Source of the DNA: an uncultured bacterium
GTDB taxonomy: Bacteria > Fidelibacterota > Marinisomatia > SCGC-AAA003-L08 > D37C17
Direction of reading: 5' to 3'
DNA: 64,000 nucleotides
NCBI GenBank assembly: GCA_964344315.1
Contig: CAYFMU010000006.1
Coordinates: 7,025-71,024 of the forward strand
The notes beneath the pieces were generated by a model that did no database searches, was not told the origin of the DNA, and saw only the letters and a list, made by a program, of their open reading frames with translations. This document shows, piece after piece, positions 1 to 64,000 of this stretch. A program made the translations under genes and the position numbers. Every line of letters begins with the position of its first letter. Position 1 is the stretch's first letter.

Positions 1-1
1 G

Positions 2-181
2 CAAGGACCATTTCAAGTTGGTGATGTAAACATGGACGAAGAATTGAATGTATTAGATGTAATATCTACGGTAAATATTATTTTGGGCTTGGCAAATTAC
101 AATGTGTTGGCTGACGTGAACGGAGATGAAGAAATTAACATCTTAGATGTTATTTCTTTAGTAAATATTATTTTATCATAA
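2..181 (+). CDS. 3' end of a CDS entering from upstream; C-terminal dockerin-like double repeat
   Basis: Frame 2 reads ...GDVNMDEELNVLDVISTVNIILG...ADVNGDEEINILDVISLVNIILS, then TAA at 179-181. It has two D-x-N-x-D-x-x-(I/L)-N-x-x-D segments, as in type I dockerins. The tail has the same architecture as that of the next gene. Confidence 0.6.
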   Translation, partial: QGPFQVGDVNMDEELNVLDVISTVNIILGLANYNVLADVNGDEEINILDVISLVNIILS

Positions 182-217
182 TTATTAAGAAATTAATTAT
201 TGTTGTAAATTCCGATT

Positions 218-1522
218 ATGAATAAACTCTACAAATTAATTTTATGTGTAATTATGTGGGCATGTATTCATGCTCAAGTAATTCCATATAAGTCGCTACC
301 ATCATTTAATCCACAAGAAGCAATGGTTATTGATGCTCAACCACAATCTATCAGCAATTTGAGTACTATACCGATGGGTGAACGTTCTCAATATGTTTTC
401 AAAATTAGATCTAATGAATCTCGAACAAAAGCACGTGTTTTTGTGATTGATGAAAACAATGCTTTTTCGGGTCCGTTCTATTTTAAGAATCAAAAAATTA
501 CAACCAACCCCTTTACATGTAAAGAGTGTACAATTTTAATAGAACATCGCAATCAAAGTAAAAATCCAGAATTTGAATTGTTAGATATATCTATACCAGT
601 AAAAACGCATGATGCCGTAGTTATCCCACAAAAAAAATCTCAACAACGAGAAAATCCCGTGATATTGGTAACAGGATTTTGGCCACCAACCAATGAGATG
701 ATTAGGCATTTTAGCCCCAGCGATACTTTAAACCCAGAAGGATGGCAAGGCAATGACTGGGAAGGTCGCGGATATGATATAATTTCCTTTTTCCCAGAGT
801 TTGAAGATCCAGATTGTAATAATTGTGGAATAGGATATGGAAATTTTGAAGTGGATTATCAAGATACGTCTAATGATTTTTGGCCAATTGTAAATGCACT
901 GAATCCAGTTGCAATTATTACATTTAGCCGTGGCTATATTGATTTGAGTTGGGAAATGGAATTCAATTATTATAATCGATTGAACTGGATTGGAGATTAT
1001 CAAACACCCGTTTTACCCACTCCGAATCCACCTGATGACAGTGTATCAAATTATTTTGTTCGGAATTCTACACTACCGGTAGAGAATTTAGTCGACGCTA
1101 TTACCAATGCAAACTTAGGATTAGATCCTTATGTTGATTGGAATGGTCATCCAGGTCAGTTTGTGTCGGAGTTTATGGGCTACCATGGCGTATGGTATAA
1201 AGATACACATTCCTTTGGTGATAATGCATGTGTCATTGCGGGGCATATTCATGTAGGAGGACTCATTGATTGGGATACTGCACGACAAGCGTCAGAAGTT
1301 TCCATTAGGGAAGTTATAAATTTTGTAGATCAGTTTACATATACATCTGGTGATATAAATGACGACGATGTGGTAGACATTCTAGATATTGTCATTTTAG
1401 TAAATGCAATTATGGGTACTACAGAACTGACGATGGTGCAGTCTTATGCTGCAGATTTAAATGGTGATGGTAATATCAACATCCAAGATATTATTTTGAC
1501 CATAAATATTATATTATCGTAA
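218..1522 (+). CDS. Secreted pyroglutamyl-peptidase (C15)-like protein with C-terminal dockerin-like module
   Basis: ATG at 218 and a signal-like N-terminus MNKLYKLILCVIMWACIHAQ. By eye, blocks resemble Pcp: VILVTGFWPP, STLPVENLVDAI, GQFVSEF, GHIHVGG. The last 59 aa (1343..1519) contain DINDDDVVDILD and DLNGDGNINIQD dockerin-type repeats. Confidence 0.6.
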   Translation: MNKLYKLILCVIMWACIHAQVIPYKSLPSFNPQEAMVIDAQPQSISNLSTIPMGERSQYVFKIRSNESRTKARVFVIDENNAFSGPFYFKNQKITTNPFTCKECTILIEHRNQSKNPEFELLDISIPVKTHDAVVIPQKKSQQRENPVILVTGFWPPTNEMIRHFSPSDTLNPEGWQGNDWEGRGYDIISFFPEFEDPDCNNCGIGYGNFEVDYQDTSNDFWPIVNALNPVAIITFSRGYIDLSWEMEFNYYNRLNWIGDYQTPVLPTPNPPDDSVSNYFVRNSTLPVENLVDAITNANLGLDPYVDWNGHPGQFVSEFMGYHGVWYKDTHSFGDNACVIAGHIHVGGLIDWDTARQASEVSIREVINFVDQFTYTSGDINDDDVVDILDIVILVNAIMGTTELTMVQSYAADLNGDGNINIQDIILTINIILS

Positions 1523-1607
1523 CAGTTTGTCCCAAACGTTGTAAAATCGTATAAAAATAGACTAAATTTTTCATCATCCTCTCCATAAAATTCCAAAATG
1601 AGGCACT

Positions 1608-3377
1608 ATGTCAATATATAAAAAACGTTTACAATCCATTAGAGAATGGATGGACAGTAAAAACTTAGATGCATTAATTATCCCACATGAGGATGAATAT
1701 CTTTCAGAGTATATTCCACCACAATGTGAACGCTTGGCATGGGCCACAGGGTTTACCGGTTCAGCAGGCGCAGCGGCAATACTATCAAATAAAGCCGCAA
1801 TTTTTGTTGACGGTCGATATACGGTTCAAGTCCGCAATCAGGTGGATGGAGATTTTTTTGAATATAGGCATATTACATCTGAGCCAATGCTAGAATGGTT
1901 AAAAGAAGAATTGAATGGTCAAGCTAAAATTGGTTATGATGCAAGGCTTCATCGTGCGAATTGGGTAAATCCATCTGAAAAAAAATTAGGAAATGGGTAC
2001 GAGCTAGTTTCCATTGATGAAAATCCGATTGATACATTTTGGGCGGATAAACCTAAAGCCAATGAAGATAAACTACTTTTATTAGATGAAAAATATACAG
2101 GTGAATCCAGTACATCTAAACGAGATAGAATAAGCAAAACCTTACAGGAAAATAAATGCCATGCTGCATTAATCACTCAATTGGATTCAATTGCATGGCT
2201 TCTTAATATCCGGGGACAAGATGTTCCTTGTAATCCCGTTCTTTTGTGTCATGCTCTTTTATACGATAATGGAAATGTAGATTTATTTATAGATTCCAAT
2301 AAAATAGTCGACGATTTTCATACCCATGTTGGAGAGGGTGTAAACGTACTGCCCCCAGAGTCAATTACATCAGCATTTGGAAAATTTTCTGGTAAAAAAA
2401 TATTATTCAACTCAGTAGGAAGTAATGCATTTTTCAAGTCAAAGTTAGAATCAATAGGTGCAAAAATTTTTGAGGGTGATGACCCATGCTCTCTTCCTAA
2501 AGCGTGTAAGAATAGTGTAGAGATTCAAGGCATGAAAGATTGCCATCTCAGAGATGCTGTTGCAGAGTGTGAATTTTTAGCATGGTTTGACCATCAAGTA
2601 AACCAAGGAAATATGTTAGATGAAGGAACCTTGGCAGATAAGCTCGATGGATTACGTGCACAGCAACCAATGTATAAAGGCCTAAGTTTTAGCACTATAT
2701 CAGTAGCTGCAGGGAATGCAGCCATGTGTCATTACAGTCACTTAAATCAAGATGAGCCTGGAAAATTGGAAATGGATTCAGTATATCTGGTAGATAGTGG
2801 TGGTCAATATTTAGATGGTACAACGGATATTACCAGAACTATTGCCGTAGGGAGTCCATCTGCATTTATTAAAAAAATGTTTACACTAGTATTGAAAGGG
2901 CATATTGCACTTGGATCTGCCCGATTCCCTCATGGCATTGGTGGGCAACATGTAGATACATTAGCACGTCAATTTTTATGGCATCATGGCTATGACTTTG
3001 ACCATGGCACTGGTCATGGTGTTGGATGTTTTCTTAATGTTCATGAGGGCCCACATCGTATTGGTAAAGGTGCAAATAATGTTCCATTACAACCCGGGAT
3101 GGTTGTTTCTAATGAACCGGGATATTATGAAGATGGTCAATTCGGAATTCGTTGTGAAAATTTGATTTTTGTAAAAAAATCAGAAAAAGACGGTTTATAT
3201 GAATTTGAAAATCTAACCTTTGTTCCATTTGATTTGCGATTGATTGATAAATTATTGATGACAGATACTGAAATAGAATGGCTTAATGATTATCATAAAG
3301 AAGTGTTTGAAAAAATAAGTCCCCTCGTATCTGGAAATACACTAAAGTGGCTTGAGAACTCCACTCAACCCTTTTAA
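1608..3377 (+). CDS. pepP: Xaa-Pro aminopeptidase (M24B family)
   Basis: 589 aa. M24 metal-ligand blocks HGTGHGVGCFLNVHEGP and SNEPGYY, with a long creatinase/prolidase-type N-terminal region. Confidence 0.88.
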   Translation: MSIYKKRLQSIREWMDSKNLDALIIPHEDEYLSEYIPPQCERLAWATGFTGSAGAAAILSNKAAIFVDGRYTVQVRNQVDGDFFEYRHITSEPMLEWLKEELNGQAKIGYDARLHRANWVNPSEKKLGNGYELVSIDENPIDTFWADKPKANEDKLLLLDEKYTGESSTSKRDRISKTLQENKCHAALITQLDSIAWLLNIRGQDVPCNPVLLCHALLYDNGNVDLFIDSNKIVDDFHTHVGEGVNVLPPESITSAFGKFSGKKILFNSVGSNAFFKSKLESIGAKIFEGDDPCSLPKACKNSVEIQGMKDCHLRDAVAECEFLAWFDHQVNQGNMLDEGTLADKLDGLRAQQPMYKGLSFSTISVAAGNAAMCHYSHLNQDEPGKLEMDSVYLVDSGGQYLDGTTDITRTIAVGSPSAFIKKMFTLVLKGHIALGSARFPHGIGGQHVDTLARQFLWHHGYDFDHGTGHGVGCFLNVHEGPHRIGKGANNVPLQPGMVVSNEPGYYEDGQFGIRCENLIFVKKSEKDGLYEFENLTFVPFDLRLIDKLLMTDTEIEWLNDYHKEVFEKISPLVSGNTLKWLENSTQPF

Positions 3378-4198
3378 TGTAGATATTTATCTATCTCTGC
3401 GATGTCGGATTTATTTGTAAGGTCAGGAACGACTTCCGACATTGAAATTGTTTTCAAAATCTGTGGATTTTCATCTACCATCATTTGAATTGCAGTTGGC
3501 AACTCTTTTTCTTTTCGCGTTGAATGAATTGGGCATCGTTCAAGATAAGGTAATATATCAGCGGCTTTCAATTTAAATATATTCATGCTCACCCCAATTC
3601 GCCCATTTTTTGAAGTAGTATTTATTTCTTCCATCGTTGGCTTTTCAATAATTTTTGTTAGACAGCCGTCATTATCTTTATCAATTACTGAAAAAGCATG
3701 AATGCGTTGGTCTTCAACACCTAAGGCATTAAAATTATAGTCTATCATAGCATTATGTGATTGTGAATCAAACAACGCCTTAAATGCATTCTCTGAATAT
3801 AAATTATCACTATTGCACACGACAAAAGTTTGGTCTATCCAGTGTTTGCATCCTTGAATACCCTGTAAAACGGCATCTGCAGTACCCATTGGTTTTAATT
3901 GATTTTGAGGAATTTTTTGAGTGACAAAGTTAAATTTTATATCTAAAAATTTATCAGTCAAGTAATTCTGAGTAAATCGATCCTTTTCATTTAGTACTAT
4001 ACAAATTTCACTAATTCTTGCTGATGTTGCATTGTGTAATAAAAATTCCAAAAATGGAGTACGGTTTTTCCCCACCTCAATCATGCACTTTGGTCTGTTG
4101 TTAGCTTGTTCAGTTTGAGATGAATTTATGAGATTGGAAGTTGAAGTTTTCATACGAGAGGACATGCCTGCTGCCAATATCATTAATTTTCTATGCAT
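3374..4198 (-). CDS. Sugar-1-phosphate nucleotidylyltransferase family protein
   Basis: N-terminal MILAAGMSSRM nucleotide-binding loop and a GTADAV block. It overlaps the upstream kinase gene. An alternative start at ATG 4183 lies in a TAATG overlap. Confidence 0.72.
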   Translation of the reverse strand: MHRKLMILAAGMSSRMKTSTSNLINSSQTEQANNRPKCMIEVGKNRTPFLEFLLHNATSARISEICIVLNEKDRFTQNYLTDKFLDIKFNFVTQKIPQNQLKPMGTADAVLQGIQGCKHWIDQTFVVCNSDNLYSENAFKALFDSQSHNAMIDYNFNALGVEDQRIHAFSVIDKDNDGCLTKIIEKPTMEEINTTSKNGRIGVSMNIFKLKAADILPYLERCPIHSTRKEKELPTAIQMMVDENPQILKTISMSEVVPDLTNKSDIAEIDKYLH

Positions 4199-5232
4199 TG
4201 AGTCCCCTCCGATAATTTAATGATATAGGCTGTTCCTCCTTGAGCTTCAATGGCATGTGCAACTTTTTCAGGATTATGAGGAATATATGCAAACATACAT
4301 CCGCCTCCACCAGAACCATTTATTTTTGCACCCAATGCCCCAGCCTTTATAGAAGCTGAAATCATTTTTTCAATTTTTGGTGTACTTATTTTTAAAACAT
4401 CTCTTAGAATTTGATGATGCTCATTTAACAATGAACCAATTTTTTTATGGTTAATTTTTGATTTTAAAAGCTCGGCTAACCCATCTTTCAAAATATCTCT
4501 GTTTCTGTATGTTCCTTCTAGCAAATTTTGCTCATCATCACTCAGATTAATATAAACATCGTTAGAAGTTGTTAAATCAAACTTGGGATTTATTTTCTTA
4601 CATTTTTCTATAAGGGACAATCGTTGATTTTTACATCGATGTAATACAGACAAAGTATCTTTTTGTTCTTGAGAATCACCCAAGACAAATGCACCTAATT
4701 TGCTATTTAAAATTTCAACATTTATAATTGGCGTTGTGGTCAAATAAATGAGGTTTCCCATTGAAGTAGAATATTGATCCATCATACCGCCAGGCCCAGA
4801 AAATTCTAATACCTCCGCTCTATATGCGAGTTCAGCAATTTTTACATTATCCCAATGTGGAGGATTGTCTGCCATTTTTGATAAAAAGTGTATCCAACTC
4901 ACTATAATTGCCGATGAACTACTGATTCCGGCTTTTATTGGTATTTGACTATTAAGGGTACAATCAAAACCATGAGAAAAATGTAATCCCTCATCAATGC
5001 AAACTTTTAGTCCGCTTTTAAAATAGTCATGTGGGGAGATGTAGTCAAAACTATGTAATGAAAAGGATTCTGATTCACCAAGATTGGGTTTATGAATTAT
5101 TATTTGTGAGTCATCTCTTTTTTCACCATTTATAGATGCATATAAAGAAATTGCCATTGCAATAATCGGAAGTCCTAAATAGTCTTGGTGTTCACCAAAA
5201 AGACAAATTCTGCCAGGTGTAGAAATTTTCAA
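4183..5232 (-). CDS. GHMP-family sugar kinase (galactokinase-like)
   Basis: TTG start 1 nt after the sdaA stop. PGRICLFGEHQDYLG matches the galactokinase GEHxDY signature, and PIKAGISSSSAI matches the GHMP ATP motif. GSGGGGC lies near the C-terminus. Confidence 0.8.
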   Translation of the reverse strand: MKISTPGRICLFGEHQDYLGLPIIAMAISLYASINGEKRDDSQIIIHKPNLGESESFSLHSFDYISPHDYFKSGLKVCIDEGLHFSHGFDCTLNSQIPIKAGISSSSAIIVSWIHFLSKMADNPPHWDNVKIAELAYRAEVLEFSGPGGMMDQYSTSMGNLIYLTTTPIINVEILNSKLGAFVLGDSQEQKDTLSVLHRCKNQRLSLIEKCKKINPKFDLTTSNDVYINLSDDEQNLLEGTYRNRDILKDGLAELLKSKINHKKIGSLLNEHHQILRDVLKISTPKIEKMISASIKAGALGAKINGSGGGGCMFAYIPHNPEKVAHAIEAQGGTAYIIKLSEGTQCIEN

Positions 5233-5233
5233 G

Positions 5234-6655
5234 TTAACATTCAGGTTCGTTTATGGAGATTTGTAATGCAAGTCCGCCTTCAGCCGTTTCCTTGTATTTG
5301 CTCATCATATCTTGGGCCGTTTCCCACATGGTAATTATTACATCATCTAATGAAACTTTAGCATCATGTGGATTGGTATGCATTGCCAATTGAGCGGCAG
5401 TAATTGCTTTCATAGCCCCCATTGTATTTCGCTCTATGCATGGGATTTGTACCAGTCCACCAACGGGGTCACATGAAAGCCCCAAATGATGTTCCATTGC
5501 AATTTCAGCGGCCATCAAAATTTGATGAATATTTCCACCCATAGAGTGAGTTAGAGCTCCTGCAGCCATGGCACTTGAAACTCCTATTTCTGCTTGACAA
5601 CCACCAGCAGCAGCAGATATAGTAGCTCCTTTTTTGAATAACATTCCAATTTCACCAGCCACCATTAAAAATTCACGAATTTGAGAATTTGAATTTTGTT
5701 GTCTGAAAATTACGTTATATAACAACACTGCAGGAATAACTCCCGATGCACCATTTGTAGGTGCAGTAACAATTCGGCCATAGGATGCATTTACTTCATT
5801 TACAGCCAATGCAAAACAGCTTACCCAATTGGTAACTACCTCTAAATTATTAGATTGTTGTGATAGTTTTTTTAGCCATGTATCTATATTTTTAGTATCA
5901 TTTTCTTTTAGTAATTCAGAGCAAATTTTTTGTGCTCGTCGCTTTACTTTTAGCCCCCCAGGCAGTTCACCTTGTTCATGGCAGCCTTCAAAAATTGAGT
6001 TGAGCATGACCTCCCAAATTAGGTCTAGTTTTTGTAAAATTTCAGGCTCATCTCGCCAACACAATTCATTTTCCATAGAAACATCTACCAAAGATTTTTT
6101 AGTAGATTCACACCAATAAATCATCTCTTTTGCGGTTTGAATGGGATATGGAATAGGTGATTTTTCATCATCTTCATATAATTCACCTTTCCGCTGTACA
6201 AAACCACCTCCTACTGAGAAATATGTGGCTTGTTCAGAATCACCATTATGAAATTGAAGTGTAAATTTGAGTGTATTTGCATGTTCAAGATGAACATCGG
6301 AATAATTGAATTTTATATCTTCATCTATAGAAAATGGAATTTCAACCAGTTGAAGTAATGATATAATTCCATTCTCTTTAATTTTTTGAATATTAGTGAA
6401 GAGGTCACTACTTTTAAAATCTTCAATTTTAAAGCCCATCAATCCCATCATGATTGATTTGTCTGTACCATGACCTATGCCTGTTTTTGCCAACGAGCCA
6501 AAGAGCTCCACAGAAATATGTTGGGCTCCATTTAAAGATCTAGTGATATGAATTTTATCTAAGAAATCTTTGGCAGCATTCCATGGACCCATAGCATGAG
6601 AACTAGAGGGACCAATCCCGATTTTAAAAATATCAAATACGCTAATTTTTTCCAT
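5234..6655 (-). CDS. sdaA: L-serine dehydratase (Fe-S type, single chain)
   Basis: 473 aa. N-terminal FKIGIGPSSSHAMGP is characteristic of L-serine ammonia-lyase, and the beta and alpha domains are fused. Confidence 0.9.
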   Translation of the reverse strand: MEKISVFDIFKIGIGPSSSHAMGPWNAAKDFLDKIHITRSLNGAQHISVELFGSLAKTGIGHGTDKSIMMGLMGFKIEDFKSSDLFTNIQKIKENGIISLLQLVEIPFSIDEDIKFNYSDVHLEHANTLKFTLQFHNGDSEQATYFSVGGGFVQRKGELYEDDEKSPIPYPIQTAKEMIYWCESTKKSLVDVSMENELCWRDEPEILQKLDLIWEVMLNSIFEGCHEQGELPGGLKVKRRAQKICSELLKENDTKNIDTWLKKLSQQSNNLEVVTNWVSCFALAVNEVNASYGRIVTAPTNGASGVIPAVLLYNVIFRQQNSNSQIREFLMVAGEIGMLFKKGATISAAAGGCQAEIGVSSAMAAGALTHSMGGNIHQILMAAEIAMEHHLGLSCDPVGGLVQIPCIERNTMGAMKAITAAQLAMHTNPHDAKVSLDDVIITMWETAQDMMSKYKETAEGGLALQISINEPEC

Positions 6656-8410
6656 TTAGTTTGCTTGCTGAAGTTTAAAAATTCCAAATGAAGAGAATAA
6701 GGTTAGGGCAAATAATAGAATAGAATTATAAACATTTCCATATATTAAAAATCCCATACCAATGAGTGCTCCATATACAGCAAAGCAACCCAATACCATA
6801 GATAGTATCCCGGTAGGTACGGCCCATTTACCCGAGTTGTGAGCTGATGAAAAGGAGGCCCATCCTGGACCACCAGGATTAACCGTATCTACAAATTGTT
6901 GTAGGACCTTTTTATCATCAGGGGGTGTTATATACGTTGCAATAATCCAAGTAAAAGTGGTGATGATGGTTCCCCAAACTAATTTTTGCCATTCTTCTAG
7001 GGGAAGGAATCCGATATTATCATGAACAAAACTAAAATAGATGGAAATAAACAATGAGCTAACCATGGCCACAATTTCTGTATATGCATTTATCCTCCAC
7101 CAAAACCATCGTAGAATATATATAAGTCCTGTTCCTGCACCCAATCTTAAGAGCAGTGAAAAAGCTTGTCCCGCATTAGTTAAAATGAGTCCCAACCCTG
7201 CACCAAGAGTGAGGGAAATTATAGTAAATAATCGTGCCATTTTAATTAGCTGTTTTTCACTTGCTTGGGGGTTTACAAAGCGACGATAAAAATCGTTTAC
7301 TAAATAGCTAGATCCCAAATTTACCTGTGTTGACATGGTACTCATAAATGCAGCAATAAGTGACGCCGCCACCAATCCTAACAATCCAGAGGGTAATAAT
7401 GTAAGCATGGCAGGATATGCCACATCATGTCCCAATTTATCAGCGGGTAAATTAGGAAATTGTTGTTGTATATGGTTTAACTCTGGAAATACTACCAGTG
7501 ATGATAGCGCAATAAGAATCCACGGCCATGGTCGAAGAGCATAATGGGCAATATTAAATAATAATGTTGCTCCAACAGAATGAGATTCATCTTTAGCAGA
7601 GAACATACGTTGTGCTATATATCCACCACCACCTGGTTCTGCCCCAGGATAATAACTTGCCCACCACTGAACAGCTAAAGGAACAAGCAATACGGGAATC
7701 CAAACATCTGGATTTGTCATATCAGGGAACATGGAAATTTTATCCACTACATTTGGGTGCGAAATTAAATTTGAGAGCCCCCCAATTTGTTCAAGGTTTA
7801 GAATGTAAATGCATCCACCGATTGAACCAATCATCGCCAATGTAAATTGCACAAAGTCCGTAATGATTACGGCTTTTAGCCCGCCTAATGTTGAGTAAAC
7901 CAATGTAATTGAGCATGCCACTAGAAGTGTTTTCCAACCTGGCCAATTAAGAACAATTTCACCAAACTTTACAGCAGCCAAACTCACTGCACCCATGACC
8001 AATACGTTAAAAATGAGTCCTAAGTAGAGGGCACGGAAACCGCGCAAAAATGCAGCAGCTTTTCCACTATATCTCAATTCATAAAATTCAATATCGGTTA
8101 AAACTCCAGAACGACGCCATAACTTAGCATATACAAATACAGTAAGCATCCCCGTGAGTAGGAATGCCCACCACCCCCAGTTTCCTGAAACTCCATTTTG
8201 CCGGACTAGGTCTGTTACTAAATTTGGTGTATCCGTAGAAAATGTTGTGGCAACCATGGAGATTCCCAATAGCCACCATGGCATATTTCTCCCAGCCAAA
8301 AAGAATGAGGTTGTATCTTTTCCTGCTTTTCGTGATGCCCAAATTCCAATAATGAGTGATATTGCAAAATAGCAACCTATAATTGTCCAGTCAAATGTTG
8401 ATAAAATCAT
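6656..8410 (-). CDS. Sodium:solute symporter family transporter
   Basis: 584 aa with many hydrophobic helices and SSF-like blocks (GGLKAVIITDFVQF, GGGYIAQRMF). Its start abuts the stop of the upstream gene. Confidence 0.85.
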   Translation of the reverse strand: MILSTFDWTIIGCYFAISLIIGIWASRKAGKDTTSFFLAGRNMPWWLLGISMVATTFSTDTPNLVTDLVRQNGVSGNWGWWAFLLTGMLTVFVYAKLWRRSGVLTDIEFYELRYSGKAAAFLRGFRALYLGLIFNVLVMGAVSLAAVKFGEIVLNWPGWKTLLVACSITLVYSTLGGLKAVIITDFVQFTLAMIGSIGGCIYILNLEQIGGLSNLISHPNVVDKISMFPDMTNPDVWIPVLLVPLAVQWWASYYPGAEPGGGGYIAQRMFSAKDESHSVGATLLFNIAHYALRPWPWILIALSSLVVFPELNHIQQQFPNLPADKLGHDVAYPAMLTLLPSGLLGLVAASLIAAFMSTMSTQVNLGSSYLVNDFYRRFVNPQASEKQLIKMARLFTIISLTLGAGLGLILTNAGQAFSLLLRLGAGTGLIYILRWFWWRINAYTEIVAMVSSLFISIYFSFVHDNIGFLPLEEWQKLVWGTIITTFTWIIATYITPPDDKKVLQQFVDTVNPGGPGWASFSSAHNSGKWAVPTGILSMVLGCFAVYGALIGMGFLIYGNVYNSILLFALTLFSSFGIFKLQQAN

Positions 8411-9775
8411 TTAAATCTTGTCAGTTAGTCCAAAAATTGCAGGGTTTGTTTTCCATTTTCCTCGAGTAAAATCAGGAATTTCTACTGACGCACTATTGTT
8501 TGCAATAGATTCCTCAGACAAGGGGCAAATAACAGACATACTCACCGCATCATATACATCAATTGGGGGTTTAATCTCCTGTCTAATTGATTCAATAAAG
8601 GCCCTAACAATGAAGAAATCCATTCCACCATGGCCAGAACCTTCAGCTTCATTTTCAAAACGTTGCCACAAAGGATGGTCATATTTTTTCATATAGGAAT
8701 CATCAGATTCCCATATATGTTCTTGTGGACTTTGCCCTTCAACGTAAATCGTATTGCTATCACAGATCCATAATCCATTTGTGCCTTGAACTCTAAAGTT
8801 TAGACTATATGGACGTGGTGAGTTTGTATCATGACTTAACATTATAGTTTGACCATTTGCACATTGAATAGTAGTGGTTACAATATCTCCCAATTTGAAT
8901 TGTACTTTTGCATTCGGATGCTCTTTTCCACCATTTTCCACAATGTATTTGTGTAAACCACGAGATTGTGTTGCCATAGATGTTAATCGTATAAGTCTAT
9001 TACCTCGATTAATGTCCAACATGGGACTTACAGGTCCAATACCATGAGTAGGGTACAAATCTCCATTTCGTTCTACAGAATGCTGGGTTCTCCACCGTGC
9101 TTCAGAAAAGCCTTTTTCACCAAACTCTACACCACCGCCATAAGGATTTACCCCATCATTAAATTTTACATGTCGGAGGTCATGTTGATATCCGCCTTGG
9201 CAATGAAGGAGCTCTCCAAAAAGTCCATCACGCACCATATTGAGCGTTGCCATTATATCTCTGCGGTAACATACATTTTCCATAATCATACAATGCATAC
9301 CCGTCTGTTCAGATGTATTTACTAAATCCCAACATTCATCAACGGTGAGTGCAGCTGGGACTTCTGTTCCCACATGTATCCCATTTTTCATAGCTGCAAT
9401 GGACATCTGATGATGCCATTCCCAAGGGGTGGCAATATAAACGCCATCTAAATCTTCTTTGGCAACCATATTTCTAAAATCTTCATCGCCATTTTTATAC
9501 ACCTTTGGTGTGGGTTTGCCTGCATCCTTTAAAATTTTTAATGCAGACTTAATCATTCTATCATCAATATCACAAATAGCAGGAATTTCCACATTATCGT
9601 ATTTGGCCGCTAACCATAATACCCATTGCCCACGCAACCCAGTACCAATAACCCCTAGGCGAATACCATCTTTTGCTTTGCTTTTTGAAAAGGCTAATGA
9701 AGGTAAGATAGTGGTACCTACCCCTGCTACGGCAGTAGTTTTTAAAAATTCTTTTCTATTGATATTTTTGCCCAT
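8411..9775 (-). CDS. Exported Gfo/Idh/MocA-type NAD-binding oxidoreductase, GH109-like
   Basis: Tat-like leader NRKEFLKTTAVAGVGTTILPSLAFS followed by a Rossmann motif GVIGTGLRGQ. The size (454 aa) and layout match the GH109 / glycoside hydrolase-like oxidoreductase family. Confidence 0.68.
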   Translation of the reverse strand: MGKNINRKEFLKTTAVAGVGTTILPSLAFSKSKAKDGIRLGVIGTGLRGQWVLWLAAKYDNVEIPAICDIDDRMIKSALKILKDAGKPTPKVYKNGDEDFRNMVAKEDLDGVYIATPWEWHHQMSIAAMKNGIHVGTEVPAALTVDECWDLVNTSEQTGMHCMIMENVCYRRDIMATLNMVRDGLFGELLHCQGGYQHDLRHVKFNDGVNPYGGGVEFGEKGFSEARWRTQHSVERNGDLYPTHGIGPVSPMLDINRGNRLIRLTSMATQSRGLHKYIVENGGKEHPNAKVQFKLGDIVTTTIQCANGQTIMLSHDTNSPRPYSLNFRVQGTNGLWICDSNTIYVEGQSPQEHIWESDDSYMKKYDHPLWQRFENEAEGSGHGGMDFFIVRAFIESIRQEIKPPIDVYDAVSMSVICPLSEESIANNSASVEIPDFTRGKWKTNPAIFGLTDKI

Positions 9776-9842
9776 AGAATCTCCAAATTTTGTCGGAATG
9801 ATGTTATTGAAATTAGGGTATTGAATGGGAATAAAAAGATAT

Positions 9843-9871
9843 AAAAAAGCCCTGAATTCTCAGGGCTTTTT
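9843..9871 (-). terminator. Rho-independent terminator after the 9874..10212 gene
   Basis: Perfect 8-bp stem AGCCCTGA / TCAGGGCT with a 4-nt loop, flanked by an A-run and a T-run. Confidence 0.75.
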
Positions 9872-9873
9872 AT

Positions 9874-10212
9874 TTATTTCTTTAATGCTTCACGTTTCTT
9901 TTTATATTCTTCTTTTAGTTGAATTATTTCAGCTTTTCGTTTTTTCTTTAGCCGTTCAATTTCTTTGGTATAATATTCGTGAATAGCCAACTTTTCAGCC
10001 TCAAACGCTTTTCGTAGCTTATCTTTTTCAGCTTGAAATTCATTGATTTTTTTCATGTTCTTCTTTTTCATGGGCTTCACAACATTTTGAGAATCTTTTT
10101 GCTCAATTTTTTTGGCATCAGGTTTTTTCTCAACTTTGGTGATACCTTTTTGTGATACGGCAAGGCTTAAGAAAAGAATACTGATTATAAAGAATTTAAT
10201 ATTAGTGTTCAT
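9874..10212 (-). CDS. Small secreted lysine-rich coiled-coil protein (hypothetical)
   Basis: 112 aa. Signal-like N-terminus FFIISILFLSLAVS, then a highly charged K/E-rich sequence. No recognisable catalytic motif. Confidence 0.5.
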   Translation of the reverse strand: MNTNIKFFIISILFLSLAVSQKGITKVEKKPDAKKIEQKDSQNVVKPMKKKNMKKINEFQAEKDKLRKAFEAEKLAIHEYYTKEIERLKKKRKAEIIQLKEEYKKKREALKK

Positions 10213-10271
10213 TGTTTGTCTCCTTAATTGGCAGTTAAGTTAATTCAATATAGATATATCTACAAATAAAC

Positions 10272-11540
10272 TTATTGCATAAGAATTTCATCTCTACCGG
10301 GACCTGTTGAAATAATGGTGATTGGAGTTTTCATTACCTTTTCCAAACTAGAGATATAGTCTTGTGCGGCCTGAGGGAGGTCTTCAAACTTGTCTATTCC
10401 AGATGTGGTACAATTCCACCCTTTATATGTTTTATAAATTGGCTTTACATCATCTAGCCTATGCAAAAATTCGGACATGTGGGTAGTTTCTTTTCCATCT
10501 ACTTCGTATGCCACACATACATTAATTTCTTCAAAATGATCAAGGATGTCTAATTTTGTAAGCGCTACATCAGTTAAACCATTGACTCTGGCCGCATATA
10601 AAGCAGCAACACCATCAAACCATCCACATCGTCGAGGTCTCCCAGTGGTTGCTCCATATTCATGCCCTAAATCTCGGAGCTTTTGGCCATCTTCATCAAA
10701 CAGCTCTGTAGGAAAAGGCCCAGTTCCCACACGTGTTGTGTATGCTTTTAATATACCAATAATATTATTAACCTTCGATGCAGGCAATCCAAGACCTGTG
10801 GCGATTCCCGCAGATGACGCAGATGAGGATGTAACAAATGGATAAGTTCCATGATCTACATCTAATAATGTACCTTGTGCGCCCTCAATGAGAATTTCTT
10901 TACTACTTTCCACATGTTCATGTATCGTAGCGAAAGTATCGATTACAAGAGGTGCAATCTGTTTTGCGCAATCTAAAAATTTGCTAAATTGAGGTTTCAA
11001 ATCATCTTTAGCGGAAGATGACAATTCACCAGATGAAATAGCTAAATCAAGTTTATCATTGAGTTTTTGTTGGAGAGAATCTTGATCTAATAAATCAACC
11101 CCACGTATCCCAATTCGATTATATTTATCCACATACGTTGGCCCAATTCCTCTCCCCGTAGTGCCAATTCTATTATTCGTTGCAGCTTCTGTTGCCACAT
11201 CTACGGCCTTATGGATTGGTGTTACAATATGTGCATTTAAGGCAACTTGAATTTTATCTGTTGTAGAAAATCCATGGGACTCGACCATTTCAATTTCTTC
11301 GACCAAACCAATGGGGTCTACAACCATACCATTACCTAAAATACATAAGCAGTCATCACGTAGAATTCCTGAAGGAATTTGATGGAGTACCACTTTAATA
11401 TCGCCATGATATACGGTATGACCGGCATTTGCACCGCCTTGGTAACGTGCTACAATTTTAGAATTTTTGCTGAGTAAATCAACAATTTTACCTTTGCCTT
11501 CGTCACCCCATTGCCCACCAACAATTGCTTTAATTGACAT
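10272..11540 (-). CDS. purA: Adenylosuccinate synthetase
   Basis: N-terminal GGQWGDEGKGKIVD P-loop, a GTTGRGIGP block, and 422 aa. Confidence 0.96.
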   Translation of the reverse strand: MSIKAIVGGQWGDEGKGKIVDLLSKNSKIVARYQGGANAGHTVYHGDIKVVLHQIPSGILRDDCLCILGNGMVVDPIGLVEEIEMVESHGFSTTDKIQVALNAHIVTPIHKAVDVATEAATNNRIGTTGRGIGPTYVDKYNRIGIRGVDLLDQDSLQQKLNDKLDLAISSGELSSSAKDDLKPQFSKFLDCAKQIAPLVIDTFATIHEHVESSKEILIEGAQGTLLDVDHGTYPFVTSSSASSAGIATGLGLPASKVNNIIGILKAYTTRVGTGPFPTELFDEDGQKLRDLGHEYGATTGRPRRCGWFDGVAALYAARVNGLTDVALTKLDILDHFEEINVCVAYEVDGKETTHMSEFLHRLDDVKPIYKTYKGWNCTTSGIDKFEDLPQAAQDYISSLEKVMKTPITIISTGPGRDEILMQ

Positions 11541-11561
11541 TTAAATTCCTTTGTTTTGCGT

Positions 11562-11590
11562 AAAAAAACTCCGACACCATCGGAGTTTTT
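11562..11590 (-). terminator. Rho-independent terminator after sodN
   Basis: Stem ACTCCGA / TCGGAGT with a 5-nt loop, flanked by A7 and T5 runs. It lies between the sodN stop and the purA start. Confidence 0.72.
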
Positions 11591-11621
11591 AAGTTTTGAT
11601 TATGTTCTTATAAAAAAATAC

Positions 11622-12116
11622 TCAATTTTTATGTCTTAAGTTGATAAGATGTGATTTCCCATGTTCATCAAAATAGATATCAACCAATTGATTTAACGCT
11701 GAGGATAAACTTTCCACATATTTTTTATCTACATTTTGTTTACATTTCATGGCATAAAAAATGATTTTTTGACATGAAGTTGTTAGTTTAACATATTTTT
11801 CATATCCATCATCATTTTTACTTTTGGGTTTTAATCGTTGTGCAAGAAAATATTCTGAAACAACATTTTGAATATTCTGTGCATGAGTTTCTTTATTATT
11901 AACCCATCGAATCAATTGCTGTTGATTTTGGGCATTCTTTTCCATTTTATCAAGCTCATTAATTTTAATTATAGACTTACTAATGGTACTTATATCTTCC
12001 TCTATAATTAATATCCGTAATGCATCATCATATATCCCACAGGGAATTTGACAATGTGCTGATAAAAAATTTATGCAACAAAATGGTAGTAGCAGCAATA
12101 TGATTAATTTTTTCAT
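11622..12116 (-). CDS. sodN: Nickel-containing superoxide dismutase precursor
   Basis: The 20-aa leader MKKLIILLLLPFCCINFLSA is followed by HCQIPCGIYDD, which matches the Ni-hook motif HCxxPCGxY. The start ATG overlaps the secF stop (ATGA). Confidence 0.85.
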   Translation of the reverse strand: MKKLIILLLLPFCCINFLSAHCQIPCGIYDDALRILIIEEDISTISKSIIKINELDKMEKNAQNQQQLIRWVNNKETHAQNIQNVVSEYFLAQRLKPKSKNDDGYEKYVKLTTSCQKIIFYAMKCKQNVDKKYVESLSSALNQLVDIYFDEHGKSHLINLRHKN

Positions 12117-12997
12117 GATTGTTTTGCTTTATTTTTTTCTTCAAAATACATCATAACAGGACTTGCCACATAGATAGATGAATATGTACCCACAACTACA
12201 CCAACAATGAGAGCAAAGGCAAAATTCTTAATAACTTCACCACCAAATAGGTAGAGAATAAACACCACTGCAAATGTGGTAAATGAAGTTACAATGGTTC
12301 TTCCCAATGTGCTATTTAATGATAGGTTTACAATAGTATCTAATGTCTCCCGTGCATGTTTAACCACATTTTCTCTAATTCTATCAAATACTACAATAGT
12401 ATCATTAAGTGAGTAACCTACAATAGTTAAGAACGCCGCCACAATGGTCAAGTCTATTTCGATGCCCATTAATGAGAAAATTCCTAATGTTATAAGAACA
12501 TCGTGTACTAATGCTACCACTGATCCATATGCATAGAATCTATCAAATCGGAATGAAATATATATGAGAATTAATAGAAGTGAAACCAATATTGCACTCA
12601 TCGCATCAGATTGTAATTCTTTCCCAATCTTAGGTCCAACTGACTCAATCCTTCGAATAGAAAACTCTTTTTCAATAGCAGATTTTAAATTTGCTTGAAG
12701 TTCTGTATTTGATCCAGAATATTGTGTTTTTAGCAAGATTTCATTGGTTGCACCAAAGGTTATTATTTCTGCTTTACCAATTTTAGATGATGCCAATGTT
12801 GAACGTAGTTCAGGGACATTCACATCATTCTCAAATTGAAGTTGTGCAATAGTTCCACCTGTAAAGTCAATTGATAATGAAGGACCTCCCTTAGTAATTA
12901 AGGAAGATAGCCCTATTACTATAAAAGCTAAAGATACAATTCTTGCGATTTTTCGCTTACTTACAAAATCAATATTCGAATTTTTAAATAATCTCAT
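12113..12997 (-). CDS. secF: Protein translocase subunit SecF
   Basis: 294 aa with six hydrophobic segments and a typical SecF block (DTIVVFDRIREN). Its start overlaps the secD stop. Confidence 0.9.
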   Translation of the reverse strand: MRLFKNSNIDFVSKRKIARIVSLAFIVIGLSSLITKGGPSLSIDFTGGTIAQLQFENDVNVPELRSTLASSKIGKAEIITFGATNEILLKTQYSGSNTELQANLKSAIEKEFSIRRIESVGPKIGKELQSDAMSAILVSLLLILIYISFRFDRFYAYGSVVALVHDVLITLGIFSLMGIEIDLTIVAAFLTIVGYSLNDTIVVFDRIRENVVKHARETLDTIVNLSLNSTLGRTIVTSFTTFAVVFILYLFGGEVIKNFAFALIVGVVVGTYSSIYVASPVMMYFEEKNKAKQS

Positions 12998-14874
12998 TAT
13001 ATACTCAATTTATCAAGGGGTTTGTTGGCAGTCATTATCATAAAAATAGTTCGTGTGATAAAGACTGCAGTGAACATAGAACAAATAATACCAGCACTAA
13101 GGGTAACTGCAAACCCTTTAATGGGCCCAGAACCAATCCATGCCAATACAAATGCAGCTATCAGGGTAGTAACATTGGCATCCAATATAGTAATAAAAGC
13201 ATGCTCATAACCAGAGTTGATAGCTGCTTTCACTGTTTTTCCCACATCTAATTCTTCTCTAATTCTTTCAAAGATGATTACATTAGCATCCACTGCCATA
13301 CCGATAGTCAAAATTAATCCTGCAATACCGGGAAGTGTGAGGGTGGCATTCATACCAGCCAATACTGCTACTACGATAATAATATTAAGTAGAAGTGCAA
13401 TGTTTGCTAAAATTCCCGACCCTCTATAATAAAGTAGCATGAAAACCATTACAATAGAGAATCCAATTAACATTGCTTGTCGACCAGAATTTATTGAATC
13501 GTGTCCCAAAGATGGTCCCACAGTTCGTTCTTCAATAATATTTACTGGTGCAGGAAGTTCACCTGCTCGTAATACATTTGCAATATCCTTGGCTTCATTG
13601 GCATCAGCAAATCCACTAATTTGCGTACGCCCTCCAGGAATTTTATCACGAATTACGGGCGCCATAAACACTTTGTCATCCAGAACAATAGCTACCTGTT
13701 TGTCAATATTTGCCCCAGTGAATCTACTCCATTTTCGAGCACCTTCAGTGGTCATTTCCAAATTTACTACCCACTGTCCACTTACATCTGTACCTGCCGA
13801 TGCAATGGTTGCCTGTGGATTTTTCACCATACCACCTGCAATTTCTGGGTTATTTTTAACAAAGTATAATAATCTGTACTCAATAAAATTAGATTCGTCA
13901 ATTGGGGCTTTTTCGAATCGGCTACCCCAAATAAAACGGCCGTCTCGAGGTAGGACTGATTTTACATCTTCACGGGCAAGTATAGATTTTACGGATTCAT
14001 ACTCATTGGCTAAAACACCAACACCACCGGGCAGGCCACGAAGATAACCAGAAAATGGTGTTTCGGCTAAAATCTCATTGGGGGTTGAAATAATCCCTGT
14101 TAAATCATTTTGTTCATCAACTTCTGCAAAAATATCATCAACACCACCTGTTGTGGTAGTATCATTATCAGCAGCCTTCTCTGAGGGTTGTGTTTTAAAA
14201 TCTTCTGCTGACAACAATACTTTATCAATTTTCTCTAATGTGCTTTGTAGCTTTTCATTGAGTACTAAAGTAAATTCTAACGATGCGGTTCGCTGAATAA
14301 GTTTTCGTGCACGGTTAGCGTCGTTAATTCCTGCCAATTCTACAATGATACGATTCCGACCATATTTTTGAATATTGGGTTCAGCGACCCCAAATTCATC
14401 AACACGATTTCTAATAATTTCTAACGCAGCATTTATAGCATCATCACGTTGTGCTCGGAGAGCCTCAATAATGCTAGCATTATCCCGAGTGGAGGACAAA
14501 TCCGTATAATATCTCACTAAACGAAGTTCATGAGCATTTGCCAACGTTTCAAATTCACCAAAGAAATCAGTACGCAACTCAACAGACCGTTGCTCTGCTG
14601 TTTCAATAGTTTTCATTAACTCGTCTGGCTTTTTAGATGCTAACTTCCGAACGAGTGTTGGGATATCCGCTTCAAGCAACACATACATGCCCCCTTGTAA
14701 ATCTAAACCTAAATTAATAGATTGAGATTGAAGGAGTTTTAAATCTACATGTGCAATGTTAGACTTTTCCTCTTCAGAGAGTGTATAATAATTATATGTG
14801 GGGAAGATTTTATATGCAGCTGCAAGAACCACCAATAAAATAACTACACCACGAACTTTTAAATCTTTGAACAT
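12997..14874 (-). CDS. secD: Protein translocase subunit SecD
   Basis: About 625 aa with a large periplasmic domain and a C-terminal 6-TM block (DANVIIFERIREE). The first ATG is at 14874; the ORF-track start at 14877 is TTG. Confidence 0.9.
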   Translation of the reverse strand: MFKDLKVRGVVILLVVLAAAYKIFPTYNYYTLSEEEKSNIAHVDLKLLQSQSINLGLDLQGGMYVLLEADIPTLVRKLASKKPDELMKTIETAEQRSVELRTDFFGEFETLANAHELRLVRYYTDLSSTRDNASIIEALRAQRDDAINAALEIIRNRVDEFGVAEPNIQKYGRNRIIVELAGINDANRARKLIQRTASLEFTLVLNEKLQSTLEKIDKVLLSAEDFKTQPSEKAADNDTTTTGGVDDIFAEVDEQNDLTGIISTPNEILAETPFSGYLRGLPGGVGVLANEYESVKSILAREDVKSVLPRDGRFIWGSRFEKAPIDESNFIEYRLLYFVKNNPEIAGGMVKNPQATIASAGTDVSGQWVVNLEMTTEGARKWSRFTGANIDKQVAIVLDDKVFMAPVIRDKIPGGRTQISGFADANEAKDIANVLRAGELPAPVNIIEERTVGPSLGHDSINSGRQAMLIGFSIVMVFMLLYYRGSGILANIALLLNIIIVVAVLAGMNATLTLPGIAGLILTIGMAVDANVIIFERIREELDVGKTVKAAINSGYEHAFITILDANVTTLIAAFVLAWIGSGPIKGFAVTLSAGIICSMFTAVFITRTIFMIMTANKPLDKLSI

Positions 14875-15043
14875 CAACTTTCCTTAGATAATAATTTTTA
14901 TAAAATGTATAAATTTGATACGAAAAAATGCACGCCAATTTACGCAGTTCATTTTTCTATATCAAAAGGCAAAAATGCACATAACGCTGTATTGCATAAG
15001 ACTTTTACTCACGGTAAATTTCAGCCCTTGATTTATATCCATT

Positions 15044-15820
15044 ATGAAATTATTTAATACAAAAACAATCGCAATATCTAATCAAAAGGGCGGTGTAGGT
15101 AAAACGACATCGGCTGTGAACATTGCCTCCTATTTGGCGGTTACAGAAACACCCACGCTTCTTATCGACATGGATCCACAGGCAAATGCCACATCTGGAA
15201 TTGGCATTGAAGTGGGAAGTTATAAAAAATCCGTTTATGATTTGATTATTGGGAATGCCAAAGCGAAAGACTGTATTCAGAAAACGGAACTAGAATTTTT
15301 AGACGTCATTCCCTCAAGTGCGCAGCTGGTAGGTGCGGAGGTGGAGCTCGTAAGTATGTTCTCCCGTGAAAAAATGTTGAAAGAGGCGTTGGAAGAGATT
15401 GATGGCAAATATAAATTCGTAATTATTGATAGTCCGCCTTCTTTGGGACTATTAACGGTGAATGTATTGACGGCAGCAGATTCTATTATTATCCCTATTC
15501 AATGTGAATATTATGCATTGGAAGGGTTATCACAATTGCTAAACAGTATTCGATTGGTTCAAAAACATTTAAATCCTAATTTAGAAATTGAGGGAATTCT
15601 CATAACTATGTATGATAATAGACTCAATCTTTCCCGTCAAGTAGTGAATGAGGTAAAAGAGTATTTCGATTCAAAGGTTTACAAAACATTCATCAAGCGA
15701 AATGTCCGTTTAGGTGAAGCCCCTAGCCACGGAAAACCAATTTTACTTTATGATGCGTCCTCTATGGGAGCGCAAAATTATATGAATTTAGTATCAGAAA
15801 TATTGGCGGCAAATGAGTAA
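15044..15820 (+). CDS. parA: Chromosome partitioning ATPase ParA/Soj
   Basis: Deviant Walker A motif NQKGGVGKTT, 258 aa, directly followed by parB. Confidence 0.92.
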   Translation: MKLFNTKTIAISNQKGGVGKTTSAVNIASYLAVTETPTLLIDMDPQANATSGIGIEVGSYKKSVYDLIIGNAKAKDCIQKTELEFLDVIPSSAQLVGAEVELVSMFSREKMLKEALEEIDGKYKFVIIDSPPSLGLLTVNVLTAADSIIIPIQCEYYALEGLSQLLNSIRLVQKHLNPNLEIEGILITMYDNRLNLSRQVVNEVKEYFDSKVYKTFIKRNVRLGEAPSHGKPILLYDASSMGAQNYMNLVSEILAANE

Positions 15821-16682
15821 GCGACTAGGCAAGGGAATTGAAGCATTAATTTCTTCATATAATACTGAGGAAAACGACAGGTACATTGATGGGGCAATCC
15901 CACTTAAAAATATTGTACCCAATAAGAACCAGCCGCGAAAGTCATTTGATAATGACGCCATGGAAGAACTGAAAAATTCTATTGCTGAAAATGGTGTGCT
16001 TCAGCCAATTACCGTTCGTCAAATTGGTAATGAAAAATATGAGATCATATCTGGAGAGCGCAGATACCGTTCAGCGTTAGCCTTAAATCTTGAATCAATC
16101 CCTGCCTACATTCTTAGTGTAGATACCGATGCTGAAATGATGGAATTTGCGATTATTGAAAATGTTCAGCGTGAAAATTTAAACCCAGTGGAAGAAGCAG
16201 AAGGTTATGCTATCTTAAATGATAAATATGGATTATCTCAAGAGGAAATTGCACAAAAAGTAGGTAAGAGTAGGCCAGAAATTGCAAATACCTTGAGATT
16301 GATTAAACTACCTCCTAATATTAGATCCAGCCTAAAGTTATCTAGAGAAGAAGGTGGTATCTCTAAGGGTCATGCGAGAGCACTGCTCACATTGAAAGAT
16401 GAACAGAAAATTCAAACCATGTTTCAACGAATTATTGGCGAAGGATTATCCGTTCGCCAAACGGAGGCACTGGTAAAAAACATATCTACAAAAAAACCGT
16501 CATCAACCAAAAAAATAAAACCCCAAAAAACCGATTCAAATCTCTCTAAAATCGAGAGTGATTTAATGTCATCACTTGGTACAAAAGTGATAATTCAGAA
16601 ATCTGCAAAGGGCAAAGGAAGAATTAGCATTGAGTACTATTCAGACGATGAATTAGAGCGATTAATAGAACTTCTTTCCTAA
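15813..16682 (+). CDS. parB: Chromosome partitioning protein ParB/Spo0J
   Basis: ParB box LQPITVR...YEIISGERRYRSA and an HTH region (SQEEIAQKVGKSRPEIANTLRL). It overlaps parA by 8 nt. Confidence 0.92.
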   Translation: MSKRLGKGIEALISSYNTEENDRYIDGAIPLKNIVPNKNQPRKSFDNDAMEELKNSIAENGVLQPITVRQIGNEKYEIISGERRYRSALALNLESIPAYILSVDTDAEMMEFAIIENVQRENLNPVEEAEGYAILNDKYGLSQEEIAQKVGKSRPEIANTLRLIKLPPNIRSSLKLSREEGGISKGHARALLTLKDEQKIQTMFQRIIGEGLSVRQTEALVKNISTKKPSSTKKIKPQKTDSNLSKIESDLMSSLGTKVIIQKSAKGKGRISIEYYSDDELERLIELLS

Positions 16683-16766
16683 ACTTTAAAATAGTAATCA
16701 TAAAGGACTAAAAAAGATTTGCTGGCAGGATTCAACAAGCCGTAAATTTGGCGTCTGTACAGTGCA

Positions 16767-17462
16767 ATGAAATCCAAGTTTTATACAGTTTTTATCGCAT
16801 CCGATAAGGATGAATATGGAAAATCATTTCGACTTCCATCAGTTTTTTTTAAAGCACTGGCGTTTTTTGGAATAGTGATCATAGGTTTATCTGCTGTTGG
16901 CATCATGCGTATTATTGGTAAGGATGAACTGACTAAAGAATTGGGCGAGTTAAGAACTTTCAAAGTACAAGCGAAGCAAATTATTGAAGATGTGCATTCA
17001 ATTTCTGATAGTACGGGAAAATATGAAGAATTTTTATCAACAATGTTTGCCAAACAGGATAGCTCACTACCATCATCGCCTCCAGTAGATGGGTATGTAA
17101 CTCAAGGATTACATGTGCGGAATGATGGAAGTAGCCATGATGGTATAGACGTGGCTGCACCTTATGGGGCAGAAATTAAATCTCCTGCTGCAGGTATGGT
17201 TATATTTTCTGGCAAAAGTCATGATACGGGGAATACCATAATTATTTCTCATGATTTTGGTTTTTATACATTATATGGTCACAATGATACAAATCTTGTA
17301 AGTGAGCGAGATATTGTACGCAAGGGGCAGGTCATTGGTAAAGTTGGTGATACGGGAAACAGTGAAGGTCCCCATTTACATTTTGAAATTTGGAAGAATA
17401 ACCGAGTGTTAGACCCTCGGGATTTAATTAAAGAATATAAGAAAAAAGATGTTTCAGTCTGA
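16767..17462 (+). CDS. Membrane-anchored M23 (LytM-type) peptidase
   Basis: N-terminal TM segment. Zn ligands HDGIDVAAPYG and GDTGNSEGPHLHFEIW. Confidence 0.87.
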   Translation: MKSKFYTVFIASDKDEYGKSFRLPSVFFKALAFFGIVIIGLSAVGIMRIIGKDELTKELGELRTFKVQAKQIIEDVHSISDSTGKYEEFLSTMFAKQDSSLPSSPPVDGYVTQGLHVRNDGSSHDGIDVAAPYGAEIKSPAAGMVIFSGKSHDTGNTIIISHDFGFYTLYGHNDTNLVSERDIVRKGQVIGKVGDTGNSEGPHLHFEIWKNNRVLDPRDLIKEYKKKDVSV

Positions 17463-17820
17463 TAAGCCAGATAGTAAAATGAGTTCAATTCTAGGACCAG
17501 AATTGGAAATTAACGGCGATGTAAAAGTTGCGGGAAGTTTGCTCATATATGGTAAAGTCTATGGAAACATTGAGTCAAACGGTACCGTTCGGACGGCAAA
17601 AGGGTCTGTGGTAAAGGGTGACATCAAAGCGAAAGATGCTGCAGTAAGTGGCCAAGTTGAAGGTGATTTGATTGTAAACTCAAAGGTTACATTGGGTGAC
17701 ACATCACTTCTTACAGGAAATTTAAAGGCAGCAATCTTAACCATTGAAGAAGGCGCAAAATTTGAAGGTGTATGTAATATGCATACTGGAAAATCTGCAC
17801 CTGAAACAAAATCTGAATAA
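17449..17820 (+). CDS. Bactofilin (polymer-forming cytoskeletal protein)
   Basis: 123 aa of repetitive beta-helix-type sequence (GDVKVAGSLLIYGKVYGNIES...GDIKAKDAAVSGQVEGDL...). It overlaps the M23 gene by 14 nt. Confidence 0.85.
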   Translation: MFQSDKPDSKMSSILGPELEINGDVKVAGSLLIYGKVYGNIESNGTVRTAKGSVVKGDIKAKDAAVSGQVEGDLIVNSKVTLGDTSLLTGNLKAAILTIEEGAKFEGVCNMHTGKSAPETKSE

Positions 17821-18017
17821 TGCCAAAGCAGCCCATGGATTGGATGCAATACTCTGGTGTAGGTATCCAAATGGTAGCCACTATGCTAATATGTTTATGG
17901 TTGGGGTCTAAGGCAGAAGAATTATGGGGGTTCCCATCTCCCTGGGGTCAATTAGGTGGGTTGTTTTTGGGAGTATTTGCTTCCATATACAATTTGATTA
18001 AATCAATTAGTAAATGA
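17820..18017 (+). CDS. atpZ: AtpZ/AtpI-family small membrane protein
   Basis: 65 aa with two hydrophobic helices. It lies immediately 5' of the F-ATPase genes, and its start sits in a TAATG overlap with the bactofilin stop. Confidence 0.6.
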   Translation: MPKQPMDWMQYSGVGIQMVATMLICLWLGSKAEELWGFPSPWGQLGGLFLGVFASIYNLIKSISK

Positions 18018-18400
18018 AGCGCTTTTTAAAAACATTAGCTATTGAAACTGTTGTAATTGTTGCAGTGGGAATATTTCCCTTTCTTTCATGGGGTAGCCAA
18101 TATTGGTTTGAATTCTTATGTGCTTTTTCCATAAGTCTGCTAAATGCCCTTGTAGGTTACTATATCGCAATTCATGCAATTTCAAAAGGCAATACAGATT
18201 TTTATAAAATGGTCTATGGCGGGATGTTGGCGAGAATGGCCTTTGTGTTGGGATTTATGATTTATATGATTTCCAATAATATTGTTGAGTCGATTCCGTT
18301 TTTCATCTCCACGATGATTTTTTATACAATTCATCAATGGACAGAGATTTCAGGATGGTTAAAAGAACTTCCTTCACGAAAGGTATCTATAAACGAATGA
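18014..18400 (+). CDS. atpI: ATP synthase protein I-like membrane protein
   Basis: 128 aa with four hydrophobic segments, positioned between atpZ and atpB. The call rests on position and topology only. Confidence 0.5.
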   Translation: MKRFLKTLAIETVVIVAVGIFPFLSWGSQYWFEFLCAFSISLLNALVGYYIAIHAISKGNTDFYKMVYGGMLARMAFVLGFMIYMISNNIVESIPFFISTMIFYTIHQWTEISGWLKELPSRKVSINE

Positions 18401-19500
18401 ATTTTAGTAAGAACTTAATTCTAACACTTAGTTTCTTATTTGCATTTACATTTGCAGCGAAAAAAGCTGATCACAATTACGGCCACGATAAACATAAGTC
18501 AGAGCATTATGGAAATCATGAAGGTGGTCACGACGATGGTGGTGTTACCGGAAAAGTGATTATTGATCACATTCAAGATGGAAAATATTTTGAAGTCCTA
18601 AAGCCGCTAAACCTACTTACTTATCTTAAAAAGAAGCTTACTGGAGAATTTAATTCAAAAAGTGATGAGTCTCATTACCTCCACGATAAAAAAAATAAGA
18701 TTTACACAGAGTTAAAGCTATATTCAAAAGAAAACCCTGATTATAACAAATGGGATAAGGTATTTCCAGCATTGGGTAGTTGGGTAAGTTGGAAAGCTGA
18801 TGGTTCAGGTGTAAAGGAAGATCCCAATCAATTATTCATCACTAAGCAATCTATCATGATGTTTTTGGCATCTATTTTACTTATTTTATTTTTTACGGTT
18901 GGATATAAAAAAGATCGAAAAGTTCAGTCTGGATTTGGAAATCTTTTAGAGGTATTTGTTGTATTTATCCGTGATGAGGTTGTGTATCCCAATATGGGTG
19001 AAAAGCAAGGGCGTCGATTTTTACCGCTTATCCTTACCTTTTTCTTTTTTATTGTTTTGTTAAACTTATTAGGGCTTGTCCCAGGAAGCGCTACCGCAAC
19101 AGCATCATTTAGTGTAACGGTAGGTTTAGCTTTAATTACATTTTTCACCTATATCATTTTTGGAAATAAAGATTTCTGGAAACATATTTTTGCAACTCCA
19201 GGAGTGCCTACATGGTTGTTGCCAATTATGATTCCCGTTGAAATTATTGGCTTATTCACAAAACCATTTGCATTATCAGTAAGGCTTTTGGCAAACATGA
19301 ATGCTGGACACATTATTATTTTAGCATTCTTGGGAATAATCATTAATATGAAAAGCTATGGTGCTGCGACTGGTGCCGTTCCCATGGCAGTGGCAATAAA
19401 CATGCTTGAATTGTTTGTTGCGTTTTTACAAGGTTACATCTTTTCATTACTGTCATCAATATTTATAGGAATGGCAGTAGTAGAACACGAACATCACTAA
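18397..19500 (+). CDS. atpB: F0F1 ATP synthase subunit a with long N-terminal extension
   Basis: C-terminal core with LSVRLLANMNAGH (the essential Arg). I prefer ATG 18397 (ATGA overlap with the atpI stop) over the ORF-track start at 18337. The N-terminus has a signal-like segment and a His-rich stretch. Confidence 0.85.
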   Translation: MNFSKNLILTLSFLFAFTFAAKKADHNYGHDKHKSEHYGNHEGGHDDGGVTGKVIIDHIQDGKYFEVLKPLNLLTYLKKKLTGEFNSKSDESHYLHDKKNKIYTELKLYSKENPDYNKWDKVFPALGSWVSWKADGSGVKEDPNQLFITKQSIMMFLASILLILFFTVGYKKDRKVQSGFGNLLEVFVVFIRDEVVYPNMGEKQGRRFLPLILTFFFFIVLLNLLGLVPGSATATASFSVTVGLALITFFTYIIFGNKDFWKHIFATPGVPTWLLPIMIPVEIIGLFTKPFALSVRLLANMNAGHIIILAFLGIIINMKSYGAATGAVPMAVAINMLELFVAFLQGYIFSLLSSIFIGMAVVEHEHH

Positions 19501-19526
19501 ATAATACAATAGGAGTTAAAATAATA

Positions 19527-19754
19527 ATGGAAGCAATTGGATACGCTTATCTTGCAGCTGGTTTTGGAGCTGGTTTAGTAACAATCGGTGCTGCTTTTGG
19601 TATTGGCAAAATTACTGCAGCTGCAGCTGAAGCAACAGGTCGTCAACCTGAAGCCGCTGGTGATATCAGAACAACTGCTCTAATCATGTCAGCATTGATT
19701 GAGGGTGTTGCTCTTTTCGCTGCAGCAACTTGTTTCTTGTTACAAGGTAAATAA
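19527..19754 (+). CDS. atpE: F0F1 ATP synthase subunit c
   Basis: 75-aa hairpin with a GRQPE loop and a carboxylate in ALIEGVALF. Confidence 0.92.
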   Translation: MEAIGYAYLAAGFGAGLVTIGAAFGIGKITAAAAEATGRQPEAAGDIRTTALIMSALIEGVALFAAATCFLLQGK

Positions 19755-19771
19755 TTAACCTGGAGTAACGC

Positions 19772-20257
19772 ATGTTAGAAGTACATGGTGGCTTGCTTGC
19801 ATGGACAGTTCTTACCTTCTTACTTCTTTTAGGTGTACTAAAAAAAGTTGCGTGGGGTCCGATTATCGATGCGTTGGAAGCTCGTGAAAATGAGATAAAA
19901 GATGCATTAAACGCTGCTGAAAAAGCACGCGAAGAAGCGGAACGCGTTTCTAGTGACTATGAAGAATCTATTCGGAAGGCACAAGCTGAAGCACAGCAAA
20001 TTATCTCAGATGGAAAAGCCGCTGGTGAAAAAGTAAAAGCCGATATCGAGGCTACAGCACAAGCAAAGGCAGATGAGATGCTTGAAAAAGCAAAAACTCA
20101 AATAAATGCTGAACGTGAAACTGCAATCAATGATATAAAAGCAGTAGCAGTTGAAATATCTTTGGCTGCAGCAACTAAAGTAATCAGCAAAAACTTAGAT
20201 TCTGATGATAACCGTAAGCTTGTGGATGAAGCATTAGAAGGTGTTGGTCAAGCTTAA
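19772..20257 (+). CDS. atpF: F0F1 ATP synthase subunit b
   Basis: 161 aa with one N-terminal TM and a long charged helix. Operon position supports the call. Confidence 0.85.
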   Translation: MLEVHGGLLAWTVLTFLLLLGVLKKVAWGPIIDALEARENEIKDALNAAEKAREEAERVSSDYEESIRKAQAEAQQIISDGKAAGEKVKADIEATAQAKADEMLEKAKTQINAERETAINDIKAVAVEISLAAATKVISKNLDSDDNRKLVDEALEGVGQA

Positions 20258-20796
20258 TGAATAAAAAAGGACTTGTCAACAAATACGCCAGAGCATTATA
20301 CAATGTTTCTGTTCAACAAGAAGACGTAAAAGAAGTCAATGAGCGTGTTCATTACATTTCTGCTGTAATGAAAGCCGTTCCAGAGTTCAGTCAATTTTTG
20401 CAAACACATCAAATATCCGCTGAGGATAAATTGAAAGTGTTGAAAAATGTACTCAAAGATGATATTTCATCTTTAGAAGTAGAACTTATAGCAGAGCTTA
20501 TCCAACATGGGCATGTTCTCCTTATGGCTGAAATTTCTAGACGTTTTGCATATTTGGTAGAAGTTGATTCTTCAGTGGTTAATGTCAAAATCTCATCTGC
20601 AACTGAACTCAGTGAAGATGAAATAAAAGATATTGTTAACAAAATTGAAGCTCAATCTAACAAAAAAGTAAGTGTTGAGACTGAAACTGATGCAAACCTC
20701 GTTGGTGGTATCAAGCTCAGGGTTGGGAATACAGTTATTGATAATTCTATTTCTCGACGACTTGAATTGTTGAAAGATACATTGACACAAGCATAA
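20257..20796 (+). CDS. atpH: F0F1 ATP synthase subunit delta (OSCP)
   Basis: 179 aa with a C-terminal LVGGIKLRVGNTVIDNSI block. Operon position supports the call. Confidence 0.85.
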   Translation: MNKKGLVNKYARALYNVSVQQEDVKEVNERVHYISAVMKAVPEFSQFLQTHQISAEDKLKVLKNVLKDDISSLEVELIAELIQHGHVLLMAEISRRFAYLVEVDSSVVNVKISSATELSEDEIKDIVNKIEAQSNKKVSVETETDANLVGGIKLRVGNTVIDNSISRRLELLKDTLTQA

Positions 20797-20815
20797 GTAA
20801 TTATTCGGAGTAATT

Positions 20816-22339
20816 ATGGAAATTAAAACAGACGAGATAACGTCATTATTAAAGCAGCAGTTAGATGCTTTTAAAGTAGATATTGACGTATCTGAAGTCG
20901 GTGAAGTAACCAACGTGGGTGATGGTGTTGCCCGTGTAAGTGGATTGAAGAACGTAATGTCTTCAGAGTTGGTTGAATTACCCAATGGTGTTTACGGTAT
21001 GGCATTGAATCTTGAAGAAGAAAATGTAGGTATCGTACTATTTGGTGATAGCCGATTGGTAAAAGAAGGCGATCTTGCAAAGCGTACAGGTAAAGTAGTA
21101 GAGGTTCCTGTAGGAAAAGAATTATTGGGTCGCGTTGTAAATCCACTTGGTCAGCCAATTGACGGCAAGGGTGCAATCAATGCAGCCAATGCTTTACCTG
21201 TAGAGAGAAAAGCATTGGGTGTAATGCAACGTCAACCAGTTACAGAACCATTACAAACGGGTATCAAAGCTGTTGACAGTATGATTCCTATCGGTCGTGG
21301 ACAGCGTGAGTTGATTATTGGTGACCGCCAAACAGGTAAAACAGCTGTTGCTATTGACGCTATTATTAATCAAAAAACGACTCATGATTCTGAAAAACCA
21401 GTTCACTGTATTTATGTTGCCATCGGTCAGAAAGCATCTACCGTAGCATCAATTGTTGCTGAGTTGGAAGAAAATGGAGCTATGGAATATACTACTGTAG
21501 TTGCAGCCAATGCATCAGACGCTGCACCATTACAGTTTTTGGCACCATATTCTGGGTGTGCCATGGGTGAGTATTTTCGTGATAATGGTCAACATGCACT
21601 TATTGTTTATGATGATTTATCTAAACAAGCTACAGCGTATAGACAAATGTCACTTGTACTTAGAAGACCTCCTGGCCGTGAGGCATTCCCTGGAGATGTT
21701 TTCTATCTACACAGCCGTTTATTAGAACGTGCTTCAAAACTATCTGATGATGAAGGCGCAGGTTCATTAACTGCACTTCCAATTATTGAAACACAAGAAG
21801 GTGATGTATCTGCATATATTCCGACAAATGTGATTTCAATTACAGATGGACAAATCTACCTTGAAACAAACCTATTCAATTCAGGTATTCGCCCAGCTAT
21901 TGATGTTGGACTTTCAGTTTCTCGTGTAGGTGGTGCAGCACAAATTAAAGGTATGAAAAAAGTTGCAGGTACACTTCGTCTTGACCTTGCTCAATATCGT
22001 GAATTAGAAGCATTTGCAAAATTCGGTTCTGATTTAGATAAAAATACATTGGCGCAGTTAACGCGCGGTGAGCGAATGGTTGAAGTGTTAAAGCAAAACC
22101 AATATGTACCTATGCCTGTAGAAAACCAAGTTGCAATTATTTTTGCAGCAGGTAAAGGAATTCTTGATGATATCGCTGCAGATAAAGTTAGAGAATTTGA
22201 GGCAGCTGTACTTGAGCATTTAACAAATAGCCATAGTGATTTACTTGCTTCTATTAAGGAGACAGGTGAAGTGGCTAGTGATGTTGGTGAAAAGCTAGAA
22301 AAAGCCTTCGAAGACTTTAAAAAAGGATTTGTGGCATAA
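20816..22339 (+). CDS. atpA: F0F1 ATP synthase subunit alpha
   Basis: Walker A GDRQTGKT, 507 aa, highly conserved alpha-subunit sequence. Confidence 0.97.
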
Positions 22340-22342
22340 ATA

Positions 22343-24611
<2,269 letters not shown>

Positions 24612-24612
<1 letters not shown>

Positions 24613-25010
24613 TGTCTAAAACTTTTCAATTAGATATTATTACTCCAACGAGCGTAATTAGTGAGGGGCAAGTTGATTATCTTCGTGCCCCTGCCACTGA
24701 AGGATTGTTTGGTATTCAAGCAGGGCATGCCCCTGCAACTATTACCATGGGTATTGGTGAAATTAAAGTGACTAAAAATGGTAAAGATTCATTTTATGCT
24801 ACTACTGGTGGTTTTGCTGATATTAATTCTGAAGGGGTGTTACTACTGGTTGAAGCCGTTGAGGATGCACAAAGTATTGATACAGAGAGAGCTACTCAAT
24901 CTCATGATCGTGCTAAATCAAATCTAAAAGATACTTCTATGGATTTAGAGCGGGCTCATCAATCACTGGAAAGAGCAAAGAACCGACTGAAGGTTGCAAC
25001 AAAAATATAA
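24612..25010 (+). CDS. atpC: F0F1 ATP synthase subunit epsilon
   Basis: 132 aa, last gene of the operon, ATGTAATG overlap with atpD. Confidence 0.9.
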
Positions 25011-25017
25011 TTTTTTG

Positions 25018-25045
25018 AATCGCCCTTCGGGGCGATTTTTTTTTT
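25018..25045 (+). terminator. Rho-independent terminator of the ATP synthase operon
   Basis: Stem ATCGCCC / GGGCGAT with a TTCG tetraloop, followed by a run of about 10 T. Confidence 0.88.
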
Positions 25046-25112
25046 ACAATTTACGGAACTTCGTTTCCAAATATATCTTTAATTAAAGCATTTAATTTAT
25101 CTTGGAGAGTAT

Positions 25113-25871
25113 ATGAAGCTTAAATTTATTACTTTTATAAGTATTTTATTGGTGGTTGGATGTGCCAAAAAAGAAGATCCGACACCAGAAGCCGTCGTTG
25201 AAACAACGGCAGCAAAAGAAGTAAAAGCTATTGAAGAAGTAGATACAAGTACAACAAACAATAATGATATTGCAGATGATGCAATTGTCGAGTCTATTCC
25301 TGAACCAATGACAATCATTGAAATTTTAGCACCTGAATCTAATGTTGAATTAGAAGAAGATGTGGAAGAAGCTCCTATTGTTGAAGAAGTTGCATCTGAA
25401 ACACCTACTCCTCAAACTGAGATAAAACCCAATATTGATTTTGATCAAATTTTTCCTGATAGTGTCTGGACAAATTATATGACAAAACGTGGGGATTTTC
25501 TTTCTCTCATTGCATATAATGAATATGGAAATGCCAATGAATGGCGACGTATTTATTCATGGAATAAGCCTCATTGGGAAGATAGAAAAATTGGTCCCAA
25601 TAAAGAAAATCCAAATTTTATATATCCTTTTCGTGAATTAGATTTGAAAAAACCTGCTGAAAATGCAATTGAATGGGAGTATGATTTTAGAGTTCATATA
25701 GTTGAATCAGGTGAAACATTATGGAGTATTGCTAAAAAAGAATATGGTGATGAGTTAGCATGGGCCATTTTATTCTGGGATAATGAAAAAGAATTAAATG
25801 AAAATGATGGTAAAATTTATCCAGGGATGGAAATAAAAGTACGCTCAGATTTATGGCCTGAGTTTGAATAA
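25113..25871 (+). CDS. Lipoprotein with acidic linker and LysM-like repeats
   Basis: GGAGAG RBS and a lipobox LLVVGC. A long E/V/T-rich low-complexity region is followed by two LysM-like segments (YMTKRGDFLSLIA..., HIVESGETLWSIAKKEYG...). Confidence 0.6.
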   Translation: MKLKFITFISILLVVGCAKKEDPTPEAVVETTAAKEVKAIEEVDTSTTNNNDIADDAIVESIPEPMTIIEILAPESNVELEEDVEEAPIVEEVASETPTPQTEIKPNIDFDQIFPDSVWTNYMTKRGDFLSLIAYNEYGNANEWRRIYSWNKPHWEDRKIGPNKENPNFIYPFRELDLKKPAENAIEWEYDFRVHIVESGETLWSIAKKEYGDELAWAILFWDNEKELNENDGKIYPGMEIKVRSDLWPEFE

Positions 25872-25893
25872 TAAAAAATAGATGTAAATAAAA

Positions 25894-25920
25894 AAGCCCT
25901 CAACTTGAGGGCTTTTTTTA
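25894..25920. terminator. Bidirectional terminator between convergent genes
   Basis: Stem AGCCCTC / GAGGGCT with a 5-nt loop, flanked by an A-run and a T-run. Confidence 0.78.
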
Positions 25921-26487
25921 TTTCACAATAGTGGTATCAGAAACAGGTGGTGTCAATGGTTCTGGTTTGGGAACCTCACCCCAGTAGGTGGGGCTAGTAT
26001 TTAAAAAATGAAGTACACTTTCATTGGTTAAATAAACATGTGCATCATCTTTACCACGTACATAATTTCGTGAATAGTCTGATTTAGATCGTCCAAAAAC
26101 TGCATATTCTAAGGTATTTCCATCATTATCTAATAAAGCTAAATGGGTGCCTGTAGAATCATCAATTGAGTATTTTCCCCATTTCTCAGTATTTTTTGAT
26201 ACTAATGTACCTTTCATCACAGGCAATACTTTATCTAAAAAATTATCAATGGAACGTTGCTTTATGTTTAATGTATCATTGCCTGATATTTTCCACAACG
26301 TATCTATTCGTGAAATTTCAATTGCGTCAGATTTATTTTGAATAATAAAGCGGTGAACATCTTTTGCAGAAGCATTAAATACATTTGACGATTTGCTTGA
26401 ATATTGTTGTTGTCCACGTTGACTCACAAAAAAGATGATGATGAGTCCAGCTAATACGGACAATATTATTTTTAAATTCTTAGTCAT
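25918..26487 (-). CDS. DUF4340-like membrane-anchored protein (ABC/GldG operon tail)
   Basis: I prefer ATG 26487, preceded by GGAGGA, over 26523. It has an N-terminal TM (IILSVLAGLIIIFF). Family assignment is from memory of the usual gldG-neighbour gene. Confidence 0.5.
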   Translation of the reverse strand: MTKNLKIILSVLAGLIIIFFVSQRGQQQYSSKSSNVFNASAKDVHRFIIQNKSDAIEISRIDTLWKISGNDTLNIKQRSIDNFLDKVLPVMKGTLVSKNTEKWGKYSIDDSTGTHLALLDNDGNTLEYAVFGRSKSDYSRNYVRGKDDAHVYLTNESVLHFLNTSPTYWGEVPKPEPLTPPVSDTTIVK

Positions 26488-27964
26488 ATAATTCCTCCAA
26501 AAGCATAGCACGATTTTTTTCATTTCTTAACCGAATAAACCCAAATCCAATAATGAGTAATGACGGTAGCAAAATGTTTGCCCACTTCCATTTTACTTTA
26601 GAAGATTCTTCCAATTTTTCCAGTGGTCGATTTGTAATTTCGCGTGAACGGAGTGAAATGAGTTCGCTATCACCCAATAGGAAATCTATTGTATTCAATA
26701 CAAAAATATGATTCTCAGGAGAGGCACCACCTCCATCATCAGCAAAGAATTTAGAATCAGAAATTAACACAACTTGGCCCAATTCATATTCTGATCGTGC
26801 AGCCAAGACTTTACCGCTTTCATTAAGCTGGCTAAAAACAGGATTAACCTTTGGATCTGGATTCAAATTATAAAACTCAGTCATCGTTGATGAGTAGTTA
26901 GAACTTGAAAATAATGGATAAGTGGAAAAGGATGTATCCAAAGTTATCTCGCTGGGGAACATGGTACGGAGGCCCTCAAGACCACTCACAATAGCTTCAT
27001 CTTTATTAAACTCTTGAATAACTGGAAGAAAGGGATAATCCATAGGAACAGCCATTCGGAAAATGCCCATATTTTGTTGAACATTTACTTTTCCACAATT
27101 TTTATCCAATACAAGATTTTCTTCGATAGTAAAACCATAATTTGAAAGTAAATCAAAAATATTAGATACAATAGGTGTGGCTTGTTGAGTTTGGATATCA
27201 ATACTCAACCTATTTTGACCCATAAATAGATTACCACCATTTTTTATGAAATTGTCTAAATTCGAATTTTCATCAGCAGAAAGTGAATCAAGAACCCCAT
27301 TCATTAATACCACAGCAATATCTGATGGAATTTCAGAATCAAGTGTAATATTTCTTACGTTAAATCGTTGACGCAATATTTGAGTTAAATTTTCATTCAT
27401 CACTGATTGATTTGACATAGTTGCTATAGCGATAGATGCTTTATTGCTATCCACTAATTTTTTGATATTTGTAGTAATATCATACTCTAGACCCGTTGTG
27501 GTTTGAATAACAGGAATGACTTCACGTTGATCTTCATACATAAAAACCATGCCCATATATACGCGCTTAACTTCCACCTTGTCATTTTCGATGACTTGTA
27601 ACTGAACGGGTTGAATGCCTGATTTTTGGGCGTCTGCTTGAAGATCCTCATCTGAATCAGGTTCAAAAAATTCAAAGGTTAAATTCCCATCAGAAAATGC
27701 AGCGTATTCTTCCAATATATCTTGGAGGTAACGACGATTGTTTCCATATTCACCTGGGAGATTGTTGGAAAAATAGACTTTTAACGTCATTAGATCATCA
27801 ATTTTACTGACTACAGATTTACTAGAATCTGAAAGAGAGTACATCTTATTATCGGTTAAATCCCATCTAAAGAACAAATTACGAGAGATTAAATTCAATA
27901 ACAGCAACACGGCAAAAAGTGCCAATGAGTAAAAAATAAAATTCTTTTTAGAATCAATATTCAT
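26480..27964 (-). CDS. GldG-like ABC-transporter auxiliary component
   Basis: About 494 aa with N- and C-terminal TM anchors around a large periplasmic domain. It lies downstream of ABC-2 permease and ATPase genes. The first ATG is at 27964; the ORF-track start at 27976 is GTG. Confidence 0.68.
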   Translation of the reverse strand: MNIDSKKNFIFYSLALFAVLLLLNLISRNLFFRWDLTDNKMYSLSDSSKSVVSKIDDLMTLKVYFSNNLPGEYGNNRRYLQDILEEYAAFSDGNLTFEFFEPDSDEDLQADAQKSGIQPVQLQVIENDKVEVKRVYMGMVFMYEDQREVIPVIQTTTGLEYDITTNIKKLVDSNKASIAIATMSNQSVMNENLTQILRQRFNVRNITLDSEIPSDIAVVLMNGVLDSLSADENSNLDNFIKNGGNLFMGQNRLSIDIQTQQATPIVSNIFDLLSNYGFTIEENLVLDKNCGKVNVQQNMGIFRMAVPMDYPFLPVIQEFNKDEAIVSGLEGLRTMFPSEITLDTSFSTYPLFSSSNYSSTMTEFYNLNPDPKVNPVFSQLNESGKVLAARSEYELGQVVLISDSKFFADDGGGASPENHIFVLNTIDFLLGDSELISLRSREITNRPLEKLEESSKVKWKWANILLPSLLIIGFGFIRLRNEKNRAMLLEELYD

Positions 27965-27966
27965 GC

Positions 27967-28683
27967 TTATCTCCACTTTCTGATTTCTAAAACACGAACG
28001 GTCATGAAGAGGAAAAACCCTATTACAGATGCAAAATAAATAATATTTCGTGAATCTATAACGCCTCTAGAAATATTTGATAAATGATAATCTACACTTA
28101 TATATTGTATTAGCCCTGCAATAGATGCAGGAACAAAATATAGCATTTTATCCATGAGGAAAAAGACTAACACAATAAACACTGCAATAATAAAAGCGAT
28201 TACTTGATTATCGGTAATGCTACTGGCAAATGTGCCCACTGAAGCATATACTGCACCAACCATCATAAGTCCTAAATATCCAGTAAATATTGCACCATAA
28301 TCAATGTTAGTTCCCACGTTCATTAAAGTGAATAAGTGGATGCATGTAAACGCTAATCCCATGGTAATTAATGTTAGGGAAGATAGAAATTTTCCAATTA
28401 CAAAATCACTATCTTTGATGGGAAGCGTAGAAATCACTTCCATTGTACCAATATTCTTTTCCCGAGCAATTAAACTCATGGTTATTGCTGGAATAAAAAA
28501 TAAATATACCAACGGAACAATATTAAATAATGCTCGCATATTTGATTGATTAAATAAGAAAAAGGTATTGGTAAAGAAGTACCCATTTACGATGGCAAAT
28601 ACGACTAAAAATATATATGCCATGGGGCTATTGAAATATGATTTCAGCTCTTTTTTAAATATGGTTCCAACTGCGCTAAACAT
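27967..28683 (-). CDS. ABC-2 type transporter permease (GldF-like)
   Basis: 238 aa with six hydrophobic helices. Its start overlaps the ATPase stop. Confidence 0.75.
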   Translation of the reverse strand: MFSAVGTIFKKELKSYFNSPMAYIFLVVFAIVNGYFFTNTFFLFNQSNMRALFNIVPLVYLFFIPAITMSLIAREKNIGTMEVISTLPIKDSDFVIGKFLSSLTLITMGLAFTCIHLFTLMNVGTNIDYGAIFTGYLGLMMVGAVYASVGTFASSITDNQVIAFIIAVFIVLVFFLMDKMLYFVPASIAGLIQYISVDYHLSNISRGVIDSRNIIYFASVIGFFLFMTVRVLEIRKWR

Positions 28684-29618
28684 TAATTTGCCTCCATCGT
28701 TAAGGTTCTAAAGATGGATTCTAAATCTGCTGAGTGCGACGTCATTTCAGTAATCACCCATTTTGAACTTACTGCATGATTAAAGAGTGCTTCTCGAGGA
28801 TCTTCTTGCTTGGGATACTCAAATTGAACAAAATGTGAACCATTCTTTTGGTCGATATTTTTTAAGGTAAGCCCAGGAACGGCCTCCACTAATTCATTAA
28901 TTCCATCTTGTGAACAATTTTTAAGTTCTACAGATAATCCAATATTTCCCATAAATCCAGCCATGAGCTCTTCATTCGTTCCGTCTGCAACAATTTTACC
29001 ATTGTTAATGATAATAATTCTATCTACTGTGGCTTGAATCTCTTGCAAAATATGGCTCGACATAAGCACTAATTTTTCTTTTCCCAAAGACTTAATAAGT
29101 TCTCTGATTTCCACAATTTGATTTGGGTCTAACCCGGTAACAGGTTCATCAAGAATCAATATTTTAGGATCGTGAATCATAGCACACGCTAAACCGATTC
29201 GTTGTTTATATCCCTTTGAGCAGTCAGAAATTTGTTTATGGATTACACCTTTTAATCCACATTGCTCAGAAACACGAGCCAAAGCTTCACGGAATTTTTT
29301 ACCTTCTATTCCCCGAATATTTGCAGTGAATTCCAAAAGGTCATATACTTTCATTTCAGTATAAAGTGGATTTAGTTCTGGAAGGTACCCAATCTGTTCT
29401 TGAATAGAAAGTGGGTCATCTTGGATATTTACATTATTTACAATAACTTCACCTTGAGTCGGTGTTAAATATCCTGTAATCATTTTGAGTGTGGTAGATT
29501 TACCGGCACCGTTGGCACCTAAAAATCCTACAATTTCACCACCATTAATCTCAAAGTTTATAGATTTTACAGCGTTTACATCACCGTAATTCTTGGAAAG
29601 ATTCTTTACTTGAATCAT
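28683..29618 (-). CDS. ABC transporter ATP-binding protein (GldA-like)
   Basis: Walker A GANGAGKST, signature-like CSKGYKQR, Walker B ILILDEP. Confidence 0.9.
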   Translation of the reverse strand: MIQVKNLSKNYGDVNAVKSINFEINGGEIVGFLGANGAGKSTTLKMITGYLTPTQGEVIVNNVNIQDDPLSIQEQIGYLPELNPLYTEMKVYDLLEFTANIRGIEGKKFREALARVSEQCGLKGVIHKQISDCSKGYKQRIGLACAMIHDPKILILDEPVTGLDPNQIVEIRELIKSLGKEKLVLMSSHILQEIQATVDRIIIINNGKIVADGTNEELMAGFMGNIGLSVELKNCSQDGINELVEAVPGLTLKNIDQKNGSHFVQFEYPKQEDPREALFNHAVSSKWVITEMTSHSADLESIFRTLTMEAN

Positions 29619-29686
29619 TGAGAACTCCCCCTGTTTTGTGTTAAGACTTAATCAATTAAATTGAATTAAAAATGTTCCAATAATTT

Positions 29687-30382
29687 TTAGCTATCTTCTT
29701 TAACAAAGGCTTGACCATCCCAAGAAAAGCCTTCGTACTCAAATCCTCCAAAGTCATCTGTAGAGGTTATTTCATTTTGAGCAATATATCGAATAAACTC
29801 ACCTTTTACTGCTTTCCCAAAGTGACCGGCAGCCGTTTTTTTACCTTTATTGATTACCAAGAAATCAACAGTAGTTACATTATTGCTGGCTTTATACGCT
29901 TTTCGGTGAACTTGAGGCAATAAATCAATAATTTTGTCTTCTTCTGCCAAGGACTCAGTCAGTACCGGATTCCAATGATGCTGTAACGATAAAACATTCA
30001 TTTTCAATTTATAATCCGGGATTAGCGTTTTAGGTGTTACCATTCCAAACAAACCGCTAAAAATGAGTGTATGCTCATCTAAGAAATTTTGAGCTTTATT
30101 ATCTAAAGTATGCCAATCAATATGTTCATAAACTACTCCAGTGTATCTTTCAATAGCATAGGCACAGCGGCTTTTGAATATATCTTGATTTTGTCGATGG
30201 AAGATCATGGCTTTTTCAGGAGAAGTACCATATACTGAGCGGAGGTCTTCGTCATCGATTAGCCCAAGTAATCGAACGACTTGATTAACATGACGTTCAA
30301 ATTTAAAATTTGTATCAGAAAATACAACTTCTTGTGGTTTTAGTTTTGCTTTTCCCTCACTCGGTGGAATAAGATATTTCAT
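29687..30382 (-). CDS. yaaA: YaaA/DUF328 family protein
   Basis: 231 aa. Blocks align by eye with E. coli YaaA: A..ERYTGVVY, IFSGLFGMV.P..LI.DYKLKM, and the C-terminal FEYEGFSWD. Confidence 0.6.
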   Translation of the reverse strand: MKYLIPPSEGKAKLKPQEVVFSDTNFKFERHVNQVVRLLGLIDDEDLRSVYGTSPEKAMIFHRQNQDIFKSRCAYAIERYTGVVYEHIDWHTLDNKAQNFLDEHTLIFSGLFGMVTPKTLIPDYKLKMNVLSLQHHWNPVLTESLAEEDKIIDLLPQVHRKAYKASNNVTTVDFLVINKGKKTAAGHFGKAVKGEFIRYIAQNEITSTDDFGGFEYEGFSWDGQAFVKEDS

Positions 30383-30480
30383 TAATTCTCCCTGAAATTA
30401 TCAAAATTTGTAAAAATGTAAAAAATTATGGTGGCAAATTTACAAATTTTTACCGTTTTATTGAGGTAATTATTCAGATT

Positions 30481-32742
30481 TTAATTGGTAAAAATATGTT
30501 GATTCAATGAATCGTGTAGATCCATATCTAGCATGTAGAGGATATTTAACTTCTTTTTAGCTTCTCTAACTTTATTCAACTTAAGATAAGTCAATGCCAG
30601 TTCGTAGTGGCTTTTTGGATCATCAGGATTGATACGTAATGCACGTTTAAGAGATTTTGCAGCCTCTTTATATTCACTTAATCCAAAGTTACATACGCCT
30701 AAGTAATAGAGAGTTCTGTAGTCATCAGGATTAATTTCATAAGCTTGTTCAAAAGCCGATTTAGCCATTTCATACTCATTGGTGTGTAAGTAGGATTCTC
30801 CCAGCATAAACCATGCAATTGGATCTTGAGGGAACACTTGAATAAATTCAGTGAGTAACTCAATAGTAAGTCTATGTGCTCCCATTTCTTTATATGCGAT
30901 TGCTAGTTGATATTTTATTTCATGATCATTTGGTGATAACTCTAGTGCATCTTGAAACGCGATGGCTGCCTGCATGAATTGTTCCATACTGCCATAGGCA
31001 ACACCTAACTGATAGAACATATTTACCGATGGTTCATCGCAACTAATCGCATCTAAAAAATATGTTACAGCATCATCAAATTGATTATCTTCCATTGAAA
31101 TAATACCCAATCGATAATGAACATTTACATCTTCCTCATTCATTTCTAGAACTTTTTCATAAGAAGATTTTGCTTTTTGATGCTCTTTTAAACTCCAATA
31201 TGATTCAGCAATTGCCATGTGGTAATTCACTTCGTCGGGGGTGTGCTCTAACAGCCGTTGATAAGTATCAATGGCTTCGGGGTACCTTTTTTGGTCAATG
31301 AATATATGACCTAATGCTTTTAATACGTGAATACTATCCGGCTCAAGAATAATAAAATCTCTTAAAGGTTCCATGGCTGCTTTTAAATAATCTGTACGAT
31401 ACAAAAGCATTCCCAAACGGTAATGTACATCTCTAACTTCTGGTGCAAATTTTCTAGCCAAAGTATAAGATTCTATGGCTTTTTCAACGTTAAGGATATC
31501 TTCATATATACTACCCAATAAATAATGAGCAAAGCCATTCTCGTTATTGATTTTTACTGTACGATTAAGAGCCTCTAATGCGCGTGTTTGATTATTTGTT
31601 TTGTGATATGATAGTCCCAAATAAAAATAAGTATCTTCATTATCCGGGTCTAACATTAACGCTTGAGTTAACATTTGAATTGCTTGTGCATAATCTTCAA
31701 TAGCAACCAGTGCAAACCCTGCAAAGTAATAGGCTTTATGATGATAAGGATTTAACTCTAATACTTTCGAATACGCTCGAATTGCATCACCAAATGATTC
31801 CAAGTGCAATAAACAATTTGCAACCCCAAAATATGCGTCCTCAATATTTGGATTTCTCCAAATTACTTTTTGGTAATGGAACATTGCATCAATCCAGTTT
31901 TCTTCATCAAATAAGTAATTAGCGAGGAGTTGAATTCCTCGATAATCTTTTGGAAAATTTTGAATGTATGTTTCAATATATGTTTTTGCTAAAGCAGAAT
32001 CACCCATTTCATAAGAAATAAGGGATAGAAAGAATTGAGTTCCTTTTGATGTAGTATCGGTAGGTTCAATCTCATAGAATGCATCAATCAATTGGTTGCG
32101 TTGAAGAGAATCTTCAATGGAAAATGATTCAAAGTAATCTAAATCAAGGTTAGAAGTTTGAAGTAAAAGTGCCTGAGAAAAGCTCTCTGCTGATTGAGTA
32201 TATAATCCTCTGTCTAAAAATGTATAGCCTAATTCTATGAGTTCAATTGCGGAGTCCTCTTCGGAAAAATCTTCTTCTACTTCTGTTTCAGTAATACCTC
32301 TTACTAAGTAGGGATCATTTATAGCCGAGAGTGATTCTAGTTTTAACATGGTAGAGTCTGCTTGAGAACTATCTCCCAAAGTAATTTGGGTTTTTAGTAG
32401 ATTCGTAAGCACTTTTTGAATATCTTGTTGACGATAAATAATATTCAGCTCAAAAACTTTTATTGCCTTATTAAAGTAAAGCTTTGCATAATCATCCTCT
32501 TCTAAATATTGATAGATACGTCCAATTTTGTTGTAAGTATTGGCGAGTTTTACATCTGAATTATCAAATATGGTCTCTTCTTGTTCAAGGATACTCAAAT
32601 ATACAGTGAGCGCAATGTTATAATCTTGATTTTCAATTAGGATGTGAGCCTGCTCTCTCAATGATTCTATAGATGAGAGATCGTAGCTTTCTGTCGCAAA
32701 AACTATGCTAAATAATAATATGGTTAAATTCTGAATTTTCAT
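30481..32742 (-). CDS. Large secreted TPR-repeat protein
   Basis: The first ATG at 32742 gives a signal-like MKIQNLTILLFSIVFA. Many 34-aa TPR units follow (A..Y..AL.L.P...A.Y.LG pattern) through most of the protein. Confidence 0.8.
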   Translation of the reverse strand: MKIQNLTILLFSIVFATESYDLSSIESLREQAHILIENQDYNIALTVYLSILEQEETIFDNSDVKLANTYNKIGRIYQYLEEDDYAKLYFNKAIKVFELNIIYRQQDIQKVLTNLLKTQITLGDSSQADSTMLKLESLSAINDPYLVRGITETEVEEDFSEEDSAIELIELGYTFLDRGLYTQSAESFSQALLLQTSNLDLDYFESFSIEDSLQRNQLIDAFYEIEPTDTTSKGTQFFLSLISYEMGDSALAKTYIETYIQNFPKDYRGIQLLANYLFDEENWIDAMFHYQKVIWRNPNIEDAYFGVANCLLHLESFGDAIRAYSKVLELNPYHHKAYYFAGFALVAIEDYAQAIQMLTQALMLDPDNEDTYFYLGLSYHKTNNQTRALEALNRTVKINNENGFAHYLLGSIYEDILNVEKAIESYTLARKFAPEVRDVHYRLGMLLYRTDYLKAAMEPLRDFIILEPDSIHVLKALGHIFIDQKRYPEAIDTYQRLLEHTPDEVNYHMAIAESYWSLKEHQKAKSSYEKVLEMNEEDVNVHYRLGIISMEDNQFDDAVTYFLDAISCDEPSVNMFYQLGVAYGSMEQFMQAAIAFQDALELSPNDHEIKYQLAIAYKEMGAHRLTIELLTEFIQVFPQDPIAWFMLGESYLHTNEYEMAKSAFEQAYEINPDDYRTLYYLGVCNFGLSEYKEAAKSLKRALRINPDDPKSHYELALTYLKLNKVREAKKKLNILYMLDMDLHDSLNQHIFTN

Positions 32743-32871
32743 GATGAATCCGTATGGAAAAATTACCCCCGTTAGAAATATCTTCAAAAGGTCATAAATC
32801 CAAAAATATAACCTATGCTTGTAGGAGATGTAAGTTCCGTTCTAATTTTGCCCTTTCAATAAATAGGTTTT

Positions 32872-33117
32872 ATGACGGAAGAAGACGTAAAAGGAAGAAT
32901 CTCATCAGTTTTTAATGATGCTAAAATTCAAGTAATTGATACTACTGGAACGGGAGATCACTTTAGTGCAGTGGTGATATCTGATAAATTTGATGGTAAA
33001 TCTCTCGTTCAACGGCATCAAATGGTATATGCTTCAGTGTCAGATGTACTTACAGGTGAATTGCATGCACTACAGCTAAAAACATTCACCCTTGAAGAAT
33101 GGGAAAAACAACAGTAA
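32872..33117 (+). CDS. BolA-family protein
   Basis: 81 aa with GTGDHFSAVVISDKFDGKSLVQRHQMVY, a typical BolA/IbaG block. Confidence 0.8.
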   Translation: MTEEDVKGRISSVFNDAKIQVIDTTGTGDHFSAVVISDKFDGKSLVQRHQMVYASVSDVLTGELHALQLKTFTLEEWEKQQ

Positions 33118-34463
33118 TGAAAAATTGGAAGCCCTCATCTTGGCAAAATTTTAATGCTAAACAGCAACCCCAATGGAAAGATACCTCATTGTATGAAAAA
33201 GTAATAAATGAGATTTCTCAATATCCACCTTTGGTATTTGCTGGAGAGGTTCGCACATTAAAAAAACATTTAGCCGATGCAGCACAAGGAAACGGTTTTC
33301 TTATTCAAGGCGGAGATTGTGCTGAAACCTTTCATGATTTTAAAGCCAATTCTATACGTGATAAATTAAAAATTCTCCTTCAAATGTCAGTTGTACTTAC
33401 TTATGGTGCGTCTTATAATGTAGTAAAAGTAGGACGAATTGCAGGACAATTTGCAAAACCCCGTAGCTCAAATGTTGAAAATAGAAACAATATAGAATTA
33501 CCATCTTATAGAGGTGACGCTGTTAATGATATTGAATTTAATGATGTTTCTCGAACAGCAAATCCAAAACGTCTATTAAAAGCCTACAACCAATCTGCGG
33601 CCACGCTTAATTTGTTGCGTGCATTTACTTTGGGGGGATTTGCAGATTTAAATAAAGTTCATCTATGGAATCAAGAATTTATTTCCAATTCAGCATCTGG
33701 CGAAAAGTATGAAAAAATTGCATCAAGTATTGATGATGCCCTTAAATTTATGAATGCTGTGGGCATAACATCTGATAGCCATTCCCATTTACGAATGGCC
33801 GATTTATATACATCTCATGAAGCATTATTATTAGGTTATGAACAAGCCCTTACTCGGGAAGATTCCATAACAGGAGATTGGTATAATTGCTCTGCGCACT
33901 TTTTATGGATTGGCGATAGAACTCGGCAAATAGATGGTTCTCATGTAGAATTTCTTTCTGGTGTAAAGAACCCCATTGGTATAAAGGCTGGACCATCATT
34001 AACTCCAAAGGAATTGGTAAAATTATCTCAAAAGTTAAATCCAGAAAATGAATGGGGACGTCTTTCAGTAATTACACGTATGGGTGCGGAAAGTATAAGT
34101 GACTATTTACCTCCATTAATTGAAGAATCAAAAAAAGAGGGTCTTAATCTTTTATGGGTATGTGATCCTATGCATGGGAATACATACAAAACAGAGCTTG
34201 GTTTTAAAACACGTCATTTTGATACCATTCTGAAAGAAATACAACAATTTTTTGCAATCCACAATGAACTGGGTACGGTTCCAGGCGGTGTTCATTTTGA
34301 ACTCACTGGAGATAATGTCACAGAATGTTTGGGTGGGGCGCAAGATATCAGTGACTATGATTTAAAGGAACGCTATGAAACGGCTTGCGACCCACGACTA
34401 AACAACGAACAAAGTTTAGAACTAGCATTTTTAATTACAGAATTACTTCGAAATAATAAGTGA
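33117..34463 (+). CDS. 3-deoxy-7-phosphoheptulonate synthase, class II
   Basis: N-terminal W.PSSWQ...AKQQPQW and the length are typical of class II (plant-like) DAHP synthases. ATG 33117 (TAATG overlap with bolA) is preferred; 33099 is also possible. Confidence 0.88.
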   Translation: MKNWKPSSWQNFNAKQQPQWKDTSLYEKVINEISQYPPLVFAGEVRTLKKHLADAAQGNGFLIQGGDCAETFHDFKANSIRDKLKILLQMSVVLTYGASYNVVKVGRIAGQFAKPRSSNVENRNNIELPSYRGDAVNDIEFNDVSRTANPKRLLKAYNQSAATLNLLRAFTLGGFADLNKVHLWNQEFISNSASGEKYEKIASSIDDALKFMNAVGITSDSHSHLRMADLYTSHEALLLGYEQALTREDSITGDWYNCSAHFLWIGDRTRQIDGSHVEFLSGVKNPIGIKAGPSLTPKELVKLSQKLNPENEWGRLSVITRMGAESISDYLPPLIEESKKEGLNLLWVCDPMHGNTYKTELGFKTRHFDTILKEIQQFFAIHNELGTVPGGVHFELTGDNVTECLGGAQDISDYDLKERYETACDPRLNNEQSLELAFLITELLRNNK

Positions 34464-36568
34464 AGCGCATTTCTGTAATATTGGGGAGTATTTTATTTAT
34501 GTCATGCACGGCAAATTCCGAGTTACAATTCAATTATCCTTCAACAAAGCGTGTTCCTCAAGTAGATGACTTTTTTGGTACTAAAGTGGAAGATCCATAT
34601 CGTTGGTTAGAAGATTTAGATTCTGAAGAAGTATTAAGTTGGGCACATTCGTAGCAAGATTTCACACAAGAATATCTAGATAAAATTCCATTTACATCAA
34701 AAATCGAAAAAAAACTTAAAGCAAAATGGAATTATGAACGCATGAGTATGCCATTTCGAAAAGGTGAAAGATATTTTTATTTTCGAAATTCAGGGCTTCA
34801 AAATCATTCTATTTTATACTATAAAAATGGACTTGAAGGAGAGGAAAAATTACTACTAGACCCCAATACCTTTAGTGAAGATGGTTCAAAATCACTTTCT
34901 ATGACAAGTGTGAGTAAGGATGGTAGATATATTGCTTATGGCATATCCCAAAGTGGAAGTGATTGGGATGAATATTTTGTATATGATATTGAAGAGGGTA
35001 AAAAATTAAATGACCATTTGAAATGGATTAAATTTTCTGATGCATCATGGCTACCAGATGGAAGTAGCTTTTATTATAGCCGTTATCCTCGGCCATCAGG
35101 TGATGAATATGAAGACCAAAATCAGCATAATAAACTCTATCTCCATAAATTGGGAGATGATCAGCATCAAGATAAATTGGTTTATGAAGATGTAAACAAC
35201 CCTGGTTATGGATTTTTTACATTTATAACAGAAGACGAGCAGTATCAAATTTTAGGGATTTGGTCAGGGGCAAACGATCATAATCTATTGTATTATCGCC
35301 ACTTTAATAGTGATGAAGAATTTATACCCATCATTAAAGAATGGCTCAGCGATTTTAGTTATAAATTCAATTTTGGTGATGAATTTTATATCTCGACAAA
35401 GTACAATGCACCCAATGGAAAATTGATGAAGTTTAATCTTTCGGACCCATCATTGAATCATTGGGAAACGGTAATTCCCGAAAACAAGAATGTATTACAA
35501 GGACTAAGAATTGTTAACAAAAATCAATGGATTGCCACGTATAATGAAGATTTAGCTGATATTGTATACGTATATAATCTCCAAGGAAATTTTGTTAAAG
35601 AGATTGAACTTCCAGATTTAGGCTCTGTTGGATTTTCAGGTAGATGGGATGACGCCACTATATTCTATTCATTTTCCTCATACTTATACCCAAACACAAT
35701 ATATACATTAGATTTAAACTCTTTTGAATCAACTCCATATTGGACAACTAATAAAATTCAAAATACAGATGAATATATTTTAAAACGCAAATTTTATTCA
35801 AGTAAAGACGGGACAAAAATTCCCATGTTCATTTTGCATAAAAAGGATATGAATCTAAATGGAGAAAATCCAACTTATTTATATGGGTATGGTGGTTTTA
35901 ATGGAAGTGTTTCTCCCTATTTTTCTGTATCACGCTTAACATGGTTAGAATTAGGTGGTGTATTGGCATTTCCGGCTTTACGCGGCGGCGGCGAATACGG
36001 TGAAGAGTGGCATCAGGCAGGAATGTTGCATAAAAAACAAAATGTATTCGATGACTTTATTTACGCCGCAGAATATTTGATTGACAATCAATATACATCG
36101 CCAGAAAAACTAGCCATTGGTGGCGGTAGTAATGGTGGACTTCTTGTGTCAGCATGTATGCTTCAACGCCCAGATTTATTTACTGCCGTAGATTGTTCGG
36201 TTCCGGTTACAGACATGCTTCGTTTTCATAAATTTACCATTGGCTGGGCATGGGTGCCTGAATATGGTAGCTCTGAAAATGAAGAGCAATTTAATTTTTT
36301 GATTGAATACTCACCCGTCCATAATGTTAAGAAGAGTGAGTACCCCTCCATTATGATTTCAACAGGAGATCATGATGATAGAGTGGTACCATCACATTCA
36401 TATAAATTAGCGGCAGAATTACAGCATAATAATAAAAGTGATAGTCCTATGTTACTTCGTGTACATGGTAAAGCTGGGCATGGTGCGGGGAAACCCACAA
36501 ATCAAGTAATTAAAGAAATTGCAGAAACGTGGGCATTTTTACTATTTGAAATGGGTGTTTCTATTTAG
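34460..36568 (+). pseudogene. Prolyl oligopeptidase (S9A) interrupted by a single in-frame TAG
   Basis: ORFs 34460..34654 and 34742..36568 are in the same frame, and the 87 nt between them are open. The only stop is TAG at 34652..34654. Lipobox FMSC. The S9 blocks GGSNGGLL, DHDDRVVP and KAGHGAGKP are intact. Confidence 0.85.
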
Positions 36569-37010
36569 TACCTTCTGCTTCGGCAAATTTTTTAAAATTC
36601 TCCATAAATTGAAATGTTTGTTTTTTAAATGCTCCTGGCATAATGAAGCACATAATTTTTGTAATTCCTGAGCAATGGAATTCAGTTGTAGTAATCCACT
36701 TGGTATTATTTGAATCAATTTCCTCAAATAAATTTTGCATGGGATTACGAACTCCCTTCGTTTCATAAATTCCAGAAAATTCATGAGGAAAGTTTCTTAC
36801 CGTAATAGTTTCGGTCATTTCAATTTCACGTTTACCCATGGCTACAACCAATTTAGATACTGCACCTACTTGTCCTGGTTCACCACTTACATGGTCAAAA
36901 CTTTTTAACTCGGGCTGCCATTTATATAAATTTTCTGTGCTATCAAATAATTCAATAACACGATCTCTTGGTAATGCAATATCTATATTAAGTGAATATT
37001 TTAATGCCAT
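36561..37010 (-). CDS. SRPBCC (START/Bet v1-like) superfamily protein
   Basis: About 149 aa from ATG 37010; the ORF-track start at 37049 is GTG. The assignment rests on size and general pattern only. Confidence 0.45.
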   Translation of the reverse strand: MALKYSLNIDIALPRDRVIELFDSTENLYKWQPELKSFDHVSGEPGQVGAVSKLVVAMGKREIEMTETITVRNFPHEFSGIYETKGVRNPMQNLFEEIDSNNTKWITTTEFHCSGITKIMCFIMPGAFKKQTFQFMENFKKFAEAEGTK

Positions 37011-37144
37011 TTTTTCCCCATTTATTTGGCTTAAAGTTCTAATAATCACCGTGAAATGTACAAGCTATTTGATGTTTCACATGGCAGTATTGTCATAAAT
37101 TTACCCGTTTAATCCTACAAAATTTTTAATAATTGGAGCATTCT

Positions 37145-38476
37145 ATGGCAAATGTAAATATTACCGGTTATGGAGATGATCTTACCATAAATGGAACACG
37201 AATTGGAGACTTGTCTCCTAAAGGTCACGAAGATATTGAAAAAAATATGGGTGGCCAAAATTATAAACCTTTGGAAAATGTAGTGGTTTCTCATGTTCAA
37301 GATTCATCTACATTAATCTGCAGAAAACCAGATCCAAATGATATAAATAAATTTATAGAAGAAGAGTTAACCGATGGTTTGTGTTGTTATTCAGCAGTAA
37401 ATCAAGGGCAACTAAATCAATCAATTGTTGATGCTGTCGTTAAGCATTTAACCGAAGAAAAACTTCCAACTGTGCCTCGTTCAATTCGCCATAAATATAT
37501 GAGCGCGTTTCTCATGGCAGTTACAGGTATTACAGAAATGGATAGAGTAGTACCTAAAGTTGCAGGCGTTGAAGCACCAGAGTTAATGTTCAAATTGTCA
37601 AGACGATGGGGATATGAAGTAAAAGGTATTCCTGTAAATGAAGCAATTGTTGTGGCTGCTAAGGGGAATTTCCATGGTCGTTCTATGACGGCTATTTCAC
37701 TTTCTGATGACCCTGATGCTAAAGAAAATTTTGGTCCATTTGTTCCCGGAATTGAGTTGGTTCCATTTAATGATATTGATGCATTGGAAACTCTTTTTAA
37801 AGACAAAGGGGATAAAATTGCATCGTATTTAGTTGAACCTATCCAAGGTGAAGCCGGAGTAATTGTCCCTGATGATGATTATTTCAAAAAAGTTCGTCAA
37901 CTCTGTGACGACTATAATATTCTTTTAGCAATGGATGAAGTCCAAACCGGGTTTGGCCGTACAGGAGCAAACTTTGCACATCAATTATTTGGTGTTAAAC
38001 CAGATCTCATGGGCTGTGGAAAAGCAGCAGGTGGTGGAATTTTGCCCGTTTCATTTGTAGCAGGCCGTGATGATGTAATTGGAGTACTTACGCCAGGGTC
38101 AGAAGGTTCAACTTTTGGGGGCTATCCTTTAGCGTCCGTTGTTTCGGTGTATGCTATAAAAGCGATGGTAGATGAAAATCTTGCAGAATGTGCCCGAACA
38201 AGAGGGGCTCAACTCCTAAATCACTTTGAGGATATTAAGGCAGAGTTTCCCGATAAAATAAAAGAAGTACGAGGACGTGGACTCTTGACTGCATTTGAGA
38301 TGCATAATGCACCACACTTAGATGGACACACTGTTTCTGTTGAATTATTGAATAGAGGTGTATATGCAAAGGAAACTCACCACAGTACGGTAAGAGTTGC
38401 CCCTGCATTAACTATTCAAGCTTGGCAAATTGATAATATAGCTGAAGCGGTTAGGGATGTTATAAAGGCACTTTAA
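37145..38476 (+). CDS. rocD: Ornithine aminotransferase-like class III aminotransferase
   Basis: YSAVNQG, GNFHGRS, EPIQGEAGVIVPDDDYF, MDEVQTGFGRTG and GKAAGGGILPVS (PLP Lys). ATG 37145 is preceded by GGAG; the ORF-track start at 37133 is TTG. Confidence 0.85.
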   Translation: MANVNITGYGDDLTINGTRIGDLSPKGHEDIEKNMGGQNYKPLENVVVSHVQDSSTLICRKPDPNDINKFIEEELTDGLCCYSAVNQGQLNQSIVDAVVKHLTEEKLPTVPRSIRHKYMSAFLMAVTGITEMDRVVPKVAGVEAPELMFKLSRRWGYEVKGIPVNEAIVVAAKGNFHGRSMTAISLSDDPDAKENFGPFVPGIELVPFNDIDALETLFKDKGDKIASYLVEPIQGEAGVIVPDDDYFKKVRQLCDDYNILLAMDEVQTGFGRTGANFAHQLFGVKPDLMGCGKAAGGGILPVSFVAGRDDVIGVLTPGSEGSTFGGYPLASVVSVYAIKAMVDENLAECARTRGAQLLNHFEDIKAEFPDKIKEVRGRGLLTAFEMHNAPHLDGHTVSVELLNRGVYAKETHHSTVRVAPALTIQAWQIDNIAEAVRDVIKAL

Positions 38477-38496
38477 AACAAAAAACACTGCTGTTC

Positions 38497-38526
38497 AAAT
38501 CCCCTCGAAAGAGGGGATTTGTTTTT
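38497..38526 (+). terminator. Rho-independent terminator after rocD
   Basis: 10-bp stem AAATCCCCTC / GAGGGGATTT with a GAAA loop, then GTTTTT. Confidence 0.87.
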
Positions 38527-38578
38527 ATGGCAATTTACTTTTCAATATAATTTCTTTTTTAATAACTTACCCGTTCAC

Positions 38579-41500
38579 ATGCATCCAATAATCATCATAT
38601 TGCTTATTACCCTTGCGGTACACTTTTTTACATGGACATATGTCTTTGCTCTAAACAGACGTGTATCATTGAATAAAACATATCTAGTATGGGTTGGATC
38701 CTTTATTTGTTGGATTTTTATGGACATAATGATGAGAAGTGTTTGGGAGGATACTTCCACCCTCTTGTTAAGAAGAATTATGTCTATCTTTTGGCAATTT
38801 TTAGGATTTGGTCTTGTAAACTTTATTTATGCTTTTTTAAACAAAAAACGCGATAACATTTACTACTTTTTTGGACTAAGCTATATTACGTTTGTAGCAA
38901 TTAGTTTTTTCACTGATTTAGCATTACCTCCTAATTTATATTTTAATCTCACCTTTGTATTTAATATTCTATTCCCAACCATTTACACGTTGTATACATT
39001 GCTTTATACATACACAAATAGTGAAAACCAAAAATATAATAAGCAGATTAAATCCATAATTTGGGGATGTGTAGTTGCATTTATACTTGGCTTTCTAGGT
39101 GATATTGTAGTTCACAATACTTGGGGAAATGATGTAAAATGGAGAATTGGATCAACAGTAACGATTCTACAGGCAGTTGTTTTTCTTCCCGCAATAATTA
39201 AGTATAATTTTCTCTTAACGCCTGTTGATGAGCGTGCAGTAAATTTATTTACATCCGTAGAAGAGGGGCTTATAATCATCAATGATAAAGGTGAAATTTT
39301 AAATTTAAATGAGCGTGCAAAGTCGTTATTAAGTGTGGAGAAAAAGCAGTGGAAACATCGACTCATTGATGAATATTTAAATAATTTTGCTATCGGGAAA
39401 GTATATAAAAATTATGAAATGCAATTAATAGAAAATCAAAATATATGGGTATCATGTTCTGTTTCACAGGTAAAAGAAATGAATGTTTTACTTGGGTTTA
39501 TCATTATATTCAGAGATGTTACTGATCGTCATATTGCTCAAACAGCATTAGCAGAAAGTGAACAGAAACTTCAACAAACACAGTCTGGAGCACAAGTAGG
39601 AAATTTTCAATATGACATATTAGATGATGAGGTAGTGTGGTCAAATGAATTATATCGAATTTATGGAATTGATCCCCTCGAATTTATTCCATCAAATCAA
39701 AACTTCTTAAATAAAATTGTTCATCCAGAAGATAAAGAATATGTTACTGAATGTATTGAGCAATCCATTAAAGACAATGTCCCAATAGATTATATACATC
39801 GAATAGTTCGCCCCGATGGTGAGATAAGAACCATGCATTGTATTGCGAGTACAGAATATGAAAAAGGAAAGCCAGTTGCTATATATGGTACATCACAAGA
39901 TGTGACGGAATTGTATAATGCGCGTGCCGAGTTACGGAAAAATGAAAAACAATACCGAAATCTGTTTGAGGGTTCTCCAGATGGAATTGTAATACATGAT
40001 TTAGAAAATATTTACTTTGCCAATTCTGCTACAGCAAAAATGGCAAATCTTCCCAGTACAAAAGAGCTCATTGGTCTAAATCCAACTCTATTTTTCCCAG
40101 AAGAAGAACGCGAACGAATGATGAGCAGAGTACAGTCTTTTCTAGAAGGAGAAAAGGTAGATATAAAATATGACTGGTATATTTCAAATTCTGGCGAAAG
40201 ACTATTTATCGAAGCCAAAAGTGTATTGATTAACTATAATGGAAAGCAGGTTTTACAATCTACTTTGCGTGATATTACAGAGCGTAAGCGTGCCGAAGAA
40301 GCACTATCCGAAAGTGAAGATCGATATAGGCGCTTAGTAGATTCTTCCCCATATTCAATAGTTGTTCATATTAATGATAAAATTGTATTTGCCAATAAAG
40401 TTGCAATCTCGACTTTAACTAATAATAATAATTCCAATATTTTGGGTAAATCAATTTGGGAGTTTATACATCCAGATAATATAAATGAAGCTAAAGAGCG
40501 AATTGAAAAAGTATACGAAAATCAGACGATTCCCATGGTTGAACAAAAAATTATTAGAACGGATAAATCTGAAATTTTTGTAGAGATTAAGGGAATTTCA
40601 ATTACGTATAATAATCAAGAGGCTATTCAATCAGTTTTTCGAGATATAAGTGATAGAAAACTTACTGAAAAAGAATTGAGAGAAAGCGAGGATAGATATC
40701 GTTATGTAATAGAAAATTCCACAGATATTATTTATAATACAGATTTTGAAGGTAAAATTACATTTGTAAATCCAGTATTCGAAGCAATTTCAGGCTATAC
40801 AGAATCAGAAGTATTAGGTGTTGATGCTAATGAATTTGTTGCACCAACCTATAAAGAAAAGATTAAAGAAATCTACTATGACTTTTTTATTTCTCATGAA
40901 ACTAGTTTTGTTACGATTATTCCAGCTATTTCCAAATTTGGAAATTTGATTTGGTTAGAGTTGAATACAAATAAAATACAAGAAGGTAAATTTGTATTAG
41001 GCTATACCATTATTGCACGGGATATAACATTAAGGAAAAATGCTGAAGATGCATTAGTTGAAAGCGAAGAGAAATATCGTACTTTGGTTGAGAATTCAAC
41101 AGAAATGATTTATAAGACTGATTTAGATGGGAATTATACGTACGTAAATCGAGTTATAGTGGAGAATTCGGGATTTTCAGAAGAAGAATTCCTAAATATG
41201 AATGTTTTTGATTTTATATTAGAAAGTTATAAAAGAGAAGTCCGTAATTATTATGCAAGACAGATTAAAGATAATAAGGCTATTGCATATTTTGAATTAC
41301 CCTGTTACAACAAGGATAAAGAAGTATTTTGGATTGGCCAATTATCACGATTAAATGTAGATGATAAAGGAAATCCTGTGGGATTTTCAATAACTGCAAG
41401 GGATATTACAGAAAAGCACAATGCTGAAACGGAATTAAAGGTGAGTGAGGAGCAGTATAGAAAGCTTGTGGAATCCTCTCCAGACGGGATTATCATTTAT

Positions 41501-44008
41501 AACAAAGAAGGCATATTGTTCGCCAATGAAATGGCGTTAAAACTTGCCAGAGCAAAAAATGAAACTGACCTAATTGGTAAACCCGTTTTAAATTTTATTC
41601 ACCCAAGCAATTTAGACTCTATAAAAGAGCGTATAGAAAAAATATATGCAGGTGAAGATTTAGACCATGAACATCAAACTTTTCTTCGAATAGATGGAAC
41701 GTCTTTTCACGCCGAAGCTAAAGGTGTGCTTATTACATTTAATAATAAACCTGCAGTACAAACTACAATTCGGAATATTTCTGATAGGCTTAAAGCAGAG
41801 CAAGTATTAAAAAACAGTGAACAAAGATATAGAGAACTATATGATAATGCACCTGCGGCATACTTTACTATATCTAAGGATGGTTTAATTGAATCATGTA
41901 ACGCACGTGTTTCTGAAATTTTAAATTATGATATTAAAGAACTCATCGGTAAAAAAATATTTAGCTTGTATGCTGATAATGACTATGGCAAACCAAGGGC
42001 GATGAAGGTATTTGAGCGGTTCAAACAAGGGCACATTTCTTTGAATGAAGAGCTCCAAATGATGAAAAAAGATGGGACCTCTATTTGGATTAACCTTACC
42101 GTATTTCCCGTAAAAGATAGTGAGGGGGAAATTGTTGAAACGCGTTCAATGGTAGTAGATATACATCAGCGAAAAGAAACTCAACGACAGCTAGAATCTA
42201 ATCGATTACAAATGCTTCAAGCCCAAAACATTGCCCAATTAGGAAGTTGGGAATGGGATTTAATTAATGAGAAATATTCATGGTCTGACAATCTTTATGA
42301 TTTATACGGAGTAAATCGCCAGGCGTTTGAAATTTCGGAAGAAAACTTTATTAGTTTGGTTCATGAAGATGATCGAAAGTATGTGAGAAAAACTATAAGT
42401 GATTGCCTTACTACTCAGATCCCCATGGATTATTACCATCGAACAATACCTATTAATGATAAAACGAGAACGATGCATTGCAACGGGATTGTTATTTCAG
42501 ATGAAAATGGAAATCCACTATCAATGGTAGGTACGGCTCAAGATGTAACTTCTCAGATAGAAGCAGAACAAGCACTAAAAGAGAGTGAAAAACGGTTGGC
42601 AAATGCACAATCTGTTGCACATCTAGGCAATTGGCAAGAAAATCATATCACAGGTGAATTGTATTGGTCTGATGAATGTAAACGTGTGTTAGGTTTTAAA
42701 GAAAACGAAGATATATCTCATGGATTATTTTGGGATTTAGTCCATCCCAATGATGTAGATGAATTAAAGGAAAAATGGGCATACAACGAAGAAATAATGA
42801 AACCTTACGAGGGTATATTTAGGATAATTTTGAAAAATGGCTCAGTTCGACATATTCGTGAAAAAGCAAATTTCAAGAAGGATGCCAACGGACAGCTCTT
42901 ATTAACTATTGGTACCGTACAAGATATAACCGAATTAGAGGAGTCTCGACTTCTAATAGAGAAAAGTCAAAAAAGATTACAAGAAGCACAGCATCTAGCG
43001 CATATTGGAAATTGGGAGTTTGATGCACAAACTGGCAACACCTTTTTGTCTAATGAGTGTAAACTTTTATTTGGATTTTCAATAAATCAGCACATCGAAA
43101 ATGAGGAATTCTGGAAAAAAATACATCCTGAAGACCATGATTGGCTATTAGAATTATGGAATAATTCTAAGGAGTCTCTAAAGCCCTATAAAGTAGTTTA
43201 TAGAATATATAAAGATAGTGATCTAAGATTCCTGAGAGAATCAACAGAGTTTACCGCAGACAAAAATGGAAAAATGTTAAAATGCTTGGGAACGATTCAG
43301 GATATTACCGCAGAACGTGAAGCAGAAGATGAAATTAGAAATTCACGAGAAGAGCTTCGAGAACTATCAAAACATTTACAGACTATTCAAGAAGAGGAAC
43401 GTGCTTTTATTGCAAGGGAAATCCATGACGAATTGGGTCAACGATTAACTGGAATTAAGATGGATTTATCATGGATAAAAAATAAATTATCGGATGAAAA
43501 TGTTGACCTTTTTGAACGGATTACGTCCTTAAACGAGTTAATTGATGATACAGTGAAATCCGTTCGAAAAATAAGCTCAGAACTGCACCCAGCAATTTTA
43601 GATGATTTAGGTTTACGAGCGGCAATTGAATGGCAAGTAAGTGAATTTGAAAAACGAACTGAAATTAACTGTGATATGAACCTTGAAGAAAACGATTTGG
43701 ATTTTGACAAAGATCAAGCTAAGGCGATTTTTAGAATTCTTCAAGAATCTCTTACCAATATAATGAGGCACTCACAGGCAAAAAATGTAGAAATAAATCT
43801 ACTGCAGGCTAATGATGAAATTGGGTTAAATATTAAAGATGATGGAGTTGGGATTAAACATTTGAATGAATCCGCACAAAAATCATTTGGAATTTTAGGC
43901 ATGAAAGAGAGAGCTTACTCGCTTGGTGGAACCTTAACAATTTTAAGTGAAGAAAATAAAGGCACAAATATTAATTTAAGTATCCCTGTTGAAATGGAGA
44001 AAATATGA
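38579..44008 (+). CDS. Giant sensor histidine kinase: 7-TM input domain, about 11 tandem PAS domains, HisKA_3 plus HATPase_c
   Basis: The first ATG after the terminator is 38579. Seven hydrophobic helices are followed by a PAS array (about 39230..43330) with recurring S-E-x-(R/K/Q)-Y-R linkers. The H-box is REIHDELGQRL (His codon 43424..43426), and the ATPase has N and G boxes (LTNIMRHS, DDGVGI, GILGMKERA). Confidence 0.9.
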   Translation: MHPIIIILLITLAVHFFTWTYVFALNRRVSLNKTYLVWVGSFICWIFMDIMMRSVWEDTSTLLLRRIMSIFWQFLGFGLVNFIYAFLNKKRDNIYYFFGLSYITFVAISFFTDLALPPNLYFNLTFVFNILFPTIYTLYTLLYTYTNSENQKYNKQIKSIIWGCVVAFILGFLGDIVVHNTWGNDVKWRIGSTVTILQAVVFLPAIIKYNFLLTPVDERAVNLFTSVEEGLIIINDKGEILNLNERAKSLLSVEKKQWKHRLIDEYLNNFAIGKVYKNYEMQLIENQNIWVSCSVSQVKEMNVLLGFIIIFRDVTDRHIAQTALAESEQKLQQTQSGAQVGNFQYDILDDEVVWSNELYRIYGIDPLEFIPSNQNFLNKIVHPEDKEYVTECIEQSIKDNVPIDYIHRIVRPDGEIRTMHCIASTEYEKGKPVAIYGTSQDVTELYNARAELRKNEKQYRNLFEGSPDGIVIHDLENIYFANSATAKMANLPSTKELIGLNPTLFFPEEERERMMSRVQSFLEGEKVDIKYDWYISNSGERLFIEAKSVLINYNGKQVLQSTLRDITERKRAEEALSESEDRYRRLVDSSPYSIVVHINDKIVFANKVAISTLTNNNNSNILGKSIWEFIHPDNINEAKERIEKVYENQTIPMVEQKIIRTDKSEIFVEIKGISITYNNQEAIQSVFRDISDRKLTEKELRESEDRYRYVIENSTDIIYNTDFEGKITFVNPVFEAISGYTESEVLGVDANEFVAPTYKEKIKEIYYDFFISHETSFVTIIPAISKFGNLIWLELNTNKIQEGKFVLGYTIIARDITLRKNAEDALVESEEKYRTLVENSTEMIYKTDLDGNYTYVNRVIVENSGFSEEEFLNMNVFDFILESYKREVRNYYARQIKDNKAIAYFELPCYNKDKEVFWIGQLSRLNVDDKGNPVGFSITARDITEKHNAETELKVSEEQYRKLVESSPDGIIIYNKEGILFANEMALKLARAKNETDLIGKPVLNFIHPSNLDSIKERIEKIYAGEDLDHEHQTFLRIDGTSFHAEAKGVLITFNNKPAVQTTIRNISDRLKAEQVLKNSEQRYRELYDNAPAAYFTISKDGLIESCNARVSEILNYDIKELIGKKIFSLYADNDYGKPRAMKVFERFKQGHISLNEELQMMKKDGTSIWINLTVFPVKDSEGEIVETRSMVVDIHQRKETQRQLESNRLQMLQAQNIAQLGSWEWDLINEKYSWSDNLYDLYGVNRQAFEISEENFISLVHEDDRKYVRKTISDCLTTQIPMDYYHRTIPINDKTRTMHCNGIVISDENGNPLSMVGTAQDVTSQIEAEQALKESEKRLANAQSVAHLGNWQENHITGELYWSDECKRVLGFKENEDISHGLFWDLVHPNDVDELKEKWAYNEEIMKPYEGIFRIILKNGSVRHIREKANFKKDANGQLLLTIGTVQDITELEESRLLIEKSQKRLQEAQHLAHIGNWEFDAQTGNTFLSNECKLLFGFSINQHIENEEFWKKIHPEDHDWLLELWNNSKESLKPYKVVYRIYKDSDLRFLRESTEFTADKNGKMLKCLGTIQDITAEREAEDEIRNSREELRELSKHLQTIQEEERAFIAREIHDELGQRLTGIKMDLSWIKNKLSDENVDLFERITSLNELIDDTVKSVRKISSELHPAILDDLGLRAAIEWQVSEFEKRTEINCDMNLEENDLDFDKDQAKAIFRILQESLTNIMRHSQAKNVEINLLQANDEIGLNIKDDGVGIKHLNESAQKSFGILGMKERAYSLGGTLTILSEENKGTNINLSIPVEMEKI

Positions 44009-44640
44009 TAAAAATACTCATCGTCGATGATCATGCAATTGTAAGAGATGGACTAAAACGAATAATTAATGAAACTTCTGGAATGGAAGTGGTAGATGAA
44101 GCAGAAAATGGACAAATTGCATTAGAAAAAATTTGGAATAAGATTGATATAGACATCGTTATTTTGGATATATCCATGCCTGGACGATCAGGGCTTGATG
44201 TCTTGAAAGAGATAAAGAACTTTAATTCTAGCATCCCTGTGCTCATGCTAAGCATGCATGCGGAGGATCAGTATGCACTCCGAACATTAAAAGCAGGTGC
44301 CTCAGGATATGTTACAAAAGAAGTAGCTTCAACTAAGTTAGTAGATGCAATTCGAAAAATTAATAGTGGTAGTAAATTCATTAGCGAAGAAGTTGCAGAA
44401 CTTTTAGCCCTAAGTTTAAATGAAAAAAATACAGATGTTCCCCATAAACAACTATCGGATAGAGAGTATCAGGTTTTAACGATGATATCCTCTGGGAAAA
44501 CAGTTATAGAGATTTCGAAAGAATTAAATTTAAGTGATAAAACTATCAGTACCTACCGAACAAGAATTCTAGAAAAAATGAAAATGAAAACTAATGCAGA
44601 GCTTACCCATTATGCTATTTCGAATAAATTGGTCGACTAA
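44005..44640 (+). CDS. NarL/FixJ-family response regulator (REC plus LuxR HTH)
   Basis: ILIVDDH...VILDISMPG receiver and a C-terminal LSDREYQVLTMISSGKTVIEISKELNLSDKTISTYRTRILEKM. ATGA overlap with the kinase stop. Confidence 0.92.
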   Translation: MIKILIVDDHAIVRDGLKRIINETSGMEVVDEAENGQIALEKIWNKIDIDIVILDISMPGRSGLDVLKEIKNFNSSIPVLMLSMHAEDQYALRTLKAGASGYVTKEVASTKLVDAIRKINSGSKFISEEVAELLALSLNEKNTDVPHKQLSDREYQVLTMISSGKTVIEISKELNLSDKTISTYRTRILEKMKMKTNAELTHYAISNKLVD

Positions 44641-44740
44641 AATCGTCATCTAAATACCTACATTATAATCAGTCTTCATCCTATACCCTATTTTTCAAAT
44701 TTCCCCTAATATATCTATAGGTAAAAAAGGATTTATTGCA

Positions 44741-45106
44741 ATGAATATTGCAGTTGTAGATAACTCGAAAATTGTACGTGATCGAATAGCACAACTTCTA
44801 TACAATGTGCCAGAAGCCCATGTAGAAAAATTTGATTTGACTGAATATAAGTTTGGAAATGCTGGTTCTATAAGTGAACCAAATGTGTTAATTATTAGTT
44901 CAGACGATGCTTCTAATGATTGCTTAATGCGGTTCAAAAAATTAAAAGTAGAAAATCCCCACATTACTGGGATTGTACTTACAAACAAACCATACGAAGA
45001 ATATGAAGAATGTTGGAAAAATGTAGGAGTTGAATATTTTTTTGATAAATCAACAGAATTTGAAAAAGTGTTAGATGTATGCAAAGCATGCATCCAACCA
45101 GCATAA
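44741..45106 (+). CDS. Stand-alone receiver (CheY-like) domain protein, divergent
   Basis: 121 aa. IAVVDNS, LIISSDD, GIVLTNK and YFFDKS occupy the usual acidic-pocket, Asp, Thr and Lys positions of REC domains. Confidence 0.55.
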   Translation: MNIAVVDNSKIVRDRIAQLLYNVPEAHVEKFDLTEYKFGNAGSISEPNVLIISSDDASNDCLMRFKKLKVENPHITGIVLTNKPYEEYEECWKNVGVEYFFDKSTEFEKVLDVCKACIQPA

Positions 45107-45153
45107 ATTATCACGAACCTCCTTGGTAAAACTCCTCCTCCATCCAAGGTGAA

Positions 45154-45183
45154 AGAACCCAAGATTTAGATCTTGGGTTCTTT
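45154..45183 (+). terminator. Terminator-like 12-bp palindromic hairpin after the two-component genes
   Basis: AGAACCCAAGAT / ATCTTGGGTTCT with a TTAG loop, then TTTAATTT. Being palindromic, it could act on either strand. Confidence 0.6.
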
Positions 45184-45310
45184 AATTTGTAGGGGAATTA
45201 CCTACATTCAATTCAGTATTTAGCTTATTTTTCAGCATTTTAAATCCTCCTTAAATTATAGCGGAAATTGAAAGACTTATTTCCTTCCTCCTTCAAGGTA
45301 AATAGCGAGA

Positions 45311-45347
45311 AACAGACTAGGTGTCCGTCAACCCTAGTCTGTTTTTT
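45311..45347 (+). terminator. Orphan Rho-independent terminator with no upstream ORF
   Basis: 11-bp stem AACAGACTAGG / CCTAGTCTGTT with an 11-nt loop, followed by TTTTATTT. No ATG-initiated ORF lies between 45184 and 45310 on the + strand. Confidence 0.55.
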
Positions 45348-45442
45348 ATTTCTGAATCAAAACTATTTTCTTGATTTTTCTCTGAAAGACTCAGAAATTG
45401 TATACCAATCTTAGTACATGAAAAGAACCATTTAGGAAATTT

Positions 45443-45778
45443 ATGAAGCATATATCGCTACTGATTATAATATTATTCTCATTTGGATGTAAAAATAATG
45501 CCGAGCTTACAATGGAGCGAGGGATTCAATACTACGAATGGAATATGCTGGATAAGGCTATTTTAGAGTTTAAACAGGTCATCCATATGTATCCTGAAGA
45601 TTCTCGGAAATTAGACTACAACCAAGTTCAAATTTTGTCACAAGCTCATCATAACTTAGCCGTTGCTTATGCTAAAAAAGAATGGAATGAAGATGCTCAG
45701 AAAGAAGCTCAACGGGCGTTTGAATTAGTACCATCTTCAGAAAATAGACAAGTATTAGACTTATTAAAAAGTAAATAA
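45443..45778 (+). CDS. Small TPR-like lipoprotein
   Basis: Lipobox LFSFGC and a 111-aa helical repeat sequence (A...F..VI...P.. / AHHNLAVAYAKK). Confidence 0.55.
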   Translation: MKHISLLIIILFSFGCKNNAELTMERGIQYYEWNMLDKAILEFKQVIHMYPEDSRKLDYNQVQILSQAHHNLAVAYAKKEWNEDAQKEAQRAFELVPSSENRQVLDLLKSK

Positions 45779-45785
45779 CTATAAA

Positions 45786-45811
45786 AAAGCCCCTTAAAAG
45801 GGGCTTTTTTT
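45786..45811. terminator. Bidirectional terminator between convergent genes
   Basis: Stem AAAGCCCCT / AGGGGCTTT with a 4-nt loop, flanked by an A-run and a T-run. Confidence 0.8.
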
Positions 45812-46580
45812 AACCTGTAATATCTTCTCCTCCGTCAACACGTATCGTATTTCCTGTCATCCAGGACTCTTCTGAACATCCAATTAAACCAACTGCGTGT
45901 GCAATGTCTTCAGGTATTGTTAATCTACCTCCTGGATTAATCTTTATGCTGTTTTCAATCATTTCTTCATTTCCAGGGATTTTACGTAAGGCAGGAGTGT
46001 CTGTAACCCCAGCCTGTATTGCATTTGATGCAATACCAAAAGGTGCTAATTCTACAGATAGCTGACGACATGCAGATTCTAATGCAGCCTTTGCCATTGA
46101 TACTGCACCATAAGATTTCCACTGACGATGACCACCTGAGCTTGTCATGCCAAAAATTTGACTACCCTTTTTTAGTAATCCAACATTAAATAAATTTTGT
46201 GACCAATAAATGATACTATTTGCCATCACATCTAATGTCATTTCAATATTTTTTTGATTTAAGGTATTTTTTATATCGTCATCAAAAACGGGTTTCAACG
46301 CACCAAAAGCTAAAGAATGAACGAAAACTTTTACACGTATATCACCCAATTCTTTTAATTCTTCAATGGCTTCCATTCGTTTTTCTTCATTGGTGGCACT
46401 CATTTTTTTAAATTTTACACTAACACCATAAGATTCTAATTCTTTAGTGAGTTGTTCAATATGGTCTTTAGGTTTACGTAAATATACACCAAAAATATTT
46501 ACCCCCTTTTTTGCCAATTCTTTTGCACATGCGGCTCCGATTCCGCTAGATGCCCCTAAAATTACAGCCCAATCAGACAT
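45810..46580 (-). CDS. SDR-family enoyl-ACP reductase-like protein (FabL-like)
   Basis: GASSGIGAA cofactor loop and Y-x6-K spacing (YGAVSMAK), as in enoyl reductases. The C-terminal half resembles B. subtilis FabL by eye (NAIQAGVTDTPAL...GNTIRVDGG). Confidence 0.6.
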   Translation of the reverse strand: MSDWAVILGASSGIGAACAKELAKKGVNIFGVYLRKPKDHIEQLTKELESYGVSVKFKKMSATNEEKRMEAIEELKELGDIRVKVFVHSLAFGALKPVFDDDIKNTLNQKNIEMTLDVMANSIIYWSQNLFNVGLLKKGSQIFGMTSSGGHRQWKSYGAVSMAKAALESACRQLSVELAPFGIASNAIQAGVTDTPALRKIPGNEEMIENSIKINPGGRLTIPEDIAHAVGLIGCSEESWMTGNTIRVDGGEDITG

Positions 46581-46699
46581 TTTTATCCTTTCGATGATTT
46601 GTCATACCATGAAATTTATTATGATTGTAAACGCTACACATATATAAAAAATTCGCTTTATCATTACTTTCCCATGTTGAAATCTATTTAATTTTAACT

Positions 46700-47800
46700 A
46701 TGTCATTACAAGTAGGAATTGTAGGTTTGCCTAATGTGGGGAAATCTACCATATTTAACGCATTAACAGAATCAGGAATTCCAGCGGAAAATTATCCATT
46801 TTGTACAATAGATCCAAATGTTGGCATTGTGGAGGTTCCAGATCCTCGATTATATAAAATTTCCACCATTTTTGATACTCAAAAAACAATACCTGCCACC
46901 ATTGAATTTGTAGATATTGCTGGTCTTGTAAGGGGTGCTAGCAAAGGTGAGGGCTTAGGAAATCAGTTTTTATCTCATATCAGAAACGTAGATGCAATAA
47001 TCCAAGTTGTTCGGTGTTTTAATGATGATAATATTACTCATGTTGAAGGCTCTATTAACCCACTTAGAGATATTGAAGTAATTGAAACTGAACTTCTCAT
47101 ACGAGATATGGACTCAGTAGAAAAACGTATCTCAAAAACGCAAAAAAAGGCAAAATCAGGTGATAAAGAAGCAAAAAGTGAGTTAGTAGTTTTAGAAAAA
47201 ATCATGCCATTTATGGACAATGGAACGCTCATTAGAAATATAAATTTAGAAAAAGAAGAAAAAGAAATCTTAAAACCCTTGGCATTGCTTACATCTAAAC
47301 CCGTACTATATGTAACCAATGTAGATGAAGCTGAAATTTCATCGGATAAACGGGGAGAATTAGCCCAAAAAGTATTTGATATGGCGGAAGCTCAAGGAAA
47401 TAAAGCTATTCGATTATGTGGGTATATTGAGATGGAAATTTCAACAATGGATGTTGAAGATCGTCAGCTTTTCTTGGAAGAATATAACTTATCTGAGCCA
47501 GGGCTACACAAACTAATACGTTCGGCCTATGAATTATTAGGATTAGAAACGTTTTTTACAGCAGGCGAAAAAGAAGTCCGTGCATGGACAATAAAAAATG
47601 GATATTCTGCACCAGAAGCTGCAGGAGTTATACATACTGATTTTCAACGAGGGTTTATTAAAGCTGAAACCTACCATTATAATGAACTCATGGAATTTGG
47701 CACTGAACAAAAGTTAAAGGAAATGGGAAAAATCCGACAAGAAGGAAAATCCTACCTTGTTAAAGATGGAGATATAATTTTCTTTAAATTTAATGTTTAG
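46700..47800 (+). CDS. ychF: Ribosome-binding ATPase YchF
   Basis: GIVGLPNVGKSTIFNALT, DIAGLVRGASKGEGLGNQFL and a C-terminal TGS-like domain, 366 aa. Confidence 0.95.
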   Translation: MSLQVGIVGLPNVGKSTIFNALTESGIPAENYPFCTIDPNVGIVEVPDPRLYKISTIFDTQKTIPATIEFVDIAGLVRGASKGEGLGNQFLSHIRNVDAIIQVVRCFNDDNITHVEGSINPLRDIEVIETELLIRDMDSVEKRISKTQKKAKSGDKEAKSELVVLEKIMPFMDNGTLIRNINLEKEEKEILKPLALLTSKPVLYVTNVDEAEISSDKRGELAQKVFDMAEAQGNKAIRLCGYIEMEISTMDVEDRQLFLEEYNLSEPGLHKLIRSAYELLGLETFFTAGEKEVRAWTIKNGYSAPEAAGVIHTDFQRGFIKAETYHYNELMEFGTEQKLKEMGKIRQEGKSYLVKDGDIIFFKFNV

Positions 47801-48618
47801 TTTGGTCGTTGATTATATTTTTGGCTCGCTTTATAAAGGATTTTCTGCTCATCTTCAGTGAGAGAATCCCAGCCATTATCATTCATTTTTTCTAATATTT
47901 TATCAACTTCTCGGCGAAACTCTGCATCTTGAGTATCTTGCTTAAATGTCTTCTTTTGATGAGATTTTAATTGTTGTTTTGTGAACCAATATTTTAATTT
48001 AGAAAAGCTTAAACGATATTGTAGAAAAATAAACCCAACCACCATTCCAGATAAATGAGTAATATGGCTAACCGTTGAGTTAGCAGAAGTCATTGAAGCA
48101 AAAAAGGCCATTACTCCCAATCCAATAATCATAAATTTTACCTTAATGGGAAATAACCCATATAAATATACAAGTCGATTTGGATAAAGTAAACCATATG
48201 CCAATAGTAAACCATAAATTGCTCCACTTGCACCAATTACAGGGATAAATGATCCCCAGCTTAAAAGGGATGTTATGATACCAGCCCCAATGCCGCAGGT
48301 AAAATAATATTTTAGAAAGTTTTTATATCCCCATGTTTGTTCTAAGTCTTTACCAAACATCCACAAAACAAACATATTAAATAAAAGATGAATAATCCCA
48401 CCATGAAGAAAGAGATAGCTCACGGGCTGCCAAAGCATAAATTGGTTCCATAACTTTGCTGGAACTAATCCAAAATTGGTAAAAAAAAGTTCGTATTGAA
48501 CTCCAGAGAGTTCCACCAATACAAACACAATGATATTAGTAAATAGTAGAAACTTTACACCTTTGGGGGTGAGATAGGCAGGCCCTCTAAATCCTGGACT
48601 GGTATATTGGTATCGCAT
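47797..48618 (-). CDS. Rhomboid-family intramembrane serine protease
   Basis: HGGIIHLLFNM and GASGAIYGLL catalytic blocks, six TM helices, and a charged C-terminal tail. Confidence 0.85.
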   Translation of the reverse strand: MRYQYTSPGFRGPAYLTPKGVKFLLFTNIIVFVLVELSGVQYELFFTNFGLVPAKLWNQFMLWQPVSYLFLHGGIIHLLFNMFVLWMFGKDLEQTWGYKNFLKYYFTCGIGAGIITSLLSWGSFIPVIGASGAIYGLLLAYGLLYPNRLVYLYGLFPIKVKFMIIGLGVMAFFASMTSANSTVSHITHLSGMVVGFIFLQYRLSFSKLKYWFTKQQLKSHQKKTFKQDTQDAEFRREVDKILEKMNDNGWDSLTEDEQKILYKASQKYNQRPN

Positions 48619-49379
48619 TATATATCAGAATGCTGTTCTAAAAAATCTAATACACCATTAAAAATGATTTCTTGTTCGGGGCCTTCAACAAACAGGTTGT
48701 GAATTGATTTTTCAACAATTAATGATTTCTTATCTATTGAAGAAATGGAGTCATTTACAATGTGGTAATTATCCATCACCGAAGTTAAGTCAGCCTTTGT
48801 ATGTACAAGGAATGTTGGGCATTTAACTTTGTGTAAATTAGGTCGAACTAAGTTGGTCAGTTTTCTCATTTGATTCAATGCTTTCATGGGATATTCTGTA
48901 TATCCAAAATATCTAAATTTTTCTCCACCCTTATACTGTGATAATTTAGTTTTTTTCGTTATGAACCAGTTCAATAAGGGCACTAAAACACGAACATTAA
49001 ATTCATTTCTAAACTGAAAGACTACTGCTGCCTCAACCAGACTTTTTAAAGGAAAAACCGTAGCTAAGTGTAAACCCAATACTGCACCCATACTGATACC
49101 TATTACATGCACTTCTTCACAGTGAGATGCTGCTTCTGCAACCCCTTCTTCTACATGAGAAATCCATTGTTCATATTTGGTATCATTACAATCATCAATT
49201 GTGGTACCATGCCCAGGGAGATTATCTAGTTTTACATAAAAATTATTATCGCTCAAAAATTTTGCTAAATCCACCAACTCATATATTGAACTAGTGAATC
49301 CATGGATTAAATAAATGCCTCGTTTGCACCCTTTATTAAACTCATAATTGTTTGGATCAAAATATTCAGTATTACCCAT
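48618..49379 (-). CDS. Alpha/beta hydrolase (carboxylesterase/lipase-like)
   Basis: 253 aa with a GISMGA nucleophile elbow and HGFTSS near the N-terminus. Confidence 0.72.
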   Translation of the reverse strand: MGNTEYFDPNNYEFNKGCKRGIYLIHGFTSSIYELVDLAKFLSDNNFYVKLDNLPGHGTTIDDCNDTKYEQWISHVEEGVAEAASHCEEVHVIGISMGAVLGLHLATVFPLKSLVEAAVVFQFRNEFNVRVLVPLLNWFITKKTKLSQYKGGEKFRYFGYTEYPMKALNQMRKLTNLVRPNLHKVKCPTFLVHTKADLTSVMDNYHIVNDSISSIDKKSLIVEKSIHNLFVEGPEQEIIFNGVLDFLEQHSDI

Positions 49380-50124
49380 GATTTAACTCATTTAATAATT
49401 TTAATGATTTTACATATTTCATATCTTCTAAGTGGAAACGTAAATATTGTTGTAAAAAGATTCTAATTTCATCCAAACTCATTGGTTGATAAATTATTTT
49501 ATTTAGATTTTCAATATTTGTATTCACAAGCAATTGTAGCAATTCTACTGATTTAGAAGAAATATGAATTCCAGGGCTTGAACTACATGAATTACAAACC
49601 AGTTCACCTAAATGTTCATCAAAGGTTGCATCTTTCAATTTTACATCACATATATTACAATTTTTTAGTGATGGCATAAATCCAATATAAATTGAAAACT
49701 GAATAAGAAAAAAATGAAACAATAGGGAATTATCTACATTTTGTTTTCCTAAAAATTCTAATACTCTAGAAGAGAGTTTAAAAATTATAGGTTCTTCATG
49801 TGTATCTTGAAGTACTTTATCAAGGATATCAACCATTACAATACCATAATTTAATGCATTAAAATTTTGGCGAATTATTTCTGAATTTGAGTGAAAACTA
49901 GAGTTTTTTAATGTTTGGATATTGCGATTATCTTTGAAAAAAAAATCTATATGTAATGAGTTCATTGGCTCAAATTGTGCAAAAAATGGACTTTTAGGTT
50001 TTCTTGCACCCTTTGCCATAAGTGCTATTTTCCCATGAGATTTAGAAAAAACGGTGGCAATTACACTTGTTTCACTATAATTAACGGTTCTTAATACAAT
50101 GGCCTCCGTTGAGACAGATTTCAT
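49372..50124 (-). CDS. recO: DNA repair protein RecO
   Basis: N-terminal OB-fold block EAIVLRTVNYSETSVI...MAKGARKPKS and a Zn motif CNIC...CNSC. Confidence 0.8.
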   Translation of the reverse strand: MKSVSTEAIVLRTVNYSETSVIATVFSKSHGKIALMAKGARKPKSPFFAQFEPMNSLHIDFFFKDNRNIQTLKNSSFHSNSEIIRQNFNALNYGIVMVDILDKVLQDTHEEPIIFKLSSRVLEFLGKQNVDNSLLFHFFLIQFSIYIGFMPSLKNCNICDVKLKDATFDEHLGELVCNSCSSSPGIHISSKSVELLQLLVNTNIENLNKIIYQPMSLDEIRIFLQQYLRFHLEDMKYVKSLKLLNELNHG

Positions 50125-51596
50125 TAATAGGCTTTCGCAAAAACCACTTGATGTTTAGCAGGTTTTCCTGAATAAATACAGTTTAAATTTTCTGGATTTT
50201 CATCAAATGGAATGCAACGGATTGTGGCCTTTGTCTTATCTTTTATCACATCTTCAGTTTCTCGAGTACCATCCCAACCACATTTTACGAATCCACCGGA
50301 ATTTATTTTAGCTTCGAACTCATCCCACGTATCTACAGCGAAAGTATTCTCTTCCCTAAAATTAAGGGCCTGCTGAAATAATGAATCTTGTATTTCAGTA
50401 AGTAAATGTTGAATTTTATCACTTGCATCTATTTTGGGGATACTGAATTTTTCTCCTGAGTCGCGACGAGCCACAAAGACATTTCCACTTTCCATGTCAC
50501 GAGAACCAACTTCTAAACGAACGGGAACGCCTTTCATTTCCCATTCATTAAACTTAAATCCTGGGGACATTTTTGCTCTATCATCAACATGTACACGTAT
50601 GCCATCTTCTTTTAGTTGGGAAATAATAGGATCTAAATATTCATTCAGTGCAGATGCATCCTCATTTTTACGTGTAATAGGAATTACCACCACTTGAATT
50701 GGAGCTACTTTGGGAGGAACGCGTAATCCTTTATCGTCCCCGTGTACCATAATTAAAGCACCTACAAGACGTGTACTTACGCCCCAACTAGTGGCATATA
50801 CATACTCTTCTTTATTATCTTCAGTTTGGAATTTAACATCAAATGCTTTTGCAAAATTTTGACCCAAATAATGAGAAGTTCCTGCTTGCAATGCTTTTTT
50901 ATCACCCATCATCGCCTCAATACAAAGGGTATCAACTGCACCTGCAAACTTTTCTGATTCTGATTTTTTCCCTGTTAATACTGGTACAGCTAAAACATTT
51001 TCTAAAACTTCTTGATATACACCCAACATTTTTTCAGTTTCTTCACGAGCTTCTGCTTCGGATGCATGAGCCGTATGACCTTCTTGCCAGAGAAATTCTG
51101 ACGTCCGAAGAAAAAGTCGTGTTCGCATTTCCCACCGAACTACATTTGCCCATTGATTAATTAAAATAGGGAGGTCTCTATAGGAGTTAATCCACTTTTT
51201 ATACATGGACCAAATAACAGTTTCTGAAGTGGGACGAACGATAATTTCTTCTTCTAATTTTGAAGTAGGATCAACTTCAACGGCAGTACCATCTTCAGTT
51301 GCCTTTAGCCGAGAGTGGGTAACCACAGCACATTCTTTAGCAAATCCCTCTACATGTTCTGCTTCACGTGATAAAAAAGATTTTGGAATAAATAATGGGA
51401 AGTAAGCATTCACATGACCTGTTTCTTTGAAACGTTTATCAAAGGCCTCTTTTATACCCTCCCAAATGCCAAAGCCATGGGGTCGTACAACCATAGTGCC
51501 TTTTACAGGCCCATAGTCTGCAAGTTGAGCTTTAGTGATTACATCTGTATACCACTTAGAGTAATCTTGACTTTTAGGTGTTACCCCTTTTGACAT
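50124..51596 (-). CDS. proS: Prolyl-tRNA synthetase, archaeal/eukaryote-like type
   Basis: 490 aa with N-terminal W..DVI.KA.L.DY.PVKG and class II motifs. It lacks the bacterial INS domain and ends in ...FAKAY. Confidence 0.93.
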
Positions 51597-51651
51597 AGTA
51601 AATCCTATTTTTTATGGAAAAATGAGTAGAAAATTTACGTTTTTTCGTCTT

Positions 51652-52689
51652 CTATTCTGAGACAATTGTTTCTAACCTGTCAATTACAAAATTCACATCG
51701 GTCTCTGATATTCCCCTATGGGTAACCAATCTAAATCTATTGGGCTGTACTTCAAAAAATTGAATATTACTTTCGGCCATTTTTTTAACAAGTTTTTGCC
51801 CAGTTAAAACTTTAGGGTTTACTCCAAAATATATAATATTTGATTTTACTTTTTCAGCATCAACAAACAAACCATCAATCTTGTCTATACCATCTGCTAA
51901 TATCTTGGCATGGTTATGGTCAGTATTTAATTGTAAAACCATTTCATTTATAGACACAAGACCAGCAGCGGCAACAATTCCTCCCTGTCGCATTCCCCCT
52001 CCTAATGCTTTTCTAATTCTTCGGGCTTCAAATATAAATTTTTCAGAACCACATAAAACTGAACCTACAGGAGATGCTAACCCTTTAGAGAGGCAAAAGG
52101 TAATAGAATCTACATCTTTTACCAGTTGATGTACATCCATATTTAAGGCTACAGAGGCATTAAAAATTCGTGCACCATCAACATGAAGTTTTACATTATT
52201 TTCTTTGGCAATGGCAGACACTTCACTGAAATACTCTGGAGGTATGGGAGAACCATTACACATATTGTGGGTATTCTCTAATGAAATGAGAGAGGTTCGT
52301 GGAAAGTGTACATTTTCTTTTCGGAATGCGTTTTTAATGAGGTTTATATCTATAGTGCCGTCTTCGTTGTTGGAGAGTTGATGCGAATGAATCCCCCCGA
52401 ATGCTGAAATTCCACCAGCCTCATAAATAAATGTATGGGATTTATCTCCTAATATTGCCTCGGTACCGCGGGGGCAATGGACCAAAAATGAAATGAGGTT
52501 GCCCATTGTTCCACTGGGAACAAACAATGCCGCTTCTTTTTGTAATAGTGCTGCCGATTGTTTTTCCAATTTTATTATTGTTGGATCTTCTTGAAGGACA
52601 TCATCACCAACAGTTGCAGTATGCATGGCGTTTCGCATGGATTGAGTTGGTTGTGTTACCGTATCGCTTCGTAAATCTATAGCTTTCAT
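51652..52689 (-). CDS. ltaE: Low-specificity L-threonine aldolase
   Basis: N-terminal DLRSDTVTQPT..MR.AM....VGDDV and SGTMGNL, 345 aa. Confidence 0.85.
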   Translation of the reverse strand: MKAIDLRSDTVTQPTQSMRNAMHTATVGDDVLQEDPTIIKLEKQSAALLQKEAALFVPSGTMGNLISFLVHCPRGTEAILGDKSHTFIYEAGGISAFGGIHSHQLSNNEDGTIDINLIKNAFRKENVHFPRTSLISLENTHNMCNGSPIPPEYFSEVSAIAKENNVKLHVDGARIFNASVALNMDVHQLVKDVDSITFCLSKGLASPVGSVLCGSEKFIFEARRIRKALGGGMRQGGIVAAAGLVSINEMVLQLNTDHNHAKILADGIDKIDGLFVDAEKVKSNIIYFGVNPKVLTGQKLVKKMAESNIQFFEVQPNRFRLVTHRGISETDVNFVIDRLETIVSE

Positions 52690-52738
52690 AATTTTCTCGT
52701 TTTGGATTATGGAAAATTTAATGATTCATATAGAAAAC

Positions 52739-52767
52739 AAAAAACCTCTTCGTTGAAGAGGTTTTTT
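52739..52767 (-). terminator. Rho-independent terminator after the M43 protease gene
   Basis: Stem AAAACCTCTTC / GAAGAGGTTTT with a short loop, flanked by A and T runs. Confidence 0.75.
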
Positions 52768-52823
52768 GCTCTTTAAACTTAAATGTTTAAAGATGGTGTA
52801 GGAGGAAGAATGCAATATAACAA

Positions 52824-55331
52824 TTATGTATTCAATATAGAATTTACTATATCAACTAAATCGATTACGTTAATATTTCCATCTGAGTTGAAGTCTGCAA
52901 GACCCAATACGGAGTCATCTAAATCATTATTCCCAACAATGTAGCCTACAATTTGAACAATATCTAAAATATCCACAGTAAAGTCATCATTTACATCACC
53001 AGGAAGTGTAGATGCCGTAGCTTCTAACAAACTGGGGCGGTAAGTTTCAATTGCCCAATGAATTCTACTTTTTTGCCCTTCAGTAAAGAAGTACATACAA
53101 TCATCATCTACATAGTCCATAAAATTACCAATATCTTCAGGAACACCACATGAACTTGCCCAGCTTGGGCAACCTAAATTATCATATGCTTGTGGGGGAG
53201 TATCATCCACTTCATCACCAGGCGCTGCACATCCATTTTCAAATGTATGGTAGAGCCCCAGATAGTGTCCAGCTTCATGAAGACCCGTATCCCCTTCATT
53301 TACACCCCAAGCACCGCCTGGATGTGTGAAATTAGCACAATAAAGACCATGATTATGACTATCTTCTGGGAATGACCATGGGTATACGCCTAAACCATAA
53401 ATTCCGCCACCAGTAGTCCAATAATAGTTTAGCGTATGTGCGGGATCAATACTGGTGTTACTGGCCATATCAAGATACATATCTTCGCATTGCCATTGTC
53501 CTGTATCCCAATCTTTATTTCCTGCCGCATAATACCAACCTGAATTATTAAGTCTATCAATGGACTGAATACTAAAAGAATAACCAAATTCATTATATAC
53601 GGAATTTAGATGGTCAGTTTGCAATTGCATAATATTATCATGAAGATCACCATCAATAAAATCTCCTTCAGGAGCTGTAAAATCGTTGAATCTATATTGA
53701 CCGTACCATCCAATATTTGCCAATACATTGCCTTGGCTATCTGTTACATTTCCCGTAACACCACCGTCACCATAGTCATCCCATAAGAATAGTGCATACT
53801 CACCGGGAGTTAATACCCCACCCAAAGAATAATTATGATACGCATAGTCAAATCCAAAACCTGGATAAAGTAAAAAGGTATTATTTTGATAATCCCAAAT
53901 ATCCCATACAGCTTCCCAATAGTAGCTATCTACTTGTACATTCATAAGACTAGAAATATCTTTGGTACGCATACGTAATTTTAATAATGCAGAGAGAATC
54001 ACTTCGGTATTGCTTAAATTGGGATGTTCTTGTTGAAGCGTATTAAAAAAATCATTATGGACATTGGTGAAACGGGTTTCAAACTCTTTCCAATTAATAT
54101 TTGTACCATCCTCATTAAGATCATCTAAATGAATAGATGGAGAATGGGAATCCACACTGTCATCATCGTTTGGATGTTTTAATTTTCCTAATTCGTTATT
54201 TAGATTAATGGCTTTTAATAAATATGCAGCAAGTTCTTTCTCTTTTGATTCTAACTCATCATGTAGTTCTTTATCTTCTGATTTTAGATCTATAACATTT
54301 AAGCGAGTGGTTAATTCTTCAATAGCTTGTTCTTTTTTTGAGAGTTTCTCTAAATATTGTTCATTTAATACTTCTTCATTGAGCTTCAATGATTTTTTTA
54401 GATTTTCTAACGCCTGTTTATAATTGGATTCTTTTTCATAATAATTAGATAGAAATTTGTATGCATCTCGTTCTTTATTTTTCATTTTATGTTCGCGGGT
54501 CAAATCAATGCATTGTTTTATCCAATCTTTACCTAATTTATAATTATTTTGTTCAAAATTAAGCCTTCCCATCCCCATTAGTAAATCGGCTCTCACTTTA
54601 GGGTCAAATTCAATTTCTGTATTTTTAAGTCCTTTTTGCAGAAAAGATTTAGCTTCATCTAAATTTCCATTTACCATAGAAATTGATGCTAAAGAATTTA
54701 ATGCATAGGCAGAAATTCGAATTTCTTCAGGAATACCTTTTACATCTTTTAATGCTTTTTTTAAGTATTGAGATGCAAGGGAATATTCCTCTAACTCTTG
54801 GTAACACACCCCAATGTTTAGATGTGCTCGCCCTACCTCCATTTTATTTTGCTTCATCTCTTTAATAGAAATGGATTTTTTGAAGTAAGCAATAGCCTGT
54901 TCAAAGTTTTTATTTATATTATAAACCGCTCCTAAATTTGAGTAAAGAGAAGAGAGGATTCGTTTATTTTTTAGTTTTTCAGATAAGGTAAGGGCATCAG
55001 TATAAAACTGGATTGCATTTGAATTATCCCCTTCTTCGTAAGCCACCAATCCTTGCTGAAGTTTAATTAAGGCATAATTATCAGGAGAAGAATGGATATC
55101 AAACTTTTGTATTGTTTTTTGGACAGCACTCTTTGCATTTGAGATTTGCTGCTGGATGTAATAGCCCCAAAATATGAGAATATGAGCTTTAAAAATATGA
55201 TGTTCTTCAATAAATCCTGTTGCATGGTCAATAATTTTATTGAGTTTTTTAATGGTATTCTCTGGATTGGCATAAACCTTTGATTCAGCATCATTAATTT
55301 GAGTTATGTAATGTTTTTTACTTTTTGCCAT
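52824..55331 (-). CDS. Chimeric ORF: TPR plus coiled-coil plus truncated LuxR-type HTH (aa 1-465) fused to a DxYGDG beta-domain, M43 (pappalysin/ulilysin-type) metalloprotease and dockerin-like tail
   Basis: No signal peptide. TPR units span aa 90-320, and the HTH remnant is LSNTEVILSALLKLRMRTKDISSLMNV. The junction is near 53936. The zinc motif HEAGHYLGLYH (53247..53279) is followed by GDEVDDTP. The dockerin-like 60 aa lie at 52827..53006. Confidence 0.7.
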   Translation of the reverse strand: MAKSKKHYITQINDAESKVYANPENTIKKLNKIIDHATGFIEEHHIFKAHILIFWGYYIQQQISNAKSAVQKTIQKFDIHSSPDNYALIKLQQGLVAYEEGDNSNAIQFYTDALTLSEKLKNKRILSSLYSNLGAVYNINKNFEQAIAYFKKSISIKEMKQNKMEVGRAHLNIGVCYQELEEYSLASQYLKKALKDVKGIPEEIRISAYALNSLASISMVNGNLDEAKSFLQKGLKNTEIEFDPKVRADLLMGMGRLNFEQNNYKLGKDWIKQCIDLTREHKMKNKERDAYKFLSNYYEKESNYKQALENLKKSLKLNEEVLNEQYLEKLSKKEQAIEELTTRLNVIDLKSEDKELHDELESKEKELAAYLLKAINLNNELGKLKHPNDDDSVDSHSPSIHLDDLNEDGTNINWKEFETRFTNVHNDFFNTLQQEHPNLSNTEVILSALLKLRMRTKDISSLMNVQVDSYYWEAVWDIWDYQNNTFLLYPGFGFDYAYHNYSLGGVLTPGEYALFLWDDYGDGGVTGNVTDSQGNVLANIGWYGQYRFNDFTAPEGDFIDGDLHDNIMQLQTDHLNSVYNEFGYSFSIQSIDRLNNSGWYYAAGNKDWDTGQWQCEDMYLDMASNTSIDPAHTLNYYWTTGGGIYGLGVYPWSFPEDSHNHGLYCANFTHPGGAWGVNEGDTGLHEAGHYLGLYHTFENGCAAPGDEVDDTPPQAYDNLGCPSWASSCGVPEDIGNFMDYVDDDCMYFFTEGQKSRIHWAIETYRPSLLEATASTLPGDVNDDFTVDILDIVQIVGYIVGNNDLDDSVLGLADFNSDGNINVIDLVDIVNSILNT

Positions 55332-55383
55332 TGTTCCATTTTAATAAAAAATTCAACTCAATGTAAAGTATCTTTAACTTGAA

Positions 55384-56961
55384 ATGAATAATCCCCTAAA
55401 TTTCAATATGAATTCATTCAATCTAATAAATGGAAAATTCATTTGCCCTGTAAATAGCAGCTTAGAAATTTCCTCGCTAACCATTAAAAATGGAAAAATT
55501 TCATCATTAAATAATATAGAAAATTCACTTCCCTCTATAAATTTAAAGGGAAATACACTCATCCCTGGGTTTACCGATTCTCATTTTCATCTTAAAAATT
55601 TAGGAAAACGATTAGAGCAACTTCAATTAAAAGGCATTGATTCACCCCATACCATCTCAGAATTAGTCGTTGAAAAATCTCAAATACTGCCACCAAATAC
55701 ATGGATTACAGGCTTTGGTTGGGATCAAACATTATGGGAAGATGAGGCATTTCCACCATCTCATTTATTAAATAAAATTGATACTCACCCAGTAATGCTT
55801 ACTAGAATTGATGGGCATTCAATTTGGGTAAATGAATATGCATTAAAATTAGGCGGTTATGATATAACAAAACTCCATTCTCCTGAAGGCGGGAGCATCA
55901 TCAACGATTGTGTTTTATTGGACAATGCCATGAATCCAATTTGGGATGCACAGCCAGATGATAAGTTCGAAGATGTAAAACGATGGATAAAAACGGCAGT
56001 GAAAGAAGTGAGAAGTAGAGGTATTACCAATGTGCATGATGCGTGGCAAGATGGAGATACTATACGTGCGATTAAAGCACTAGAAAGCCATGGGGCGCTT
56101 CCCATAAGATGTTATGGAATGTTAGCCAGTTCTGATGAATCCCTGTTATCCTCGTATTTTAAAAATGGGCATTATCAATCTGAATTATATACAATTCGTT
56201 CGGTTAAAGCATTCATTGATGGAGCATTAGGGAGTAGAGGAGCTGCATTACTAGAGCCTTATACAGACGACCATTGTAATTGTGGGCTTATTTTGATTTC
56301 TCAAGAAGAGTTTGAACAATTGACACAGCAGTGTAAAGATGCAAATTTTCAACTTTGTACTCATGCTATTGGTGATAGGGGTAACCAATATGTATTAAAC
56401 GCTTACGCCAGTACGCTCAACAATGCCCACAACCATCGATGGCGAATTGAGCATGCACAGATGGTAACAGATGAAGATATAACTACATTCGCAACTAATC
56501 ATATTCTTCCATCAATGCAGCCCAGCCACTGCACATCGGATATGCGTTGGATGAAAAACAGAATCGGTGATAATAGACTCCATCGAATTTCAAGATGGCA
56601 ATCTTTTGTGGATGTAGGCTTACCTGTTCCAGGGGGGTCTGATTGTCCTATTGAAGATGGTTTACCTATGTACGAATATTATGCAGCCGTGACGCGTCAA
56701 AATCATGATGGTTATCCAAAGAGTGGATGGCAACCTCAAGAAAAATTAGATAGAGTTAATGCCCTAAAAATGTTTACTACATGGGCGGCACATGGTGAAT
56801 TTGCAGAACATCGACGAGGAGCATTGAAAGTTGGTTTTGATGCAGACTTTTCCATCTTATCAGAAAATATTTTGGAATGTTCTGATGCCAACATTTTAAA
56901 AACCAAAATAATTGATTCATCTGTAAATGGAATATTTTCTAATTCAGAATTTCAAGTGTAA
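55384..56961 (+). CDS. Amidohydrolase-family metal-dependent hydrolase (YtcJ-like)
   Basis: 525 aa with the GFTDSHFHL metal-binding motif, HAIGD and a C-terminal GSDCP block. Confidence 0.8.
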   Translation: MNNPLNFNMNSFNLINGKFICPVNSSLEISSLTIKNGKISSLNNIENSLPSINLKGNTLIPGFTDSHFHLKNLGKRLEQLQLKGIDSPHTISELVVEKSQILPPNTWITGFGWDQTLWEDEAFPPSHLLNKIDTHPVMLTRIDGHSIWVNEYALKLGGYDITKLHSPEGGSIINDCVLLDNAMNPIWDAQPDDKFEDVKRWIKTAVKEVRSRGITNVHDAWQDGDTIRAIKALESHGALPIRCYGMLASSDESLLSSYFKNGHYQSELYTIRSVKAFIDGALGSRGAALLEPYTDDHCNCGLILISQEEFEQLTQQCKDANFQLCTHAIGDRGNQYVLNAYASTLNNAHNHRWRIEHAQMVTDEDITTFATNHILPSMQPSHCTSDMRWMKNRIGDNRLHRISRWQSFVDVGLPVPGGSDCPIEDGLPMYEYYAAVTRQNHDGYPKSGWQPQEKLDRVNALKMFTTWAAHGEFAEHRRGALKVGFDADFSILSENILECSDANILKTKIIDSSVNGIFSNSEFQV

Positions 56962-57002
56962 ATTATTTGGAGATTATTATAAAATTTTAGGAATGAAGCT
57001 CT

Positions 57003-57344
57003 ATGTCTAGCGTACATACAACCGAATGGTCAAAAGAAGAATTTAAAGCATATTTATTAATTTATGCCATGCAGTCTAACCAAGTTGAAACCTCTGAAGA
57101 AAAGGAATTTTTAGATGAGTGTATTGATTCAAATGTGTTAAGCAAAATGAAACGTGAAATAAGTGGTGATAATGATTTCCAGCGTGTTCAAAAAGTGAGG
57201 GCATACATTGAATCAAACCATTGTACTGAAGCAGAATTGAAAACACTCCTTGATGAAATTAAAAATGTATATATTTGTGATAATTCATTTGATGCAGCAG
57301 AGCAGGGAATTTATCTATTTTTAAAACGGCTATTTAAAATATAG
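57003..57344 (+). CDS. Hypothetical protein
   Basis: 113-aa ORF from an ATG start, helical and acidic, with no motif I recognise. Confidence 0.4.
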   Translation: MSSVHTTEWSKEEFKAYLLIYAMQSNQVETSEEKEFLDECIDSNVLSKMKREISGDNDFQRVQKVRAYIESNHCTEAELKTLLDEIKNVYICDNSFDAAEQGIYLFLKRLFKI

Positions 57345-57363
57345 TTTAAACTACTTAAGGGCT

Positions 57364-58161
57364 TTATACCTCTACCTCTATTTCATAACCATTATGCTTA
57401 CGGATATTGGTAACTCGTCCATCATCAAAAATTAGATATTGCCCTTTTATCCCCCATAGACGTCCTTCAATCGTAGGGTATTTATCAAAACCAACTGACT
57501 TTACTTTAGTGGGATAATCATTCACAGGATAATGGAGCTGAACGATTTCATTGTCATCATCTTCATAAACTTGTAACTCTGGTGCGAGATTGCCTATCAT
57601 CTCTTGCTTACGTGCCTGTAAATCGACATGCTCCGCCAGTTGATTTTTTAACATTCGCTGCCAATGAGTTTTATCAGAAATAAATTCTTTTAACGCCACC
57701 TCAATAATACCTGCAGTATATCGATTTGGTGTTTTTGCTAATTTTATGGCCTTCCATGCGCCTTGATCAATCCACCGTGTAGGAATTTGTGATGACCGAG
57801 TTACCCCTACTTTATCGCCACTGGAAATTGCCAAATAAACATACTGTTCTTGTAAACAATGTTTTTCTGCCCATGTCATATCTCGTGCAATACCTTCATG
57901 GGCTTCACATAGTTCTGGGCGCAATATACATTCAGATGTTTCAGGTGCATTGAGAAAACAAGGATAGCAAAAACCTTGAGCAAAAGACTTATTGGTTTTT
58001 CGACCACAAGCAATACAGTAAATATTCCCTAAATATTTTAATAATATATAATGGCCAATTAAGTCATTCATGGGCAATTTATCATCACCGATAGGAAGTG
58101 AATATTGAATAGTGGAAGCCAATTTGCTTTCCATTTTAAGTATTGTACCAGAGAGTTTCAT
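57364..58161 (-). CDS. Conserved hypothetical protein with Cys-rich motif (DUF2797-like)
   Basis: 265 aa with CIACGRKTNKSFAQGFCYPCF plus C..LC..H. Family name is from memory and unverified. Confidence 0.45.
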   Translation of the reverse strand: MKLSGTILKMESKLASTIQYSLPIGDDKLPMNDLIGHYILLKYLGNIYCIACGRKTNKSFAQGFCYPCFLNAPETSECILRPELCEAHEGIARDMTWAEKHCLQEQYVYLAISSGDKVGVTRSSQIPTRWIDQGAWKAIKLAKTPNRYTAGIIEVALKEFISDKTHWQRMLKNQLAEHVDLQARKQEMIGNLAPELQVYEDDDNEIVQLHYPVNDYPTKVKSVGFDKYPTIEGRLWGIKGQYLIFDDGRVTNIRKHNGYEIEVEV

Positions 58162-58263
58162 ATCATCAAATTACAGCAATGTACTAAAGTAAAGAACGTT
58201 TTTTTATAAAATTTAAAATAAAATTTGGAATTGATGTCCTACACAGCAGTAAATTAAAAATAT

Positions 58264-60750
58264 ATGGCACAGAAAAATACTAAATTGGTGATAGTTGAGT
58301 CACCTTCCAAAATCAAGACATTAAAGAAATTTTTAGGCAACGACTATGTAATTGAAGCATCAGTTGGGCATATTTGCGATTTATCTAAAAAAGATTTAGG
58401 TATAAATATTGATGCAGGATTTGAACCCACTTATGAAGTTTCGCCAGATAGCAAAAAAGTTGTATCAAATTTAAAAAAGGTTATAAAAGACGTTGATGAG
58501 TTATACTTGGCAACTGACCCTGACCGAGAAGGTGAAGCCATTGCTTGGCACCTTATGGAGCAACTCAAACCAAAAATTCCAGTAAAACGGTTAGTATTTA
58601 ACGAGATTACTAAATCAGCAATTTTAGATGCATTTGAAAATACTCGTGATATAGAAATGCCACTATTCAAGGCGCAAGAAACACGCCGAATTTTGGATAG
58701 ATTATTTGGATTCCAAGTTTCAAAAAAACTATGGTTTAATGTAAAAGGTGGATTATCAGCTGGACGTGTACAAAGCCCAGCAGTGAAAATTTTAGTAGAT
58801 AGAGAAAAAGAGCGCTCCAAATTTGTAAAGAGCGAGTATTGGAGTGTAACGGGAGAATTTTCTATAAAGGGTGAGCCTTTTTCAGCAACGCTTACTCATA
58901 TTAATGATGATCGAATTGCAGAGGGAAAATCCTTCGATAAAACTACTGGAAAATTGGTGCAAAAAAATTCTATAGCACTAGATAAAGACAAAGCCAATGC
59001 GTTGGCTACGTCAATAATAAATCATAATTGGGAAGTATCAAATTTAGAGAAAAAACCGGGTTCGCAACATCCCTATGCACCATTCATCACATCAACATTA
59101 CAGCAAGAAGGAATTCGAAAGCTCAGAATGAGTTCTCAGCAAGTAATGCGCGTTGCTCAACGATTATATGAAAACGGTTACATTACTTATATGCGTACGG
59201 ATTCGGTTCATCTTTCTCAAGAGGCAATTAATGCATCGAGAAATGCAATTACTTCTATGTATGGCGAAAACTATTTACCATCTTCACCGCGAGTATATAA
59301 AAGTAAGGCTAAAAATGCACAAGAGGCACATGAGGCAATTCGTCCTGCAGGTTCTACCTTTAAGCATCCTAATGAAATTAAAAATGTAGTGGACGTAGCT
59401 GAATATAATTTATACGATTTAATTTGGAAACGTACTGTTGCATCACAAATGGCATCTGCAAAAATCCAAAAGACGACTGTCAAAATTAGTGATGGGACAC
59501 ATACTTTTACTTCTCATGGTAAAATTATAGAATTTCCGGGATTTTTACGTGCCTATGTGGAGGGGGCAGATGATCCAAGTAAACAATTAGACGATAAAGA
59601 GAAAAAATTGCCATCCATGTCACAAGGTGATTCGCTGAATTGCGATGCATTAGAGTCTAAGCAACATTTTACTAAACCTGCAAATCGGTTTACAGAGGCA
59701 TCTCTTGTAAAAGAGTTAGAAACACTGGGAATTGGTCGCCCTTCTACCTATGCTTCTATTATGAAACGAATTCAGGACAAGGGCTATGTAAATAAAGTGA
59801 AAGGCTCCATGATTCCCACATTCACAGGATATGCGGTAGTCCAGTTTTTGGAAAATTATTTTGATGAACTAGTAGATCTTCAATACACTTCACAAATGGA
59901 AAATAAATTAGATGAAATTTCACTAGGGAAAGTTGAGTCTATTGATTTTCTTAATGAGTTTTATTATGGAGATAATTCTGATATTGATGGGCTAGAAAAA
60001 GATTTAGACCAAGAATTTGATAAGGATAAATCTAAGGAAATCATTACTATTATTGATGATGAGGGTAATCCTATTCAAGTGAAGATTGGTAGATATGGTT
60101 TATATGTTCAAAAAGGAGAGACTAGAGCTACAATTTTGGATACTATTCCTCCCAGTGAATTAGATAGTTACTATGTTATAAATCTACTTGAAAAGAAAGA
60201 GTCTGGCCCTGAAGAATTTGGCACATTACCAGAAACCAATGAGCCAATTTATTTAAAAACAGGGCGATATGGCCCCTATATTCAATCTGGAAAGAAAATG
60301 AAATCATTGCTTCCTGGAATGAAAGAAGAAGATGTTACACCCGAAATTGCATTGGCAATTATAAGTTTACCAAAGACGGTGGGAACATGGTCAGAAAATG
60401 GGAAGGCCATCAAGGCGGATATTGGACGATTTGGACCTTATATTAAATGTGATAAAGAGACCCGATCTATCCCTGCATCCATCAATTTATTGGATATTAC
60501 TGAAGAAGATGCAGTAAAATTGTTAAGTGAAAAAAAGAAAACAGGTACATCGGTTCTCAAAGAGTTTGAAGATGGCATTCAATTAAAAGAGGGTAGATAT
60601 GGTGCCTATGTTACTGATGGCAAGATAAATGCAACCCTTCCAAAATCTACATTACCAGATGATGTTACCATTGAAATTGCAAAGCAGTTAATTGAAGAGA
60701 AAAAAGCAAAAGGCCCTACAAAACGCTTTAGAAAGAAAAAGGCGAAATAG
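58264..60750 (+). CDS. topA: DNA topoisomerase I
   Basis: TOPRIM LVIVESPSK and the active-site region GYITYMRTDS. The C-terminus carries four GR(Y/F)G.Y-type repeats instead of zinc fingers, plus a Lys-rich tail. Confidence 0.95.
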   Translation: MAQKNTKLVIVESPSKIKTLKKFLGNDYVIEASVGHICDLSKKDLGINIDAGFEPTYEVSPDSKKVVSNLKKVIKDVDELYLATDPDREGEAIAWHLMEQLKPKIPVKRLVFNEITKSAILDAFENTRDIEMPLFKAQETRRILDRLFGFQVSKKLWFNVKGGLSAGRVQSPAVKILVDREKERSKFVKSEYWSVTGEFSIKGEPFSATLTHINDDRIAEGKSFDKTTGKLVQKNSIALDKDKANALATSIINHNWEVSNLEKKPGSQHPYAPFITSTLQQEGIRKLRMSSQQVMRVAQRLYENGYITYMRTDSVHLSQEAINASRNAITSMYGENYLPSSPRVYKSKAKNAQEAHEAIRPAGSTFKHPNEIKNVVDVAEYNLYDLIWKRTVASQMASAKIQKTTVKISDGTHTFTSHGKIIEFPGFLRAYVEGADDPSKQLDDKEKKLPSMSQGDSLNCDALESKQHFTKPANRFTEASLVKELETLGIGRPSTYASIMKRIQDKGYVNKVKGSMIPTFTGYAVVQFLENYFDELVDLQYTSQMENKLDEISLGKVESIDFLNEFYYGDNSDIDGLEKDLDQEFDKDKSKEIITIIDDEGNPIQVKIGRYGLYVQKGETRATILDTIPPSELDSYYVINLLEKKESGPEEFGTLPETNEPIYLKTGRYGPYIQSGKKMKSLLPGMKEEDVTPEIALAIISLPKTVGTWSENGKAIKADIGRFGPYIKCDKETRSIPASINLLDITEEDAVKLLSEKKKTGTSVLKEFEDGIQLKEGRYGAYVTDGKINATLPKSTLPDDVTIEIAKQLIEEKKAKGPTKRFRKKKAK

Positions 60751-60845
60751 ACTAAATAATTAACATTTTACGTTCATCCCTCACGCCCAGAATAGTGTAA
60801 ATTTTCCTTTCTATTTTTATATAATAATTTATTTTAGGACATAAA

Positions 60846-62489
60846 ATGTCAAAAGAGCAATTATCATTGATGGATAAAATTGTATCATTATCCAAGCAGC
60901 GTGGATTCATTTTCCAAAGTAGCGAAATTTATGGTGGACTTAAAAGTGCCTACGACTATGGTCCGTTAGGTGTGGAATTAAAACGCAATATCATGAATGA
61001 ATGGTGGCGGTCAATGGTTCATGAACGTGAAGATGTTGTGGGCATAGATGCATCAATTATAATGCATCCAAAAGTATGGCATGCATCAGGTCATTTGGCA
61101 GGGTTCTCAGACCCACTTGTAGATTGTTTAGTGAGTAAAGAACGATTCCGTGCCGATAAGGCACCTCGACCTGAGCCAGGAGATGAACTCCCCATAACTT
61201 GTGCCGATAAAGGTCAAGCCAAGACCTATCAAGAAATCATAAAAAATCGTTTTAATGTTGAGCTTCGTCGAAATGGAAAGACGTTAAATGGTCTTCGGGT
61301 AATTAATGACAAAAGTTTTGGTTTTTTTGAAGAAGACAATGATGACGCCGTTGTCACATTTCCCTATACTGGCTACGTTGGCCCCACCTTTGGCTGCCCT
61401 TTTTTGAGTGATGAACGACAATTTAATTTAATGTTTAGAACACAGTTAGGGCCAGTAGATGTATTGAATAGAATCTCAAAGTTCATGGAAGAAAATAAGG
61501 ATGCATCTGGTAAAGAAATACGTGAAGGTGTAGATACTATTGTAAAAGAATCAGCAGTATATTTACGACCAGAAACAGCCCAGGCCATGTTTGTTCAGTT
61601 TTTGAATTGTCAGCAGTCCATGTCAATGAAAGTACCTTTTGGTATTGCTCAAATGGGCAAAAGTTTCCGAAATGAAATTACTACAGAACATTACATCTTT
61701 CGATCCTGTGAGTTTGAACAAATGGAGATGGAATTCTTTGTTGAGCCTGGTACTCAAAAGGAATGGTTAGAATATTGGAGAGATTCTCGACTAAACTGGT
61801 GGAAATCTTTTGCTAATCATCCCGAAAAATTCATGTACCGCCCTCATGATAAAGATGAGCTTGCCCATTATGCCGATGCATGTTACGACATCGAATATAA
61901 ATACCCTTGGGGATATGATGAGTTAGAGGGTGTAGCCAGTAGAACTGATTATGATTTAAAAAAGCATGCCGAACACTCAGGTACAAAACTCAGTTATTTT
62001 GACCAACAAAAAGAAGATCCTGAAACAGGAAAACAAGGGTGGCGATATACTCCCTATGTTATTGAACCTGCAGCAGGAGCAACGCGTGGGCTTTTAGTTT
62101 ACCTTTTGGATGCCTATCATGAGGAAACGGTAAAAGATGCAAAAGGAAATGACTCAACCCGTGTAGTAATGAAATTGCATCCCAAATTAGCACCTATAAA
62201 AGTAGCTATTTTACCTCTAGTGAAGAAAGAGGGTTTACCCGAAATTGCAAGAGAGATTGTATCAGATTTCTTCAACGCAGGAATCAATGCCAAATACGAT
62301 GAAAATCATGCCATTGGAAAACGATATCGCCGACATGATGAAGCGGGTACCCCTTATTGCATCACCATTGATGGGCAAACTAAAGAAGATGGAACGGTGA
62401 CTATTCGAGATAGAGATACCATGGTGCAAGAACGCATCCCTGCTGAAAAAGCATTGCAAATTGTACAGGACAGATTAAACAAAAGTTAA
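60846..62489 (+). CDS. glyQS: Glycyl-tRNA synthetase (dimeric class II)
   Basis: N-terminal RGFIFQSSEIYGG, motif 2 region FRNEITTEHYIFR.CEFEQMEMEFF, and a C-terminal anticodon-binding domain. Confidence 0.94.
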   Translation: MSKEQLSLMDKIVSLSKQRGFIFQSSEIYGGLKSAYDYGPLGVELKRNIMNEWWRSMVHEREDVVGIDASIIMHPKVWHASGHLAGFSDPLVDCLVSKERFRADKAPRPEPGDELPITCADKGQAKTYQEIIKNRFNVELRRNGKTLNGLRVINDKSFGFFEEDNDDAVVTFPYTGYVGPTFGCPFLSDERQFNLMFRTQLGPVDVLNRISKFMEENKDASGKEIREGVDTIVKESAVYLRPETAQAMFVQFLNCQQSMSMKVPFGIAQMGKSFRNEITTEHYIFRSCEFEQMEMEFFVEPGTQKEWLEYWRDSRLNWWKSFANHPEKFMYRPHDKDELAHYADACYDIEYKYPWGYDELEGVASRTDYDLKKHAEHSGTKLSYFDQQKEDPETGKQGWRYTPYVIEPAAGATRGLLVYLLDAYHEETVKDAKGNDSTRVVMKLHPKLAPIKVAILPLVKKEGLPEIAREIVSDFFNAGINAKYDENHAIGKRYRRHDEAGTPYCITIDGQTKEDGTVTIRDRDTMVQERIPAEKALQIVQDRLNKS

Positions 62490-63119
62490 ATGGCAAAATC
62501 CCAACCATTTAATGTGGTAGATGACATTGGTCTTTCCCATACCCTAGCGTCCACATTTTACACTGAGGATGAGTATTTTGAAATTTCAAAAGAGAAGATT
62601 TTTAGCTCATCTTGGCAACTCATCACTCATAAAAATCAGTTACAAGGTTTAACTCAATATCCATTTACCTTTTTAAAGGGGTATATAGATGAACCGTTGG
62701 TGCTTACTCAAGAAAATGAAATAACCCATTGCTATTCAAATGTATGTACTCACCGTGCCCATTTAGTCTGTGTAGATGCCTGTGATAAATCACTGCTACG
62801 ATGCAGATATCATGGTAGAACTTTTGAGCTTGATGGCAAGATGAAAGCCATGCCAGGTTTTGATGAGGTGAAGAATTTCCCCACTGAAAATGATAATTTA
62901 ACCCACATCCCGTCATTAATTTGGAAAGATTTTATCTTTGTTTCATTAAATCCAAAAATGGATATTCAACCAATTTTTGATGATATTGAACATCGGTTAC
63001 AGGGCTATGAATTTGATAAATTAGAATTAGATGAGAGATTGTCCAAATCCTATGAAATTGATGCTCATTGGGCACTATACTGCGAAAACTATTTGGAGGA
63101 GTTCCACATTCCATTTTAA
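62490..63119 (+). pseudogene. Rieske [2Fe-2S] non-heme iron oxygenase alpha subunit, 3'-truncated
   Basis: The Rieske motif CTHRAH...CRYHGRTF is present. The ORF stops at EEFHIPF-TAA, inside the mononuclear-iron H-x4-H motif. About 209 aa remain of what I would expect to be a considerably longer (roughly 350 aa or more) protein, and the catalytic domain is absent downstream. Confidence 0.65.
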
Positions 63120-63466
63120 CACCATCTATTGCATTTTCACAAAATCGTACAGATAATATTGACTATTACTACGAGGGATGGGCTGCTGCCGAAAGAGATT
63201 ATGGAGGTGGTGGAGCAATTGTAGGTGGCCTAGGTAGTGGTTTTCTATTAGGTTTAATCGGATGGGCTGTTGGTCTTGCGATAGTTGCAAATCAAAATGT
63301 TGAAGTTCCGTATCATTATCTATTAGAGTTAAGTAATTCTGATAGAATGAGGTTTGAACAAGGATATAAAGATGCTGTTAAAAAGAAACGTAATGGTAAT
63401 TTTAATGTGGGTGCAGGATTGGGTACTCTATCAGCGGTTATCTTTATGTTGAATGCAAGCAGTTAG
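63068..63466 (+). CDS. Small glycine-zipper membrane protein, apparently lacking its own 5' end
   Basis: The open frame has no ATG in its first 95 codons; the ORF-track start is TTG inside the Rieske gene. It contains GGGGAIVGGLGSGFLLGLIGWAVGLAIV and a second hydrophobic C-terminal segment. Confidence 0.35.
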   Translation: MGTILRKLFGGVPHSILTPSIAFSQNRTDNIDYYYEGWAAAERDYGGGGAIVGGLGSGFLLGLIGWAVGLAIVANQNVEVPYHYLLELSNSDRMRFEQGYKDAVKKKRNGNFNVGAGLGTLSAVIFMLNASS

Positions 63467-63490
63467 TTGATAATATTAACTGTTAAATAG

Positions 63491-63522
63491 TTAGCGGTGT
63501 TGGTTTACTCCAACACCGCTAA
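63491..63522. terminator. 13-bp perfect hairpin between convergent genes (no clear U-tract)
   Basis: TTAGCGGTGTTGG / CCAACACCGCTAA with a 6-nt loop. The right arm overlaps the last codons of the peroxiredoxin gene. Confidence 0.45.
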
Positions 63523-63960
63523 TACATCCTGGGCATGTGAGCCTGTTTTCACTTTTTCGAATGTATGCTCAATCATGCCATTTTCATCAATAATATAGGT
63601 GATTCTGTATATACCCATATACTCTCGACCCATGAATTTTTTTAGTCCCCATGCTTCATATGCCTTCAGCATTTCATGTGATTCATCACTGAGCAGAGGA
63701 TATTGAAATCCATATTTTTCGGTAAATTTTAATTGACGTTTTACTGGATCTGCAGACACCCCAAGTATTTGTACATCACTATTTTCAAAATTTTGGAATT
63801 CATCACGGAATCCCTTGCCTTCAACGGTTCAACCAGGGGTACTGGCTTTGGGATAAAACCAGAGTACCACTTTTTTCCCTTTAAAATCTTCTAATGACAC
63901 CATATCCCCATGCTCATTGGGTAATGAAAAGGATGGTGCCTTATCTCCAACATTTAACAT
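63505..63960 (-). CDS. bcp: Bcp/PrxQ-type peroxiredoxin with in-frame TGA at the peroxidatic Cys position (candidate selenoprotein, or a nonsense pseudogene)
   Basis: ATG 63960 is preceded by GGAGA. Translation gives MLNVGDKAPSFSLPNEHGDMVSLEDFKGKKVVLWFYPKASTPG-[TGA 63831..63829]-TVEGKGFRDEF...GVSADPVKRQ..., continuous with ORF 63505..63759 in the same frame. Confidence 0.7.
63795..63814 (-). promoter_or_regulatory. SECIS-like stem-loop 14 nt downstream of the in-frame UGA
   Basis: The RNA forms GGGAUUC-CGUGAU-GAAUUCC, a 7-bp stem (one G-U pair) with a 6-nt loop containing GU. The loop lies about 22-27 nt after the UGA. Confidence 0.45.
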
Positions 63961-64000
63961 AAATTCTCCAAATTGAATATGAATTCCTGAATTGCGAATA

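Follow-up and report, generated by a model that had tools for sequence, protein, structure and literature searches.

An in-frame fusion of a TPR–LuxR-type regulator gene and a dockerin-tailed M43B metalloprotease gene, probably a gene-decay relic, in an uncultured bacterium of the Fidelibacterota

On the minus strand of the window (the whole 64 000-nucleotide stretch of DNA that we analysed, from an uncultured bacterium of the Fidelibacterota), a single frame at 52824..55331 stays open across 835 codons, raising the question of whether its product is a new kind of protein or what is left of two older ones. This 2.5-kb frame is uninterrupted though the genome has a GC content of 35 %. From the names of its closest homologues, the organism is probably a bacterium of the Marinimicrobia/SAR406 type. 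Its product consists of two parts, with aa 1–465 derived from a regulator and aa 466–835 from an M43B protease with a dockerin tail (Table 1). Automatic annotation would label it as either TPR protein or M43 peptidase, and would count it among the secreted proteases; judged from its sequence, it most likely works neither as a regulator nor as a protease. The chimeric ORF is really present in the organism's DNA, and we consider it probable that it arose when illegitimate recombination, most likely a deletion, fused two genes in frame, and that it is now a relic of gene decay.

Table 1. Positions of the parts of the chimeric ORF and of its flanking signals in the window
Feature	Residues	Position	Strand	Basis or remark
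Regulator-derived part	1-465	53937..55331	-	TPR repeats, coiled coil, first half of LuxR/GerE HTH
TPR repeat region	~40-330	54342..55214	-	Pfam TPR_12, TPR_1, TPR_2, TPR_8, TPR_MalT
HTH remnant LSNTEVILSALLKLRMRTKDISSLMNV	439-465	53937..54017	-	Recognition and last helix absent
Junction microhomology ATG AAT GTA	M463-N464-V465	53937..53945	-	Codons found in both parent families
Beta insert of M43 catalytic domain	466 to ~555	53667..53936	-	Alignment; first strand half replaced
Remainder of M43B catalytic domain	~556-770	53022..53666	-	Pfam PF05572; ulilysin/mirolysin matches by sequence and fold
Zinc motif HEAGHYLGLYH		53247..53279	-	Read from sequence
Met-turn NFMDY		53112..53126	-	Conserved columns of homologue alignment
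DDYGDGG motif		53760..53780	-	Inside beta insert
Dockerin type I tail, two Ca-loop repeats	777-831	52839..53003	-	Pfam Dockerin_1
Stop codon of ORF		52824..52826	-	
Promoter-like site TTTACA-18-TAAAAT, 10/12		55338..55367	-	Consensus scan; just upstream of start codon
Intrinsic-terminator-like hairpin then U-run		52734..52772	-	RNA fold; ~50 nt past stop codon

The first part had been described in an initial annotation as a regulator with TPR repeats, a coiled coil and a LuxR-type HTH, and this description holds. The TPR units were detected with Pfam (TPR_12, 1.4e-22; TPR_1, 4.9e-19; TPR_2, 6.5e-18), and an intact parent exists in P0042 (G018:C61), a protein of 488 aa with 52 % identity to the ORF over aa 3–466. 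The HTH had also been said to stop before its recognition helix near nt 53936; accordingly, the ORF tracks P0042 only to ...SLMNV (V465, nt 53937), whilst P0042 runs on, as ...SLMNV|LPSTIEIYRYRLRKKCNLNSQDNLIAFINTI, into the recognition helix, the orthologue continuing LPSTIEIYRYRLRKK... exactly where the regulator sequence of the ORF stops. The tail of P0042 matches positions 3–55 of the 57 in the GerE profile (23.9 bits, cut-off 23.5), whereas this Pfam profile gave no match to the ORF itself. Because the ORF follows P0042 only to SLMNV, approximately the first half of the GerE domain is kept and the recognition helix is missing, leaving the four-helix domain incomplete; a paralogue on contig C12 of the same genome carries a complete HTH. 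Thus, compared with known TPR regulators that end in a LuxR/GerE HTH and have a MalT-like TPR region, of which P0042 is the nearest, the ORF shares the TPR array, the coiled coil and the first HTH helices, but has protease sequence where P0042 has its recognition and C-terminal helices. The two loci also share a divergent amidohydrolase neighbour, which accompanies the regulator parent on six listed contigs of 23 read. Among the 41 other genomes of the family, only one contains the regulator.

For the second part, Pfam returned Peptidase_M43 (PF05572; 43.7 bits, cut-off 23) over aa 678–758 and Dockerin_1 (PF00404; 26.5 bits, cut-off 22.9), such that both the M43 zinc motif and the two-repeat dockerin-like tail of the initial annotation were recovered, the zinc motif at the very coordinates given there. 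The dockerin repeats DVNDDFTVDILD and DFNSDGNINVIDL, read from the sequence at 52857..53000 as predicted Ca-binding loops, belong to a type of module that occurs about 98 times in the organism's own genome; a literature search for dockerins in Marinimicrobia gave nothing. A profile of the homologues matches pro-ulilysin at 2.7e-50, and the zinc motif, the Met-turn and all four disulfide Cys of the ORF occupy invariant or nearly invariant columns. When the two halves were searched separately, full-length versions were found of each: the regulator P0042 on one side, and the proteases P0122, P0012, P0003 and others on the other, each with a signal peptide. P0003, P0012 and P0007 are 56–61 % identical to the protease half, whilst the metagenomic P0122 (448 aa; signal peptide, M43 and dockerin) shows 51 % identity at 98 % coverage and has the same domain order as the C-terminal half of the ORF, dockerin included. 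Most of the closest protease homologues end in a T9SS C-terminal domain, not in a dockerin.

These proteases align with the ORF from aa 460 onward, beginning at their own residue 81–92, and the 80–92 additional N-terminal residues of the M43B parents take in the signal peptide and the Cys-switch pro-segment as well as the strand IPINYHVIYV. In the ORF, the signal peptide and the Cys-Gly-switch pro-segment of M43B zymogens are replaced by regulator sequence. In P0122 the signal peptide reads MRFLLALIFVFSFCSG and the strand IEIPINYHKIYV, and the pro-segment Cys is in place; the ORF is without all three. The family consists of secreted zymogens with a Cys-Gly switch, in which beta1 is the second strand of a five-stranded sheet and which carry two internal disulfides and a double structural Ca site (PMC6949598). 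Alignment shows that the near-invariant block IPINYHxIYxxGDS, which aligns with the first strand of mature ulilysin, is missing from the ORF. In the family profile, 'rrCg' aligns with RRCG of pro-ulilysin and 'tipvafHvi' with KIPVVVHVV right where the mature chain begins, profile position 74 corresponding to residue 4 of 3lum_A; the pro-segment Cys and the beta1-strand His are each shared by ≥ 90 % of 114 homologues. This mapping of beta1 is based on the profile-to-PDB sequence alignment, as the Foldseek output gives no aligned ranges.

An AF2 model of P0122 built from the 114-sequence alignment (pLDDT 81.1) has a continuous strand at 58–80 that runs into the beta insert, as well as strands over 72–169 at pLDDT ∼80–95, and its fold resembles mirolysin and ulilysin with a TMt of 0.62 (Foldseek); a first model, from 19 sequences, had a pLDDT of 54.6 and was discarded as too poor. 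The DDYGDGG motif does lie in the beta region to which the initial annotation had assigned it, but this region is not a separate domain: it is an insert of ∼100 aa that interrupts the M43 catalytic domain after strand beta1 and before the backing helix. In comparison with the unicellular pappalysins of MEROPS M43B (ulilysin, PDB 2CKI, 3LUM and 8CDB; mirolysin, 6R7U-W), the ORF has HExxHxxGxxH, the Met-turn, the four Cys and the GDEVDDTP calcium-loop region in common, but is without strand beta1 as well as the signal peptide and Cys-switch pro-segment that precede it, adds the ∼100-aa beta insert after the beta1 position and the dockerin tail, and carries its protease module behind a cytoplasmic TPR protein. 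Beyond this locus, the same insert between beta1 and the backing helix, combined with T9SS or dockerin tails, delimits a clade within M43B.

The two parental homologies overlap at aa 460–466 in HMMER alignments, and the residues across the junction read ...SSLMNVQVDSYYWE.... At this point the string ATG AAT GT (ATGAATGT, coding M-N-V) is shared by the regulator orthologue, the protease homologues and the window. The codons are CTA ATG AAT GTT in the regulator of G018, and TAT ATG AAT GTG and ATT AAT GTA CAA in protease homologues; in the relatives compared, only 8 bases are common at the join. Both parents are intact elsewhere, and the breakpoint falls within domains of each, inside secondary-structure elements and not in a domain linker. 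An in-frame fusion by recombination or deletion had been ranked first in the initial annotation, and the existence of intact parents for both halves together with a breakpoint on the shared string favours that ranking. A frameshift in place of a deletion was considered and rejected, as neither the missing regulator tail nor the missing protease head is encoded in another frame at the locus. Downstream of the junction the minus strand holds no further ORF of ≥ 60 aa, and none of the in-frame Met residues beyond it is followed by a signal-peptide-like stretch as judged by eye, in keeping with the earlier failure to find an internal start with a signal peptide.

In two searched species of the same genus, G001 and G002, the amidohydrolase directly adjoins an aldolase and the entire 2.7-kb segment is absent; in G002, window positions 52690–55354 are replaced by ∼41 nt. 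Illegitimate recombination at the short sequence present in both genes probably produced the fusion, joining about codon 465 of the regulator in frame to about codon 80–110 of a dockerin-tailed M43B metalloprotease, and the likeliest form of such an event would be a deletion between two genes that lay in the same orientation. The regulator would have lost its recognition helix and last HTH helix, and the protease its signal peptide, cysteine-switch pro-segment and catalytic-domain strand beta1, whilst the chimera would retain the promoter side of the former and the terminator of the latter. Against adjacent parent genes stands the observation that the gene after an intact regulator is a convergent LysE gene and no protease, and that none of the M43 homologues examined has a regulator upstream. 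As no tandem of regulator and M43 gene was found in relatives, we infer rather than observe that the parents were neighbours and that the event was a deletion.

The lack of any relative with regulator and M43 gene side by side would also fit a protease fragment that was not a neighbour at all, but rearranged or foreign DNA that replaced the 3' end of the regulator by illegitimate recombination. The ORF contains the only M43 gene of its genome, and the closest insert-bearing M43 genes were found in other Marinimicrobia and in metagenomes, whereas a search of the 41 other family genomes gave none of them; both points speak for such an origin. However, the GC3 values of the two halves (0.223 and 0.247) are typical of the genome (mean 0.24, sd 0.039), the dockerin tail is the standard module of this lineage even though most of the closest homologues have a T9SS C-terminal domain, and the absence of both parts together from G002 fits one ancestral block that lay between the amidohydrolase and aldolase genes. 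We therefore regard a protease fragment from elsewhere as unlikely. A recent foreign source had also been considered from the higher GC of the protease half, and was found to be unsupported, as codon positions 1 and 2 account for the difference whilst GC3 is that of the genome.

The product of the fusion would be unable to bind DNA as the regulator parent did, is predicted not to be exportable and would have a metzincin sheet short of one of its internal strands. Its expected place is the reducing, low-calcium cytoplasm, whilst the family needs two disulfides and two structural calcium ions. From the missing beta1, the probable loss of DNA binding and export, and so unsuitable a compartment, we read the gene as a recent, still-open relic of decay and not as a working new protein; the loss of function is one that we infer from the missing parts. 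The open frame and the intact catalytic residues, Cys and Met-turn would fit a recent event, but equally well selection. It is conceivable, then, that the chimera has been kept as a cytoplasmic protein, either with the TPR scaffold tethering or controlling the metzincin-like or dockerin module or as a TPR protein that acts independently of DNA binding. Consistent with this, all 835 codons are open, the zinc motif, the Met-turn and the four Cys are preserved, the gene has a promoter-like site and a terminator hairpin of its own, and the fused allele is the only one seen for the species in the protein collections searched. Of the two signals, the promoter-like site is weak evidence, as the consensus scan turned up 23 such sites across the region where chance would give 14.6; the hairpin folds at − 23 kcal/mol (z-score − 6.7, with 0 of 200 shuffles as good) but is absent from that scan's list.

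In disagreement with retention by selection are the missing signal peptide, beta1 (internal to the sheet) and recognition helix in a family reliant on disulfides and structural calcium, a breakpoint at chance microhomology within secondary-structure elements rather than in a linker, and genus-mates that live without the entire locus. Furthermore, the initial annotation had placed a genuinely new architecture last and had looked to fused orthologues as the mark of a real domain fusion; as no other protein matching both halves was found among 1.84 billion representatives, the architecture is unique and that ordering is upheld. A functional chimera is accordingly improbable, and the more specific possibility of a working cytoplasmic TPR sensor or scaffold with a captured metzincin-like module and dockerin, free of the latency pro-segment, is very doubtful; if true, a pappalysin-type domain would have gained a new role inside the cell through a single microhomology deletion. 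The ORF carries 16 unique changes at positions invariant in 18 homologues, compared with four or fewer in any other sequence, and it is the most divergent of the sequences, at 58 % mean identity. We rejected this count as proof of relaxed selection because the ORF is also the deepest branch.

The identical fused gene was present on at least eight contigs. Three of these were read and come from separate assemblies of different runs, 99.98–99.99 % identical to the window and with differing SNPs; all junction-bearing contigs come from one study, which limits their independence as assemblies. De Bruijn assemblers require a k-mer overlap much longer than 8 bases for a misjoin, and the contig names here are prefixed k127. 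Both flanks share their gene order with G002, and neither an orphan regulator tail nor an orphan protease head was found elsewhere in the genome, which is scored 100 % complete. Because the junction recurs across assemblies, GC3 is native in both halves and no leftover pieces exist, it is very unlikely that an assembler joined two separate genes into an ORF found in no cell, even though the genome is a 48-contig draft and probably a metagenome bin.

As a fusion that most probably arose by deletion, the gene resembles other in-frame chimeric ORFs that go back to illegitimate recombination between short direct repeats. Here too, a short shared sequence links two unrelated genes in frame, each gene is cut off inside a folded domain, the architecture is unique and close relatives can dispense with the locus. 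The present gene differs from those ORFs in lying in a small, free-living marine-type genome rather than in a prophage or island, and in that the deleted interval cannot be reconstructed, a close unfused relative being lacking. Such a gene would offer a snapshot, dated by its context, of gene shedding in small marine genomes, in which one short-homology event would have both joined and disabled a pair of genes, at a locus that sister species are already without; the existing picture of gene decay is unchanged by it. Two further broken-looking genes within the same window are another sign of decay.

The minus-strand fused gene is open over 835 uninterrupted codons and lies on contig 6 of its genome (2.12 Mb, 48 contigs, completeness score 100 %). 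GerE, the Pfam profile of the LuxR-type helix–turn–helix (HTH), was not found in this ORF by Pfam search. The motifs quoted in the initial annotation were located in the sequence where it had placed them, and an alignment with homologues revealed that the zinc motif, the Met-turn and four Cys of the protease half are all retained. The genome has no other M43 gene, and ∼98 Dockerin_1 matches in its 2.1 Mb. In most of the 40 relatives searched (G001–G040), the protease half drew at least 40 matches, almost exclusively within its dockerin tail; exoproteins of this lineage seem to bear such a tail as their standard C-terminal module. A strong hairpin separating the fused gene from the aldolase gene, flanked by an A-run and a U-run and absent from the consensus-scan listing, could act as a bidirectional terminator.

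Coordinates of the fused gene, its features and other loci of the window
Feature	Position	Strand	Evidence or remark
Fused gene	52824..55331	-	835 aa
TPR families	residues ~40-330	-	Pfam
Peptidase_M43	residues 678-758	-	Pfam, 43.7 bits, cut-off 23
Dockerin_1	residues 777-831	-	Pfam, 26.5 bits, cut-off 22.9
HEAGHYLGLYH zinc motif	53247..53279	-	sequence position check
DDYGDGG motif	53760..53780	-	sequence position check
Dockerin repeats	52857..53000	-	sequence position check
Beta insert	53667..53936	-
Promoter-like site	55338..55367	-	weak evidence
Putative terminator hairpin	52734..52772	-	fold -23 kcal/mol, z = -6.7
Threonine-aldolase-like gene	51652..52689
Segment replaced in G002	52690..55354
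Amidohydrolase (Amidohydro_3)	55384..56961	+
Prolyl oligopeptidase	34460..36568	+	Peptidase_S9_N + Peptidase_S9
In-frame TAG	34652..34654	+	in prolyl oligopeptidase
Rieske oxygenase region	62490..63466	+

Searching the two halves separately, as the initial annotation had suggested, recovered intact relatives of each. For the regulator half (residues 1–465), searches of 41 relatives, 41 other same-family genomes, a 5.8-billion-protein collection and 1.84 billion representatives returned one close relative, the 488 aa TPR/LuxR regulator P0042 of genome G018 (52 % identity over residues 3–466). At its HTH, P0042 reads ...SNTEIILAALLKLRLRSKDIASLMNV followed by LPSTIEIYRYRLRKKCNLNSQDNLIAFINTI, and this tail region matches GerE over profile positions 3–55 of 57 (23.9 bits, cut-off 23.5). 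The fused protein tracks P0042 up to ...DISSLMNV (V465) and diverges thereafter; therefore, about half of the HTH is kept and the recognition helix is gone, just where the initial annotation had put the break. A paralogue of 491 aa with a complete HTH is encoded on contig 12 of the same genome. The P0042 gene is divergent to an Amidohydro_3 gene on all six contigs listed (23 contigs read, from several metagenome projects), and the same pair is found in the window. Divergence from G018 is about equal for the two genes (52 % identity for the regulator, 57–58 % for the amidohydrolase), which would fit their vertical inheritance together. The Amidohydro_3 gene, paired divergently with a TPR/LuxR regulator in G018 and in the metagenome contigs examined (loci L014 and L036–L041), is a likely target of that regulator; it persists without a functional regulator in the window genome and its genus-mates.

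The protease half (residues 466–835) had many relatives at 51–61 % identity, one of them named Candidatus Marinimicrobia, and all align from residue 460 of the fused ORF onwards, equivalent to their own residue 81–92. Their extra N-terminus comprises a signal peptide, a stretch that holds a nearly invariant Cys, and a block, IPINYHxIYxxGDS, that is itself nearly invariant. P0122, an intact M43B protease of 448 aa, has this extra part followed by a domain order identical to that of the C-terminal half, including the dockerin tail, which a T9SS sorting domain replaces in most other homologues. Among other Marinimicrobia, too, the nearest M43 homologues carry T9SS sorting domains where this lineage has dockerin.

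The M43B enzymes mirolysin and ulilysin are secreted zymogens in which a pro-segment Cys-Gly motif blocks the zinc, β1 is internal to a sheet of order β2/3, β1, β4, β8, β7, and two disulfides and a double calcium site hold the domain together (PMC6949598). A profile of 114 homologues matched pro-ulilysin (E = 2.7e-50), with 'rrCg' opposite RRCG of the pro-segment and 'tipvafHvi' opposite KIPVVVHVV at the very start of the mature enzyme (profile position 74 = residue 4 of 3lum_A). With the alignment of these 114 sequences as input, AlphaFold2 gave a model of P0122 (mean pLDDT 81.1) that matched the mirolysin and ulilysin folds (E ∼1e-12, TM 0.62 on target) and predicted a single long strand, 58–80, which begins as β1 and continues into a beta insert of ∼100 residues (its strands extending to 169) ahead of the backing helix 181–198. 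From this topology, the 'beta-domain' of the initial annotation is an insert within the M43 catalytic domain. Lost in the fusion were the signal peptide, the pro-segment that confers latency, and strand β1. The insert, well modelled (pLDDT 80–95) and bearing a DD[YF]GxGG motif between β1 and the backing helix, marks an M43B clade (P0002–P0034, P0122), unlike ulilysin and the M43 protein of the genus-mate G001, which do not have it.

At the junction, regulator homology runs up to residue 466 and protease homology starts at residue 460, overlapping at ...LMNV.... The codons of the window (CTT ATG AAT GTA CAA GTA GAT) find matches in both parent families, namely CTA ATG AAT GTT CTG in the regulator orthologue of G018, and TAT ATG AAT GTG ACG, TAT ATG AAT CTC CAA and ATT AAT GTA CAA GTG GAC in protease homologues at L026, L027 and L042 (UBA1611), respectively; this match places the crossover within ∼8 bases common to both. 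The crossover splits secondary-structure elements of both proteins rather than a linker. Short common sequences of this kind typically mark illegitimate recombination, or slippage from one short direct repeat to another.

Given the intact parents and the common bases at the junction, the in-frame fusion of two genes proposed in the initial annotation is the best-supported account. Regulator and protease would have been joined in one illegitimate recombination event, the simplest form being a deletion that brought together two co-oriented genes and kept the reading frame by chance, and the product would be made from the regulator's start. Its regulator part has no recognition helix; its protease part has no export signal, is short of one internal strand of the sheet, and is predicted to lie in a compartment unfavourable to the disulfides and calcium sites that the family needs (PMC6949598). 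As such a product would be without what each parent needs, we consider the fused gene to be, probably, a recent relic. A complete M43B enzyme requires the pro-segment and β1, and a complete LuxR-type regulator the full HTH; the fused protein is neither, but a chimera derived from an M43B and a LuxR-type parent. An in-frame fusion scar made by deletion is a well-known kind of object, and the present case is chiefly of value for correct annotation and as a clear instance of how a small marine-type genome loses genes.

That the protease fragment came by rearrangement or insertion is unlikely, although the regulator and M43 genes were found side by side in no relative examined, which speaks for it. 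Slightly less probable again is selection on a new function of the fused protein, with which the length of the open frame and the preserved catalytic residues would also agree. No second protein matching both halves was found among the 1.84 billion representatives, however, which argues for an accident as against an evolved architecture and agrees with the lower rank initially given to the latter. The fused gene has 16 unique substitutions at invariant positions versus at most four in others, an excess that simple deep branching would equally produce.

The amidohydrolase gene directly adjoins the threonine-aldolase-like gene in both other searched genomes of the genus. In one of them, G002, ∼41 unrelated bases stand in place of a segment including the fused gene, its promoter side and the terminator hairpin, and no insert-bearing M43 gene was found elsewhere in that genome. 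The regulator occurs in one of 41 other family genomes. Hence the locus is dispensable, and its loss has recurred.

An assembly chimera is highly improbable on indirect but consistent evidence. The exact 835 aa protein is encoded on eight contigs; the three examined belong to one study, in which runs ERR2281801, ERR2281804 and ERR2281806 were each assembled on their own, and are 99.98–99.99 % identical to the window over 8.6–14.5 kb (1–2 SNPs each, one synonymous inside the gene). A de Bruijn assembler would need far more than eight common bases to make a misjoin. At third codon positions, both halves have a GC content usual for this genome (GC3 0.223 and 0.247, versus 0.24 ± 0.039), and their GC difference arises at the first and second positions. 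Neither a regulator tail nor a protease head was found orphaned in the same genome, and both flanks are collinear with G002.

Two further genes in the window look broken. The prolyl oligopeptidase gene has one in-frame TAG inside the conserved N-terminal domain, the downstream part beginning at profile position 42; a nonsense mutation that left a pseudogene may explain this, as may read-through. The Rieske oxygenase ORF (209 aa) has a Rieske [2Fe-2S] domain only, with no catalytic domain, and terminates right behind it at ...EEFHIPF*; a Gly-rich, membrane-like ORF of 132 aa with no Pfam match overlaps it, and the region looks like another truncation junction.

Follow-up and report, generated by a model that had tools for sequence, protein, structure and literature searches.

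A Marinimicrobia peroxiredoxin gene of the Bcp/PrxQ type with a conserved in-frame TGA at the peroxidatic position and a SECIS-like hairpin within the coding sequence

The stretch of DNA analyzed here (64 kb, referred to below as the window) carries on its minus strand a complete gene for a peroxiredoxin of the Bcp/PrxQ type (Table 1). The reading frame starts with an ATG at position 63960 and ends with a TAA at 63507..63505, with 151 sense codons between them, and the Met residue encoded by this ATG is the point where the alignments with homologous proteins begin. The sole in-frame interruption of the gene is a TGA at 63831..63829, which lies within the sequence FYPKASTPG-U-T and corresponds to the position of the peroxidatic Cys (P37-x3-T41-x2-U44). 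An earlier note on this locus had described a complete 151-codon coding sequence with this start codon, a GGAGA ribosome-binding site, and a single TGA, and all these coordinates were verified in the sequence. The list of open reading frames (ORFs) for the locus includes the GTG-started 84-aa C-terminal part mentioned in that note, as well as a 43-aa N-terminal piece, and nothing else; a lookup of the 43-residue N-terminal ORF found no record. As had been anticipated, gene callers either split or misread such genes: the ENA gene calls divide the locus into 62 and 84 residues, and on other contigs the TGA codon is translated as Trp with genetic code 4.

With the stop codon replaced by Cys, the predicted protein matches the AhpC-TSA domain (PF00578) at 1.1e-38 (132.4 bits versus a cutoff of 26) and the “thioredoxin-dependent thiol peroxidase” (Bcp) family NF006960 with 183.7 bits versus a cutoff of 140, the latter match spanning residues 2 to 150 of the 151. 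The top matches in PDB are the bacterial BCPs 5enu and 3gkk/5iiz, with E-values from 2.5e-31 to 1e-26. Arg119 is presumably the conserved catalytic Arg of peroxiredoxins, a role that we take from the established knowledge of the Prx family.

Table 1. Features of the peroxiredoxin locus (window coordinates)
Feature	Coordinates	Strand	Basis and remarks
Bcp/PrxQ-type peroxiredoxin coding sequence	63505..63960	minus	Translation, profiles; complete, 151 residues, predicted selenocysteine (Sec) at residue 44
Shine-Dalgarno-like GGAGA	63965..63969	minus	4 nt 5' of the ATG; putative function
Active-site motif P37-K-A-S-T41-P-G-U44 (PxxxTxxU)	63829..63852	minus	Read from the sequence
Intragenic SECIS-like hairpin (codons G-F-R-D-E-F)	63795..63814	minus	Comparative evidence, RNAalifold
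Conserved 6-bp core of the hairpin	63813..63808 with 63801..63796	minus	RNAalifold, 60 sequences
Apical loop CGUGAU	63807..63802	minus	6 nt
Arg119 codon, motif R-x-T-[FY]-x-I-D	63604..63606	minus	In the alignment, matches the Arg within “GIERSTFLID” (5enu, X. campestris BCP)
13-bp perfect hairpin over the stop codon of the gene	63491..63522	minus	-22.6 kcal/mol, z = -7.4, 0 of 200 shuffles as good

The same 456 nucleotides, identical and with the TGA in place, were found in five independent assemblies from different runs, all of them of this population. TGA at the peroxidatic codon was detected in 67 loci (14 Marinimicrobia metagenome-assembled genomes [MAGs], 52 metagenome loci, and a single Gemmatimonadaceae MAG), including 14 of 14 species-representative MAGs of Marinimicrobia. 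All these loci except the one from the Gemmatimonadaceae genome (66 of 67) are of the Marinimicrobia type, with protein identity of 55 to 80%. The protein alignment of the TGA loci is gapless, with this level of identity running through the TGA, and, across the 67 diverged loci, purifying selection is seen on both sides of it. The nearest database proteins (120 of 120 clusters) all have a Trp at this residue, which is the TGA translated with code 4. Cys codons (TGC or TGT) occupy the peroxidatic position in 90 loci with a recognizable motif that come from other lineages or phyla, and none were seen among the close relatives. Alignment of the 67 TGA loci with the 90 TGC/TGT loci upholds the placement of the TGA in the universal motif of the peroxidatic Cys, and the question of whether close relatives carry TGA or TGY has the answer that they carry TGA. 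The Cys-form locus closest to the present one (L131, with “WFYPKASTPGC”) was considered as a syntenic Cys ortholog and rejected, as it lacks the grx and glyS neighbors.

In BCPs, a resolving Cys at position +5 relative to the peroxidatic residue or in helix alpha-3 (+36) is typical for the subfamily but not obligatory, and 1-Cys BCPs exist. The present protein has Lys49 at +5 and Thr80 at +36, and its 151 residues include no Cys at all. The +5 Cys is found in 82 of the 90 Cys forms versus 2 or 3 of 60 Sec (TGA-carrying) forms, and the +36 Cys, the equivalent of C84 in the Xanthomonas campestris protein, is present in 25 of 60 Sec forms. The view that the entire Sec clade is devoid of a resolving Cys was rejected on account of these 25 sequences; it is true for the present protein and for 17 of its 60 relatives.

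The mRNA downstream of the UGA can fold into a hairpin, GGGAUUC-CGUGAU-GAAUUCC, which begins 14 nt 3' of the UGA and has its loop nucleotides 22 to 27 nt past it, precisely where the earlier note had placed it. Taken alone, this hairpin is short, thermodynamically marginal, and no better than chance: its 66-nt fold has a z-score of +0.66 relative to shuffled sequences, and its 31-nt fold (-7.4 kcal/mol, z = -1.66) is equaled by 14 of 200 shuffles. The calculated energy varies with the span, from -5.9 kcal/mol for the bare hairpin to -7.4 for a 31-nt span and between -8.7 and -9.3 for spans of 51 to 66 nt, the limit for the bacterial SECIS (bSECIS) being -7.5 or lower. The bSECIS model (PMC13188914) calls for a loop of 3 to 9 nt, an upper stem of 4 to 16 bp, a UGA-to-loop distance of 16 to 37 nt, a minimum free energy at or below -7.5 kcal/mol, and at least one G in loop positions 1 and 2, usually followed by a G or a U. 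The hairpin conforms to this model in the length of its loop (6 nt), stem (7 bp, of which 6 are conserved), and UGA-to-loop spacing (21 nt, 63828..63808), and it has a G at loop position 2, followed by a U or a G. Searches of Rfam found no match at gathering scores in the whole window and only noise at E-values up to 10 in the region 63400..64000, with no model fitting the hairpin among the matches. The seventh pair of the stem, G-C at 63814/63795, is specific to the present and some other sequences; it is formed in 26 of 60 and is dropped by RNAalifold. An outer stem in the minimum-energy fold of the window, UUGAAG/UUUUGA, was discarded as not conserved.

Because the energy of the single sequence is no better than that of shuffled ones, the significance of the hairpin rests on the comparative data. 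Stem pairing is seen in 91.2% of cells of the alignment, a level reached by 0 of 500 shuffles, with slid controls at 9 to 64%, and RNAalifold independently finds the 6-bp stem in 60 sequences. In the Sec forms, the entropy of synonymous sites collapses precisely at codons +6 to +11. Within this stretch, Phe+7 is encoded by TTC in 59 of 59 sequences (versus 17% in the rest of these genes), Arg+8 by CGT or CGG only (versus 58% AGR in the rest), and Glu+10 by GAA in 59 of 59, while Gly+6 is never encoded by GGY, which makes up 54% in the rest of these genes. The pair 24-37 is A-U in 35 sequences, G-C in 17, and G-U in 7, with no mismatches; the covariation from A-U to G-C possibly goes back to no more than one to three independent events. 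The variant loci L092 and L097, in which R-D is replaced by S-S or R-S, keep the stem and have GUUC or GGUC loops; the loop starts with C-G-U in 46 sequences and with C-G-G in 13. At least six of the seven pairs can form in 58 of 62 Sec-form loci versus mostly 2 to 5 in the Cys forms. The comparative data show that the hairpin is under selection at the RNA level, being conserved in the TGA-carrying homologs and absent from those with Cys.

Just beyond the window, 73 nt 5' of the peroxiredoxin start codon, lies a divergently oriented gene for a glutaredoxin with a W-C-P-S-C motif. This divergent grx-prx pair is conserved in 54 loci, and in 21 of the 54 the glutaredoxin is itself of the Sec form (UxxC, with a TGA), in which case a 7-bp hairpin lies downstream of the TGA and shows multiple compensatory changes. 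The TGA in these grx relatives replaces a redox Cys, as it does in the prx genes of the same contigs. Glutaredoxins with the UxxC motif would constitute a second selenoprotein family of this lineage and lend indirect support to its use of Sec. Among the other neighbors, the gene for a Rieske oxygenase is truncated in this genome.

All these features are best explained by a Sec-containing peroxiredoxin of Marinimicrobia (SAR406/Fidelibacterota) with hairpin-aided decoding of UGA and recycling by an external thiol, a reading that we regard as very probable. The proposal of the earlier note, a Sec-containing Bcp with a SECIS-like hairpin, is strengthened by the conserved TGA and the RNA-level selection on the hairpin. 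No selA, selB, selD, or tRNA-Sec genes were found in the 64-kb window, its 9.8-kb extension, or ∼1 Mb of related loci. Searches for tRNA-Sec in the window, locus L163, and 160 loci found none, tblastn searches with E. coli SelA, SelB, and SelD against the window and ∼1 Mb of loci gave no match, and none of the annotated large ORFs of the window (40 of 47) is related to selenium. In the literature on Sec machinery in Marinimicrobia, the only record found was the listing by Peng et al. (2016) of three SAR406 single-cell genomes, all partial, that encode an “orphan” SelD but no selenoproteins and none of the other components of the Sec system. The present data suggest that this “orphan SelD” status reflects the incompleteness of the genomes.

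Recoding of UGA to Cys via a tRNA-Sec-like tRNA is rare and has been described in a few bacteria. If such a system operated here, UGA-44 would be read, with the help of the hairpin, by a Cys-charged tRNA-Sec-like tRNA and a SelB-like factor. The combination of a UGA conserved in place of a Cys codon and a conserved hairpin 3' of it fits Sec and Cys alike, and SAR406 genomes have been reported to encode SelD in the absence of SelA and SelB. However, the presence of SelD in SAR406 points to the use of selenium, and, with Cys-codon orthologs existing elsewhere, costly recoding to the same residue would bring no obvious benefit. The analysis of the Global Ocean Sampling (GOS) data (PMC2398784) also classed these sequences as selenoproteins. 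Given the rarity of such systems as well, we consider recoding to Cys improbable.

It is still less probable that the UGA terminates translation, so that the products are a 43-residue peptide and, from the GTG, a C-terminal fragment of 84 residues, and the hairpin serves another purpose such as pausing or mRNA stability. The ORF finder and the ENA calls do divide the locus in this manner, but neither product would adopt the thioredoxin fold or have the complete active site, with P37, T41, and U44 ending up in one of them and R119 in the other. Furthermore, the frame and the conservation of residues are unbroken across the TGA in all relatives, the 23 codons from the TGA to the GTG are conserved as protein, and the hairpin is confined to the TGA-carrying forms.

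The earlier note named as the competing explanation a recent nonsense mutation or a base-call error; in this view, which extends to errors of assembly, the gene would be dead or a misread Cys-Bcp. A fresh pseudogene or an error would typically show one in-frame stop in a gene that is intact apart from it, and the Rieske oxygenase gene next to the peroxiredoxin gene is genuinely truncated, but this explanation is refuted by the comparative data, since the TGA gene is identical in five independent assemblies, TGA occupies the same codon in 67 loci that have diverged and in 120 clusters of proteins, residues being conserved on both sides, and no close relative has TGY. Equally negligible is the possibility that TGA has been reassigned to one of the standard amino acids (Trp as in code 4, Gly as in code 25), so that the Trp of the database entries would be correct. 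The translation of 120 homologs with Trp by gene callers and the AT-rich composition of the genome (GC content of ∼35%) could be cited in its favor. Nevertheless, large ORFs read with the standard code and free of internal TGA span 90% of the window, Trp encoded by TGG accounts for a normal 1.26% of codons, and 6 of the 47 large ORFs end in TGA. Among the latter are sodN and secF, whose family profiles match up to their ends, so the earlier statement that TGA is a genuine stop elsewhere in the window was correct. By the established chemistry of peroxiredoxins, an enzyme with Trp or Gly in place of the peroxidatic Cys would be catalytically inactive, and the replacement of a redox Cys by TGA in the grx relatives on the same contigs points the same way. 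Searches for other selenoproteins in the window, among two-piece ORFs joined by TGA and for redox motifs in intergenic gaps, yielded only antisense or noise candidates. Upstream extensions across a TGA of parA (14888..15820) and of the beta-eliminating lyase gene (51652..52869) are unsupported, because the family profiles start already at the called ATGs.

For the Sec-containing peroxiredoxin, the following mechanism can be proposed. During translation, UGA-44 would be read as Sec rather than as a stop, with the hairpin (a stem of 6 to 7 bp and a 6-nt loop, C-G-U/G-G-A-U) recruiting the SelB-GTP-Sec-tRNA(Sec) complex to the ribosome in the way bacterial SECIS elements do; both the insertion of Sec at this codon and the binding of SelB are predicted here from sequence conservation. 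The selenolate of U44, located in the PxxxTxxU pocket together with Arg119, would then attack H2O2 or organic hydroperoxides, yielding a selenenic acid. As the protein has no Cys, an internal resolving bond is impossible, and the enzyme would most likely be recycled by an external thiol partner. Judging from the conserved gene neighborhood and the missing resolving Cys, the best candidate for the reductant is the divergently encoded glutaredoxin with glutathione or another low-molecular-weight thiol, and thioredoxin would be the alternative.

Sec-containing peroxiredoxins are a known class, as the earlier note had stated. The Sec-containing “Prx” (PF00578, TxxU) was described in the GOS selenoproteome by Zhang and Gladyshev (2008, PMC2398784), where it was among the six most abundant selenoprotein families, with 253 sequences, and it is a verified family in PMC13188914. 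The domain and the T-x-x-U position of Sec are the same as in the present gene, and even its exact subtype (...WFYPKASTPGU...GQGFRDEF...) is contained in Dataset S1 of the GOS paper (PMC2398784), in which “KASTPGU” occurs 35 times and “GFRDE[FL]” 21 times. The GOS entries, however, are anonymous reads, whereas the present gene lies in a 64-kb context that can be assigned to Marinimicrobia. The GOS paper (PMC2398784) reported Prx and SelW as neighbors and no Prx/Grx pairs, in contrast to the conserved divergent glutaredoxin seen here, and the present copy differs further in being wholly without Cys.

The Cys-containing Bcp/PrxQ proteins (the E. coli Bcp family NF006960, 5enu from Burkholderia, and 3gkk/5iiz from X. 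campestris) share with the present protein the fold, the length, the PxxxTxxC site, and the conserved Arg, but have a peroxidatic Cys in place of Sec. Their usual resolving Cys at +5 is missing from nearly all Sec forms, and C84 of X. campestris corresponds to Thr80 here. PrxU of the Eubacterium acidaminophilum type (NF040737) and Prx-SUH (NF045827) are also bacterial selenoproteins of the peroxiredoxin fold but belong to other Prx subfamilies, the latter with a CxxU motif; the present protein is a member of neither, with scores of 39.1 bits for NF040737 (peroxi_PrxU; cutoff, 270) and 19.3 bits for NF045827 (thiol peroxidase Prx-SUH; cutoff, 298). The bSECIS elements of E. coli fdhF and fdnG are likewise hairpins of the coding region that lie immediately 3' of the UGA, with a small loop and a G followed by a U or a G near its 5' side. 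Compared with them, the present hairpin is far shorter and weaker, with only 6 bp conserved, and the codons for G-F-R-D-E-F determine most of its stem, leaving selection to act on the synonymous sites. Glutaredoxin-dependent peroxiredoxins include a Prx-Grx hybrid from Haemophilus influenzae as well as the plant type II Prx. By analogy, the same logic may apply here, with no internal resolving Cys and recycling by Grx and a thiol. In H. influenzae, however, Prx and Grx are fused, while here they are encoded by separate genes, the peroxiredoxin is a BCP and not a Prx5 or type II protein, and Sec is possible in either partner.

As a selenoprotein gene, this one is genuine but unremarkable. Its subtype has been on record from ocean metagenomes since 2008, and there is little novelty in it because the family (Prx, TxxU) was already part of the GOS selenoproteome of that year, and the current understanding of selenoproteins is left unchanged by these results. 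What they add is the assignment of a long-known anonymous marine selenoprotein subtype to Marinimicrobia. As the public data have the protein either split (62 and 84 residues) or with a catalytic Trp, the main thiol peroxidase of the lineage is misannotated in protein databases. The grx-prx pair offers a testable hypothesis on the reductant of a peroxiredoxin without a resolving Cys, and the Sec/Cys polymorphism of the partner glutaredoxin is a natural series in which to ask when Sec pays off. The locus is also a clean example of a SECIS within a coding sequence that influences which codons are used and, beyond that, the peptide itself.

In the dark and oxygen-poor ocean, few bacterial groups are more abundant than Marinimicrobia (SAR406). 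A tentative proposal, which we hold to be somewhat short of an even chance, is that SAR406 bacteria run a dedicated two-gene Grx-Prx selenoenzyme module, in which Prx would always contain Sec, Grx would contain Sec or Cys depending on the species, there would be no fixed resolving Cys, and an unusually small 6-bp SECIS would be embedded in the G-F-R-D-E-F codons. In that case, Marinimicrobia would be the source of much of the “Prx” selenoprotein signal in anonymous marine sequences, and SAR406 would represent a substantial biological selenium sink in the deep ocean.

At the other end of the gene, the strong hairpin that covers its stop codon is a probable transcription terminator, common to the peroxiredoxin gene and the convergent ORF at 63068..63466; a scan for the terminator consensus did not list it because it has no U tract.

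The prx gene is an open reading frame of 151 sense codons with a GGAGA motif 4 nt ahead of its ATG and a single internal TGA, at codon 44; in the ORF list it appears only as two fragments, an N-terminal one of 43 aa and a C-terminal one of 84 aa with a GTG start. With Cys substituted for the stop, the product matches Pfam AhpC-TSA (1.1e-38) and, over residues 2-150, the NCBIfam equivalog for Bcp-type thioredoxin-dependent thiol peroxidases (183.7 bits, cutoff 140); in the NCBIfam profile comparison it falls outside the named equivalogs PrxU and Prx-SUH. The TGA context, F-Y-P-K-A-S-T-P-G-[TGA]-T, is the peroxidatic position of the universal PxxxTxxC motif. On re-reading, everything that the earlier note had stated about the sequence of this locus (ORF, TGA, ribosome-binding site, and hairpin) was correct, and the translation and profile matches agree with its description of a complete Bcp/PrxQ peroxiredoxin with one TGA in place of the peroxidatic Cys. 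Its warning about gene callers was also justified: on long contigs (ENA gene calls on L163 to L167) prx is split into 62-aa and 84-aa products, the former starting 19 codons upstream of the true ATG, and on short contigs code-4 calling places Trp at the selenocysteine (Sec) position. The best 120 matches in a 5.8-billion-protein collection (P0001 to P0120) are full-length, with 150-156 residues (two are longer, 163 and 175), and all 120 have W at the Sec residue, as is characteristic when gene callers adopt code 4 for short, AT-rich contigs.

Coordinates of prx, its divergent neighbor grx, and other features
Feature	Position	Strand	Description
prx	ATG 63960 to TAA 63507..63505	-	Bcp/PrxQ-type peroxiredoxin gene
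prx internal TGA	63831..63829	-	codon 44
prx hairpin	63814..63795	-	GGGAUUC/CGUGAU/GAAUUCC, 14 nt past the UGA
grx	equivalent to 64034..64282 (L163:9478-9726)	+, (-) in L163	82-residue glutaredoxin, W-C-P-S-C (Cys form); just outside the window
13-bp hairpin	63491..63522		perfect; -22.6 kcal/mol, z = -7.4; overlaps prx stop codon
132-aa ORF	63068..63466	+	glycine-rich, apparently membrane
Rieske-domain oxygenase gene	62490..63119	+	ends after 209 aa
sodN	11622..12116	-	nickel superoxide dismutase; 53 bits, below equivalog cutoff 90
YaaA	29687..30382	-	peroxide-stress protein; PF03883, 3e-44
1829-aa ORF	38519..44008	+	ends in TGA
Response regulator gene	44005..44640	+	LuxR type

Among genomes scanned at one per GTDB species, TGA occupies the same codon in all 14 loci at 59-70% identity, labeled mostly Candidatus Neomarinimicrobiota or Fidelibacterota and otherwise "uncultured bacterium," and in one Gemmatimonadaceae MAG; in the remaining 65 loci, which belong to other phyla, the codon is TGC or TGT. 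Such an alignment of Cys- and Sec-type Bcp homologs had been proposed as a check in the earlier note, and a metagenome scan adds 52 further TGA-carrying loci.

Taken singly, the hairpin past the prx UGA is unimpressive: its energy is -5.9 kcal/mol bare and -7.4 in 31 nt (z = -1.66), and in a 66-nt fold it is no better than shuffles. The peptide G-F-R-D-E-F (GGN-UUY-CGN-GAY-GAR-UUY) self-pairs at five positions whatever the synonymous choice, so the synonymous sites are the relevant test. Against the codon background of the same 59 TGA-carrying genes (Phe TTT 83%, Arg AGR 58%, Gly GGY 54%, Glu GAA 81%), Phe+7 (numbered in codons downstream of the TGA) is TTC and Glu+10 is GAA in 59 of 59, Arg+8 is CGT (46) or CGG (13) and never AGR, and Gly+6 is GGA (35) or GGG (23) and never GGY; at codon +11, Phe is TTC in 38 and TTT in 1, and Leu is CTY in 16, CTA in 1, and never TTA. 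Only codons +6 to +11 have a synonymous entropy as low as 0-0.5 bit per codon, the dip tailing off as far as +16, and conserved Arg, Gly, and Phe codons elsewhere in prx genes show free synonymous variation. Only one pair is free to vary, that between base 3 of Gly+6 and base 1 of codon +11; it is A-U in 35 genes, G-C in 17, G-U in 7, and mismatched in none. In the 60-sequence alignment, 91.2% of cells pair (reached by 0 of 500 shuffles; 9-64% in register-slid controls of the same alignment), and RNAalifold independently returns the same 6-bp stem from these 60 sequences. Conservation is confined to these 6 bp and does not extend to the seventh pair or the outer stem that the window sequence can form. 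In two related loci (L092 and L097), peptide R-D is replaced by S-S or R-S, and the stem is kept, one A-U pair longer, with loops GUUC or GGUC. What is constrained here is the RNA rather than the peptide.

The hairpin is conserved in TGA-carrying homologs, as the earlier note's reading demanded: at least 6 of 7 pairs are present in 58 of 62 Sec loci, and Cys-codon homologs mostly have only 2-5 of 7. The bacterial SECIS model specifies a loop of 3-9 nt, a G as one of the first two loop nucleotides with G or U after it, a distance of 16-37 nt from the UGA, and an energy of -7.5 kcal/mol or lower (PMC13188914). The prx hairpin agrees with it in three of these four features (loop size, loop G followed by G or U, and UGA distance, 21 nt) and is borderline in energy.

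A public 75.9-kb ENA contig (L163; ERZ930072 k127_101480), which matches the window perfectly across the 10.5 kb that were compared, reaches 9.8 kb beyond window coordinate 64000; by its coordinates, it can cover the window only from about position 10066 up to 64000, together with about 22 kb outside it, so the window must stem from another, longer assembly of this population. L163 carries grx, a divergently transcribed gene 73 nt ahead of the prx ATG. The same divergent gene is found in 54 related loci, with TGA as the first active-site codon in 21 (W-U-P-S-C, W-U-G-P-C, W-U-G-S-C, and W-U-G-A-C) and Cys in the other 33. The Sec forms have a 7-bp hairpin about 32 nt past the UGA, AUNNCAA-[A/G]GG[U/G/C]-UUGNNAU, with compensatory changes (GACAA/UUGUC, GAUAA/UUAUC, GGCAA/UUGCC, AGCAA/UUGCU, and AGUAA/UUACU); the Cys forms are without it. 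The lineage is thus predicted to encode no fewer than two neighboring selenoprotein families, prx and grx, and the presence of both argues strongly, if indirectly, for an active Sec-decoding system.

The conserved TGA and hairpin support the selenocysteine Bcp originally proposed, and on these comparative data prx is very probably a genuine Sec-encoding gene. Most of the small remaining probability belongs to hairpin-assisted recoding of UGA-44 to Cys. No tRNA-Sec, selA, selB, or selD was detected in the window, the 9.8-kb extension, or about 1 Mb of related loci, and a search of TGA-joined ORFs and redox-motif contexts in intergenic gaps gave no second selenoprotein candidate within the window. 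The only literature found on Sec machinery in SAR406 lists three single-cell genomes with SelD and without other Sec components or selenoproteins (Peng et al. 2016).

Error, a pseudogene, a code change, or termination at the TGA carries negligible weight. The identical 456-nt prx gene, TGA included, is present in five independently assembled contigs from four sequencing runs (PRJEB17505), and 59 distinct TGA-carrying sequences align without gaps, with protein conservation straight across the TGA and abundant synonymous change elsewhere. Under the standard code, 90% of the window lies in 47 large ORFs that end in TAA (36), TGA (6), or TAG (5), Trp is TGG (1.26% of codons), and in sodN and secF the TGA stop falls exactly at the end of the family profile, confirming that TGA is a genuine stop elsewhere in the window and that the code is not reassigned. 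The comparative loci, independent assemblies, and standard-code window therefore rule out a reassigned code as well as a base-call error or recent nonsense mutation.

Among solved structures, bacterial BCPs come closest (Burkholderia 5enu; X. campestris 3gkk/5iiz), and P37, T41, U44, and R119 stand at the canonical catalytic positions. A resolving Cys is found at +5 in 82 of 90 Cys-type homologs and in 2-3 of 60 Sec forms; at +36, where X. campestris BCP has C84, 25 of the 60 carry a Cys, and 17, including the window protein (K49, T80, zero Cys), have no resolving Cys. In the most likely cycle, the U44 selenolate would be converted to a selenenic acid, which an external partner would reduce; the conserved neighboring glutaredoxin is the candidate partner, with thioredoxin as an alternative.

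TxxU-motif Sec peroxiredoxins (PF00578) form an established family of selenoproteins that, with 253 sequences, ranks among the most abundant of the Sargasso Sea/GOS data (PMC2398784); PMC13188914 lists it as well. Since the GOS supplementary sequences contain the same subtype ("KASTPGU," n=35; "GFRDE[FL]," n=21; PMC2398784), as expected of what had been described as a known class, prx is an unannotated addition to this family: a solid and well-behaved case, of practical use for annotation and unsurprising to specialists. Three smaller points may be previously undescribed: that the subtype belongs to Marinimicrobia, that grx and prx form a conserved pair in which Grx switches between Sec and Cys, and that a minimal SECIS leaves a footprint at the codon level.

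The Gemmatimonadaceae MAG (JABWBJ010000155.1; L057:3130), an independent lineage with TGA at the Bcp peroxidatic codon, keeps the +5 resolving Cys (U-T-I-E-A-C) and has a different, much stronger GC-rich structure past the UGA (-31 kcal/mol over 66 nt). The 13-bp hairpin between the convergent prx and 132-aa ORF is a probable bidirectional terminator; it is without a U tract and was unflagged by the consensus scan. The Rieske-domain oxygenase gene ends at "...NYLEEFHIPF*," the start of the catalytic iron motif, and its orthologs in five related loci run to about 360 aa ("...FHIPFVHKGL..."). Its missing 3' half is replaced by the 132-aa ORF, which has no Pfam match and no homolog in any of 160 related loci; the arrangement is identical across independent assemblies and looks like a real truncation or replacement rather than an assembly artifact. 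Two other oxidative-stress genes, sodN and that of YaaA, lie in the window, and the 1829-aa ORF, called a sensor kinase in the earlier note, overlaps by 4 nt the start of the LuxR-type response regulator gene.
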